A DNA stretch of 64,000 nucleotides. It comes from Trichodelitschia bisporula. Its lineage: Eukaryota. The DNA is taken from the NCBI GenBank assembly GCA_010356995.1, contig ML996709.1, positions 76,606 through 140,605 of the forward strand, written 5' to 3'. The position numbers and the translations under genes were made by a program. Shown in pieces: positions 1 through 64,000 of the stretch; position 1 is the first letter of the stretch; each line of letters opens with the position of its first letter. Under the pieces are notes generated by a model. That model had not been told where the DNA came from. It searched no databases and saw only the letters and a program-made list of their open reading frames with translations.

Positions 1-2
1 AA

Positions 3-1190
3 GTCAGCGCGCCGCTCATCCTTACGCTGCTGTTAACTCCGTTCTCCCTTCTCTACGCCATTCTCTCCCGAACGTTCCGCTTTACCGGGTGGCTATTCCC
101 GTTCCTTCCCCGCATATTCGCGCGTTTCAGTGGACTAGGGCCAGGAAATACTCGGTGGAGCAATGGGCGGGTCGCTCTCAAGCCCCGCGACACCGCGGCA
201 CGGTTTATACGCGAGTTTGAGGAGCAGTACAGCCCGGACACGCTGCCGTTCGTGGAGAACGGCTACGCGCAGGCCCTCGACGCTGCGAAGCAGGACCTCA
301 AGTTCCTGCTAGTTATACTCATATCTCCGGAGCACGACGACACCTCGGCATATGTCCACGACACGCTCCTGGCGCCCTCTGTCCGGGACTTCCTTCGCTC
401 CGCGTCCGACAGCCTCCTAATCTGGGGTGGCAACGTTCAGGATGCCGAAGCCTACCAGGTTTCCGAGAAACTCGGGCTCTCCAAGTTTCCATTCGCCGCC
501 CTCATCTGCCACACTCCCTCCGTGTCCTCGACCGCCATGTCCATCGTCGCCCGCCTCACCGGCCCACTCCCACCCGCCACCTTCCTCTCCCAGCTCCAGC
601 AGGCCATCGAGCGGCACGGCCCCGGACTCGACCGTGCCCGTCGTGCAAAGCAGGAGCAGCAGGCCGCGCGCTCGATCAGGGAGCAGCAAAACTCCGCGTA
701 TGAGCGTAGTCTAGCACAGGACCGTGAGCGCGCGCGGCGCAAGCGTGAAGAGGAAGAAGCGAAGGCACGGGTGGAAGAGGAGGCAAAGCGTGCGGAGGAA
801 GCGAAGCTGGCATACGAGCGTGATTTGCAGGCCTGGCGGGTGTGGCGCGCGGGGCAGATTGTTCCTGAGCCTGCTCAGGACGACAAGGAAGCCGTGCGGA
901 TCAGCATTCGCCTACCGGATGGGAAGCGCGTGGTTCGTCGGTTTGGGCCGCGGCTGGGGCTGGAGGAGTTATATGCCTTTGTCGAGTGTCACGATCTGGT
1001 TGGGACAGGCGAGACAGGTGGGTCGAAGCCTGTGGGCTTTACCCCTCAATACGGTTTCCGCCTCGTTAGCCCGATGCCGAGGGAAGTGTACTCTGTGGAT
1101 GGGGCGGGGACGGTGCGGGAGCGGATTGGGCGAAATGGGAACTTGATTGTAGAGCCTGTTGGAGAGGATGAAGATGAAGAGGAGCAGTAG
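3..1190 (+). CDS. UBX-domain p97/Cdc48 adaptor (FAF2/Ubx3/Dsc5-like), 5' partial
   Basis: Frame is open from base 3 (hydrophobic hairpin LILTLLLTPFSLLYAILS, then ARFIREFEEQY). UAS/thioredoxin-like region, coiled coil (IREQQNSAYERSLAQDRER), C-terminal UBX (ISIRLPDGKRVVRRF...LVSPMPR). Stop at 1188-1190. Confidence 0.9.
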   Translation, partial: VSAPLILTLLLTPFSLLYAILSRTFRFTGWLFPFLPRIFARFSGLGPGNTRWSNGRVALKPRDTAARFIREFEEQYSPDTLPFVENGYAQALDAAKQDLKFLLVILISPEHDDTSAYVHDTLLAPSVRDFLRSASDSLLIWGGNVQDAEAYQVSEKLGLSKFPFAALICHTPSVSSTAMSIVARLTGPLPPATFLSQLQQAIERHGPGLDRARRAKQEQQAARSIREQQNSAYERSLAQDRERARRKREEEEAKARVEEEAKRAEEAKLAYERDLQAWRVWRAGQIVPEPAQDDKEAVRISIRLPDGKRVVRRFGPRLGLEELYAFVECHDLVGTGETGGSKPVGFTPQYGFRLVSPMPREVYSVDGAGTVRERIGRNGNLIVEPVGEDEDEEEQ

Positions 1191-2100
1191 CGATATTGTC
1201 ATCATTTGCGGGGTGCATTGCTGGCGTCATTTGAATGTAGACAGACTTGTTTAACAGCGTGTGAGGGGCGTTCTGGGCGGGCCTTCTTGTGCACGCTTTT
1301 GGATTGGGTATAGAGGAGGACAGGCGGGGTGGATCGCGATCCAACGGGTGTTGGGTGTGGGGTGTATGGTCCAGCGTGGTTGCGAATGAGGGCACGGTGA
1401 TTACGGTATATTGCCCGTTGTATGTAGCCCGGGCCAGGCGCTTAATATGGCACTCTGTTCGGCGCGCTTGTTTCCTGGTTTGTGCTGTTGTTACGGGCGG
1501 GGGTGGGATATATGTGAGCGCTATTGTTGGGGGGGGGGGACGTACTTTGCGGTTACCGTGGTATGGGATGATATCTAATGGCCGTGGTGAGGGGTATCTG
1601 CAGCCACCATCTCCTCGGACTGTCCACTGACGTTGGCGTAGTTGCGATACCTCTGTCCCTATATGCCCAAGAAACACAAACAGATGATCTTCACCCGCCT
1701 AGCACTAACATACCATCCGTCCCCAAAACGGCAACCTGCCAACCTGACGATCACTCGGCGCCGTCCAGAGCCGCCCGTTAGCCCACCCAGTCGCGCTGTC
1801 GAACGGTGTCAGCCGCCCGCGGGACCCCCAATCTATGCCCCGCGTATATTACGGGCTGCGTAGAGTGCTCGTCTACCTGGCGCAGGCGGGGTATATCCGG
1901 CCGGGTGCGCGAGCTTCCTGCTCTCGCCGCTAGGACTGCGGTTCCTGGACTCGGCGTGCGTGGCTGTTTATGGGTCTGTATATAGCGGGCGTGTCTGCTG
2001 GCGGGCGCGGGGAGCTCGGGTGCTTGATACGCTCTGTGGTTGTCAATCATTGCTGTCCATCGTTCATTTCTAGGAACACTCTCGTTTGAAACTTGTAGCT

Positions 2101-2767
2101 ATGAAGTCCGCTCTGCTCCTCGCTGCCGTCGCTGGCCTCCTGGCCCCCGTGCTGGCGGACGTGCCGGCGGGCGCGCAGTGGTACACACTGAAGACGAAGG
2201 CGTACGTCCCCAGCATCGCCCCCCTACCCACCCCCCACAACCCCACTAACACTCACAAAGCAAAATCAACACCCTCTCCAACCAATACCTTACCAGCCAA
2301 AACGGCAAAATCGGCGGCTTCGCCAGCACCCGCAGCGCCCCTTCCCCAGCGGGCAAATTCTTCACCTCCACCTACGAAGGCACCAAGACCCTCTCCTTCC
2401 ACTTCGGAAACGACACGCATCAAGCCGCGCTCAGCGGCAAGGGGGGCGTGCTCGACCTCATCGACATGGAGAATCCGAGTGCGGAGACGGTGCCCGCGGG
2501 GGTGCCGACGGAGTGGAGTGTGTTCACGATAGGCCAGGGCGGGGAGGTCGGGGTTAAGGATTGGGCGGAGGGGGACATCGCGGCGCGCAGGAAGTGGATT
2601 ATGTGGCTGGAGACGGATGGGGTGTATTATGTTGGGCTTTGGGATGGTGAGCTGCGCGTGGTGTACAGGTTGGGGTGGGGCTAATGTGTGTTTTAGGTGT
2701 TACGCTGCAGCCGAGGTCGTTTGCGAATATAACGCTTATTGCGGAGAAGACGACGCCGCCGAGTTGA
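2101..2767 (+). CDS. Small secreted protein of unknown function, 3 exons (2101-2201, 2261-2647, 2697-2767)
   Basis: Signal peptide MKSALLLAAVAGLLAPVLA. Introns GTACGT..CTAAC..AAG and GTGAGC..CTAAT..TAG splice into one open frame ending PPS-TGA. Confidence 0.8.
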
Positions 2768-4137
2768 AGAGACGAGATCGCTGGGACTGGATGAGGAGAT
2801 GAGGCGGGTGAGGATGGCGTGGGTATCTTGAGGAGGCAAAGGACTGCATAATCCGATGAGGAGAGTTCAACTGTTTATATTCCCCAGAACGCAACACTAT
2901 CGAAATGAAGCATTATGTTTACTTGCAAGAGACGCAAGGTGGCCCAACCTTAGACCTGGATAAGCCGTTACCCACGTCTCAGAAGCTGAAGATTCGGCCT
3001 CGGGTTCGGATCCCATCGAGAGCCAGTCTACACCATCCCTTAGAGCGACCCGATGCGCCGCTTTCAAATTCTACAAGCCGACCCCGGTGTATATTGCCCC
3101 TAAACAAAGCCGATAACAAGGCCGAGGGGGATTGCTACGCTCCGGGCCGAGCCGGGAAGCAAGCCTGCGTTTCGAACACCCCTTTCCCGTGCCGTACAAT
3201 GTCGGCTTCTGGGAGGAGCGGCCCGGGGTTTGTCATCCATATTTGTCATTGCGCCGGTAGAGCTTCCATCTCGTCAGAATAGCCAATGCCACACGCGAGC
3301 CGAGCGGTGAGCAATTGCTACGGCTGAGACGAATGTTATTAGAATGCCGTCCGGGTGCGCTTTATTCCAGAGCCTTCGGAACTCAAATTCAGGCCTGGTC
3401 GTAGGAGTGCCCAGGGGCGAACTCCTAGGACTAAGATCACCATCGCCAGGAGAGGACGACCGCCGCGTCATCAGGACTTGCTAGGAGGCACTTGGTCAGA
3501 GACACCGGCCGCCGTACGCAACTTCGCAAATCTCACGACGGATTCCTCCTACCCCTAGAGGAAGATCAGTAAAGCTGTGCCCAGGAGACCCTGGGGTATA
3601 CTCCGCCCTGACAGCCTAAACCACCTCATCTCAAAATACGGCAGCCTATGATCCTCCCCACAGGCACCCAGCCCTCTCGAAAACGCACTCCTCACCCTCC
3701 TTGCAGAATACCCCAGGGTCCTCAACATGGCAAGGCTGAACGTCCGTCATGGCTGCTGCACGAGACCAGCAACGGCTTGCAGATGGAAGACATCTCGCTT
3801 CTAGCGCATTTCCTCTTCTGGAAATCAACCTAGCCCTGCAATGCGAGGGTAAGGGTCACGCCAGCAGCACCCGGGAACGGACACTCCTCACCCTGGGTTT
3901 CGTGAAAAGCAACACCTCGCGTGCCAAACCCTGCAGATCCAGGGCTGTCACATCTCCATCTGAAACTCGAGAAGCATGGAGGTCGGCGAGACAATGATCG
4001 TCATACAACCGCTGCTCGAAGAGACACACAGTGAAAGCAGACCGCGATCCTGCCGCCGCGACTTCGACTCCCTTTTTAGTGTGACGCCTGATGCTCCTGG
4101 AGGACCCGTGCTCCTTCCAGGTACGTGTGACACATTC

Positions 4138-4379
4138 GTGTTGATGACTTCGAGATTCCAGATCAGCCGTCGATACTCGGACGCGTACTCATCAACTGTC
4201 TTAAACATAGACAGTGCACACTGCATCCAGCCATGGTGGTCCTCGAACGCTTGTATAAGCCTGTCGACATTGGGACGTTCAATTAAACCTGTATCGGCTG
4301 GATGTAGTGCGCCACTGTCTACTTTCAAGACAGTTGATGAGTAACAAGAGCTGATCTCGAATCTTGAAGCCATCAACAC
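4138..4379. repeat. Long imperfect inverted repeat (fold-back)
   Basis: GTGTTGATGACTTCGAGATTCCAGATCAGC and TACTCATCAACTGTCTTAAACATAGACAGTGCACACTGCATCCAGCC (4138-4232) match the reverse complement of ~4295-4379. Centre is near TGTCGACA (~4265). Confidence 0.8.
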
Positions 4380-7300
4380 AACGGAACCGATACGTCTTAG
4401 CAGGCCACTGCAGAGCAGCCCAGCCCCACCTTCTTCCCCATGACGAACTCCATGATATTCACCGAATAGCGTAAAAGGAGATGAATGCCGCCCTTTGCAT
4501 CCCAAAACGCCTCCAGTTTTGCTAAAAATGGACACCAGAGCCGCAAGCAGCCATGCAGCCTTGACCGACCCCACAGCGCAAAGAGAGCCTGCCCCTGCCA
4601 CATGACCTTCTATTTCGTCTTCGATAGCTTCGACTTATTTCCACCATCGAAGGGGGCCTGCCGGATCCGGCGTCCGTGCACAAAGAGAAGGCACAATGCC
4701 ATAGACGCCCACGAGTGGGAGGATCAGCCCATAACTACAGCGCTTAGCCGCACTGATGAAGGGGATGTGACCGGCACCCCGCACCTCCAATGCGGTGATC
4801 TGCATGTCCAGTGAGGGAAGATGAAGGGCGGGAGGAGCGCAGGAGACCGTCGCCCGCCACTCACAGTGTGCAGATGGAGAAGGGTGGGTTGGGGACAAAG
4901 CGAAAGTGATCTTCAACCGCACACTGGTCGCTAGCACGGCATTTACCACAGGATCCGCTGAAAGCACAGAGCCGAAACGGGAAACCTTCTAGACGCAGCG
5001 AAGACGCCTCCTCTGCGAAATCGATAGTGCCATGATTGGACTTCTTGCCGAGAACTTCACGACAGGACTTGAAAAGCTAGTTGCGCCGAGACCGAGCGCT
5101 TCGGGTGGGGGTTATGCACTTCGGAATTGCCGACCTCGCACCAAGCAGCCTGATGCTCAGCGCAGGCCGAGAACTGCTTTCCATGCCGATGAAAATTAAC
5201 TCCACATCTCACAGGGTGAATTTGAGACATGCCCGAGACACAACAATTGGAGCAGGATCCAGCCGAAGCCCGCACCGTATGCGGCTGCCGCGTCAGCCCG
5301 CCGGCTGCAGGTGCCCGGCAGCACGCCGTACGATAGAAGCTTCCTCCTTGGAGAGCACCTAAGGCTGCAGGCTGCAAGAGCCCGACCTCGTGACTGAAGA
5401 CTGGCGTCCCGCCTCCGACGGGCTTCGTGGCGCAATCCTGCTAATCCTCCGGCAGGGCCGCGGTGTGCACTCTCTTATAATTGCCTTGTAACTGATCGAA
5501 GCAGACAAAGATGAGCGCCTTCGCCGCCTCGTGGCTCTCTTCTACGCCACTGCCGGCGAGGCCGCGTCGGGGGTGTCTGGGCGCATCTAGAGACTAGTGG
5601 CCTCTCACTGTGCCGCCGAGATCGGGAATAATGCTCCTCTTGACCACCCACTGCCTCTGCGCGGGTGGTCCGTGAGCCTAGACGCCCACGCGCTGTGCAG
5701 CAACGAATTGCGCATTGTCGTCGCATCGGACCACGTGAAGTGATGCCGCACAGGGCAAGTCGACTCGAAGCCTCGACGGACCGATGCAGCATCGATAGGC
5801 AAGTCCCACGCTGCACACGAATCCTGTCGGGTAGGCGTACCTCTTCACATCTCCAGCGATGCCCGCCGACGAAGTACTCCCCACACCGACCATTTTGAGA
5901 CTTCATCATACGAGGGCGACCCTCCCTCCCCACCGTCGCGCAGCACCAGAACACCCTTCTGCGTACCGGGAGACGTTTCTGTGTTACGTATTGACATTAC
6001 GCGCCCGCTCTGTGCCCCTCGCCGCCGATATACGCGCCAGTGCTTCCTGAGATTCCTCACGGAGGCCGCTGCTGTCAAGAGGGTGAGCACCCTGGGCGTT
6101 CGAGTCGCACGAGGCAGACGCGCGAACGAAAGTCGCCGGGGAGAGCCACTCCTCCCTATTGGCAGCGGTGCATCAGGTACGCCTCCAGCGGCGCCAGGCG
6201 CGCGATGGGCGACAGAGCGCGTCACTATAACCAGGGGGAGCGCGGTGGTCGTGGGGCATCCAGATGGCGCATTGATGTCGCGAAGCCGGTAAACTGGTTG
6301 ATCCGTGGGCCGGCGGTTGGCGCGCATCATCTGGCTGGATCGTCGAATAATTTTGTCCGAAAATGTGGAGTACACAGTGCGTTCCCCGTTGCTACAGTGG
6401 AGCGCCGAGCGGTTGCCATTGTTGTATCCGTAGAGCCACCTCTCCCAAGTATCAGCGAACGGCATTTTTTCGATTCCATGATCGCTGAAACAGTATGGTG
6501 GTTCTCCCCCCTGGTGAAGCTTGGATCCCAGGCCGGCCAATGCCGTCAGTATCTGCGTATGCTGTGTGACATCCTTCGTCGCAATCCCCAGTAGAGCGGG
6601 GCGTCCGGCCATCAAAAAATTCTATGCAGAGCCTGACTGACCAATGACGCAGGAAGAAGGATCCATCTTGTCGTCGGTGGCAGACTGAACGTTTGCCAGA
6701 AATGTGTGATCAACTCATAAATAGAAATGCGCATCTCAACGCGGCTGCGGCAACTCCAGCGAATCGCAGGTTTTGGTGCAACAGCTTTCCCCATCGACCA
6801 TCCATCCCAATCAGGCCTTGGTTTGCGGTGCATGAGAAGCTGGGGTGCTCTCTCTCGAACATTTGAACGTCGACGCTGGGGAAGCCAGTCAATCACCGGT
6901 ACTTTGGCATGACTTCTGTCCTGCTGGTTGTCGCATTGGTGTTGGCGTGGCTGCTGTGCAACCAACCAAGTACCGGTACATTCCCTTCAAGGCAGACAGG
7001 AATTGCCGCCCCACCTCCCCGACCTCGTCCCCCCGGATCTGAGCAACAGATGCGCAGCTTGTTTTGAGGACGAACCGACAGCTTGGGAGGGAGGATCGCA
7101 GCGACTATACCAATAATCTTCCTAGAGATTCAGATGACTTGCATATGCGTCCTGGTCGACCAAATCCCCCCCCCCCAGCCCATCCCCCCAAGGGCTAATG
7201 GGGAGAGGACGAAGGATTCTGTGTCGTTGCTGGAAGCCACTGGTGACCACTGGCGCGGAGATGGACTTTGGTCGCTCATAGGACGGAAGGACCAGTTCCC

Positions 7301-7943
7301 AGTGGAATGGATGAGGTGGACGAGGTGGCTTTACAACGTTCCATTCTCACAAGATGCTGGTGGCTGAGGTTGCAGAGTGTTGCAGTGCCTGTGGTCTGGG
7401 CTTTCGAGTGCGTTTTGAAGTGCTCGGTGACCGCGTATACCTCCCCTTCTCCGTTTTTCTCCTCGACATCTTTTTCCTCAGGAGCACGCTCGAGTTCACA
7501 ATCTGCAAGGTCCATTTAGCCTTCTCTACCACCAAGCGCACTATACACTCACTGCTCGCTGCCAAAGTGGGTCCCTTGCAGTTGGCTTGGTCCATCGGTT
7601 CCTGGAGAGATTGAGACTCAGATCCCTTGGGCGTCACACTCGAACTACCCCCGCACGGCGGCTGGGCCTGGCATCGAGGCTCCGCGCTCTCTGAGGGATC
7701 GGCAAACGGCCGGATACACCATTCCAAGGGTGCCATCTCAATCTAATCGCGGTCGCGAACGCGTCCGAACCTTTGGCTAAGTATCAGGTGCCACACAGGC
7801 TAGTACCCAGGTCGATTAGTCTTTGCCACCTTCACTCGGCTGAGGGGTAATGGGTTTAAAGATCCATAACGCCGCCCTCCCTTGATCATCTTGAATCATT
7901 CAAGGGAATTTGTCTCGAGGAATTTATTTCCATCCTTTACCAT

Positions 7944-9374
7944 ATGTTCATGGTATGCAAACAGATGTCCATGTACTCCAGGAGACAGCCGACCATGGAC
8001 CGCCTATGTGTCGACACCAGACTGCCCGACGAGCAGCATCACGGATTTGCGACGCCACTGACATCGTGCGGTGAGCGAAGGTCTTCCATCGGGTCGGCCA
8101 ACTGGTCATTCGTCGCCAATGACTTGGGAGTCTCGACTCAGCTGATGAGTGCCGCCTCGTCTTTTCACTCAACCGGTCTCGCCACGCCGTTGTCGTCAAT
8201 GTGTGGAGATCGTCGGTCTTCCATCGGGTCATCTCACTGGACTTTTGTCCCTCACGGTCCAGGCTCATCGTCCCACCCATCCAGTATAAGTTCCAGCTTT
8301 CAAGAACCATCGACACCGGTACGCGACATGCCGAGTGCCGAGATGGAGATTAACCTGGGAGCCATATCCCCCTGTCCGGTCGACAACTGGGACTCCTCTG
8401 GTGACCAGACGACGCTCCAAAGTGCCTCACCAGCAACGGTTTTCGGCTTCGAACCTGAGTACAAGGTTTGCCAGCCACATCCCGAAAGCTCGCCACAGGC
8501 GAATTTTGCCGAGTGGCCAGTCCCCGAGATGCCATACTTCTTCAACCCCGACAGCACTGAATTCACTCCGCAAATGCCATACGCCCAAAATCAGGTTCGC
8601 GTTTCCGAGCCGACCAGCTGGCCCATTGACCTTCACACTCCGGTCAAGAACGAAGACGGCCCCGGTTCCATGTATTTCACTCCGCGGGGCGAAACGGCTG
8701 ATCCGGTGTACACCTGGTACCATCCCCTCGCGTACAGCGACAGCTCGACCATGGTGCAACCAGGTACGCCAATGCAAGAGAAGGCTCCGACTCTGCTGCC
8801 GTCCCAGACGTTCGACTACGGCGCTATGAGCCCTAGTTACCGGGGCGAAAAGGATGCCGAAGAGTGGTCGCGAAAACCTGTACGCCGCATGTGCAAGAAA
8901 GGACTTCGCGGTAGCAGGCAGCCAACACAAGCTAGGAAACGGAGGGACATGCCAAAGGTCCCCGGTGTGCGGCTACGGCTCAACGAACCGGTCAAAGTGT
9001 GCGCTCGGAAGAAGCTCCGCTGCCAGCACATCCTCGAGGATGGCGAGCAGTGCTCAGGGAGCTTCTGGCGTGTCGAGCATCTGACGCGCCACGAAAAGAT
9101 TCACACAGGCGAGCTGCCGTTCCGGTGCCGGGTGGCGGCATGCACGAATAAGGGTCTGGGGCGCCAGGACAACCTGAGGGACCACTACAAGACGCATTTG
9201 AAGATGTCGGATTCGGGGAGAAACGAGCGATACCCGGCGGACAAGCTTTTCGAGCTGCTGCGGGAGAAGGAGGACCCGGAAGAAGCGGAGAAAATCATCA
9301 CCAAGTTGAAAAAGTGGATGGCCGATGGCGGCCACTTGAAAGATTTTCGGTCATCATCGCGCAAGTTGCATTGA
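7944..9374 (+). CDS. C2H2 zinc-finger transcription factor (two fingers, BrlA-like layout)
   Basis: 476-aa ORF. C-x8-C...F-x-R-x-EHLTRHEKIH-TGELPF-C-x4-C...RQDNLRDHYKTH, preceded by a Ser/Pro-rich region. Confidence 0.85.
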   Translation: MFMVCKQMSMYSRRQPTMDRLCVDTRLPDEQHHGFATPLTSCGERRSSIGSANWSFVANDLGVSTQLMSAASSFHSTGLATPLSSMCGDRRSSIGSSHWTFVPHGPGSSSHPSSISSSFQEPSTPVRDMPSAEMEINLGAISPCPVDNWDSSGDQTTLQSASPATVFGFEPEYKVCQPHPESSPQANFAEWPVPEMPYFFNPDSTEFTPQMPYAQNQVRVSEPTSWPIDLHTPVKNEDGPGSMYFTPRGETADPVYTWYHPLAYSDSSTMVQPGTPMQEKAPTLLPSQTFDYGAMSPSYRGEKDAEEWSRKPVRRMCKKGLRGSRQPTQARKRRDMPKVPGVRLRLNEPVKVCARKKLRCQHILEDGEQCSGSFWRVEHLTRHEKIHTGELPFRCRVAACTNKGLGRQDNLRDHYKTHLKMSDSGRNERYPADKLFELLREKEDPEEAEKIITKLKKWMADGGHLKDFRSSSRKLH

Positions 9375-10473
9375 TATTGAGGACAGTAGTGGTGGGGGGT
9401 AACTGCGGGCGTTCATAGTTGGTGTTGGTGTTGGTATCGGAGTCGGGGATGATGTAATGTATATCGGGCTATGTCGGCGTACGGACAAAATGGTTACTGC
9501 TGCGTGTGGATGCTAAGATATAAAGGGGCAGTAGGTAGGTAGACAGCGTCTGCTGGAGCAATGAAGTGAGGTTGAACACTTTGAATTCTCATGCTGTGAG
9601 GTCTCGAGATAGTTTCGACGTCGTTGGATAGCTGCATGCTAATCACGTGATGGCGCAACCCTTAATCATCGACGATCTCAAACAACAACGGGTTGAGAGA
9701 GGACGATAAACACCACATTTACCACAGTAACATCTTCTTCTTTTCGACAAGTTTCGATTCCTCAGCCTAGTGGTCAAGACTGTGGTGCCCGCACTCGGTG
9801 CCCTGCAGATATCCCCCGCTATTACTGGGGACAAACTGCCCGCACCCACGTCCCAATTCGGGCCGTCGATACAGCCACGTTGACTCAGCAAAATCTTACT
9901 CGGCTCAACCTCGGCTCAATACGCTCACGATTGCACCGCCTCAACTCACGCTTGCTCACGGTCACCTCAAACTCAATCATGGTCGCTCACGCTTGAATCT
10001 GGCTGCCTCAGGCTGCTCATGCTGTCGCTCAGTCTCACACTCGCGGTCCTGGTTCTGGGCCCCTCGTCATCTGAGCAGCCACGCAGTATGCGATGGGAAA
10101 AATGTCAAGTCGACGCGACCCTGTTGGGGGTCCCAGTTTCGGGATCCCCTTCATAGAGCGGCTGGAGGTGATTCACCGCCGGCGGGCTTGCTGATGCAAT
10201 AGGATGAGGCCCCTTAGGCGTAGCTGTCTGGATGGGATGATGGTGGTTGGATCATAGGGCGTCCTCTCCGTGTCACTCATTTCATGTTGAGCAAGGAAAT
10301 CCAGTCTCCCCTTCCCTCTAGAATCTTCAGCTGATGCGGGTTTTCAATATCAAACCAGTCTTCTCATTCTCTGTGTCCCTTCATTCTCTTTCTTTAAGTT
10401 CAATTGAACTCTTACACCATTTATCTTGCTTGCAGCACATTCAATATTATTACATCTCTTCTCCGGCCAGAGA

Positions 10474-10812
10474 ATGGCGAGAGGGAAGAATCCCGAAGCA
10501 CATTTCATTCGAGCGAGGGCGAGGGGCGCTCAGAAGGATACAGGGATCGTCAACGACAAGCCAGTGTTGAAGGGCCTTGAAGATGGGACGAAGCGAAATC
10601 ATCGGAGACAATTGGCTCTCTGGGACCAGTTTGTGGAAGACAACTTGAAGTTAAAACTGACAGTTTCAGTCCACAGCTTGAAATGGATGAAAGACTTCGT
10701 AAAGCATGTGGCACTCGGCATGGACGGGCAGAGAGGATATGATGACCCCGATAGCGACACAGACGAGGACGAGGACGGCTGGATACCTCCATGCGTCGAA
10801 AGCGTTCGAAAC
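10474..10812 (+). pseudogene. N-terminal fragment of a DUF3435-like (Starship captain) tyrosine recombinase, truncated by an LTR
   Basis: MARGKNPEAHFIRARARGAQKDTGI...RQLALWDQF...SLKWMKDFVKHVALGMDG...P..ESVRN resembles my recollection of captain N-termini (W..F...LK..KDFV...A.G.DG). Ends exactly at the LTR TGTCA at 10813. No catalytic domain remains. Confidence 0.6.
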
Positions 10813-11075
10813 TGTCACGGGGTGAGAAGTGAGAACACTAAGCACACTCGTTTGGATGCGAAGAGGTTCGATTGAACTTTCTACATAATGAAGGACAAGC
10901 GACTTAAGTACAAGAGTGTAAACACAGCTGTTAGTAAGCTTCTCCGAGTGTCTCGGGCGTTGCTAAGGAACATCCCGCCCTGGGCGGGATGAGGCTGAAC
11001 GCACATGCATGCTGATCGCGGCGGGTATGGCAGAACGCGCCTTAGCGCCAAGGAACCATGGGCTAGCCCATGACA
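10813..11075 (-). mobile_element. Solo LTR family A, copy 1 (263 bp)
   Basis: TGTCA...TGACA termini. Reverse complement of 13406-13668 with 2 differences seen. Flanks GAAAC / AGGAA, so no TSD. Confidence 0.9.
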
Positions 11076-11599
11076 AGGAATGGTTCGGGGAAGTGTCCGG
11101 CATGTAGGCATGCCGTGAACAGTTGTCCCAGGCGGCCCGATATTAGAGTCTTGCATGCCTTGAGAGCTTTGTTGGGGATCTGGTCCGGTCCTGGAGCCTT
11201 CCCATTGGGGGAGCGGCTGATTGTGGATTCCACCTCCTCTTTGGTAATTTCCTTTTTCATTTCGTGGCGCACGGATGGGATTCGCGCATGTGGTATGTCG
11301 GAGAGATCCGCACTCACTGGCGGGGGTGGAGCTTATCGGCTAGGATATCTGCCTTCCCTTCGTTGTCCGTTACCAACGGGTCATCTTTATCCGCGTGGAG
11401 GGCTGGCAGTTGTGGGGCGAGTGGGGGTTTGCCGGCTCGCGTGCGTGACCACTTTGAGATCCTCCAGAGGGTCGCGTTGTGGGGGACATCGGGATTTTGC
11501 GTTTCGCGGTGGAGAAATTGGCGCCATGAGTTGGTCCTATCGTGGCGAATCTTGCGCTTGAGTTGGTTGGTAAGTCGCTTGTGCTCAATAGGTCGGGGT
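11076..11599 (-). mobile_element. Fragment of a Tad1-like LINE ORF2 (region just upstream of RT), frameshifted
   Basis: KRKIRHDRTNSWRQFL...LWRISKWSR..GKPP.APQLPAL...DNEGKADILA, then in another frame ADLSDI...EITKEEVESTISRSPNGKAPGPDQIPNKALK...LFTACLHAGHFPEPF. Cut at both ends by LTRs. Confidence 0.85.
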
Positions 11600-11915
11600 T
11601 GATAAGGGTCTGCAGTAAAGTTGATAGTAGAGAAGTAGATGATCTCTCCCTTAACTCTTAAGGGGAGAGCAGTGGTTATATACAGAGTTGCACAGGGCTA
11701 CGTAGCTGTTCGGGTAGAGTTACCCGTACTAAGCTGGAGAGGAGACTAGCTAGCGGACGCATTGACCAAGCCGGATTGGAACAGGTTAGAGAGGCGGCTA
11801 TCCAAGCCGCCGGAGCATCGAGCCAATATACTAAGAGCCTAGTCCATGTATCTGTACCAACGCTTGCAGATAACCAAAGTCCCAACACACCAAGGTCTGT
11901 GTGTGGGGGCTGACA
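11600..11915 (-). mobile_element. Solo LTR family B (~316 bp)
   Basis: Minus strand reads TGTCAG...TATATAA...TTATCA (TG..CA ends with an internal TATA). Flanks GGGGT / CAAAG do not match. Confidence 0.65.
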
Positions 11916-12232
11916 CAAAGTGTGAGGACAGAAGGAAAACGTAGGTTTCCGTAGATTGACGTAGACTGAACTGACCTCCTGAATCTACCATCCAGGAGAT
12001 ATCTAAATACAATGAATGTGCTGTGCCTATTTAGGCAACCATACTATCTAAGAAGGAGAGATGAGTCAAATGCCTGACTCAAAGTGAACGACTAATAGTA
12101 CCCGAAGGCTACAGTGAACCATGACCAGTCTGACTCAGAGTGCTGCCTATTCCTGACCGGAATCCGAAGGCTGAACTGTAGAGTTATCCATCCACCGTCT
12201 GACAGTATTCCCATGTTCTCACGCCCCTGTCT

Positions 12233-12707
12233 TTACTTTGATACCTGTACCCAAAAACCCTCGCCCAAATCGTTTTCCCCACCAGCCCGAATATCGCCAT
12301 CAACTTCTTGACGACAATCTCTGATGAGTTCCTCCAATTTGTCTGCTACCACAGAGCACGGCACAGTACCGGGATTTCCCATAAGATAAAGGCGAATACC
12401 ATCTGGAGGATGGGAATATTTAGCAAGGCGTGCCTCTGCGATTTTCTGGAAGGGGGCGCTTACCTCTGTGAACCATCTGTGTCTTGCCCCCGTTGTGCTT
12501 GCACAGTCCTCCGTTCCTACGAAGCTCATTTGCCCCTATCTGAATGTTCGACACTCCAGGTGATCTCGGACTAGTTTCGCATCGTACATTGGCTGGCGCC
12601 CGCTTTTCGAGAATTTTTGAAGTTTGGTCTACGGTGCGCCGCTGGGACAGACTCGCGGCTGTTGCTGTTCCCAGCAGAAATGCAATGGTGATGGAGGAAA
12701 ACTTCAT
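12233..12707 (-). CDS. Small secreted Cys-containing effector-like protein (signal peptide + Kex2 propeptide), 2 exons (12707-12464, 12402-12233)
   Basis: MKFSSITIAFLLGTATAA-SLSQRR...ILEKR|APANVRCETSPRSP...LCKHNGG...VPCSVVADKLEELIRDC...DGDIRAGG...VSK*. A 61-bp intron GTAAGC..GCTAAA..CCAG keeps the frame. 4 Cys in the mature part. Confidence 0.85.
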
Positions 12708-13405
12708 GTTGGATACACCAAATTGAAACTGTAGGGATTTGTGGATTTACAAAGACTCCGAGAGCTGGGAAATGTTGAACTGACTGTCCAAAATGTGAGC
12801 CTACCGTCTACTTATACTTTTCGTGCCTCACTTACTCTAAAAACTTGTGCAGCCCAAGTGAGGCACATTTCGCTGTAAACCAGAACTGATGCCCAAATTC
12901 AGAATCCTACATTGCGAGCCGGGACGAAGTGGATGACCTCGGCAGGTTGAAAGCTTCCTGACAACTCAAATCTCGCCCCAAGGAAAAGATTTGCAGGAAG
13001 GCATCCATATTCCATATTCACTTAAAAATAAATTTACCTCAGGGTTGGCAAATCACATTTTTGGAACGAAGGATCTCCACGGCCCCAGGCCTTTTAAATA
13101 GTCAAATTAAGCTCTCAACCCTCTAACCCCTCCCCAAAGCCTAGATGGAATCTTCTGGGTCTACCCAGAACCGATAGGGTGGGGGTGGAGGCCAAAACGA
13201 AAGTTCCTGGCCCCTACTATAGAATGACCATGGGAACGGGTGTGCCCGTTTGGTTTTGGTAGAGGGCCTTGGCACGAAGCTGAAAAGACACAGGAGTAAC
13301 CAGATGGGTTTTTGCTCACACAATGTCACTCACACTTTGTATGCTTCCCGGACTGAAAACAAGCTCAAACAACCCTTTTTCTATTCGCCTTGGTCGCGCC
13401 ATTCC

Positions 13406-13668
13406 TGTCATGGGCTAGCCCATGGTTCCTTGGCGCTAAGGCGCGTTCTGCCATACCCGCCGCGATCAGCATGTATGTGCGTTCAGCCTCATCCCGCCCA
13501 GGGCGGGATGTTCCTTAGCAACGCCCGAGACACTCGGAGAAGCTTACTAACAGCTGTATTTACACTCTTGTACTTAAGTCGCTTGTCCTTCATTATGTAG
13601 AAAGTTCAATCGAACCTCTTCGCATCCAAACGAGTGTGCTTAGTGTTCTCACTTCTCACCCCGTGACA
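13406..13668 (+). mobile_element. Solo LTR family A, copy 2 (263 bp)
   Basis: TGTCA...TGACA with an internal TACTTAAG TATA-like motif. Inverted near-identical copy of 10813-11075. Flanks ATTCC / TGCGG, so no TSD. Confidence 0.9.
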
Positions 13669-14674
13669 TGCGGAGGCATACAGAGGGTAATGATGTTATT
13701 CTGCTGGCAATAGAGCTCGAATTCGGTCGAGTGGTGGCTTTCGTGGCCGTCGAGGATCAATAACCGGCATTTGCCTTTTGTCCGGGGAGCTGTATGGTGA
13801 TCAAAGTGCTTGATCCAATCCAGGCCTACCATATTAGTAGTCCAACCATTGTCGGTAGTTGCGAGGCGCCAGTCGGCTGGAAGGTTGCACTCTGAATACC
13901 AGTTGGCAAGATGGTATTGCGCGGCCAGGATAATGAAGGGAGGGATGGCCCAGCCGAGGGCATTGACTCCCTGGATCACTGTCGCCCACTCGCGGTTGCC
14001 AGGCTGGGCTAGTTTCACCTTGCTAAGGCCGTCCGATGTCGTGACCACCATGCCTGCGAAGATAATACCCATCATGAACCCAGTCTCGTCGAAGTTATAG
14101 ACATCGTCATCCACGATACCGTACTTGGCCGTAGTGTTCCGTACGAGCGCAAACCACTCGCTAATAACCGTCGGATCCTCGCACTTGGCCCTCTGGTAGT
14201 CGTATGTACGCGTATAACGCATATGGAGCTCAGGTTGGCGTTTGACAAAGTTGTGGGCCCAGCGTTTGCCGACAGGAGGCGCGTCACGTTCGCGTAGCAG
14301 TTGGTTGGCCATATCTTCCACACCACGCAATCTGGGCGGGAATGCACGCGCAGATAGCTCAATCACATATTGAACTATCGCCTTCTCTTCCAAGTTGGTA
14401 AGCTTGCGCGATTTGGCTGGTAGATCGCGTCGCGCAGGCCGGCCAGCAAGTCGGTCTTGCAAGGTTGTTCGTGGAACGTTGTAAAGCTTCGATACAGCTC
14501 TTACGTTAAGGTTTTCATTATTTCGAATAGCTTCAAGTGCTAGAATCATCCTAGCCTCTTACGAAGGAGAAGGCATGTTTTGTTGTGGAAGAATCTGGTG
14601 TGAATGTGAGAGACACGCATCGCGGTACGAAGTGGCCGGCTCGCTTATCTGGCCGGCTCGCTTATCATTCACGT
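13669..14674 (-). mobile_element. Fot1/Pogo (Tc1-mariner) DNA transposon, 5' half only
   Basis: TA (14675-14676) then TIR ACGTGAATGATAAGCGAGCCGGCCAGATAAGCGAGCCGGCC. HTH-psq/CENP-B HTH, YNFDETGF and LLILDGHESH motifs. Truncated at LCMPPH by LTR A2. ATG at 14576 is followed by an in-frame TAA at codon 6. Confidence 0.92.
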
Positions 14675-15013
14675 TATGCATTACTCTCCTTCAGCAAGCC
14701 TTTTCCTGGGCCTCTTCGACCCGCCTCGGCCGGTGAAAGAGGTATTGGGGGTGGAGTCCCTTGCGTCGCCGCCAGTACTTTGCTGACTGTTTCCTTGTGA
14801 TTGAAAATCAGGCTGGCTTGATCCCGAAAGATTATAGCGCTGAAGGTCTTCTGAAAGCCCAAAACTCTGGGAAAGTTGTGGAACGCTGAAATCCAAATCT
14901 GCCGGTATTTGGTCTATAGCTGAACATAGCCGTTTGAAGTGACTCGGCATCCATACGTCGTACACATTCTTGGTGAATTTGTATGCTGTCCACTTCTCCC
15001 TGCCATCTAGTTC

Positions 15014-16226
15014 CAGACCGGTCAATAATCAATATCAGATTGAGTATTGATTGGATTGATCGCCAAGATATTGCCAAGACCTCTTTCAATCCGATCCGAT
15101 CTGCTCATGGATTGTATTGAGGATTATCAATATATTATCAATATCTCTACCCAAAAGCTTCGATAAGCGTCGATAAGCGCCTAAAAGTAGGTCTATCGAG
15201 TACTTTATATCGCCTTCTATAAGCTGCTACGAGCTTCTATATGTATATAGCAAACGTGGATTTGTGGCCAATTTGTTGGTACATTTGATGTACGAATTTA
15301 TCTCTTACCATAAGGCTTCCCAGCAACCATTCCAAAACTTACCCCCACTTAGCTCCGGTACGCAGCTTCCTCATTTACACGTCCAATATACGCGTCAATT
15401 ATGGTGCCAAGCTATTTCCGGGCCTTTCCGAAGCTCTCCGAGCTCTCTAACACATATATTTCTACATGGTGATTTGACGCAGTACGCACTTCTCCTCATA
15501 GGGGCGAAACTAAATCCGGCCTAGCGCCAGCTAATAGGAGCCCCCACTCGCGGTCTCCATCATCTCTCATCTTCCAGATGATCCCTCGTCTCTCACATCA
15601 CTGTCACGGTATGACACCCGGTTTCTGTTGCTCCATGGACTCGCACCATCACCGGGTTTGTATGGGGCTTGGCGCGGTGCCAAGCCGCCACACTCACACT
15701 CGTACACCAGGCCTACTTACCCGCAGTCCCTGACACCTTTACTCCGTAGCTTTACAATCTACGTCTTACCCACATCTTGATCGTGCATGCGTGATTGTTG
15801 ACGGTGACAACCTCACCCAATCAGCAAATCAGCGTTGGCATGGTGGTGCGAAGAGTCTCAAGTGCGCACCTATCCTCATCTTGCTCGCATGGCAATCGTT
15901 GTCATGTCCGTTCCATCGTCAGCGGATGAGAACGAGCGGGTATTTTCTGGAGGTAGACGCACGCTGTCATGGGACCGAGCATCGCTGTCACCTCAGCACG
16001 TGGAGATGAATGAGTGTATCGTCAGCTGACACTCAGAAGGGTTAATTGGGACTTTCTTTGCTGGTGACGATGAGACCATGGTTGAGGTTTTGAACGATTA
16101 GCATGGTTACGTGATGTAGATTGACAATAATTGATAATATATTGAGATTGATTGCCAAGACTCGATCTCTTGGCAATCAATACAATATGGATCGGATATT
16201 GGATTGATTGATTATTGACCGGTCTG
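15014..16226 (+). mobile_element. Internally deleted hAT DNA transposon
   Basis: TIR CAGACCGGTCAATAATCAAT / ATTGATTATTGACCGGTCTG. Exact 8-bp TSD TCTAGTTC (15006-15013, 16227-16234). hAT dimerisation remnant WW...YPHLARMAIVVMSVPSSADENERVFSGGRRTL at ~15835-16029. Confidence 0.93.
15602..15809 (+). mobile_element. Solo LTR family C (208 bp) nested in the hAT element
   Basis: TGTCACGGT...ACGGTGACA inverted termini, internal TACTTA motif. Flanks ATCAC / ACCTC do not match. Confidence 0.7.
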
Positions 16227-18936
16227 TCTAGTTCTGTGAAGCTGAACTCGCGTATTAGATGGCGGTAATACTTGGTGTCCTTCCCATCAATGACTGGGTA
16301 GTGTCCATAGATCCTCACCGACCTATGGTCATGCGAGATTGAGAAGGCGAGAATCTCCCGGTGAAGCTCCATTTCACGACCAATGAGTCTGAAGAGCTCG
16401 ACGGTAGCTCTTACTGCAAGTGTCATGCTGTGAGCATTCTGTCGGTCCGCGATGTCGAGCGCTGTAGCACCGCACTTCACCTCACAAGTAAGGAACGGGA
16501 AGTACATGTAGTACGTGGCCATGAAGTATGACTGATCGCCGGAGATGAAGTTGCCAATGAACGGGGCAAGCTTGTCGAGCTGCTCTTTGGTAAATGCCTC
16601 TCGCTTGAATCCCACAGAGAAGTCCGGCTGTGGACATGTTCCTGTCAAAGGCAAGGAGTTATTCCAGCCTTCGTTGGTGCTCTCGATCAAGATCTTGAGA
16701 TGTCCAGCACCATATGTAGTCAGAGTCTCGGCTGACGGCACGATCAGAAGGGAGATATCCCGGATGACCCTGGTCTCATTCCTGTCCTGTATGTTTTGGC
16801 ATGTCCGTTTGAACAGATCATCGCGGAATAGCGATTCACTGGGAACCGTTTGTTTTGCATCAAGTAAGTTCAAATAACTTTTCTTGCTCTGCTGAATGAT
16901 GTCCAGATCCGATTCTTCCATAAAGCTACCTTTGGTTGCAAGCAAGAGTTTGTAACGTGGATCCTGGTAGGGAGCGCTCTTAACTTCTCTCGGCTTTTGG
17001 TCGCTGGGTGTTGTGGAGCTCGGCGCCACAGAAGTCGGCGCAGTAGTAGAAGCTGGATCAACCGAGACCATTGCAGATTTCTTCCGGCGAAAGGAGCCCG
17101 AAGACTTCTGCCTGGCAAGTAGATGGCTCATGTCGTTGTCACTCTGCTCGGAGTATCCTTCGGGCCAGTGTCCTGTCTTTGTCCAGTACAATATGGGATC
17201 TTTTTGACCGTCGACGTTGTCTGCCTCCTCTTGTTCGGCTGAGCTGTCAACAGCAGCTTTGTCAGGATTGTGTCGTGCCCGTTTGCGAGAAGCACCAGTT
17301 GCGCCAGATTCTGAGATATTTAGGCGTCGCTTTCTCCCTCCGGCTTGCTGGACAGGTAAGGGCTGCTGGACAAGTTTTCGAGGCCGCTTAGATCGTCTGA
17401 GGTCGGCGGCTTGCTCGGCTTCCAATGTTCGAGATCGTTTTCGCGTCGCCGCTTTCTGAGCAGAGGACGTATTTGTTTGATTGCGATTGCCAGTTCGGGG
17501 GCGTAAGTTTCTGCGCAATGAATTGCCCTCAACGACTGGTTCCTAGGTATCGTTAGATCTCTGCCAACAACAGACGCAGTCGCACGCTTGCCTCTTGTCG
17601 CTTATTATCCGTCTGAGTCGCAGACTCTTTCTCAATCGCCGACGTCTTCACAGCACGGGAGGTTCGGGGACGGGTAAGATGTTTGCGGTTTCTAGGATGC
17701 GCTTCGAGGTATTAGAACTTGCTTGATACTGTTATCGCACACCAAGATGTATTTACATACCTTTATCCTCTGAGGACGGCATAGGCAGTTTTTGCTGGGC
17801 GGCTAGAGGCTTCGAACGGGCGGCCATATTGAGTCGAGATATCGGTTGCTTATGTCTTGCCGCCGGGTTTTGTTGCGGAGTTATCTAGCGCAGAAGTGAG
17901 AAGTATGACAGAATCCAACGACAACGCCAAGCCACTTGGATACCGCAACGCACGTGCCCCTATCCCTGTCACTTAGTCCCGCCAGCTATCACCACCATCT
18001 TTGCACATATGCCGTTACTCCGTAGCTAAGTGACAGCAACACGTTCGCTACGCATCATGGAGAATCGCTAAAGCACCATTTTTATGATGATTTTTGAGCT
18101 CACGCCATCTCGGCTGGACACACTCCGTTTCTAAGAATCTATTTATCTATGGTTCGACATGCTTCTGGATCTACACCATCATCTACGCAGGAATGCGTGC
18201 GGGAATGGGTAGAGAAGAGCAAGGAGAGTTAGGCTTCAAGAAAGTATCAGTCCAGCTAGGCAGCTTAGGGCCATAGTTCAAACAACAATTCAGGCTGCCG
18301 TTTGCCATCCATGCCTCTTCTTTGGAATATCACACGTACTTCGGAGGAGAACCGGCTTTCCTAGCGGGCACTGTACCCAGGCTCCAGCACTAGCATCCGC
18401 GTGGCACAATTACTGCCTGGAGACCATGACTAGGTAGCTGTACGTTCATGCCAGCATGCTGTGGTGCATCGCCCCTACGACTTATCACCAAGTCCTCAAT
18501 CTAATCGAGCGCCTGGACATGCTGGCATGGATGAGCAACCTGTTATAGTGCCAAACGATGAGCCATCATTACAGGAGTATCAGGAGTCTTGTATCCATTC
18601 AGCATGCGCAGAAGATGCAGTTGTTCCACCATCAGATCATACTTTGAAGGCCCGCTGGCACTAGCTGCCTATACCATGCTCGTTGAGCATTATGCGCTGC
18701 TCACGTCGCAGTTCAGGCAGTAGAGAGGCGCTTGACGGAAGCACATCTCGACGTTTCTACTTCCGGTGAGCATGCTTTGACCCTGCACACAGTACGATAC
18801 GACCCGCTAGTAGCAGTGGTTTCTCACACAGCCCCGCTCAACTATGGCCGATATGCCTCCCATGGAGGATTCATTCTCCAATCGGGTATCTCCAGCTCGC
18901 CCCTGGATGTCACCAAGAGCTTGTGACTTCTTGGGT

Positions 18937-19218
18937 GTGGTTTTGACGACGACAGACGTCCTGCAATGTATGGCTCCAGCTCGTTTGGGAGGTGCCTTGT
19001 CACTCGTCAGTCTAAGAGACGCTTCCTGGTAGTGGCTTTGACAACGACAGACGTCCTGCAGTGTATGGCTCCAGCTCGCCTGGTAGGCGCATCGTCAAAC
19101 AACTCGTCAGTAGATACTCAGTGGCTTTGACGACGACAGACGTCCTGCAATGTATGGTTCCGACTCACTTGGGGGTTGCATCGTCAAACAACTCGTCAGA
19201 GACGCCTCCCTGGCAGTG
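18937..19218. repeat. Three tandem ~90-bp repeats
   Basis: GTGG(T/C)TTTGAC(G/A)ACGACAGACGTCCTGCA(A/G)TGTATGG starts at 18937, 19032 and 19121. Confidence 0.9.
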
Positions 19219-20224
19219 GCGGCAGCGGGTCCCGTACTCCTTCATGGTAATGTTTTGTTCAATGTCACCCCTCGCGATCCTCGTCCAGTCATTGGCGATC
19301 AGAATAGAACAGACTAACCTTGTCATAAGGCTTGGGGAGCCTTTGGTCACTATCACTTCTGTTAGAGGGTTCTGGATAATAACTCAGTGAGCTGATAGTC
19401 TTTCGATGTAAAGTCTCTTTACAACTTGATTGAAGATAGATAGTCAGAAATTTTAAACTCTGTTCTGTATTAAACTCAATTGTGAAAGCTACAAAGATCA
19501 TTATGTACCGCTAGCTGAACTCACTCGTAATAATCGACCCACAGTTCTCACTTCGCTTGCCGACACTGTATGCGAATCGAATTATTTAGGCCGCCTTGAG
19601 GACTGCAGATCAAAGGAAAGTATTACCGGTACAGGGGGTCGAAGAGCTAAGCCACAGATGACTGGGGCCCGAAAATGGGACCAGTCAGTCTGTGACACCC
19701 CATATCCCTACGAGCTGATTGGGGCCCAATTTCAGACCCTCTTCATGCTGCTCAGGGATAAAATCAGGCACAATCAGAGAGGCTCAGGCTTGAATCAAGC
19801 ACGATCACGCCGGCTCACGCCGGCTCACGTTCGCTCAGGACGAGCTCATGAGTGCTCAGCCACAGCTCAGTTGCTTACTAACAGCTCACGTTACACCCCG
19901 GCGTAACTCACGTCTCAAAACAGAAATGGCCACTGTGTGAGGGCATTTTGTCCCCGTGTATATACCGCTATTCCCCCACGCATACATGCATCTCCCACCA
20001 ATCACTCCCATGGCGTCGCGAGATAGCCCCCTCGCCTATCTCCAAAAGCTGCCTCTCAGCCCTCAGCTGCTGCAGGGCATTCGAAAGGCGTTCGCAGCCT
20101 GGGCCCAGCATCCGATCTGCTTATCAGACGGCCCGCGCCGCACGATGGAGAATGAAGTCATCTGCATCTCGCTGATCCCTCATTGACTCGCAGGGATCGC
20201 GCCAGGCACGCAAGCATCATAACA

Positions 20225-22650
20225 ATGGCTCATCATCCCACAGAGCGTACCCATCTGCTCTATCCTCGCCTCCATGCCGATGATGACGCCCGCTCGTTGC
20301 GCTCCGCAATCTCCAAGGAGGAAGGTGCACTCGCGGCAACGGCCGTTGGGGAACGTCTGCCGTACAACGACTACACAACCATCGACTGGCTGCACGACCT
20401 GGTGAGCTACGGCCGTCTGTCGTCATTTGGGACGGGAGGTTAACATTCCAGATCAAAGAGGCATACCGCCGTCGCGCGATCCATGGCGAGCCTGGCATCC
20501 GCGGATCGCTCTTTGCCGCCTTCGATGCCTGCTCTGGATGGATCGCCGTCACCCTCATCGGCGTGCTGATGGCGCTGGTTGCCTGTGCGGTTGACCTCGC
20601 TGTGGCTACGGTCTCGGATCTCAAGTTTGGATACTGTTCGCTGAATCCGCTGCTCAGCCGCGAGGCGTGCTGTCGTTCGGCCGGTGCGGAGGATGAGGAT
20701 GGCCAATGCAAAGAGTTTACGCTGTGGTCCACATCCTTCGGCCCTCAGTTCGGTATCTACGTGGCATGGGCGGTGCTGTTTGGCGTTATTTCGTCCTTCA
20801 TTACCATGTTCTCGAAGCGCTCTCTACCCCGATCCGCGCCGGGCCATGGCGACAAGCACCACGACAACCCCAAGTTCAACCTGCCAGTGAGCTCCACTCA
20901 GACTGGCAAGTCGATGTATATGTCTGCTGGCTCTGGAATTCCCGAAATCAAGGTAGGTTTATGTCATTTTCCACTTCTCTGTGGGTTCTGACTTCGTAGA
21001 CCATTCTCGCCGGGTTTGTCATTCCTCACTTCTTGGATCTCCGCGTCCTCTTTCTCAAGGGCATCGGCGCCGTATTCTCCGTTGCTACAGGTATGGCATT
21101 GGGTAAAGAAGGCCCTTTTGTACACATGGCCGCCTGCCTCGGGCATTTTGTTGCGAACCTATTTCCCAAGTACAAAGAGAATGGAAAGCAGTTTCGCGAG
21201 ATTCTTACTGCGGCCTGCGCCTCAGGGCTAAGTGCAGCATTTGGTGCACCGATTGGAGGCGTACTGTTTGCATACGAGGTATGTCACGCATACTGTGTTA
21301 ACATGTCTAACAGCGCAGGAACTGAGCTGCTACTTTCCACGCAAAGTACTATGGCGCACATTCCTCTGCTCCATGGTCGCCGCCATGACACTGCGCGCGC
21401 TCAACCCGCATAAAACCGGCAAACTCGTGCTCTTCGAGACCAACTATGGCACCAGCTACCAGCCGCACCACTATCTCGTGTTCGTCCTCATCGGAATTGC
21501 AGGCGGTCTATGGGGCGGCACCTTCACCAATGCCAACTATCTGTGGGCGCGGTGGTTCCGGAAGCATTCGATAATTCGCAACAACCCCGTCTTTGAGGTC
21601 TTCCTGATCATCCTTGTTACCGCTGCGCTGCAATTTCCGAACCCCGCTACGCGCGCCCCTGGGGATGCCATCATCCGCAATCTACTCGTAGACTGCAAGT
21701 CCATCGGCGATCATCCGTCTTGGGTGTGCGACAGTGAGGCCTCCCCGCACCGCGGCACCTACGTCGCATGGCTCGCGTACGGTACGCTGGTGCAACTCGC
21801 GTCCACAACCATAACCTTCGGGCTCAAGGTCCCCGCCGGCATCATCATTCCGGCGCTAGACGGCGGCGCGCTCTTCGGGCGCTTAATCGGGCAATGGGTC
21901 GCAGGAACGCACATTTCACCAGGAATTTTTGCCATGGTCGGTGCTGCCGCCTTCCTCGCCGGCGTAACGCGCATGACGATCAGCCTCTGCGTGATCATGT
22001 TCGAGCTCACGGGCGAGCTGGAGTACGTGCTCCCGCACATGATTGCCATCCTGTGCGCGAAATGGACCGCCGATTTGCTGAGCAAGGAGAGCATCTACGA
22101 CCTTGCGCAATCAGTCCTGGGACACCCGTTTCTCAATGCTGACGAGGCGATGGAGCTAGTGGAGACGCAGGGTGCGTTTGTTGAACAGCTTATCCCGCCT
22201 GCGGAGACGATGGCTGAGCTCACTATCGCTGTGCCGCCGAGCAATAAAGTCGCGCGACGCGTACTTGAGGAAAAGCTTGGGTTCCTCGAGCGGCGCGGGC
22301 TCATGGATGGAGGTGTGGTGCTTGTGCAGCATGGCGGGGTGCTGCAGGGGTACATGGCGCAGAACGAGCTCGATTATGGGCTCAAGGAGCTTGGAGCTGG
22401 GTTTGGAGCGGATGCTGAGGTGCGGTTACTTGGGTATGCGACGGTGGAGGGCGAGTTCGATCTCAGCGTTTTTGTGGATAGGGCGCCGGTGAGTATTTGC
22501 GCGAAGGCGCCGATGGAGGTGGCGGTGGAGATTTTTACGAAGTTGGGGGTTAGGTATTTGTGTGTTACGGAGGAGGGCACGGGGCGTCTTGTTGGGTTTG
22601 TGATTAAGAAGCGGGTGTTGAGTTATTTGGATTCGTTGAAGCACCATTAG
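20225..22650 (+). CDS. ClC-family chloride channel/antiporter with CBS domains (introns 20402-20451, 20953-20999, 21279-21318)
   Basis: DYTTIDWLHD, GSGIPEIK, GKEGPFVH, FGAPIGGVLF, AGVTRMTISLCVIMFELTG signatures and a C-terminal CBS. The start could lie further upstream. Confidence 0.95.
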
Positions 22651-23223
22651 CTTTTGGGAGGATGGTATGATACCCGCGGTCGTTTGATGGTTAGGTGGTG
22701 GTGAGGATAGGTTTCGGGAGACACTTTGCCACGGCTGCTCCGATCATGCCCGGTACTTGACCTGGCAGCGATAGTTCTTAAGGATCCGTTCATGGGAAAC
22801 GGCTATCTTTTATAGCCTATCGCCGGTACGTTAGGCTACCCTGTCACTTGCCAGTGACGCCTACGAAGTAAGCACCAAGTCTATACCCGCACTTGACACG
22901 CCAATCCATTTTTACCCAGCTTAGTATGCGACTCCATAGGGCTCCACCATCCCTCCATGTTATCTGATCACGAAGCAGCCGATACAGTACCACGAGTACG
23001 TACCGCCCCACCACGGACATGCTCTTCCGCAGCCCGGCGATAATGGTTCGGGGACACTCACCCCCGCCGGGAATAAACCCCGCCAACGCGCTCCCCGCAT
23101 TACCCCGCGTAGTCCCACCAGTGAGTAATTTCGTCATCAGCAAGCATATAAAAGCGGCACATAATCTTTAGCCACACCTCTTCCAAACCCTCAATTCCAC
23201 TCCGCTTCCCGAACACATCAACA

Positions 23224-24098
23224 ATGGCTCCCCGTCTCGAAAACAAAACTGCCATAATAACGGGTGGCGCCTCCGGCTTCGGCAAGGCCACCGCAATCCG
23301 TTTCGCCGAAGAAGGCGCCGCAGTACTAATCGGCGACCTGAACGCCGACGGGGCGACCGCCGTCGCGAACTCCATCTTGAGTGCAGGCGGCAAGGCCGTC
23401 GCGCTGCGCATGGATGTCACCAGTGCTGAGGACTGGGAGAAGGCGGTGGGAATAGTTATGGAGCGGTGGGGGCGCTTGGATGTTGTGGTTAATAATGCGG
23501 GGACGACGTACCGGAATAAGGTAGGCGGGCCGTGGGGGATTTTTGTGGAGGGTGCTAATGGGATTTGTGTAGCCGACACTCGATGTCACGTCCGAGGAGT
23601 TCACGCGCGTGTTCGAGGTCAATGTGCGCAGCGTATATTTGTCTGTTCGCGCGGCGGTGCCGACGATGCAGAAGAATGGTGGAGGGAGTATCATCAATGT
23701 GAGCAGCATTGGGAGTGTGAGGCCTAGGCCGGGGCTGGTGTGGTACAATGCTAGCAAGGCGGCAGTTACGAATGTACGTCGCTTCTTTTTCCCTACGAGT
23801 ACTCCCCACTCCCCGTCGCTGACATGCACAGGCAACCAAAGGCCTCGCCGCCGAATACGGTCCGCAGAACATCCGGATCAACTCTCTGGCCCCGCTGCTG
23901 TCGGGCACTGGACTGTTCGAGTCGTTTGTCGGCGTACCCGACACACCGGAGAATCGGGAGAAGTTCATTGGAAACGTCCCATTGGGCCGGTTGACGGATC
24001 CGAATGACGTGGCGAATACGGCGCTGTTTTTAGCGAGTGATGAGGGGAAGTTTATCACGGGGGTTAATCTGGAGATTGATGGTGGGAGGGGTGTGTAG
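23224..24098 (+). CDS. Short-chain dehydrogenase/reductase (FabG-like; introns 23521-23572, 23774-23831)
   Basis: TGGASGFG, NNAG, catalytic YNASK, FITGVNLEIDGG. Confidence 0.95.
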
Positions 24099-24486
24099 AA
24101 TGTTGGGGTTTTGGTGATGGGGTTTCAGGCTGGGGATGTGAGGCTGGTTTGCAGCCTCGTGGAAAGTGTTTGGTACCGCGCGTTGAGTGGCGGTTGGCGG
24201 GTCGGCCCCGATTGTTGGAGCGAGCGCACAATTCATGTCTGAAATCTCTCAAAACTTCTCCTCGCTTTCCTCCTCCGCATGTCTTCAACAGATTCATCAA
24301 GTGCAGAGCAGAAACCATCATCACGTGCAAAGCAGAAACCATAAGCACGTGCTCCATTACTCACCTCGACACACCAAAACGCAAACGGTTGCATTATGCT
24401 GTGCGTCTTGCTCCTCACGCCCAATGGCGTTTGATTATATTCGTAAGGGACCAAAAGTCGGTCACTTCAGCACCCCAGAAAAATCG

Positions 24487-24576
24487 GGCTTCGTGGCGCA
24501 ATGGCAGCGCGCTGGTTTTCGGTTCTTGCACTGAGATTACCACCAGAGGTTTAGGGTTCGAATCCCTACGGAGTCG
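24487..24576 (+). tRNA. tRNA-Arg(UCG) with intron
   Basis: Acceptor GGCTTCG/CGGAGTC, D-arm TGGCGCAATGGCAGCGC, anticodon stem CTGGT/ACCAG with TT-TCG-G then an intron, T-arm GGTTCGAATCC, downstream T-run. Confidence 0.9.
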
Positions 24577-24688
24577 ATTCGAGGGTATCTTTTTGCTTTT
24601 GCCGATGAGGCGGTGTGCCCTGTTGCTTTTGCAATGAAACGGGCTGAGTCGGGCAGTACTATTGTTGCCGCTAATGCTGGTGAGGATC

Positions 24689-24722
24689 AGGGTTAGGGTT
24701 CGGGTTAGGGCTCGGGTTAGGG
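24689..24722 (+). repeat. Short interstitial telomere-like repeat
   Basis: AGGG TTAGGG TTCGGG TTAGGG CTCGGG TTAGGG. Confidence 0.7.
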
Positions 24723-24741
24723 TGTGGATGAGAGCAGCTGA

Positions 24742-25300
24742 ACTACCCGGCTTCTAGCTTCACATGATGATGGCTTGTCACTTGTCACAACCTCCCTTCA
24801 CTACGATCAAGTACGTAGATGGCTCGGTAATGACTGTATTCCTTCTAAAGGATTATGGCAGCGACCTATCGATCATTCAATAAACCACCACAACGACTAG
24901 AACTAGCCAAACTCCATCATCCATATGACTACCCGGCTCTAGGTGCACACGATGATGTCTGGTCACTTTTCACAACCTGACTTCACAACCTGACTTCACA
25001 ACGATCAAGAACATAGATGGTGCGGTAATGACTGTAACCCTTCTCGATGACCACGGCAGCGACCTAACAATTATTCAGTCGGCCCCCACAACGACGACCC
25101 AAACTTCATTATCCATATGACTACCTCATTTCAGCTTCACATGACGACGGCAGGCCACTTTTCCCAACTTTGCTTCACAACAATCTAGAACGTCAATGAT
25201 TCGGTAATGACTGTATTTATTCTCAATGACTACAGCAGCGACCTACCGATTATTCAGTAAGTCTCTGCCACAAAGCGCTCTAAACTCCATTATCCATATG
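24742..25300. repeat. Three diverged tandem ~185-bp repeats (24742-24927, 24928-25119, 25120-25300)
   Basis: Each unit starts ACTACC, contains CGGTAATGACTGTA and GCAGCGACCTA, and ends TCCATATG. Confidence 0.9.
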
Positions 25301-25419
25301 CGCACAAAGCAAGCGCTATGTAGTTTCCACACTACGCCAAGGCAATGCCGCTTAAGACAAAGGAAAAAGAGCACTGACTTACCTCTCGATCTCTTCATCG
25401 ACCAGCGACGAAGGAAAGT

Positions 25420-27165
25420 TTACTTACTGGGACCCGCAAATTTACTCCACCTAGTCACCTTGGAGTAGACACTAGAACTGCTACTGCCAGGGCGCCTGCC
25501 AAATTCCCTCTCGGTAGGCGTGGCAGCCAACTGGCGGCGATAGTCTTGCGCCCACTCCGCAGCACCGGGCTTTCCGAGTTCACTGGGGACATATCCGCGG
25601 GGCTCGGGGCTGTCAGGTGCGAACCTGCACCGGGTCTCGGATGCCGTTGGCCCGGACCCGGTCACTGGCGTCGTGATTTTACTCTCCTTACCTCTTTTGC
25701 TCCTGGGAAGAATATTGCGCAGCGTGGCACTCCCGAGAAGACCTGGCTTCGCTGTCGATGGCCCGGCGTTCTGAGCGCCTTCGGCCCGGCGGTCGTCGCG
25801 GTTCCTCTGAGCGCGGCGAGTATCAACCCGCAACACCGCCTGGCTGACGCGGCTGCGACTAAATGCGCGCTTGAGCGTCTCCTTCACACCGCCTCGGCCC
25901 TCGGTCTCAGTGCGGCGCCCACGCGGGTCGCTAATCTCCGATGTGTCGTCCGCCACACCCTCGACATGAGCACCGGCAAGGGGCACCGTTGCGCGATACT
26001 CATCGATGATATCGTCGATGTCAGCGTAAAGATCCTCATGTTCGCCGCTGCCACGCGCGGAATCCGGCGGCGCCGGCCTCCACCAGCGGTTAGTCTCACT
26101 ATCCGAGTCGTATACCGAAGGACTGTACACCGTCTTCGGCCCGAGGAACTCGCTCGGCGTGACGGTGACCGTGCTCCGCATGCTGCTCACCGACCCAGGC
26201 CGGGACGAGACATGCGTGACGTGCTTCGGCCAGCGCGCACGCGGGTGCTCATACTCACTCGCGGTGGGGGAATCGGCGACGGACACGGACTCGCGGCGGG
26301 GCGACGGGCCGAGGCTGGGGCCGCGCGCTGGCGGGGCCTCGCCTTCGAACACAGAGGGATCGGTGACGATTTCGCCTGTCAGCGGATCAGTAATGGGCTC
26401 AAGCGCCTCGCCGCGTTGCGCACAGATATACTCACCAAGGACATTGCGCAGCTGCGTCGCAAGCGTGGCGGCTTGCATGCGCAACGCTGTGGCCTGCGCT
26501 TCGGGGAAGTTGCTGAATAGCGCGTCGACGTATGCTTGACGCCGGCCCGAGCGGGGAGCCCGGGCGGACATGCCGGCGGCGAGGGGGACGATGATGGCGG
26601 GATCGGAGCCGATGCGCGCGAGGATGCAGGCGGCGCATTTGTCCGTCTGGAAGGCCCATTTTGGTTTGGGGGCTTCGCCGAGGAAATTCTTGTATCTGCC
26701 GTCGTGCCACCACATGGAACAGCATTGACGCAGTTCGACGAAGGCACGACGGATGCTTTCCGCGAGGAGGTTCTTGGACGCCAGGGCGTGGACCATCGCG
26801 GGAATGTTGGTGTCGATTTCGCTGCGGATGGCGTAGCAGATGCAGCAGACGATGGTGCGGTTGAGCTTCTGGTGCAGCGGGCAGAACTCGCGGTAGTGGG
26901 CGCGGGTGTCGGGGTCGATCACCTTGTTGGCCATCTTGCTGATCGTGCTTACGTGTTCGCGCAGACACTCGGGCAGGTCGCGGATATCGCTTTTCACGGA
27001 GTCGGCGTACGCATCCCATTCTGAAGAGCCGACAACTGAAGGTGGTGGCTGGTGGGATAGCACCTTGGCCAGCAGCGGCATGCCCCCCCACGGGAGTGCG
27101 GATCGTTTAACCATCTTGCTGGGGAGAGCGGGACTGTATAGACCTCGAACTGCGGCAGATGTCAT
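25420..27165 (-). CDS. Hypothetical protein (~580 aa) with a Cys/His-containing N-terminal domain and a disordered C-terminus
   Basis: Long uninterrupted ORF (open to 27333; first true ATG at 27165). Motifs FCPLHQKLN and KCAACILARIG. Confidence 0.75.
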   Translation of the reverse strand: MTSAAVRGLYSPALPSKMVKRSALPWGGMPLLAKVLSHQPPPSVVGSSEWDAYADSVKSDIRDLPECLREHVSTISKMANKVIDPDTRAHYREFCPLHQKLNRTIVCCICYAIRSEIDTNIPAMVHALASKNLLAESIRRAFVELRQCCSMWWHDGRYKNFLGEAPKPKWAFQTDKCAACILARIGSDPAIIVPLAAGMSARAPRSGRRQAYVDALFSNFPEAQATALRMQAATLATQLRNVLGEYICAQRGEALEPITDPLTGEIVTDPSVFEGEAPPARGPSLGPSPRRESVSVADSPTASEYEHPRARWPKHVTHVSSRPGSVSSMRSTVTVTPSEFLGPKTVYSPSVYDSDSETNRWWRPAPPDSARGSGEHEDLYADIDDIIDEYRATVPLAGAHVEGVADDTSEISDPRGRRTETEGRGGVKETLKRAFSRSRVSQAVLRVDTRRAQRNRDDRRAEGAQNAGPSTAKPGLLGSATLRNILPRSKRGKESKITTPVTGSGPTASETRCRFAPDSPEPRGYVPSELGKPGAAEWAQDYRRQLAATPTEREFGRRPGSSSSSVYSKVTRWSKFAGPSK

Positions 27166-28051
27166 ACGCTGAGAACCTAGACTGTAAGTGTGATTTGAGA
27201 ATACCAGATTCTCAAAAAGGTCGTTGAGGTTCGAGGTGTGTCCGAGATTTGGATGCGGGAGGAAGCGTGGGTTGATAAATGCGCCATCTTGATCAAATAG
27301 TGAGTTTATTAGTGATAAAGGGTGGAGGAACAACGGGCTTTGTGGATGATGCTGGACGAATGGAGAGTGATCCGTGAAAGCGGAGATAGTGAGGGAAATC
27401 GACGGTTAGTGAGGGATATGGATTGAGAGAGAGACATCGTAAGTCAGTGAGGATCGCTGAAGTTGCGAGCAGACTTCAATGGGAGTGAAGTGTGTGAGAA
27501 GATTGAGGTATCGTGGATGTCTCTGCGCAGGAAGCTGTTCGTGAGATGCAAGAAAGCACTTGAGCAAAATTGACAATGAAAATTGCACTGGCCCGAGTGA
27601 CAAGTCATGCCACAATGAACGACGAGCCCATGGAAAGCTCAACAAACTTCATTCAATTAGAGGTCGGCGCCTGGACGACTTCATCCATCTTGCGGATATA
27701 TGCTTCGGTCCCCATGATACCGGAGAGAACCCTGAGCAGGAGTGTTCAAAACCCACGCCCTGACCTTTGCAAAGGGACTTTCAATAGCGAGGGGCGGGGA
27801 GAAGGGTTGAACGACGCAGTAGTTCCGTATCTACAGCCTCCAGTCGTCTAAGCAGTCTGCGATCCGACGTTCGCCATGACTTCACTGGCCTCTGATTAGC
27901 TTGTTTGCAAAACCATCTGAGTGGGATGAGGGCTTCTCTAATTCGACCATCTCGCTTGGATTGACATCGTGAGTGACTTTGCGCCCATCAGAAATGCAGT
28001 AAACAGACCACTGTGGAGCACGACGTTCGGATCATAGGCCGGGTACCTCAA

Positions 28052-28282
28052 GATAGCGCGCAGTAGCAATTCGCTTTGCATCATGGTTGCTGTACTTGAA
28101 GCCCGCCGTTCATGTAGACAAACACTGCCTTGTCCAGGCGCTCCGGCAAGACAAGCGTACAAAAGTTGTCGTAGATAAGCTTCGTGCCGGATCACCCAGA
28201 CAAGGTGGTGTTTGTCTACATGAACAGCGGGCTTCAAGTCACAACAACCATGATGCAAAGCGAATTGCTACTGCGCGCTATC
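28052..28282. repeat. Near-perfect long hairpin (~100-bp arms)
   Basis: GATAGCGCGCAGTAGCAATTCGCTTTGCATCATGGTTG (38 bp) pairs perfectly with 28245-28282. Pairing continues with few mismatches to TCCGGCA/TGCCGGA. Loop ~25-35 nt. Confidence 0.95.
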
Positions 28283-28773
28283 CCGAAGCCTGGAAGGAGC
28301 GCCGCCGCACTGGCGACCTGTTGAACGGGGCGCGTGTGCGGGATATCCTCGACGTCGTCCGGCGAGGCAGATACAACTCGAAAATCTGCGTCGGGAAGGG
28401 TTGACTATTCAATGAGGACAGACTAACACTCATGTATGTACTCCCGCCCTTTGTGACCGGAGCGATGTCGTTTCTATCCCCGCTTCGGAGCGAAAAACTC
28501 CTTCGCCAAAACGCTCGAGGCCTTGGCCAAAAAAGTCATAGACTTCACCTTGGCCTGAAGTTGCGCTTTTTAGGGGAATAACTTCTCAAGTAGCCCTAGG
28601 CACAAAGACGTGGCTTGACCCCTGCCGCTTTCTTGATCAACTATTCGCTCGCTCCGCCAGCCAATCCCCTCCTCCCTCGCCCCTCCCCTCTCACCCGCCA
28701 TTTTGCCAAACCTCACGCACAGCGGCCAACCTCACAACCTCCCGTCAACCACTTGCCCACACACATCATCAAC

Positions 28774-29225
28774 ATGGTACGGCCTCACCACCCCCCCATC
28801 CCCTCACAAAACTAACAGCAACAGGCACCCGCAGCAACCGGAGGCAAGAAGCAGAAGAAGAAGTGGTCCAAGGGCAAGGGTACGTCGCCCACCGTCGCCT
28901 CCAATCTACCGCATCGCAACCCGCTAACACCCACACAGTCAAGGACAAGGCCAACCACGCCGTGATCCTCGACAAGACCACCTCGGAGAAGCTGCAAAAG
29001 GATGTCCAGTCCTACCGCCTGATCACAGTCGCCGTGCTCGTCGATCGTCTCAAGATCAATGGCTCGCTCGCGCGCCAGGCGCTGAAGGATCTCGAGGAGA
29101 AGGGCTTGATCAAGCAGGTCGTGGGCCATGCGCGGATGCGCGTCTACAGTGCGTACTTTCTTTCCTTGCTGATGCGATTCGAGTACTGATCGTTTGCAGC
29201 CCGTGCTGTTGGTGGTGGCGATTAA
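28774..29225 (+). CDS. RPS25: 40S ribosomal protein S25 (eS25), 4 exons (28774-28776, 28825-28879, 28939-29148, 29200-29225)
   Basis: Spliced [32 protein letters not shown]...RLKINGSLARQALKDLEEKGLIKQVVGH. Confidence 0.97.
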
Positions 29226-29554
29226 GCGTGTTCGGTTGGCGGGTGCGTGTGATGGACTGAACTGATTGGGCTTGTGTGCACACCGGGCATCGGAGTCATG
29301 GTTGTGTGATTTAGTTGTTCGCGAAAAATCAGCAGCCCTCGTGCGCGCCTCAAATCCATTGCTTGCGGCTGTGTGGTGATCGGTTCCATGGTGCCTGTCT
29401 ACAAGATCAAACACCTTCGTGTGTGCCTCAGATCCATTGCGTCTATCTATAAGACCACACGCCCTTTTACACGCCTTAGATCTATTGCTCGCGATTGTGG
29501 GATGATCCGCTCAATTGCGCCTATCTACAAGATATCACACTCAAAACATGTCAC

Positions 29555-30393
29555 CTACTTCCCCCCCTTCTTCTTCTCCCTCTTCGGCCGCGAATCCTCA
29601 GCAGCCTTGCACATCCTCCGCATCGGCTTATTATCCAGCCACCCCTCCGGCCTCACAATCGTCCCCACCCAAAAATACGGCCGTCCCGTCTCGCCCGAGA
29701 ACACCTTCTCCCAGTGCGCTAACCCCTCAGCGACCTTCTTCCTTGCAACCCTCAACTCCCTCTCCACCCTCACTTTCCTTTCCGCACTCGTCTCGCCCTC
29801 CACCTCGCCTTTAGGCACAAACATCATTTCCACGCCGCGCAGATCGGGGGTAAGGTCCTCGTCAAAACATCCTGTGACAAACGCCCGAGACGCGTCTCTC
29901 CCTGCAAAGAAGTGGTAGCTGCCGTCGGGGCCGTAGGTATTGGCCGAGGCGGACACGTCGTAGATGCTCCCGTTGAGTCCGACGTAGATGGGCTTTGAGG
30001 GGTCGGTGCCATCGTAGAGGGCGAGTTGGGCGGGGGTTAGGCGGACGGGGCCGGACTGTGGGGGAGTGTTAGCGACCGAGCATAAACGCGCTTTATAGGC
30101 CGGCAGCGGAGACAACCTACGAGGTAACTCATCACGGCCGCCGGGCGCAGCCACCACGGCTTAAATCCCCAGGTGATGTCCTCGCCGGTGACGAACCAGC
30201 TCGCGGCACCGTTTAGTACGAGGAGTCCCGCGAGCACGCGGATGATGTCAAGGATTGATAGCCGGTTTGAGGGTTTCTTGTGAGGTGGTTTCGGGGGTGT
30301 GGGTGCGCGGCGCGCGGCGGCTTTGGCCCAGCCTTCGTCTTCGCTGGAGGAGGCGGAGGAGACGGTTGCGGCGAGGGGGCGGCGTTGGGACAT
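29555..30393 (-). CDS. Cytochrome b5-like heme/steroid-binding (MAPR family) protein (intron 30120-30056)
   Basis: N-terminal TM (ILDIIRVLAGLLVL), LALYDGTDPSKPIYVGLNGSIYDVS...YGPDGSYHFFAGRDASRAFVTGCF. Confidence 0.92.
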
Positions 30394-31109
30394 TGTTGCG
30401 GTATGTGAGGGGGAGTTGTTGGAGGGAGGGGGTGGTGGTGATGTTGACACTGCTAGCTTCCAGCGGCGACGGTGAGGTTCGAAGATCCGTGAGAGTTGTC
30501 GTAAAAGGAGCCATAGGGCTGAAGCGGCTTGGCGTGTGGCTTGCTGTGCCGGGTAACTGGATTGGGATTGGCGTGATGATTGATTTGGACGGAGACGACA
30601 TGCGCACTTTGTTACAGTTGCATGATTGGATTCGAGAGGATTGTACATCCGTAGAGAGTTTGTTGCATAACGCTGTGCTAAGATGCATGCTTGTGGGCCG
30701 ATACACCTTTGCAGCCCGCAGTCATCCCGTGCTTCTGCCTCGATCATCCTCCAGCTTCCAGCTTGTTCTGGTGAACCTGTTCTCCACTTTGGTCACGTCC
30801 ATTGTCCTAAACCCTTATCGAAAGCAAGACCGTAGTTATGACATCCGCGGCTTTGTGGTTAGTTCGAATGTACTGGAGAGCAGCTGTTCCTGCTGGCGCG
30901 GACTTGGACGGACAATCAACAGCAGCAGCGGGACAAAGATAGACGAGGTACATTCAGCATCGCCGCCCCTTTGAAGTCAAACAAATGCCGATGTCTCGAC
31001 ACCGCTTAGCTAGAGAACAATCCCCTCCATCCATGAAAGACCATCGATCGAACAAACCCAACCCACAAAGAACGCCATCCTTGCACCCATATTCCACTCA
31101 TCACGCCGA

Positions 31110-32434
31110 CTACCTCGAAAACACCCGATTCAGCGCCTCCTGAAACACCCTCACATTGTAATCAATCAGCGCCTTCCTCTCCGTCGCGCTATCCTCACCC
31201 ATAATGCAAATCAGCGCCAGGTACTTGTTAATCTCGCGCAAGTACAGGTAGTTATTCCCATGCTTCTCCATCGTGATCAAGCTCTCAGCGTCCTTGTTGC
31301 CGGAGTCGCCCACGGCACCTCCGTCATCAGCCTCGGCCGCAGCTTCGGCTTCGTCCCGCTCCCACCCGTAGATCTCGCTGATGTCGACGACGACGTCGAT
31401 GTAGTCGGAGCAAATCTCGTAGCTGCCGATGTCGGTCGGCGATGTATCCGTCGCAACATAGATCTTGCTCAGGACATCGAAGAGGTACGCCTTCTCGATA
31501 CGGCACGACGCGCAGAGAGCGTCAAGTAGCGCCTCCAGGCTGGGCAGCTCGGGGATAAGCTTTTGAATGACCTTGCTAAAGGCCTCGAAGATAGAGTGGT
31601 CGTAAATACTCGTCTGATAGAAGTTGACCGGCGCGTTTTCGAAGCCCGCATCGCATAGCTCGTCCTGCACCCGCTGCACAATGTCGCGGAACGTATCCGT
31701 ACGGTAATCCTCACTCAGCCCATCGACCTTGTGCACAAAGACCGCAATGATGATGCTCGGGTGGCTCTCCTGCAACCGCAAAATCGTGGTGTTGAGCCGC
31801 TGGATCGCATCGTAGTACTCGTCCTGCGCATCAATCACCCAAATCAGCGCACTGATGTCGCTGAAAATATCCTCGGTGTCGAAGGCCGGGTCGCTGTAAT
31901 CGATGTGCGCCGGCAGGTCCCAGACTTGGAAGTCCATGAAGGAGTGCATGCTTTCCTTGTGGATCCGGTGCGTGGTCTCGAGGTACAGCGTCTCGCTTGG
32001 TGCGAGCTTGTTGAAGACTACGCTGCTAATGGATGACTTGCCGCTCCTGTGCTCGTCAGCCCTGGTCCATACGGGTTCCCGGAATGCACACACCGACGCT
32101 GCCCCATGAGCAGCAGTCTCGGCTTCCCATCCCCCGTCTTCGTATTTGGTATCTTCCCCGTGTGATAGCGCTGCGGACTCGGCGGCCGGTCCGCGAATGG
32201 CAGGTCCTGTAGATATCGCTCCAGAGTCAGTCTCTTGCCGTGCCGGAAGCGGGACAGTGGTGCGTCGGGTGGTGCTTCAGGTACAGCAGCAGAAACGGAC
32301 GAGGAGCTCGCGGCGGGCTCGCCATGCGCTGTCGGGCCCGGCCGTTGAGTGTCAAACGTCCGGCTAGGCCCGGCATCTGCAGCACGCGCCGATGCACCCA
32401 GGCCCCCGGACCCGTCCCCGCGCTGATCGTCCAT
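31110..32434 (-). CDS. GTR2: Rag GTPase Gtr2/RagC (intron 32093-32047)
   Basis: KPRLLLMGQRRSGKSSI after splicing, TLYLETT, FVHKVDGLSED, TSIYDHSIFEAFSKVIQKLIP. Start codon tentative. Confidence 0.93.
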
Positions 32435-32924
32435 ATCAAAGCTCGGCAAACGTCTGCGGTAGACGGTGTTCACACAGCCAGCGTGCTCAAGCGCACAGCA
32501 GGTGCCATAGCTGGGTACATCGGGGTGACGACTTAAGGAAAGAGAGTGGATGCGGAGAGAGGATCGGGGGAGAGCTCGGCACAGGAGACGCAGACGCAGA
32601 CGCAGACGCAGGCAAACGCAAACACAGCCAACAGGTAGGTACAGTCAACAGCAGCAGCACCCGCCGCTCAAAAGGCACGCAACAAGTCCCCACGTCTCGC
32701 CCTTTGACCAGAGCACCGCACCCCGGCCACCGCTCGTCCGGCTCGACTCGCGCCTTCTCACTACCCCCCTCCCCCCACCTTCCCCCGCGCCTCCCGCTAC
32801 ACGCGGCTCCGGCCCGCGAGGCGCCTCCCTGTGCGTTACGACGCGGCACGGCCAGGCAGCCGTGCCTTATCGACGCGTGGCGACGGGGATTGGGGAGCAA
32901 GGTGTGACAGAGGGGTGGGTGGGG

Positions 32925-32963
32925 NNNNNNNNNNNNNNNNNNNNNNNNNNNNNNNNNNNNNNN
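32925..32963. other. Assembly gap (N run) inside a G-rich tract
   Basis: 39 N flanked by poly-G. Confidence 0.99.
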
Positions 32964-35047
32964 GGGGATTGGGGAAGGAGGGGAGGGGGGACGTACAGTC
33001 ATGGCCATCGGTCTGGCTTATCCGCTCTCGAGCGAGCGCCGTTAGATGTCGCGGGAAGGGAGGGGAGTGATTGGGCGGAGGACAGCGGTGCGGGGGGTTG
33101 CGCGCAGAGGGGAGGGGTGAGGTTGAGTCGTAGCGCGCGATGGTGAGCGTCGCGTGGAAGCGCAAAGACTCGCGCCCGACTCAACGGCGCCCGCGTCGGC
33201 AACTCGGGCCAGAATGAAAAGGCCCGGTCCCGACTGCCCGCTCGCTAGGATAATTTCCCGTTTGCACGCAGGGCTGCCAATGAAAAAGGCGCTGCGAAAA
33301 AAAGCCGTCGGGACGCAGACGTTGCCCGCCACTGCTTGCCAGCCGCCCCGCCGGGATGTCACTGCTGCAGGGCCTGAGCAGTGAGGCGCCGCCGAGCGTT
33401 CCTCGCGTGTACCTTGGGTGCCCAGACTGAAGAGAATGCCTGTGGCGATCTTTGGGCATCAGCGATCGGCGGGCGCACAGCGGATGTCGTGTGCTCCACA
33501 AAGCGATCCCAACCACCATCTACGGTATCTCTCCCGTTACACAAACTCCATGGTCATATCAGATCCCTCCTAACACGCCTCGAGTCGTCCCGTCCCGTTT
33601 CAAGCCCGAGTGCATTACTCGTCCTCGCTCTACGTTCCTCGGCTCTGAATCGTAGGAGGGACTCGGGCCCTCCCGCACAGATCCAGAAGCGCCGTCGGGA
33701 TACAAGGCACCCATTCGACTCACACCGCCCGTTTGGTTGGGCGCAAGTGTGCGCTTGGTTAATCCGTGCGCCTGGTGCGTGGGTGGGGGCCTGCGCTGGT
33801 GTAAGTGGGATGGAGGGCGGTGAGAAGCTGGTCGGCTGGGACTGCGGAGGGCGGGGATGCGGATACTGGGGGAAAATGAAGGCAAAGGAGCTTTGGATCA
33901 CGATGGAGGAGTAGATGAGTACATTTTGGGGCAAGATCCCCCACCACTAATCGGGGTATCGTAGGGACGCGATCTCTTGACGATATGCTAAAACAAAGCC
34001 AGCAAGATAAAACGGGAGGTGAAGTACAAGCAAATAAGAATCAAAAACCCCTCATACCCCCACCCCCAACGGTCCGTCCCAATTAGGCCCTCAGTCGGAG
34101 CATCAAACTCTCCCGGAAGGTAGTGAGGGGGAATATCCCTTTAACAGTTGCCCCTGAAGAGACTCGAAAAACGCTCATAGCCAGGCTTGAAGTGATGGGA
34201 AAGGATTCACGACTGGTTTTGCTATCGTTCGACAGTGACATCCTCAGCCTACCAAAGGAATAAGGGCGCAATAACCGCAAATGCAAGCGGTATCAGCTCG
34301 GCAGTGCCGTACCTTCATATGGCAATGACCCACGCAATGAAGGAAGTAGGTCCGTATTGCCGCATATCATTCTTCAACTTGTGGACCCCTTCTAAAACTA
34401 CCTCGGCCTATTTTCACGTCCGGCTAATCACCCACTATGGCAGCAATGCTTGATCGTGGCTTCAGCCATCGTACGACTGCTGGATGTGCCATGTATAGGA
34501 AGTGGGAGAGATCAACACGGTGTGATAGACGACCCTCGTATTTATCGATCGCTTACCTCACCTGCTATAATCCATCCGGGTCAGCTCGGATGCTGTGCCA
34601 TTGATCGCTTATCACAAGGCTTCCGCAGTGCAACATCGCCGGATGCTGTCAGCTTCCGGCTGCTTAGATCAGAGTGCCCGCTAGACGCCGAAGTGCCACG
34701 GATGTGTTCTCATAGGAGAAATCCAATTCTAAGAGACAAAGGCTTCAATACGAGGAGAGGGAATAGTATGTGTCGCTTGGCGGTAATATGGTCCATCCGA
34801 ATCGCAAAGTCAAATGGGTTTCTGGCCTAAATTTAGTTTTAGCAGTTATAATCACAGCCGTCGGTCGCTGCCTTGTTCCTCGCCCACATCTCTATCTTAA
34901 CTCGGGTCGGATCAACATTCATCCGTGACACTCGTATCAGATGCCAGAGGACACTCACTAACAAGTCGAAAGCATGTAGCAACGTCAGTAATCCATCACC
35001 TTGTCAGCATCAATTGCTCCTCGCCAGCGAACCATGTACAGGCGATC

Positions 35048-35762
35048 ATGTACCACTTGATGAAAGGCCTCTACCTTTACGCTACCAGCAAAGAAGGTAC
35101 GCAAAACTCCGCCCCCCACGCGCCCTGCCTCCCTAACACCCACAGAATACTCCATCCTCCTCCTCGGCCTCGACAACGCGGGCAAAACCACGCTGCTCGA
35201 GCAAATCAAAGCCGCGCACTCCTCCCACGCACACCCTAATCTCAGAACCGTCCCCACAGTCGGACAGAACGTCTCGACTATCACCCTCCCAGACCTGTAC
35301 CTCAAGATCTGGGATGTAGGCGGGCAGCACAGCCTGCGCGGCCTGTGGCAGAGCTACTACGCGTCCTGTCACGCGATCGTATTCGTGATCGACAGCTCCG
35401 ACGTCGGTGATGCGGACATCAGCAAGCTCGCGGATCGTGGCGGAAGTTTGCGGGACGATGAGACAGGCCGGCTCGACGAATGCCGCCTAGTCCTTGAAGA
35501 CGTGCTGCAGCACGCAGACACGGAGGGCGTGCCGCTGCTCGTGTTGGCGAACAAGCAGGACCGGGAGGACTGCGTTGAGGTTGTAAGGATAAAGGAGGGA
35601 TTTGTGAGGCGCGTGTTTGAGGGGGAGAAGGGCTCGAGTTTACGTGATAGTCGCGTGCTGCCGTGTAGTGCGCTCACGGGCACGGGAGTTGAGGAGGCGG
35701 TGGAGTGGCTTTGCAGTCGCGTCAAGTGGAATAAGGAGAGTAGGCCGCCTGTGATGCGGTGA
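35048..35762 (+). CDS. ARL3: ARF-like GTPase Arl3/ARFRP1 (intron 35097-35145)
   Basis: MYHLMKGLYLYATSKEEYSILLLGLDNAGKTTLLEQIK, TVPTVGQN, WDVGGQ, LANKQD, SALTG. Confidence 0.95.
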
Positions 35763-35904
35763 CTGGGATTTGGGATTTGGTATCTATGCTGCGCTGAACG
35801 AGACAACGACTTTTGGACCATTCGCCTTCCTGCGCCAGCCTAACAAAAAAGACAACCGAATCGACAGTACAATGAGCAGAACGCGAGCGCCAACCTTTTT
35901 CCAG

Positions 35905-36261
35905 TCAAGCCATATCCCGCGTCGCTATCCGGTCCTCGGCCGTCAAATCCGTCGAATCTCGTCGCGATTCTGGCGCCTCTCGGTAAGACCGTTTTCTTGA
36001 GCTCGCCACGGAGCTCGTTGCACTCGGTTGCTTCACGACCACCTCATACGGCGGCGGGTCGGTGTCGTAGATGCTCTGGGTGCCGTCGTGGCTGTGGGAC
36101 GTAGCGCGATGGAATCGGCGCTGGTTCTCACGCAACTCATTCTGACGCTTCATCTCCTCGAAGTGCTCTTCGAACTCGCGCTTATTCTCGTTGCGCGCGT
36201 TGAGGCGGCGGCGCATGCGTTCAGACACAAGGGCGCCGGCGCCGAGGATCAAGGAGGCCAT
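35905..36261 (-). CDS. Small hypothetical protein (118 aa; coiled coil, PPPY motif)
   Basis: ATG in CAACAATG context after a CT-rich leader. Charged helix and DPPPYE. Confidence 0.7.
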   Translation of the reverse strand: MASLILGAGALVSERMRRRLNARNENKREFEEHFEEMKRQNELRENQRRFHRATSHSHDGTQSIYDTDPPPYEVVVKQPSATSSVASSRKRSYREAPESRRDSTDLTAEDRIATRDMA

Positions 36262-36618
36262 TGTTGCGGGGAGGGAGGAGAGTTTGAGAGGAGGGTGTGT
36301 GCGGATGGTTTTCCTGGTGTCATTGCGGGGCGTGGAGGGTGCGGGGAGGTTGTTTATAGCGGGGGAAGGGATGGAGTGTTCTGGTGAGGTGTTTGTGGTG
36401 CTGAAGTCATGTACGCGTCATCGCATGTCATCTTTCGAGTGGTCGGTCCATGTTTCGTGCGCGTGTGACTGGCTGCTGCCGTACCCCGCCGTTTCAGGGA
36501 TACCAGAGACCGCGGAACTTCAAATCATGCTTCGGTGATGATGCGCACGATGCCATTGCCCAAGTTCTCCGCATCCTGCTTCCGTTATCGGCCATCTTTT
36601 ACCTCTAAGCCATTTTAT

Positions 36619-36925
36619 GGCCTTGATAATCTGGCTTACGCCATGAACGCAGTCATCCAATCATGTTGGCGATGATCATGTTGGCGATGGTCTCGTTGCA
36701 GCCTGTTGCCCTTCGAGATGGTGGCTTCATTTGATCAATCGTTCCCTCATCTTGTATCCGAAATATGGTCTTCGAAGGTCCACTTCGCTTGCACCAGGAG
36801 TATCAAGTACAAGAGTTTGGTCCTGATAATCCGGCTTGCGCGATTACCGCAGTGGTCCAATCAAGTTGACGATTATCATCTTGCAGCCTATTGCCCTTCG
36901 AGATCGGTGACTTCGTTTAGCGATC
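36619..36925. repeat. Diverged direct duplication, ~200-bp period
   Basis: TGATAATC(T/C)GGCTT..GCAGT..TCCAATCA.GTTG.CGAT and TTGCAGCCT(G/A)TTGCCCTTCGAGAT each occur twice. Confidence 0.75.
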
Positions 36926-38446
36926 CGGCAACGGCTCCGGTAACATCTTCCCTGAATTTGGATTCCGGAACTTAGATTCGAAATATCATCCGCGTTAATT
37001 CATCTTCTTGCCAGCATCACAAGTATCAAGTACGAGAGCTAACAGCCTCGCCGTAGAGAAATGCACCTGCTACGACAATCGCCGTACAACTTCCCAGCAT
37101 CCTCCAAACCCACCGTGACTCGCAGGGCGCACCGTGAACCAAGGCGCTACGGCAAAGATCCATGCGTTCCGTCCCGCCTACCCGTCTCCCCATCCCCCCT
37201 GTTGGTCCGGGCTCAGTTCCGCCTGATCTCCAGTCAGTGGGGAGAAAAAAGGAACCTCCCAATCGCAAAGTGCTCATTTCCTGCATCATACCCCTCTTTT
37301 GTCCCCAAGCTTTCCAGCCCTGGGAAGCTTCACCCCTCCTTCGCATCCTCCTGACTTCCTCAGGTTGCTGCGAGAGATTCGTGCTTCGTGAGAAAAGGGA
37401 CCAGACCCTTGATTCCCGTCCAGGTCCCCAGCCGTAGCGTGAGAAAACGGCGACGGGTACGGATTCTTTTGGATACGGTTGGAAACGCCACGCCGGCCTG
37501 AGGCATTGCATCTCAACCGATATCACCAGCGCATGCGCAATGGCGTAGCGGCCGACTCCGCTGCCCGCTGGTGCACGGCATAGACTTCAAATTGACGTAC
37601 GTACCCGCGCTCATGACAGGCGCCCGAGGGAGCTCGCATGTCCTCCGCAGGCGCTTCCAGCGGCAATTCGCGAACTCTCGTTTGAAAAAGCTGCAAGGCG
37701 ATATTAGCGACTGACGCTGGACAGATATCCGACTGCTCGCATCTATGCTCTGCGAGCTCGGTACGCCTGCTCACGTTCCCCCGCTGCTCATTTACGCCCT
37801 GTTCCTGTTCCTTGCCGTGCTGTGTCCTGTCCGTCCGTTTGACGCCGAGCCTGTGGGCGAGGGTGCTGTGTAGCTGTAGTCGAGGGGGGATCGCGGCTGT
37901 GCGTGTTATGCACTCGGCGTGGATTACCAGCCGCAGCCTTACTTACCCCTCTTCCCCGTGTCGTCTGGAAACGAACCTTCTACATCTCCAACTTGGTTTC
38001 TCGCTCAGCGCAGTCTGTTCGTCTTGATACCACGCCCACGCTTTTCCAGCATCGCCACATCGCCCTCATTTACGCTTCGCTCAGTATCGTCTGCTTCATT
38101 CGTTTCGTCTTCGGATCACTGCCTCTGGCAAGCCGCTATCTGCTTGCCGGGAGCCTCGCCACGGCCGGCGGATCTTCCCTCGCATTGGGAACCCACCACC
38201 CGACTTTCAGAGACCAAGTATCATTGCGGGACAGCCTCGAAACACAGCTTACTCCTTGAACCGAGCACTCAGTCCCATCAGCAGAGATTGACGAAAGCTT
38301 GCTGTCTGTCCGACCATTTCGCAACATTGCCCACTTCCCATTCTCTTAGAAATTCTCGATGTCCACAGCCTACGACAAAGTCTCCCATCGAGGGACAGTA
38401 GGACGTCAGGGGACCGAATAACGGAGGATTAGCGAGCCCCAATAAC

Positions 38447-38766
38447 AAGAACTTCTTACATATTTCGACGCGGGCCATTTCGTCGCCGCGTCGTGCTCAC
38501 GGAGAACATTAAGTCGCTGCTGGTGTCGTCTCGGCAAGCAACTCCGAAAGCTCTCAATCTTGCCCACTCCCAGATTTTTTTCGGGAACCGAAGGCGCCAG
38601 ATTTCAAAATTTGAAGGCATTGCTGCTTCGACCGCCATTCGGAACGATCGGCAAGAGCTTCTTACGTATTTCGACGCCGGTCAGTTCACCGCCGCGTCGT
38701 GCTCACGGAGAACATCAAGTCTCTGCTTGTATCGACTCAGCAAGCAGCTCCAAGAGCTCTCAATCT
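38447..38766. repeat. ~113-bp direct repeat (38447-38560 and 38653-38766) upstream of the RdRP gene
   Basis: Shared TATTTCGACGC...CGCCGCGTCGTGCTCACGGAGAACAT.AAGTC...AGCTCTCAATCT. Confidence 0.85.
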
Positions 38767-39273
38767 GTCAATTTTGACCGTCATCCGATATCCGCAGCAA
38801 GTCTTTGGCTCGCCTTCAGCGTCATCACTACGGTGCTAGACTTGGACAACTGCGATGGTTGGGAAACTTCGAATCGCGCAAAAGAAAGTATTCGAGTACG
38901 AGATCGGATCGTCCTTACTCGGCATTTCAGCACTTGTCGCGTTGCTTCAGGTTCGCATCATCAGTCTCGTAAGTTGAGCGTCTGGGCTTTCGTGTGCCAC
39001 ACCGCTGACGGTTAAGCGGCCTTTGAAGCAAAAACCGGCTAACATTGGCTGACCACCATATTCGAGTGAACGCTCACGCTCATCGCTCCCATCAACGCTG
39101 GACTTGGACCAGAGTCAGACACCTGCAAGCCTCAGGAGACCACAACCGCGCTCTGTTGAGTCAGCGTAACGCTTGAAAGCGCCCTACGGTTTCAGCCTGA
39201 TCTGGAACCACAGCCGCAAACGCCAATTACCCAAACCCTTGGACGAAAAGAAGCCTCCAAAATCAATTACACC

Positions 39274-42200
39274 ATGGCGACTGCTCGTCAAGCATTGTCG
39301 GCCAGCCCAACGCGCGCGAATACTAGCACGCCTCGTGGAAAGAGCCACCACGAGATCAACGCTATGATCAACAAGCTCAACGTCGAGTACGGCCTCGGTT
39401 TACCACTGCGAAACACGGAGTGGTCACCGCGTAAAGGCCTTCAGTCCCAAGAGGAGCGCTGCGTCGAATGCATAAAATTCCTCTTCTTCTCGTCCCATTC
39501 AGAGCTGTGTCGCAAACTCCAGGATTTCCGCAACGAGGCCGTCTATTTGCCGCCAGAACAGCGCTTGCCGTGTCTGATACGCCACTTGCGCACGGTGCAC
39601 CCCGGCGGCGGGCCGGTGCGTGAGGACAACCGGCGCGCGAAGACACCTATTTCGTCCTTTGGTGAGCGCTTGTCATCGGCGGGGCTCCTGCAGTTGAATC
39701 AGTCGTGGAAAAGCCCCACCCAAAACAGGAGTCCGGCCAAGAGTAATGTGCGCCGCGAGACCGAAATTACGGACGAGGACGAGGAGTTTGCGACTCCGCC
39801 GCAGTCACCGACTTTGATGGTACGTGAGGCCGCGGCGGTGAGGAGCGCGAGGAAGAGTGCCAAGCGCGCGTCGTCGAGTGCGTCGTCGCATAAACGTAGG
39901 TCCGATGGGGGCTTCACCGAGCATTCACCGAAACAGGCACGTGGCCTGGACGGCAAATACATCCCTACAATAGTTTCGGTGGGCAACGACACATCACCAA
40001 AATACACGACAGCTCGGCAATCGGATATAAGTAGCGCCAGCAACGATGCTATCTATATATCCGCACAAGGCAGTGCGAGGCCTTCCAGCTCCGGGCTCCT
40101 CAGCTCCGTTAGCTCTGATTTCAGAGCACAACTCATCCGCCTGGCCCAGGCAGGGCCGCTCAGCACCGATCTGCTCAGCCTTGTGAGCTCCGACTTTAGG
40201 GAGCTACTCGTCAGCGCGGTACCGCCGCCGCCGCCGCCGCCATTCGATTTCAGGAGGGAGGTAACTCCGGTCGCCCCTGTGCCGGAGCAGACTCCATCCC
40301 CACAGAAGCGCACCAAGCATGTCCAGGTCCGGGACTTTCCCAGCCAGGGCCTCTGCTTCGACGACCCCCAGACGCCCCAGACGGCCTACATCTCGACGAG
40401 GGTCCGCCTCGAGCTGACCCGGTTGGCCTTGCACAACAAGGTCGCGCTGGCCAAGCTGCTCCCGGGCGCACCGGGAGACATGGACACCTACGCGAAGATG
40501 TGGCAATTCCTTGAGGGCAAGGCCGAGAGCTTCGGCCTGAAGCTGCCTCAGAAGGGGAATGCGCGAGCATATGAGCAGGCGAAACCAGGGCAGTTCGAGG
40601 GGGTTACGCTCAAGGGCAAGATGTCATTTGCCGGTGAGAAGGGCCCACTTTGCGAATTGACCGTGGATGCCATCGAGCTGGAGAAGTCATGTCGCTTCCA
40701 GCGCGCATTTGGCTGCGACCGATTCTTCTATCTGCTGGTGCCGCAGTTCGACCAGCCGCCCGAACGCCTCAAGAGTCAGCGCCAGAACCTCAAGGAGGCA
40801 TTCTTGGAATGGCTCCATGGGAGAAGGTATATCCTGGGCCGGACTTGGGAGGCGGTGCACGTCGAGGTCTACAAGAACTCGAAGGTCAGCAAGTTCGGCC
40901 CTGCAACACCAAAGATGAAGTACGGGTATCGTGTCGTTCTCTTCGCGACCAAGGGGCCGGGACTGCAGAACAAGTCCGTTGACGACCTCGTCAACTGGTT
41001 CATGCCGCTGGACCGGAACTTACACCTTCCCTTTACCAAGGCATTTGCGCGCCTCGAACTGGGCTTCTCCCGCACCACCCCGACCATAGTGTTCGACAAG
41101 CCCGCCGGTCAGGTCCGGGACGTCCCGGATATCATGGCGAGCTATGCCATTCCGGAGGCTCGGGACTTTGACGATCCGAACCTGGATTGGTCGCCAATAT
41201 ACGGTTCTCGCGACATCAAGCAGGTATCCATGAATGACGGCTGTTCCCGCATTTCTCTCGGGGCGTGCCGGCTGATTTGGGCGAAGCTCGGCATGACCGG
41301 CCCACTGCCCAGCGTGATGCAAGCTCGCATCAACGGCGCCAAGGGCGTATGGATTCGGAGTGCCCCGGCGGACTCGACTTCGCCTGATCATCTCGACATC
41401 TGGATTGAGATCAACGAGAGCCAGCGCAAGTTTAAGCCGCACCCCGAGGATGACGACCCTGACAAGTTTGATCCGAATCGGTGGACGTTCGAGACTGTCA
41501 CTTGGGAGCGTAGCGCCCTGCCGTCTAATCTGTACGTTGGCTTCCTCCCGATCTTCGAGGAGCGTGGCGTGCCACACTCTGCTATCGAGGGCCTGATGAA
41601 TGGGCTCTTGAATATCGATCGTCAGGAGCTTCTCTCCGCCATCAAGGACCCTGCCGCCCTGCGCTGCTGGTTGGGCAAGAACTTTTCGCTGATGGAAGAG
41701 AAAACCCGCGCAGGCTCCGCGCAAATGCAGTCCGGCTGGCCCTCAACCTATCTCGAGCGGCTCATCCTGCTCCTGGAGTCCGGATTCGTGCCAGGACAGA
41801 ACCTAGTTATCGGCGACCTGGTCATCAAAAACGCGGAAATTTACTTTGCTCGCGCCCTGGAGAGCCTGGGCGTGCGGCTCGCTCGCTCTACCAATGTGAT
41901 CGGTATCGCCGATCCGACGGGGACGCTCCTCCCAGGCGAGATCCACCTTGGCTTCTCAGAGCCGTGGAGCGGGGACGAAGACTACTACTCCTTCCTCAAC
42001 GGCCGGGAGGTGCTCGTCGCGCGCCACCCGACCCTTCGTAGTGCAGACATCCAGAAAGTCCGCACCGTGCATCGCCCCGAACTCGCCTATCTCACAAACG
42101 TTGTTGTCTTCCCATCTACGGGGTGCATCCCGCTCGCTTCCAAACTGCAAGGCGGCGACTACGACGGCGACAACTTCTGGATCTGCTGGGAGCCGGCACT

Positions 42201-43314
42201 GGTGAGCAACTTCAGGAATGCGCCCGTGCAGCTCAACACGCCGCCACCAGAAGATTTCGGCATCCGCGTCGACCGGCGCACCCTGGCTGATGTGCTCCGC
42301 GGCCCCCGTGGAGTGAGAAATTTTCTATCCGAGTCTTTCGCCTTCCGCTCCCAGGAGGACCTACTGGGCATCGAGACAACTAAGCACGAGCAAATGGCCT
42401 ACGCCGAGAACAGCATCCGCACTCCCGCCGTCGTGCTCCTCGCCGACTTGCACGACTACCTCATCGACTCGGCGAAGAACGGATACACCATGGACTTCGC
42501 CACGTACAAGGTTTTTGTGGACCGGCTGCCCCGCACAACCAACCGACCGGTCATCGTCCCCGCCTACAAATCCGTCATGAAAGCCCCCCTCCAGCGCACA
42601 GCAAGCTCCTTCGAAAACTCCTTCGACACCTCCTTCGGCTGCGGGGCGTCGTCTACCCCTCGCGCGAGACGCCCCAAACCTCGCCACGACCATATCGTCG
42701 ACAGAGTGTTTTTCGAGTGTCTCCAGCCGCACATCGACGAGACTTTCGTGCTGCTGAAGCGGGCGCTGGTCGAGGGGGTAGAGACCTTTGACGTCGATCT
42801 GCCGGGCCCGTTCCTAGTTGAGAAAGCCGCCGCTACAGCCGCGGGCGACGTGGATGTCCTGGCCGAGCTCGCGCACCTTGATACGGCGCTACGGGAAGTG
42901 CAGACTATTTGGGCTCGACGCTGGACGACTTCACGGAAGAAGGACATGGCGCTGTACGACGTTATTCTCGGGGAGTGCGTGGCGGCATATCGCGCTATCG
43001 TGCCGCGCGGTGATGGACAGTTGGCGCAGCGGCTAGGGATGCGCCGGCTGGCGACGCGGTACATGCCCGGCGCGTACACGGATTGGGAGCTCATTCGCGC
43101 GGCGCGGTTTTTTGCCCAGTTTTTTACGAAGGAGAAGCTGGTATGGCCGCTTGTAGGGCGGGAGTTGTGCTTTATTAAGGCGCATGCGGTGGGTGGGGCG
43201 AGGGTTGTGGTGGAGCCAGTGTGGACTATGTATCGGACGCGGCGGATGAAGATGCCGGTTGAGGAGGTGGCGAGTGAGGAGGAGGATGATTATTTTTCGA
43301 CGGTGGAGGAGTAG
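39274..43314 (+). CDS. qde-1: Cellular RNA-dependent RNA polymerase, QDE-1-like (quelling)
   Basis: 1346-aa intronless ORF. NDGCSRIS, QARINGAKGVW, GIADPTGTL..GEIH, VLVARHP, catalytic KLQGGDYDGD (the DYDGD variant typical of QDE-1). Confidence 0.92.
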   Translation: MATARQALSASPTRANTSTPRGKSHHEINAMINKLNVEYGLGLPLRNTEWSPRKGLQSQEERCVECIKFLFFSSHSELCRKLQDFRNEAVYLPPEQRLPCLIRHLRTVHPGGGPVREDNRRAKTPISSFGERLSSAGLLQLNQSWKSPTQNRSPAKSNVRRETEITDEDEEFATPPQSPTLMVREAAAVRSARKSAKRASSSASSHKRRSDGGFTEHSPKQARGLDGKYIPTIVSVGNDTSPKYTTARQSDISSASNDAIYISAQGSARPSSSGLLSSVSSDFRAQLIRLAQAGPLSTDLLSLVSSDFRELLVSAVPPPPPPPFDFRREVTPVAPVPEQTPSPQKRTKHVQVRDFPSQGLCFDDPQTPQTAYISTRVRLELTRLALHNKVALAKLLPGAPGDMDTYAKMWQFLEGKAESFGLKLPQKGNARAYEQAKPGQFEGVTLKGKMSFAGEKGPLCELTVDAIELEKSCRFQRAFGCDRFFYLLVPQFDQPPERLKSQRQNLKEAFLEWLHGRRYILGRTWEAVHVEVYKNSKVSKFGPATPKMKYGYRVVLFATKGPGLQNKSVDDLVNWFMPLDRNLHLPFTKAFARLELGFSRTTPTIVFDKPAGQVRDVPDIMASYAIPEARDFDDPNLDWSPIYGSRDIKQVSMNDGCSRISLGACRLIWAKLGMTGPLPSVMQARINGAKGVWIRSAPADSTSPDHLDIWIEINESQRKFKPHPEDDDPDKFDPNRWTFETVTWERSALPSNLYVGFLPIFEERGVPHSAIEGLMNGLLNIDRQELLSAIKDPAALRCWLGKNFSLMEEKTRAGSAQMQSGWPSTYLERLILLLESGFVPGQNLVIGDLVIKNAEIYFARALESLGVRLARSTNVIGIADPTGTLLPGEIHLGFSEPWSGDEDYYSFLNGREVLVARHPTLRSADIQKVRTVHRPELAYLTNVVVFPSTGCIPLASKLQGGDYDGDNFWICWEPALVSNFRNAPVQLNTPPPEDFGIRVDRRTLADVLRGPRGVRNFLSESFAFRSQEDLLGIETTKHEQMAYAENSIRTPAVVLLADLHDYLIDSAKNGYTMDFATYKVFVDRLPRTTNRPVIVPAYKSVMKAPLQRTASSFENSFDTSFGCGASSTPRARRPKPRHDHIVDRVFFECLQPHIDETFVLLKRALVEGVETFDVDLPGPFLVEKAAATAAGDVDVLAELAHLDTALREVQTIWARRWTTSRKKDMALYDVILGECVAAYRAIVPRGDGQLAQRLGMRRLATRYMPGAYTDWELIRAARFFAQFFTKEKLVWPLVGRELCFIKAHAVGGARVVVEPVWTMYRTRRMKMPVEEVASEEEDDYFSTVEE

Positions 43315-44432
43315 GTGGGGTAGGATCTGGGCGGCGGATTGGGGAGGGGGGGGGCGGGGTCTTTGATGAAGGGTTTTATGTGATGGTTTGAGGATCTGAT
43401 GATACCGGGCTGTGATGGATACCTTCAGTTCTGCGGATGTAGGCCGTTGGGCCTCGCTTTAACTTGTGCTGCATGGGTTGAGCAATGGAGTCGGGCGTTA
43501 GGTGTAATGGTCATGATACACGTTCACGGAGAGATGGATCTGTTATCAAGTCTACCGTATGATGCAGGAGTTCTCGAATTCTTTGTGATCTGTAAGGGCT
43601 ACTAATTCTTTGCATTGCCATTTTCATTAGGCGGGAGCACTTCATGTCGGGGGACATTTATCGGCGATCAGCTTGATGGATGAGGTACAATGGATGTTGT
43701 TGACAGCATGTGAAGTCGAGGAGCGTGTGAGACCTTGTGACATCATCTTGACTGCGAGCCAAAGCTCGGGTTCAGACCACCTGGCCCCATTTACTCTCGC
43801 AGCGAACGACAAAATCACCACCCTCATGGTACATTGCACTTTAGCAGAGTCTCTACCAGTCCGATGTATTGCAGTTATTGTGCAACCTTGATGTCCAAGT
43901 GTCCATCATCCTCATCACAGGGAAGACGAGTTGTCTGCCCTCCGCCGTCAGCTGCCTGCATCGTCCAACAACGATCGGGATGTCGTAAATACGGATGTAG
44001 CGGCGTACGGTACTAAGGAGCTAGGCTTCAGTACCTCATCCCATCCCATCATCAACTCACCCCTCCATCAGCCATGCGTTAACACCCTACCAACAGGAAC
44101 AGCACTCACGGCCCTGGCCGCCCATGCGTCGATCACATCCCCGTTAGAACTAGTGGTCGAGGTCATTGTCCCAGTCCACCACGTGTCCGAACCAACATCC
44201 AACACCACCCAAGGCGGCAAGCGAATCCTATAGGCGCCTTCGAGGCGGCGAGGTTTGAATTCCTTCAGACAGAAGCAAGCGCCTAACAGCAGCGCTGTTT
44301 TGGAAGTCAAGTATCACGGCTTGTTCTGTGTCTATCATTATTTTGGTTGTTATTACCCTATCTGCTAGCTGAGTTCATCGTCGCTAGGTGAATCGTCAAT
44401 CACGAATTTCGAGCGCGTTTTCCGCCGACGCG

Positions 44433-44612
44433 CGGCCTGCCGCTCGCTTTCTGACTGGTACGCTGGCTGCCGTTCACTTTCCGGCTGAGGCGCTGGCTAC
44501 CGTTCGCTTTCTGGCCGTTCGCTTTCCGATTGACGGGCTGCATGTCGTTCACATTCCGGCTGAGGCGCTACCTGCCGTTCGCTTCTGGCTGACGTGCCGC
44601 TTGTCGTTCGCT
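44433..44612. repeat. Degenerate ~30-bp minisatellite
   Basis: Repeated GCCGTTC(A/G)CTTTC(C/T)GGCTGAGGCGCT units. Confidence 0.75.
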
Positions 44613-45430
44613 TTCGAAGGCCCAAGTCACGCTCCCTGACGCATCTCGCACTACCCGGATAGGCTCATTCCAAAACGGATCGTCTTCCCAGGGCTCCGGA
44701 CCCCGGTTGTTGGTGAGCCAGCGGTACTGCTCGTAGGTGAGAAGATGCGAATTCGGAGGTGGTATAGCTTCCGCCGACATTTGCCCATTGGGGGTGCGCG
44801 TGCCCACGCCGTGGATGAGAATCATGTCAATGCATCGGATGATGAGTTCTTTGTCGGTCTTCCATCTGAGCAAATTGTACACCATTGCCTTCTTCCGAGA
44901 GTTCATGGCACTGAATAGGTAGTCGTGACTGTTGGTCACGAGGCCCGAGACTGTTCCCCAACCTCCGGGTGTGCTTTCAATCGTCGCCGCCATACACACT
45001 AGAAGATTGCATAAGGTAGCCGAGAAGGAGCGTGAATACGTCTTTTCTCTATAGAGAATCAGTCGTGACAAATGAATGAAGTCGAAAGGTACGTCGGCAT
45101 TGCTAAAAATTAGTGTGGAGTTTTCTTCGCCAAAGTACTGACGGGAACATAGACTTAAACTTACACGGCCAAGAATATGTGCTTCGAACCTCGCTGCGAA
45201 ATATAGAAGGATGGGAACCCTAGAACCGACGCATTCAGGCGCGCGTTGATGGCCGTGAGGACCATTTTCCGGTGCATATTCACGTGGACGCCATCGTTGC
45301 GCTCCTTCCACTTTTCCACTCGGCTTTTGATGAGGAGATTCGCCGGTGTGGGAGAGGGTATAGGGGAATTCGAAGTTGAGGGAGGCGGCGCAGCGGGATT
45401 AGTGTCCTTTATCATCCCGTTGCGGTGCAT
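44568..45430 (-). CDS. Hypothetical intron-containing or degenerate gene; C-terminus resembles fungal Crinkler-like REase-fold proteins
   Basis: NLLVCMAATIES...TVSGLVTNSHDYLFSAMNSRKK...LLRWKTDKELIIRCIDMIL. GTAAGT donor near 45163. Exon structure and start unresolved. Confidence 0.4.
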
Positions 45431-46863
45431 GATGCATATGGCGAGATCTGGAGGGTGTCAGTTCGATGACCCGACGACAAATGCGGTTGCGACCTCCCGG
45501 TACGATAGTCCAACTCCCTATTGCCCTGCCAGTTAGCCGGTACCTGCGATACCAATTGTGCATCTGAAATCTCGAGGAGCACATCGAAGGCGATGCAAAC
45601 GTCGGACGGGGAGGTGAAGGACGCCGCAGCAAGCCATTGCTGGCGTGGAGGGGCAGATTGAGGCGGAGATGGACATTTGGTGGTGACGATGCTGAGGTTG
45701 GACTGGGGATCCCAAATAGTATCTCCCTCCAAGGTTCGTGACATCTTTTATCTGCTGCTGGCTACTGTCCATCCCTGGGTGTTAGCTGTCTCCACGGTAT
45801 TTAGAGATAGACGAACAAGAAGATGGTTATGGTGCTGCTAAGTACGTAGTGTTGCGAGTCCGTGTCTTGCTCCTTTTCCAAAGCACCACTTCCAGTCCAT
45901 CCTGGGCCATTCTACCAGACCACAGGAAGCACCTTCGTAGCAACGCGGCCAGTCCTTCCCGATCCAGTCCATCCTCTAAGCAAATACGCTTCATCCCTTC
46001 CAACCATCTGCTTTGAGTACATCTGATATAGACATGAGAGGAGCATTGATATGTCAGGAAGGCGCATACTAAAGGTCATGATGTAATGAGCGCATGATAG
46101 GAGGAAGGAGCAAAGGAGGATACTTGGCATCGTGTATATAAGTCTCGGCAGTCTCTTCCTCTCTTCCTCTCTTCGTCTTCTACTTCAATCTTCAGTTTAC
46201 ACAGTTGCCGTTGCACGTGTAAAAGCTTTGCTCCCATCAACATCCACCTGCCAATATCCCGTCCCGGCGCTTATTCCGCCCAAGCGCCTACCAATGATGC
46301 TGAGCCCCCCGCCAACCGCGCGGCCCGCGGAACCCCTCACGCCCCTCCCTGCCGGTCAACGCGGTGATCCCGCTCGGAGCGCTGTGCAGCACAAGCGCCA
46401 GCGTGCGCAGCTAACCGTGCCGCATAAGCCGGGGAGCCTTGCGCCGCTCCTCGTGTCCCCCCGCCTGCGTCTTTCCAAGGTCTGGTCCTGAGTTCAGCTC
46501 AGCCCCGGCCAGCAGCAAGCAGGCATGGCCCGCCGGTGTGCCTAGCGCCCAGCTAGATACCGGTGTGAGCTGCTCCAACTCCCACTTCCTGTCCAAATCG
46601 CCAATCCGTTGCGTTGACGCTTTTGCGAGAACTAGAAGGGTGGTTTCTGAACGCATGCCGAGCCCGTTGCGAGAAAGCTTGTCCCGCGCTTCCCGTGCCG
46701 ACTTGAACTAGTCTGCTGTGGTACCCTTACCACCGCCGCAGGCCAGGCGCGCTGCTTACTGTTCGCCCACGCTCTCTCAGCAACCTCACCAGCGCAACCA
46801 ACATCCGCCGTCACACCACCTCCCTCTCGCGAGAACTCGAGCTCCCACGTAAATAGCCATTAT

Positions 46864-48023
46864 ATGCCGGCGCGCGCCACACACAGCACCCGCGCGCCCG
46901 CGACCCGGCCTCTCCACGCGCCAAAGATCAGGGCACGGCACCCGCTCTCCCGCCCTAATCGGCCATGGGGTCGCCGCGAGATGGATATCGTACCCTGGAC
47001 GACTTGAACGCGGAGCGGGAGGCGATTGCAGTGCGGACACCCACTCTCCTACAATAACAACGCTGATATGCGCAGTGGTACTGGCGCTTCATCGCGCAAA
47101 TAGCATCGTGGATGATTCTCGGCGGGCACGCCACCCCCCCCCCCCCCAAAGCCCCAACCCCGCTAACAAAGCGCAGCTTCCTCCTCCTCCCCAGCACCTA
47201 CGACCGCGAACCTCAGCTCCGATTCTCCACCGCCGTCAACGTCATCATAATCACCGCCCTCCTCACCGGTGGCCTCTCCCTCACCGCGCTCCTAACCTTC
47301 GCCTGCCCCTCCGTCCTCTTCCGCCGCGACGCCATCTTCCTCCCCACCGCCAGCAGCTCCATATTCGCCTTCCTCGCCGCACTCTACGGCCTCGCGTCCT
47401 CCGACCGCTACGCCCCCTCCGCGACTTCCTTCCCCATAACACTGGGCCTAACCGCCGCCACAGCGGGGCTCTTCGGCACCCTCGCCGCGCTCGCGAATCG
47501 CTCCGCCCGCAAGGCGCGCCCGACCAGCGAAATGCGCGGCGTGTACCTCCCCACGCCGAGCCCGATGCCCTCACCCTCGGCCTGGGACCCGGGGTACTAC
47601 GCGGCCGCGCAGTACGGCGCGCATATACACCCCGCGGCGCAACCTCCCGGCGTGAGCACGGCGTACGACCCCGCGACCGCTCCCGTCTGGAGCGAAGATG
47701 ACGCCGTGAATCACCAGATGGCGACGCTGTTGCGCGGGGACCATGCGACGGATCGGACGGCGAGCCGATCTACGTTCCGGCTTGAGTGGCCCGTGGGGGA
47801 GGGGGATGATGATGTTGATCCATTGACGGGACGGGTGCGGGCGCGGACGTTCAGTGCGACGAGTGCGGGTCGTTGGCTTGTGCCTGGGAGTGCGGGGGGG
47901 CAGAGACCTGGGTGGATGCGGTTTGGGAGGGGGAGGACGGGGGAGAGGGATGAGCAGGGGTCGGAGAGGAGGGGGAAGAGCCGGGAGGAGAGGAGGAGGG
48001 AGATTGAGATGGGGCAGTTGTAG
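46864..48023 (+). CDS. Hypothetical multi-pass membrane protein (probable introns 46990-47074 and a GC-AG intron ~47126-47176)
   Basis: WYWRFIAQIASWMILGG followed by three more hydrophobic segments. Tail STFRLEWP...KSREERRREIEMG. Start tentative. Confidence 0.7.
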
Positions 48024-48889
48024 TTGCTTGCTTGCTGCATGATAGGGTTTGCGGGCTGGATATGTGGGTGGGTTTTGGGGTTTAGCATGGGGTTTTGGGT
48101 GTTTGGGTTGGATACGGTAATGCATATTGATGGCCAGCTTGAACTCAGGTGGTCCTTCCTTGAATGCTGTGCAGAGAGGGGAATGTCTGGCGGATTGTGG
48201 GAGATGGCGGAGTTGCCAACTGTGCATGCCAAAGGGTATGGCGGCAAACCGTCTGAGGACATATACCCTTCTCTCACTTCTAGCCATCCCCGAAGTTTTA
48301 CCACATCCTGACGATTCCTCATCCAGAATGAGAAGACCTAGACCCGTCCGGTCTGTCCTGGCGGTTTGACTGCGACCCTCTTCTCTACGGAAAGCTGATG
48401 AACACAAGCATAGTCCGTTGAGCTTGATGGAAGCAGAGAGCGAGCGAGTTTGGATGCTGCGGTGACGAAAAGGGTTCCATCTGCTAGCAGAGCGGCAACA
48501 CCACAGTATCTCGAGCTATGATGTCAACTCAGCTAGGCATAGGTGACATCGTCAATATCGATGGCACGACAGCGGCTTACAACTCGTCAGGAATCGGCAG
48601 ACGTGCTCAGTGTTTGATTCCAAAATCAGTCGCTCGCCAGCTGCCGTACTCACGATCACATTAGCAGTGAAGGTCAGCTGAAGAGTTCGCCCAGGCTCCG
48701 TATGCTGACATGGCGACTGCAGGTACAACACACTCGTATGCCTACCCAATTAGCTTCGTGGTGCCTGAGAAGTAAGACTCATCTTGCTGCCGTCCTTAAT
48801 CTTCAATTCCGCGCTACTATCCTCCTTTCCAGGGGCGGAGAGGCGTTATAGTCGGATACATAGTCGACCAGCTGATACCTCTTTGCCTC

Positions 48890-49160
48890 AAGGAGCCACT
48901 GTTAGGGCCGCTCCACAGCCTCTCTAGCTTTGAGCTGCATGTTCTGCGAGGGTACTTGGACAAGTACTTGAAGATCGACGGATGCGGTAATTGAAGCCGT
49001 CGCCCTCGTCACCAACCTCTTCGCCCAGAAGACGGACGACACCCTTCAAGTACCGCCTCCGTCAATCTTGAGGTACTTGTCCAAGTTCTCACGCAGAAGT
49101 TGCAGCTCGGCAGGGAAGATTCTGTGAAGAGGTAAATGGGGTGGCTGCTCCACCTTGTAG
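48890..49160. mobile_element. Inverted duplication of a degenerate Ty3/Gypsy RT N-terminal fragment (arms 48932-48996 / 49044-49108)
   Basis: Plus strand GPLHSLSSFELHVLRGYLDKYLK then LFAQKTDDTL in another frame. Minus strand PLHRIFPAELQLLRENLDKYLK. Both resemble the Gypsy consensus GPLY.LS..EL..LREYLD..L...LFV.KKDG.L. Confidence 0.7.
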
Positions 49161-49864
49161 TATGCTTTACGTTGAAGACTGCAAGTTTGATGCTGATGCC
49201 GAGTCGAATATCCCCAAGGTCCGTCTGTGTTCGGTTGGACGTGCGACAACGATGAGATCCGCGCTGAATGTAAGCATCAGCCTGGGATGTCTCGCGGTTC
49301 TTTCATCCGTATTCCATCCATTGTGTTCTGAATGGTGACGAAAGGCGGATAGCAAGATAAGAGGCAGCGGAGAAGAGGAGAAGTGGTCGACATTTCGAGG
49401 TGAGGTAGATGAAAGTCTTGGATGCATACATCCGTACACGACCATGATAACCTCGCTTACAAGACGACGGCATTGCTTCGATGGCAGCTCAGTGAAGTAT
49501 AACAGAAGAAGATAAATCAGAAGAAGATCGACGAGGTTCATTGATGAGCTGCGAGATTTTGAGGTGATGGAAAATGATCGTGCGCGCGATTGACGTCCCG
49601 ATGACCTATGCCAAGCCCCCATGATATCGGACAAGGCTGCCCCTTCCCATCTCGCACCAGCTCACTTTCCGATCGAGATCGAACGCCCATTCCTTTTGTG
49701 CCTGGCTGCTGCGATTGGCAGCTATTGCGCAATGGGGTTCAGAGAGGGGATATATCAGTCGGCCTGAGCACCACCAATGTTCCCTTTAACAAGGCTAACC
49801 CCGTTGCAAGTATAAGGTTACGGCTATAACGGATAATCGAGTATATACAATAAGACTGAGAACC

Positions 49865-51565
49865 CTACAACTTCGCCCCCTCCCTCCCCCCCCTAAGCAC
49901 CTCATCCACAACCCCCATCGCCCCCACCACCCTCCGTTCCTGCAATCTCGGCCCCACAATCTGCACGCCGGCCGGCCCACCCACCCAAACGTCCTTCTCC
50001 GTCTGTTCCCAAAGCCTCCTATTCCCCTCATCCCACGCCCCAAGCACTTCCCCCTCCACCCCGCCCCCAACATCCGCCGCTCTCACCGTGCCCACCGGCA
50101 CAACCCCAGCCACACAGTCAAGCAACACCCAACTAGCCGTATACCCCACCGCGCCAAACCCATCGATCGGCGGCACAGGATGCGGCGCCACCGGCGTGAG
50201 GAGCACGTCCACATCCGCCCACACACGCAGCAGCTCCGTCCGCAATTCATCCCTTCGGGCTTGTAACTCCGCGACCTGCGCCAGGGTCTTCGGGTCCTTT
50301 TGACGAAGCCGGCCCTGCAGCCAGGGGGAGAGGGGCTCGCCGGTTTGCCCGAGGACGTCGAATATGAAGCCGTAGCCGTCGGCGCTGAAGAGTCCGTTCG
50401 CGATGCTGTGCGCACGCTTGAGCAACGCGCTGATGTCGACATCCACGACACGCACCCCCGCGCCCCGTAACCGGCCCGCTACACTGTCAAGCAGCCGCAG
50501 TACGGCTGGGACAGGTCGCACAACTCCATCACTCCGCACCACGCCCACGCGCACCTCCCGCCCCAAGTCCACACCCTGCGCCTCCCACGCCCCAAACACA
50601 ATATCCGGATCCAGCTCCCAAGGCTTCCCCTCCGCAACCGCCTCCAGAAACAGCGCACAGTCGCGGGCCGAATGCGCAATCGGCCCCGCACTCGCCATAA
50701 TCCCCACTTTACTCCCCCCCGGCGGCCCAGGATTCGCCTGCCCCGCATACGGCACGCGCCCCGCACTCGGCTTAATGCCAAACAAGCCATTCGCCCACGC
50801 CGGAATCCGAATACTCCCGCCCACATCCGTCCCCACCCCCAACGGACTTCCGCGCATCGCCAGCAGCGCGCCTTCGCCGCCCGAGCTCCCTCCAGCGGTC
50901 AGACGTAAGTTCGCGGGATTGAGCACGCGGCCGAAGAGATTGTTGTGGCTGTCGAGCGCCATGAGCGTTTGCGGGACGTTAGTCTTGACATACAGCACCG
51001 CACCCGCGGCGAGTAGGAGCTGCACGAGCGGAGCGCTGGTCGTGGCGGGATTAAACGCGTAGCCGCAGTACCCGATGCAGCTGTCATGCCCGGCGATGTG
51101 GAAGCTGTCCTTCAGGCTGATGGGCAGGCCGTGCAGGGGACCCATTGGCTTTCCGTGTTGGGAGTAGTATGCGTCGAGGGCGGTCGCGCGCTCGAGCGCG
51201 GATTCGAAGAATATTTCAGTGAGGCAGTTGGTTAGTTGGTGAGCGATTGCTGCGCGCTGTATACGTCAGCCTCGTGTGATACGGAACCCTAACCCACGAA
51301 TGACGCAACGCACCTTGCTGAACGCACGCACGATGTCCACGCTCTTCAACCGGCCGGCCGCGAGTTCAGCCACCAGGCCCGTCGCGTCATATTCCTCCGT
51401 GATACGTAGCTCGGCCGCGCTGAGTAGGCCGCATTTGCGCGGGACGTCGAGGACGTTGGTTGTTTCTGGGCCGGGGAAGGAGGGTGGCAGCGTCCAGGCG
51501 GCGGGGATGCGGCTGGCTTGTTCGGCCTTTTTGCGCGAGGCGATGGCGCGCCATGTGTCGGGCAT
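49865..51565 (-). CDS. Amidase-signature family enzyme (acetamidase/general amidase-like; intron 51313-51257)
   Basis: GPLHGLPISLKD, YVKTNVPQT, AGGSSGGEGALL, GTDVGGSIRIPA. Confidence 0.95.
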
Positions 51566-52447
51566 TTTGGCGGTAGCTTGGAGGGAAATTGAGATGGAGG
51601 AGAAGGGGAGTGGTGGAGAGGAGACGTGCGCCGTGTTATCTGTGCGGGGAGGCTTATCCCCGCGGTGGGGGTGCGGAGGTCCGAGGTTGAGGTTCGTGCC
51701 CCGCGCGGGAGCCGCGCTAGGATGCGGTGGGCGCGTGGCGACATCATGCATGAATTGAAGTCCACTGCCATTGAGGCTTCTCATGTGCTTGTGGGGTAAT
51801 TTCTTCAGCAATTGCCTGAGCTTCCTTCATCACCGAGCCGATTGTCAAGCGGCTACCGCTAGTGCTCACGAACCAGCCTTTTCGAAGCTCATGCCGTCGA
51901 TTTGTCAGCCTACAGCCTTTCCATGCAAGGCTACGGGTGTGGTTACATCCGAGGAGGAACAGATAGCGCGAGAGAGAACGGCCCGAGAAGCATGTCCGAG
52001 ACGGAGATCGTACACCTCCTGCGGCCCGGTCGGCCTCCTCCGCTCCTTCCGCCGATGCCGCCTCCAGGAACATCAGACCGATTTGACCATCCGAACAGCC
52101 CTTGGGCGGCGATTCCTCTCGCCCAAGTTCAACCCAAGCGCAAAAAGGATCCCTTGGGGTCCATATCTGTCGGACCTGGAGACATATTCGCCTGATATGG
52201 GTAAAGCTTCTCTGTCCCAGGGTAGCTTCAATCTTGGACATTCGTCCCGTGGCTCGACCGATCCAGTGTGGCGTATTGCGGATGCCCAAAAAATCAATCG
52301 AATCGGAACATACTAGGTCGGTGTCACGACAGATATGATCCTGTGATTCCTCGAGAATCGCGAAATTGGATCTTTTGACTGTGGAGCTTCGGCCCGTTGC
52401 CTAGTTCATGAACCGATCCAACGCAGCATGGCGGCAAAAAGGAAGCC

Positions 52448-52537
52448 TCTGTCCTCCCAGAATCGAACTGGGGACTTTCCGGTTTACAAGGTGGGACCAT
52501 TACAGCCGGACGCCATAACCAACTAGACTAAGGACAG
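52448..52537 (-). tRNA. tRNA-Tyr(GUA) with intron
   Basis: CTGTCCT/AGGACAG acceptor, TAGTCTAGTTGG D-arm, TCCGG-CT-GTA-A-intron-CCGGA, GTTCGATTC T-loop. Confidence 0.92.
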
Positions 52538-53158
52538 TCATTTGCTGTGGACATGGTTCAGTGCTAACCTTTTGGCCGCTCCGCGGTCAGGATGTCCACA
52601 GTGCTTCGGTGAGGAACTATCGGTGATGGCAGCAAAAGCGACTTGACGCTGTTTGCAGATTGTACGCCGCCGCAGCACCTTCATCAACCCGATTGGCCTC
52701 TTCAACAGTCTTGACACCACGTCACTGCGCCAATTCGCCGGCAATTCTGGTTACTATGGCTTCCTATGCTAACGGCCAGTTTCGTCTGCGTTATCAGATC
52801 GGCCATGAATCCAGCGTCCCTACGAGGAAACAGAAAGCCTACGGGAGCTCAAAGCCGGACGATGCAGTTCCCTTCCGGCAACGAAGCTCCATGGCCCGCA
52901 CCAGTTTATAAGTATGCACAACTCCTGGACATGCAGATAACTCCTGCGACCAACCGCGCCCATTCAACTTGGACGCGCCGCAATTTCAGGCCACCTAGTC
53001 AGCTAGAAATGTCGAGAACGACTCAAGACGGAGAACAATGGTTACAAAGGGAGCCACATCTTCACAGCAAAATATTCCTATCCAATGTTAGCTCGATACT
53101 CGAAAGCACGTTTAGCTATCGGAGGAGCGATGAAGAATCAGGAGTAAAAAGCATTTTT

Positions 53159-53432
53159 TCCACATGATGTGTTAAGAACAGGTCTGTGAATATGCGTTGG
53201 GTCTCATCACTGGAGTGGAGGGATGAAATTGGACAAAACTTACACATTGGGAGCATGCGGTCAACCTGGAAATCCTGAGAACTGGTTAGAGCAGAGATGC
53301 GCCTAAGCTTCTGTTAGCTTGTGTTACAGCAGCATAGTCGAAGCGCAAATGGTAAGGAGGGATCAGAGGTTTGATGCAAGGTATCCACATGATGTATTAA
53401 GAACAGGTCTGTGAAAAATGCTTTGTCTCATC
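53159..53432. repeat. ~50-bp direct repeat (53159 and 53385)
   Basis: TCCACATGATGT(G/A)TTAAGAACAGGTCTGTGAA.ATGC...GTCTCATCA occurs twice. Confidence 0.85.
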
Positions 53433-54064
53433 ATAAAAGATGTTGGAGAAGCGTATGAGGTACTCACGCTTTGAGGTCGCGCTGCGAAATGGGGATGTCT
53501 TGCTTAGCAGTTTTGAGTAGCTGAACCATTCGGAAGCTGGCAACAATGGTGCAGGCCCTCGGAATGCCGCACAACGCGAGACTATGTGTACATATCTCAG
53601 AGCTTCTCACGCTCGTCGAAGCCTTTAGGGTGAGATGTTGGATGCAGATAGGAATTTGGGTCAGAGACAGAAAAATCTTTTGAACGCGAAGTCAGAACGC
53701 GTCGGAAGAAAAGGCGGCCCGGCGCATGGACCACTTTGCTCTCAAAGCCCCCGGAGCTTCGAGGACGTCGTGGCTGTCTCCCTCCCGCGAACCATATGAT
53801 GACTTTGAATGTGATCTGTAATGGGATTTAATGCACACCAGTGCAGTCACTGTCCACAGCTAGCTAGGTGGCAGTGGCTATCTGTGTGCGTCCGAAGTGC
53901 ATTTTCCGACTGAGCTTTCTACACTGGCAGAGCGTACCCGTTGCAGTTGATCGCTAATACCCGTCATAGCAACTGCCATCGGACAAACTTGCCACGATTG
54001 ATTTCAACGGCGTCAGCTCAACACCAACCTCACTCTTACCCAAGACTAAACCACACACTTTATC

Positions 54065-54964
54065 ATGTCTAACTCTATCATGTCTAATTCTACTATTCGA
54101 CGCCCTGTAGGGTCCCTCCCTCCTATCAACCGTGAATTGTATCAACGGGTCACCGAACCCACCTCGCGCAAGCTCACCCACAGCTTTACGCTTCCTCCTC
54201 GCTCTGGCTACGCTTGGAAAGTGCCAGCAGGAAGCGTCTTTCGGCTCACAACCCCAGAAGGTCCGCAACAAGGCGATCTGAACATCTGGAGCCTCCAAAA
54301 CCCCCGCGAGCGCTTTTGGGCTGCGCGCACTCGTCAACTTCAAGGTAGCCATGTCTCGAGGGGTAACCGGCTATGGAGCTGCCTCCCATATCTGAGGCCA
54401 ATGTGCACTGTTGTCGACGATTCCCTGGCTGGCTATGTGGATCCGCGCGGCGGGCGATGCCATGACCTGCTGGGCGCCAGTTGTGACCCGTACGGTAGGC
54501 GGTTTGGGTTTGGCTCTAAACTGGCGTCAGCATACTGATTGGAGACAGCGCGTATGTTGTTACACGGCGAGTCGTTTGACTACCATTGCCACTCCAACTT
54601 AACCCGCGCCATCATCCCGTTTGGGCTTACCGAGTTTGACGTCCACGATAGCCTCAATGTCTTCCGGCCCGCGAGAATCAATCAAAATGGCAGTTACCCG
54701 GTGGAGATATCACCTGCAGTTTCTGGATCGTTCATCGAATTCTTCGCCGAGATTGATCTCCTATGTGCCCTCTCAACATGTACTAAAGGTGACATGTCTG
54801 CATTGGACCAGAGCGAAGAACAGGTGGCTGCAACCTGCAAGCCTATTCGGATTGACGTGTACAAGTCGGATGAGGCTGTCCTCCAGGGTTGGAAGGGACC
54901 CACGTGCCCAGGTTACAAAGGCATGCACGGGATCTGGATCCCTCAGGGCGAGCGGCTACTTTGA
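54065..54964 (+). CDS. DUF1989 (urea-carboxylase-associated family) protein (intron 54495-54548)
   Basis: PEGPQQGDLNIW...RERFWAARTRQL..SHV..G.RLWS.LPYLRP...GRCHDLLG..CDPY / DYHCHSNL...DVHD.LNVF...FFAEIDLLCALSTC. Confidence 0.9.
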
Positions 54965-56119
54965 GCATGGCAATTGCGCTTTCGGCCTCATGGGGGGACC
55001 AGTGCCTGTCTGCTCAACAATTCCGATACCTTGACCGTGACTGCGGCTAGACGGTCAAGGTCACAGGCTAGCCAGTAATCGATCGCTTTAGCTGTGTTCT
55101 AGATTCACTTTGATGGACTCCAGTGATGTCGCTCCTTCACCAGGCGAGCCATGTCTGGGGCACATATCTAATGCCAACGCGTCTCCTAATACTCGCAGCC
55201 GAACGGAGCGGAGATATCGAGATGCCTTCCTTATTTGGTGTGTTCACGTTGCAGCTAAAGCAGATGTATTCAACAGACGCCCGCTCCACTGCCCGCGATT
55301 GATCTCCTTCTGCGTGGTCCACTTTCCATCTGTAAGGCAAGCATTCCCCAGATGACTCTCTCCACGATCTTGGCAGCTAATCAGGGCAGAGGCCGTTTGA
55401 ATGTGCGATATGACAACACCGTGCACCCAGCGCGTGAGGTCGGCGAATTGTCGCGGACACCACCGACCGCCCTAGCCAAGGTGACCGGTCAGGGTTCTAT
55501 CCGCGACACGAAAGGCCGGAAGCGAGGGTTGGGGTGCATATAGTGCGGGTTGCCTCCCACGGAATCGAGGGGCATTCCCACTCCAGATCTGGTCCCTGGG
55601 AAAGGGCCGGGGACGTCAAGTGATTTTCAGCGGCCTTCAGTTGTCCCCCGCCGAACGGGGCCCTTCCCGTTAACACGTCCATGGCCCGGCCTTTGCGCGC
55701 CGACTGCCCGCGGCCGACTGGCTGCGACCGGCTAGATTCCAGATGGGCCAATTAGTCCAAAACCGGGCCCGATGGCCGGATTGCCCTTCGGGTCTAGCAT
55801 GACGTACGCCTGCCATCTAGCCGTGCTGTGCGCGTTCCGATTTCGTCGTCTACGAGCACGTCGTCTGACCCTGGCCCGGTACTGGTACCTTATTTTCAGC
55901 GTCAATATATTCGGATATATAGCCGAACCGCAGGGGATCCCTCTGCTCGTGCCCTCCGCGTCCCAAACCATTGCGCTTGAGGATCATATTTCTCCGAGCT
56001 CCGGCGCGCGGCCTTTCCGGATTTGCGGTTCCTCAACAAAGTACGTGCACCCGCATGTTCGGAAGGGCGGATAGGCTGTGTTAATTTTGAGTATCCGCGC
56101 TATAGCATCTATCTACGAT

Positions 56120-57178
56120 CTAGCTGCTGTTCCATTCGTTCAGAACGTCATCTAACATTGTCAGCAGCTCCGCCTTCCGTTTGTCAGAGCACCAGCTACT
56201 GTCGATATTGTCCCGTATCACCTTCTCCCACTCCTTGACCGTCAAGTCGAACGACTCCTGCACCGCGCAGTAGTTGTCCAAGATGTACCCCCCAAAATAC
56301 GCCGGATCATCGCTGTTGATGCTGAACCGAACCCCCTCATCCAAGAACCGCCTGAACGGCAAGTCCTTAACCTGCTTCACGCACCGCAACCGCACATTGC
56401 TGAGCGGACACACCGTAAGCATGATCTTCTCCTCCGCCGCCCGCCGCACAAGCGCATCATCCCCCGTAATCGCAATCCCATGATCCACCCTCTCCACCCC
56501 CAAGTCATCCAACGCACCCGCAACATACGCCGCAGGCCCCTCCTCGCCCGCATGCGCCGTAAGCCGAAGCCCCATCTCCTTCGCCGTTGCATACACCTCT
56601 TTGAACAACACCGGTGGGTAGGCAGCCTCGCTGCCACAGATGCCGATCCCCGTGACTTCGCCCTCCTTAACCGCCGCCTTGAACTCCTCGCTGTTCAACA
56701 ACGCCAGCGCATCCGGCACGGGAAAGGGTTTCAGGATGCACGGGATAACCAGCGTCGACAAGCCAAGCTCTGTCTCCGCCCGTCTCCTCGCCTTCCCAAT
56801 CCCATTTAACACCGTCTTCAGCCCGATCCCTCGCGAGGTATGCGCCTGCGGATCGAAAAACACCTCCGCATGCCGCACACCGTCCGCATGAGCACGCAAG
56901 AAATACGCCCACGCCAGCGCCTCATAATCTTCCACCTTCACCAGCGTGCTGATCCCCACGGCATAATAATGCAAAAAGTCGTCTAGGCTCGCAAAGTCCT
57001 CATAGCGCCTCAACAAGGTCCCCTCATCCGCAAACGCCGCGTCGTCTACCGGAAGCGCGATGCCGTTGCGCCCCGCGAGGGCGAAGAGTAGCTCCGGCTC
57101 GAGTGTTCCTTCGAGATGGAGGTGGTGCTCCGTCTTCGGCAGACGGGCGAGGAGCGGGTGCAGCGCGTGCTTGCACAT
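56120..57178 (-). CDS. AAH1: Adenine deaminase (adenosine deaminase family)
   Basis: LPKTEHHLHLEGTLEPELLF, AEVFFDPQAHT, TAHAGEEG, RVDHG, TVCPLSN, SINSDDPAYFGGY. Confidence 0.95.
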   Translation of the reverse strand: MCKHALHPLLARLPKTEHHLHLEGTLEPELLFALAGRNGIALPVDDAAFADEGTLLRRYEDFASLDDFLHYYAVGISTLVKVEDYEALAWAYFLRAHADGVRHAEVFFDPQAHTSRGIGLKTVLNGIGKARRRAETELGLSTLVIPCILKPFPVPDALALLNSEEFKAAVKEGEVTGIGICGSEAAYPPVLFKEVYATAKEMGLRLTAHAGEEGPAAYVAGALDDLGVERVDHGIAITGDDALVRRAAEEKIMLTVCPLSNVRLRCVKQVKDLPFRRFLDEGVRFSINSDDPAYFGGYILDNYCAVQESFDLTVKEWEKVIRDNIDSSWCSDKRKAELLTMLDDVLNEWNSS

Positions 57179-57658
57179 TTTCGATACGGCGTACGGAACT
57201 CTGGATAGTGTTGGTGGGGTAGGGCAGCGAGGTATAATAATTTGCGGTTCGCGCGGGCGGCGCGGGCGGCGCGGTATGACGGGCCTCCGTGCGGTGAGAT
57301 CGCGATGCGGTCGGGCGCCGATGGACGGGGCTGGAATGTGAGGCCGGGGGCTGGGCCTTGGGCGATGCGGAGGGACAGGGTCGAGGGTGGTTCGGGAGTG
57401 CTGCCGAGCGCGGGGTTGATTAGATGTTGGAGATATAGGAGGGGTGGGAGTTCGGGGGTGCCGATAGTGGACGCGGGGCTATAAATGTTCGGATGGGGGG
57501 AGGCGGGGATATGAGGGGGGAGGTAGGCGATGCCCGCGGTGGGGTTTAGTGTCAGACTGGAGCTAAAAACTTGATTCGAGACGTTATCGCTGACTGTTCG
57601 GCATCTGTCATCGGTTGAGCGGTGCGCGGGATGGCGAAGTGTGGATCGGCAAAAAGAT

Positions 57659-57730
57659 CTCTCCCGCCGGGAATCGAACCCGGGCCGTCCGCGTGACAAG
57701 CGGAAATCATGACCACTAGACTACGGAAGA
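57659..57730 (-). tRNA. tRNA-Asp(GUC)
   Basis: TCTTCCGTAGTCTAGTGGTCATGATTTCCGC-TT-GTC-AC-GCGGA...GGTTCGATTCCCGGCGGGAGAG followed by a T-run. Confidence 0.96.
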
Positions 57731-60700
57731 TGGGCGAGCTGGGCTCGTCGTAGAGTGGATTGATGGGGAAGATTTTGCGAAAATGTATATATATGGGGTG
57801 CAATGCGGGGTCAAAGAGCGTCATGTGACAGTCGTTATCCCGTGCGACTTCAGCCTGGCCCTCAGCCTTGATGCTGACATCGGTGATTTGAACCACATAC
57901 TGGCTACATGCATCATACGCGCGGTCCTAGCTACCAGGCCTAGTGTAAATCGGTATGTCGGTAATTCTGGCATCGATCCGATGCGCACCTTCCGACTGCG
58001 GCGTGCCGTATTCCATACCAGCTCGCTCCTGCTGATGTAGACACCTGGAAGGAGCATTCTTAACCGGGAAAGTGGCTAGGGAGGGACACGAGCAACAGGG
58101 TAAATTTGGATATGGGCGGCCCCGTCACTCCTCTCCTTCTTCTGTTCTTTGTCTTTTACAATGATTTCACTCTCCACTCGATGCCTTTGCACGTACCTTG
58201 AGCCATGCCCCCCATCAACTGCAATATCACACGTTCAAGGCATCACATATGGCTCCAGGTACAGCAATAAGCTTCCCCCTCTCCAACGCCATTCGGTGAA
58301 CGTTTAGGGCACCTCCGGGCCAGCTGACCTAGTCTCCTGCCATGCATGCGGGGAAGCCGGCACTTGCAGTTGTCGTCATTGGAACTTGAAGTGGAAACCA
58401 CAAGGTGGTTCCAGTCTTGCTAATTACCTCCGTTAGTTATTGGACGCCAGTTTTAACGTCTAGCCTGCGCTAAGTGATATCTACCGGTACAACCAATGGC
58501 TACGGCGAGGGAAGCAAGCGAGCGGTGAGGAGTTTTCCTCCAACGACGACGCTGAAACTAAAGAACTTGCAGCCCTTTAGCTCGGAAGAGACGCACCGAA
58601 ACACCGAGAGATGCCGTCCACTTTGTCCATCCCGCGGGGTCAAACGGCCGGGAAGGAGTCACCGCATGATACTCATTGGACTCGGACTACCGCACTCTAC
58701 ACCCTCCCACACAAGCTCAACAAGCGACGGAGAATCTGGACAATGGCATAGGGTTGGCTGGACCACGGATAGTATCGTTCCTGTCGCCATCACCCTCAAC
58801 AGTTACTCGACGCGCCGCAATTAAGCTCCATAGTTACCCTGCCTCGTGACCTTACCACAGGACCCCATCCTTCGAACGCCGCAGAGGCCCACCCTTACGA
58901 ACCCAACAGCAATCGCTTCCCCCGAAAACCACCAGACCATTCCCAAAGAGAACAGGATAACTTCGCCACCACGCACCGTTCCGGTGGTCGGACCCGCCCC
59001 ACAGTAAGCAAGCAAGCGGTACGGTAGCTCGAACCCCCCTCTCCTCCCAGCGGCATCGGATCTCGCACCCGGCCACGCAAACGAGGCACCAGCACAGGGT
59101 CCCCCCTCCCTTCAAACGGCCCAGCACACGCAAACCACCCTATCCAGCCTACACAGAGTCTAGGCCTCCTCTACCTAACCTTGACCAGGATAGCCGCCTA
59201 GCAGCCGTTACGTCGGCCATCTAGCCCGCTCGCTAATCAACCTCGTTAATCACTCGGCCAGTTCCGAGCCGCTCGAGGATCCTAGCCCGTTTGGAGGAGC
59301 GGGGGGTATGCATGTAGCTGGCCAGTGCGGTCGGCTTTCGGCTGCTGGAGCGCGATGCGGGGGCCCCTGAGGGTTGTACGGTAGTCGAGGGGGGGAGTCA
59401 AATGCGATTGAGTGTTTAGATGGGACGAGGGGCGCAGGCGGGGTGTTTCGAGCTAGACGGAGTGTGGATAGCAACTTAGGGCTTTGGCGGACTGATCGGC
59501 AAGCGGGTACCGGGAGGGCGTGGGGCAGATTTGCTTTTGGATGGGCGGCGGGGGGAGTGCGTCTTTTCTCCGCACGTTGGGGATCGGGCTACGCCTAAGC
59601 TGCCCGACTAGCGAGTTGCGTCGCAGCCGGCGGATTGTCTCCGAGCAGCGCGCGCGCCATGGGGTGCGAAGAGCTGCAGATTGGGGTTGTGGGTGGTGCC
59701 CGGAATAGAAAGCGGGCAGCTGCGAAATGCGGGGGATGGGGCTTGGCGGCTCCCGTTGCCACCGTTGCAGCGCGCACTCTTCTCCCCCATCCAACCCCCT
59801 CCCCGCAGCTCACCCGTTCCTCCCGCCAGATCTTGCTAGCACCCGGGCCTCGTTTCGTCAACGCTCCCCTACCGTACGGTACGGTCCCCGGCCGCCGAAC
59901 CAGATCGGCGCGCTCAGCGCCCATCGTCATCTCCTCCGTGTCTGCAGTAAGCTTTCCGCATAAGATTCCGTTAGCGGCCCAGGCCAGGCCAGGCCACGGC
60001 CATCAGCCGGCTCGCGGTAACCGAGGCGAGCATGTCTGTTTCCGCGAAACCGGATCGCGGGAGGGGTGGCCATTGGGCGAGGGGGGGTGCATGTATGCAG
60101 CGGGGACCGGATGGTTGTGGATGCGCGGGCTGGGTGGGTGTGTATCGTTGCGTCTCGTCTGCGGCGCGTCGCTTAGGTGCGTGGCTTGGCGCGTGAGGTC
60201 GGGGAATGGGCGGGAGGCGGGTTTATTTGTACGACGGGGGGGCAGATTATGTCTCTCTCCGTGTTCATTCCTGGACGTTGCGCAGGGGAAATGGGGGTGG
60301 GATGGGGGACAATGGGATTGTTACGGCTGAGGTTTGGGGGTTACGTCGAACCACTTCTGGGACTGGGACTGCGGTCTGGCTCTTCATTCCTCGCGGCCCA
60401 GAATCAAACTGCATGTTTGATGCTGAGCGGCCTGTCTGCATGGCCCGCCCCGACCTCTCCGCCGACCACCCGGGCCCCGGCTGCCCTTGCCTTGCCTTGC
60501 CTCTCCCCTGCCGCGCTCACGCTCGGAAGTTCCCTCTTGGGCTGCAGCAAGCACGGGTTGGGCGGCATGGCGGCTGGAGCAACTGCGGCTCTTTTGGCGG
60601 CGGATGGGAAGCCGAGACGGGGGTGCTGCTTGCTGCTGCAGCTTGTTGCTGGGTTGGTGAGGGAGGGATTCGGGAGGTGAGGTGAGGTTGAGGGGCTAGT

Positions 60701-63700
60701 GTGATGGGCGCGTTGCGTTAACCGAGCCCACGAGCTGCGATGCTGCGGATCCGCCCGAGGGATCGGCGGTGGAGGCTAAGGTTTTACGCGGGGCTGCTTG
60801 CCGGAGCGGCTGGGAATGGTAAGTTGTTACGGTACAAGCCTCGCCGGGAGCCGAGGGCAGGAGGTGGATGGCGTGGATGTGGCTGCGGGATTCTGGCCTT
60901 AGGTTTCGGGGGCGGGATGTGCCGTGTGGAGAGGCGGTTGAGTGGAGAGGGACGGCGCTTACCTTAATGGCTGAATGGGAGAGGGGGTTGATGACGACGG
61001 CTGATGATGACGAGGGGAAGATGAATCGGGTTCGGCTGTGGTGCAGCGAAACGTGACCTACCCGCGACCCTCAATGGTTGGGGAGCAAACTCCGGTCGAT
61101 CTCAAACCCTATTTCCATGTCCTCAAAACCTCATGTAGGTACCAAACTTCATCACCACCTTGACCTTCAATGGCACATGTGCATCCTATTCTAGGCGTGC
61201 ATGGAGGTCCGGTTTCCGCAGCACGCGACCGGGGAGCTTCTTCTGGTCCCTTACCGCCCCGCCGGCCACATTTTTAAGCCTTCTTTCAGAGAACGGTCCC
61301 GAGTGGGCGTCGGCGTTGTGGCGGGGGCGGGGATGACGGGCTATGCGGCGCGGAATACGGGGCCCGAAAAGCGTACCGCGGGGACAGATATTGTGCCTTG
61401 ATCCCTGGAAGGTATAAGCGGTTCGCGCTGTGGATCGGTTTACAGTCAGCACTCGGGGTATGAGAACTTGATGTCATGATCTTTGGTTAGTGGTTCGGTT
61501 CGTTCGTCCGATGGACACATGGTCGGCAAAGACACGTGAAGTTACGGACGACCGATTTGCGGGGGACTGTGCTCAACGGTACGCTAGCATTGCGAAGACA
61601 TGCGATGTCTCGAAACTCGATGCCCGCCAACCTCGCATTCCCCTTTCCCGTTTCTCAGCCGCGTCTTTTGTTTATTGTGCGAGGATCGGAGAGGCGTTGC
61701 ATCCCAGCTCCGGCAGTCGGAGCGAGAGCCTGCGGAAGCAGGACGCAAGACGCAGAAAAGTGAACAATCCGGAACTGGGACCGAGCACGGCTCCCGCTCG
61801 TCAACGTCTGGTTCTGTTTGAGTTTTTTTTCCTTTTTTTCCTTTTTTTCCTTTTGTGGCTGTTTTTGGCTTTCCTTGGCCCTCCGCGGTTTACACATAGG
61901 CTCGAGGCTCATAGCGGCTTGAGGGTCTTGAGCCTTGAATGGTTCGGGCTGAGTGGCTCGCAGTGTTTGCGCCCCGTCGACCACCCCTCGTCCCTCCCCG
62001 TCTCCCCTCCTCTCATCTTTTCCCCTCTTGTCTGTGTCGTGCAGGACGGACCGGGAGCAGGGACATGGTATTTTCCGTTTACAGTGCCGATGCGAGGGAC
62101 ATGGATGAGGGGTTGAGGACGGATGAGGAGGAAGATGCCGACCCGCACTGCACGCCAACACCGCCAGGGCAAGGGGGGGATAGCCATGGCCAGAATGAGG
62201 GCAAGAGAAAAAGAGGCCCGGGCGGACATCGTTGGAAGAGGGTTAATGGGTTTGAAGCCTTGCCGTGCCCTATTATTCCCTCCTTCCGACGACTGTCTGA
62301 AGCGCGGTGTTCTGTTTCAACCCTCGGTCGGGCCAGAACTAACGGCCTTTCTTTCTTAGTTCCATCGGTGGGTTTTGGAGGGATTGGGGGGGGGGGGGGG
62401 GGGGGGGGGGGAGGACGGTAGATGGCGCGCTTGTGCAGGTGCGTGGCTGGTGATTCAGGGCACGTCAACCACGCTGCGTCGGCCGGCGTGTGATACGTAC
62501 CAGCGTGCGACGTACGGTACGCACGTATCGGGTTTGCTGGGCTAACTACCGTATGGGAGCCTCGTGGATTGGGCGCGCGGAAAATGGGCCACCGCGAGCT
62601 GCAGCTGCATGTTAGCCGCCGAGGGAAGGGAGGGGGCGGGGAAGGCCGAGACGAGGCAGGTTGAGGCCGAAGTCGTAAGGCTTGAGGTGAAGAGTTTACC
62701 CTTACCGGGCTGGAGTTGACAGCCTGATGGGGCTTGTCTGGCATTCCCTGATCTCGGTGTTGGGTTGCTCCAGACGTCGGCCGTCCTCGACTTTGGAGTG
62801 ATTAAGTGTTCACTCGGTTTGATGCTTTGGCTGACAAAAACGAGGCTAGAACTAACAGTTGCTCCATACTCAAGAGGACATGCTGTCGGCTAATCGAGGC
62901 GAGTCTCGTGGTCGGCGATGTCGTTAGCCTCACAACCTTCAACCTTGCCCGCTTCACCTTAACCCAGACAACGCAGACATCGACCATTGTCCATTGTGCC
63001 GAATCCCAAACAGTTTCTCCCTGTTCTTTCTCTCTACCGTAATTATTCCTACGCTCTCTTAATAATCAACAATCATCAAAGCTTCATCCTTGAACGCCAA
63101 ATTCCTAGTCTCCAATCCCAATCCTTCCCGGTCCCTCCCTCTCTTCAACCTTCTCCCCCCCCCCCCCCCCCCCCCGGACATCAATCAACCCCGCATATTC
63201 ATATCTGGTAACAAAAACCAACCTCCACCCCTACCCACCGGTCCATTACCGAGCACCTAGTTGCTCGTCCCGTAGTAGGAAGAGGAGAGCCACAGCCCTA
63301 TCGGAATCTGCGTCCTTTTGCTGTTGATGTGTGTCCGTGTGCCTCAACCATCGGGGTCAATGCTCAAGCAGAGCTGTACAGAGACAAGTGAGTGGAAGTG
63401 TGAGGAAAGCGCCCGCCGCCATCCCCAACCCCTCCCCTCTCCCTCCCCCCATGTCCATCGCGACTGTCATCGCCATCCCATCCCCCTCTCATACCCCGTC
63501 CTACCCCAGTCTTCACCAGTCCTTCTCCCCCCCCCGCCCTCCCTCTCCCTCTCCCTCTTCCCTTCTCTTCTTCTCACCACTCGGTCTCTCCGCATCATAT
63601 CATCCAAGCCCCGCCACATCGGGTGTGAGCCGGCAAAGAAGGCTTTGGCGCAGGCGTCTTGAAGCCGACCCCAGAAAAAGTAGCCGCATCACCGGTATAT

Positions 63701-64000
63701 GCCGCCAGGAACAAACACAAGGCTTGGAGTTTGGAGTTCGGTGAAGCCCTTTTGCCTGACCAAGTCGCCTCGTCTTGAAGATCGGGCCCGGCCCAGGCTG
63801 CCAAACTCTTCCAAACTCTCGTAGGAATATCGACCGGTCGACATATTGTTCACACCCACTACCACGACGACTTTCAGTTAGCTGCGTGTTGCAATCCTCC
63901 GCCCTACGCGGCGTATTTGGCCTGCTCACCATCTTTTGGCCAAGCGGCAAGCTGCAGTGTTCCCGACCTGCCTCACTTCGTCCTCCATTTTTACCTCCCC

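Follow-up and report, generated by a model that had tools for sequence, protein, structure and literature searches.

A 10-kb island between two host genes

In the 64-kb window (the whole stretch of DNA analysed), an island of 10.15 kb, counted between the outer copies of the direct repeat CCGCTATT (9816 and 19965), separates a C2H2 transcription-factor gene, which ends at 9374, from a CLC channel gene, which starts at about 20225. Its parts are as follows, with the evidence for each in brackets.

9816-9823, plus strand: left direct repeat CCGCTATT, core GCTAT(T), proposed recombination or target site (2 window copies; start of similarity to the related locus L051)
9827-9848, plus: left terminal inverted repeat, 22 bp (19/22 match to the right copy; conserved in L051)
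9882-10037, plus: left subterminal (G)CTCA array, 14 copies, period ~10.2 bp (motif count, phasing, L051)
10474-10812, plus: N-terminal stub, 113 aa, of a captain (DUF3435 tyrosine recombinase) (identity to fungal captains)
10813-11075, no strand: solo-LTR-like repeat 1 (LTR 1), 263 bp, TG...CA ends, cuts the captain (repeat comparison)
11076-11690, approximate limits, minus: probable LINE ORF2 fragment with a KAPGPD motif, cut by LTR 1 (translation)
12233-12707, minus: intact small secreted-protein gene, exons 12464-12707 and 12233-12402 (RNA splicing)
13406-13668, no strand: solo-LTR-like repeat 2 (LTR 2), inverted to repeat 1, cuts a pogo transposase (repeat comparison)
13669-14674, minus: truncated pogo/Fot1-type DNA transposon, ORF from 14549 (DDE_1, HTH_Tnp_Tc5 and HTH_psq over cut-off)
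14681-15013, minus: 3' part of a DUF7924 gene, set apart by a MITE (PF25545 positions 189-225; translation)
15014-16226, no strand: hAT-like MITE, 1213 bp, 20-bp inverted ends (8-bp target duplication TCTAGTTC)
16227-17827, minus: 5' part of the DUF7924 gene (PF25545, E 6.7e-96)
18936-19199, plus: three copies of an 80-bp unit, spacing 95 and 89 bp (repeat comparison)
19751-19917, plus: right subterminal (G)CTCA array, 11 copies, period ~10.3 bp (motif count, phasing)
19934-19955, minus: right terminal inverted repeat (match to the left copy)
19965-19972, plus: right direct repeat CCGCTATT (identical to the left copy)

The first ORF of the island faces inward from its start at 10474 and, just as the original prediction had described it, is cut by an LTR: LTR 1, the 263-bp repeat with an inverted copy at 13406-13668, ends it after codon 113. 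The prediction had also taken this fragment for a captain, and comparison with captains bears it out: the stub is 84-86% identical to the fungal captains P0001, P0002 and P0004, matches captain P0007 at 28/31 residues (a 31-residue overlap), and shares 84-90% identity with PF11917-positive captains overall, P0004 and P0007 being those that pass the PF11917 cut-off. The stub alone has no Pfam match. It carries none of the catalytic residues, stopping some 100 residues short of SSARI, the first catalytic motif in its relatives, and searches of the genome with the relatives P0004 and P0010 did not find the remainder of the captain. An active Starship has a complete captain that includes the catalytic residues R-K-H-R-Y; none is present here, and the element cannot move itself.

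The two LTRs are 99% identical (2 differences), and no pairing of their flanks gives a target-site duplication. LTR 1 has an 88% relative on contig C24 and another near-identical copy with a different flank, seen in loose ends. That the pair might be the two inverted termini of a single DNA transposon was also considered and rejected, since each has its own TG...CA ends and the related copy stands alone on C24. The segment next to LTR 1 is, from its motifs, presumably a LINE ORF2 fragment; Pfam and PDB searches did not confirm it. The intact end of the pogo/Fot1 transposon, ACGT, adjoins TA at 14675-14676, and the MITE contains a 208-bp multicopy solo LTR (15602-15809) and has a 99.6% identical copy on contig C26. 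Auxiliary genes usual in Starships (DUF3723, FRE, PLP, NLR) are absent from the element, and dinucleotide indices gave no strong RIP signature in any of its segments. An RNA joint at 19078-19168 spans one repeat length of the 80-bp unit and may be a collapse rather than an intron.

The secreted-protein gene, single-copy in the genome, encodes 137 aa with 4 Cys, a signal-like N-terminus and a KR site at 35-36. Both its introns, including one in the 5' UTR (12784-12835), are spliced in the RNA contigs X3 and X4, in agreement with the predicted intact, effector-like cargo gene. Homolog P0014 matches exon 1 at 52% and exon 2 at 60%, and its Atlas model resembles clusters of Ecp2/Hce2 at TM 0.79-0.85 and one of Kp4 at 0.68, with Atlas features at 0.91 to a cluster in which 22% of members have Hce2. 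Modelling of the cargo homolog with AlphaFold (8-row alignment) reached a pLDDT of only 40.7, too low to use, and neither the secreted protein nor its 7 listed homologs matched Pfam Hce2 (PF14856) or KP4 (PF09044). The Atlas matches of P0014 suggest a probable Ecp2/Hce2-KP4-like fold; antimicrobial or effector activity would be the likeliest role, judged from the fold only.

The DUF7924 gene is spliced as well (introns 17542-17590 and 17702-17760, RNA joints). In the Atlas it matches DUF7924 clusters at 0.94 and a PDDEXK_12 cluster at 0.89, the latter only a lead that the protein may be PD-(D/E)XK-like. The original prediction had listed a secreted-protein gene, a nuclease-like gene and transposon debris for the island; the debris and the secreted-protein gene are there, and the nuclease-like one is the DUF7924 gene, which is not intact, the 1213-bp MITE splitting it. 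We infer that both genes arrived together with the element.

Termini with offset repeats and phased GCTCA arrays

Within the window, CCGCTATT occurs only at the two outer positions, and an 8-mer is shared by chance in 0.26% of random 20-bp pairs. The inverted-repeat match extends to 9859 at 76%, a quality equalled by none of ~3000 random 150-bp window pairs, and is offset from the direct repeats by 3 bp on the left and 9 bp on the right. Further in, both ends are rich in CTCA (14 and 11 copies per 220 bp, left and right, versus a window mean of 1.1), as expected from the original prediction that the ends share motifs. They are the densest plus-strand CTCA sites of the window (next best 5; minus-strand best 8), and the two arrays lie on the same strand. 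Both are phased, the left one at p=0.003 versus random placement and the right one more strongly than any of 5000 random placements. Genome-wide, 4 of the 7 matches to a triple-GCTCA pattern fall in the right array (reversed-pattern control, 0), and an end pattern derived from both ends matches exactly only these two.

Relatives were compared at their left ends (three metagenome loci, L051, L052 and L053). L051, an element whose captain is related, matches the sequence from window position 9826 onward at 73% identity over 344 bp, and ungapped identity rises from 0-4/10 outside to 6-8/10 inward from the GCTAT at 9818. It has 14 (G)CTCA copies at the same place, and conserves the left inverted repeat. 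Its left boundary carries a palindrome, TATAGCTATA, and its captain lies 718 bp from that boundary (656 bp here). The left end is common to this one of the three loci; L052 and L053 have neither array nor GCTAT in 930 and 792 bp upstream. Among 175 candidate stretches of prokaryote genome contigs and 252 of viral contigs, no related locus turned up.

The element boundary would thus lie at CCGCTATT. Ends had originally been proposed at 9895 and 19907, which proved too far inside: similarity to L051 runs ~77 bp further out, to 9818, and CCGCTATT lies beyond them, by ~80 bp on the left and ~60 bp on the right. A similar anatomy is tabulated for a 161-kb fam06 Starship, with direct repeat gctatt and gaps of 1 and 9 bp to the inverted repeats (PMC11162782 Table S7); the 8-bp asymmetry is the same as here, where the corresponding gaps to the core are 3 and 11 bp, in a comparison with one element chosen by motif search.

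By sequence, the cis-acting ends (direct repeat, offset inverted repeat, phased GCTCA arrays) look intact. We give even odds to the phased arrays being captain-binding sites. It is a more tentative proposal, and on balance a doubtful one, that these same-strand, helically phased arrays are putative arm-type sites of the captain, that the ends stay competent, and that an incoming same-clade Starship could remobilise them together with the secreted-protein gene; were it true, the 10-kb element would be a natural minimal unit. Limited literature searches, with subscription papers mostly outside reach, found no description of phased arrays at Starship ends. The value of the element lies in these ends, a compact candidate for how captains recognise termini: a direct repeat, an inverted repeat set off from it and a phased motif array that a distant relative conserves all fit into ~270 bp per end.

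A derelict Starship and the alternatives to it

Taken globally, we read the 10-kb island as a derelict Starship of the Enterprise (fam06) captain clade, inserted at a GCTAT(T)-core site (probability about 0.85). The marks by which Starships are recognised are a DUF3435 tyrosine recombinase as first inward gene, short direct repeats at both boundaries, optional inverted repeats inside them, and cargo. Here they are the stub starting 656 bp inside the left boundary, CCGCTATT (chance about 0.003), the 19/22 match, and the spliced secreted-protein and DUF7924 genes. The Starship status is real, though the ends and target repeat first proposed were wrong, and the predicted collapse to ~10 kb with both termini kept agrees with the direct repeats, inverted repeats and arrays at both ends. 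Derelict Starships are common and the class itself is ordinary; this one is an unusually tidy broken example of an already known kind.

The captain very probably belongs to the Enterprise clade. P0007 is dennan1_619325, listed as fam06, family 6 being Enterprise, and P0004 is listed without a family (PMC11162782 Tables S4 and 1). The fam06 placement is one of near identity, from the 31-residue overlap with P0007 and links through P0001, rather than of a tree or family HMM. The captain's close relative is filed as Enterprise and not in the TTAC-targeting Hephaestus family.

Mechanistically, a fam06-clade Starship would have integrated between the transcription-factor and channel genes through a crossover that its tyrosine recombinase made at a GCTAT(T) core, leaving CCGCTATT at what we take as its two boundaries. 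LTR retrotransposons, the pogo element, the MITE and, presumably, the LINE then nested inside, as their remains show. Recombination between LTRs probably deleted most of the interior, including everything past captain codon 113, judging from the missing target duplications and the genes cut at the LTR edges. The outcome would be a 10.15-kb derelict with intact-looking ends and one intact, transcribed cargo gene, an expressed secreted-protein gene kept by the host after the death of its vehicle. As to the insertion site, Rfam recognises no 5S rRNA gene or other RNA family in 9000-21000 up to E 0.1; short split halves could escape detection, but the flanks are intergenic.

Among the alternatives, a working non-autonomous mini-Starship, in which a helper captain moves the 10-kb unit with its secreted-protein cargo and the ends are therefore maintained, is improbable. 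The ends show no visible damage, and a frameshifted mini-Hephaestus regained excision when a captain was provided in trans (PMC10104507). However, the whole element and each of its ends are single-copy in the 25.8-Mb assembly, which answers the suggested genome-wide search of the termini for full-length relatives. A mini-element should have several same-ended copies or a cognate helper captain, and this one assembly, possibly incomplete, yielded neither: searches with P0004 and P0010 return the stub or nothing, and a clade profile, run against the 7 loci where the genome's 11 PF11917 matches all lie, gives nothing below E 1.4. All 4 runs (from at most 2 samples) carry the element, and their contig joints include no empty site or circle junction, rare variants being dropped from contigs. 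Mobilisation in trans, possible in principle, would thus be unlikely at present, because the element is single-copy and neither a same-clade captain nor an empty site was found.

Equally improbable is a chimera, in which LTR recombination joined the ends of two same-family insertions and the interval was never one element. Both LTRs are indeed junctions of unrelated pieces that lack target duplications, and this reading makes the same predictions for the ends as a single element. Against it, the full 8-bp repeat agrees at both ends, 2 bp past the GCTATT core of another fam06 element (PMC11162782 Table S7), and host genes flank both sides; once the element is removed they are ~0.7 kb apart, a plausible intergenic distance.

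There is very little room for an element of TTAC type whose limits would be copies of CTTACT, the target repeat first put forward, at about 9895 and 19874-19907. CTTACT does occur near both ends, but it is common (11 plus-strand copies in the window, 5 between 9 and 21 kb), lies inside the conserved left end and inside the right array, and is unconserved in L051; a shared 6-mer is expected by chance in 82% of random 100-bp pairs. Hephaestus elements have a TTAC(N7)A target with a TTAC direct repeat, not seen here, and TTAC is the core of that family (PMC11162782), whereas the classified captain relative is fam06.

Least credible is a DDE transposon (hAT/MULE type) with an 8-bp target duplication and a captured captain fragment: inverted repeats with an 8-bp direct repeat recall hAT anatomy, but a DDE target duplication must abut the inverted repeats, and here it stands 3 and 9 bp away. 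In L051 the same left end also precedes a captain, and by a comparable length (718 bp there, 656 bp here).

Comparison with known systems

These comparisons draw on selected tables and passages of the cited papers. The 161-kb altgai1_s00148 of Alternaria gaisen (Enterprise/fam06; PMC11162782 Table S7) shares with the derelict element the captain clade, the captain as inward first gene, the direct-repeat core gctatt and offset inverted repeats of equal 8-bp asymmetry. It differs in size (161 kb vs 10 kb), and here the captain is cut to 113 aa, FRE and DUF3723 are missing, and the inverted-repeat sequence and 50% captain cluster are others. The Enterprise/Spok block of Podospora, of the same family, has degraded copies that retain both ends, among them a 5.5-kb remnant of a 39-kb element, and partly palindromic targets, comparable with the palindrome of L051; it differs in its repeat (RGGTAG), its Spok cargo and its ends, where that source reports no inverted repeats found (PMC8092012).

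Hephaestus and mini-Hephaestus of Paecilomyces variotii likely share the mechanism, a circle formed by captain recombination between flanking repeats (PMC10104507; bioRxiv 10.64898/2026.09.21.753150), and the mini version is the precedent for a captain acting in trans (PMC10104507). They differ in target, TTAC(N7)A, and family, and in being active, the mini version being engineered (PMC10104507; bioRxiv 10.64898/2026.09.21.753150). Tangerine of Xanthoria also has unequal spacers between direct and inverted repeats (14 and 28 bp) and a degraded copy with one intact gene, in another family, at large size and with an observed empty site (PMC13486527). The cargo protein resembles the KP4 structural superfamily, which includes Ecp2/Hce2 (PMC12382754), in being small, Cys-containing and secreted, and the P0014 model matches the Ecp2/Hce2 and Kp4 clusters; it differs in having no Pfam Hce2/Kp4 match, and its fold would be assigned through this homolog. 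At 10.15 kb, the element lies under the lower Starship sizes of 15-16 kb quoted in two sources (PMC13728883; bioRxiv 10.1101/2025.02.28.640899).

Captain remnant and class of the element

The island at 9816-19972 is a derelict Starship of 10.15 kb. This class, already called in the original prediction, is borne out by the remnant (stub) of its captain, whose relatives are DUF3435 captains. The open reading frame from 10474 runs for 113 codons, after which an LTR-like repeat starts at 10813. The stub itself has no Pfam match. Against longer proteins it matched six of 157 candidates: P0001 (86% identity, full stub length), P0002 from Phaeosphaeria (84%), P0004 from Rutstroemia (86% over half of the stub), P0005 from Lophiostoma and two weaker proteins. 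With relatives at 84-86% and P0004 over the DUF3435 cut-off, the predicted captain identity of the 113-residue fragment stands. The cut-off was also passed by P0007 (Dendryphion nanum 619325; 28 of 31 residues identical to the stub); P0001, P0002, P0003, P0005, P0006 and P0010 fell below it. Aligned with its relatives, the stub ends about 100 residues ahead of their SSARI motif, which we take to be catalytic, and therefore lacks the catalytic core.

In the accessible portion of the PMC11162782 supplement, P0007 appears as captain family 6 (fam06) and P0004 as a recombinase without family; three further accessions gave no match in that portion. The Enterprise captain is fam06, and Table 1 of that paper names family 6 Enterprise. 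Judged by sequence, the element most likely belongs to this family. Captains of Pleosporales and Helotiales share 75-89% identity, which is compatible with horizontal spread.

The element cannot move by itself. Mobilisation in trans would be sound in principle, by analogy, because a captain supplied in trans rescued an engineered mini-Hephaestus (PMC10104507). But the full-length relatives sought with the termini did not appear, both ends being single-copy in an assembly that is possibly incomplete; the same assembly yielded the stub alone with P0004 and nothing with P0010. Its 11 DUF3435 matches lie in 7 loci, where a same-clade profile reached a best E of 1.4, again with possible incompleteness. 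Six loci (L043, L045, L046, L047, L048 and L007) carry near-identical broken captains of another clade, with the N-terminus MSTQNFAHLL, and several of them then continue into retroelement-like sequence.

Interior and cargo

Repeats of the element (window positions)
9816 and 19965: direct repeat CCGCTATT, just outside both inverted-repeat arms, the only two copies in the window
15014-16226: MITE, 1213 bp, composite, carrying a solo LTR, with an 8-bp target duplication

Two LTR-like copies of 263 bp, mutually inverted and different at 2 positions, interrupt the captain (first copy) and a pogo transposase (second). Each is probably a recombination junction, since no pairing of their flanks shows a target duplication; the collapse would thus have involved recombination between two LTR copies, deleting the DNA between them. 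The inner flanks, each read away from its LTR, start nearly alike over 7-8 bases (AGGAATGG, 11076-11083, versus GGAATGG, 13399-13405), by chance, target preference or as remnants of a shared neighbour. Between the inverted copies sit the secreted-protein gene and a fragment that we presume to be a LINE, unconfirmed by Pfam or PDB searches.

In sequencing runs X3 and X4, both from one sample of one study, the GT..AG introns 12403-12463 and 12784-12835 of the secreted-protein gene are missing, as are introns of the DUF7924 and CLC genes. The runs therefore derive from RNA, and the secreted-protein gene is transcribed. As predicted, this effector-like cargo gene is intact, its spliced model encoding a 137-residue protein that has 4 cysteines and contains a KR site, and it has one copy in the genome. 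Exon 1, used as the query of a full HMMER search, had 8 matches, P0020 apparently spurious; the best, P0014 from Tothia fuscella, also matched exon 2 (60%). The Atlas model of P0014 (pLDDT 0.76) resembles Ecp2/Hce2 clusters (TM 0.79-0.85) and a Kp4 cluster (0.68), with family scores under the tool's own bar. Ecp2 and KP4 form one structural superfamily with proposed antimicrobial roles (PMC12382754). RNA contigs with the gene (10937-13435) extend into both inverted LTRs; a transcript across both might be driven by an LTR or fold back on itself, the contigs showing no starts or ends.

The MITE interrupts the DUF7924 gene, leaving Pfam positions 2-200 on one side of it and 189-225 on the other. 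Of the predicted nuclease-like gene, the likeness survives as only a lead, from an Atlas score of 0.89 to a PD-(D/E)XK cluster; the gene itself is broken. A second MITE copy (L015, G000:C26:67530-68740) is 99.6% identical and has no 8-bp target duplication. Nearby, a pogo insertion (14675-14681) lies 4 bp past the DUF7924 stop codon, and three degenerate 80-bp units (18936-19199, spacings 95 and 89 bp) lie within an RNA contig upstream of the gene. Position 15899 is A in all covering runs of X1 and X2 and part of X4, versus T in the assembly, possibly an assembly error.

Ends and phased arrays

Well-defined ends and a testable array set this element above a plain relic. A metagenome scan reduced 425 candidate stretches to three loci with related captains. 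L051 matches the window at 73% identity over 344 bp from 9826; neither L052 nor L053 has this left end. Ungapped identity to L051 per 10 bases is 0, 4, 4, 1, 2 and 1 outside GCTAT at 9818, and 6, 8, 8 and 6 inside. The L051 flank (1-800) holds an ORF-like minus-strand stretch with QQQST repeats, unrelated to the window's flank. An inverted repeat, its left arm beginning at 9827 and its right arm ending at 19955, matches at 19 of 22 bases, a fit that no random pairing of 150-bp windows equalled in about 3000 trials. An 8-mer is common to 0.26% of random 20-bp pairs, the chance level for CCGCTATT. The ends originally placed at 9895 and 19907 must move outward, as L051 similarity already runs inside from GCTAT and the direct repeats lie at 9816 and 19965; the right boundary is a putative one, placed by repeat anatomy. 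No empty site came to light, all four sequencing runs, from at most two samples, carrying the element. The proposed CTTACT target repeat fails too: its copy at 9895 sits within the L051 match and is unconserved there.

Inward of both inverted repeats, on the same strand, lie (G)CTCA arrays of 14 (left) and 11 (right) copies, and L051 has one of 14. Their best periods are 10.2, 10.3 and 10.3 bp, respectively, with phasing exceeding random placement (left, p = 0.003; right and L051, each 0/5000). This period is one helix turn, placing the motifs on one DNA face as in a row of protein-binding sites, and we infer that the arrays are candidate captain-binding sites. In the literature searched, we found no account of such arrays at Starship ends. 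The densest other cluster, eight CTCA in 220 bp, lies at 27381-27601 on the minus strand.

Among known systems, Hephaestus, with a TTAC core according to PMC11162782, undergoes circular excision (PMC10104507; bioRxiv 10.64898/2026.09.21.753150); if this element were excised as a circle, both arrays would sit head to tail around the crossover site. The available Table S7 of PMC11162782 has 4 entries with the motif gctat, two of them direct repeats of altgai1_s00148 (fam06, 161 kb), where the gaps from GCTATT to the inverted repeat are 1 and 9 bp, against 3 and 11 here, the same asymmetry in a single comparison. Spacers are reportedly unequal in Tangerine too (PMC13486527). The palindrome TATAGCTATA at the L051 boundary is reminiscent of the palindromic Enterprise target (PMC11162782; PMC8092012).
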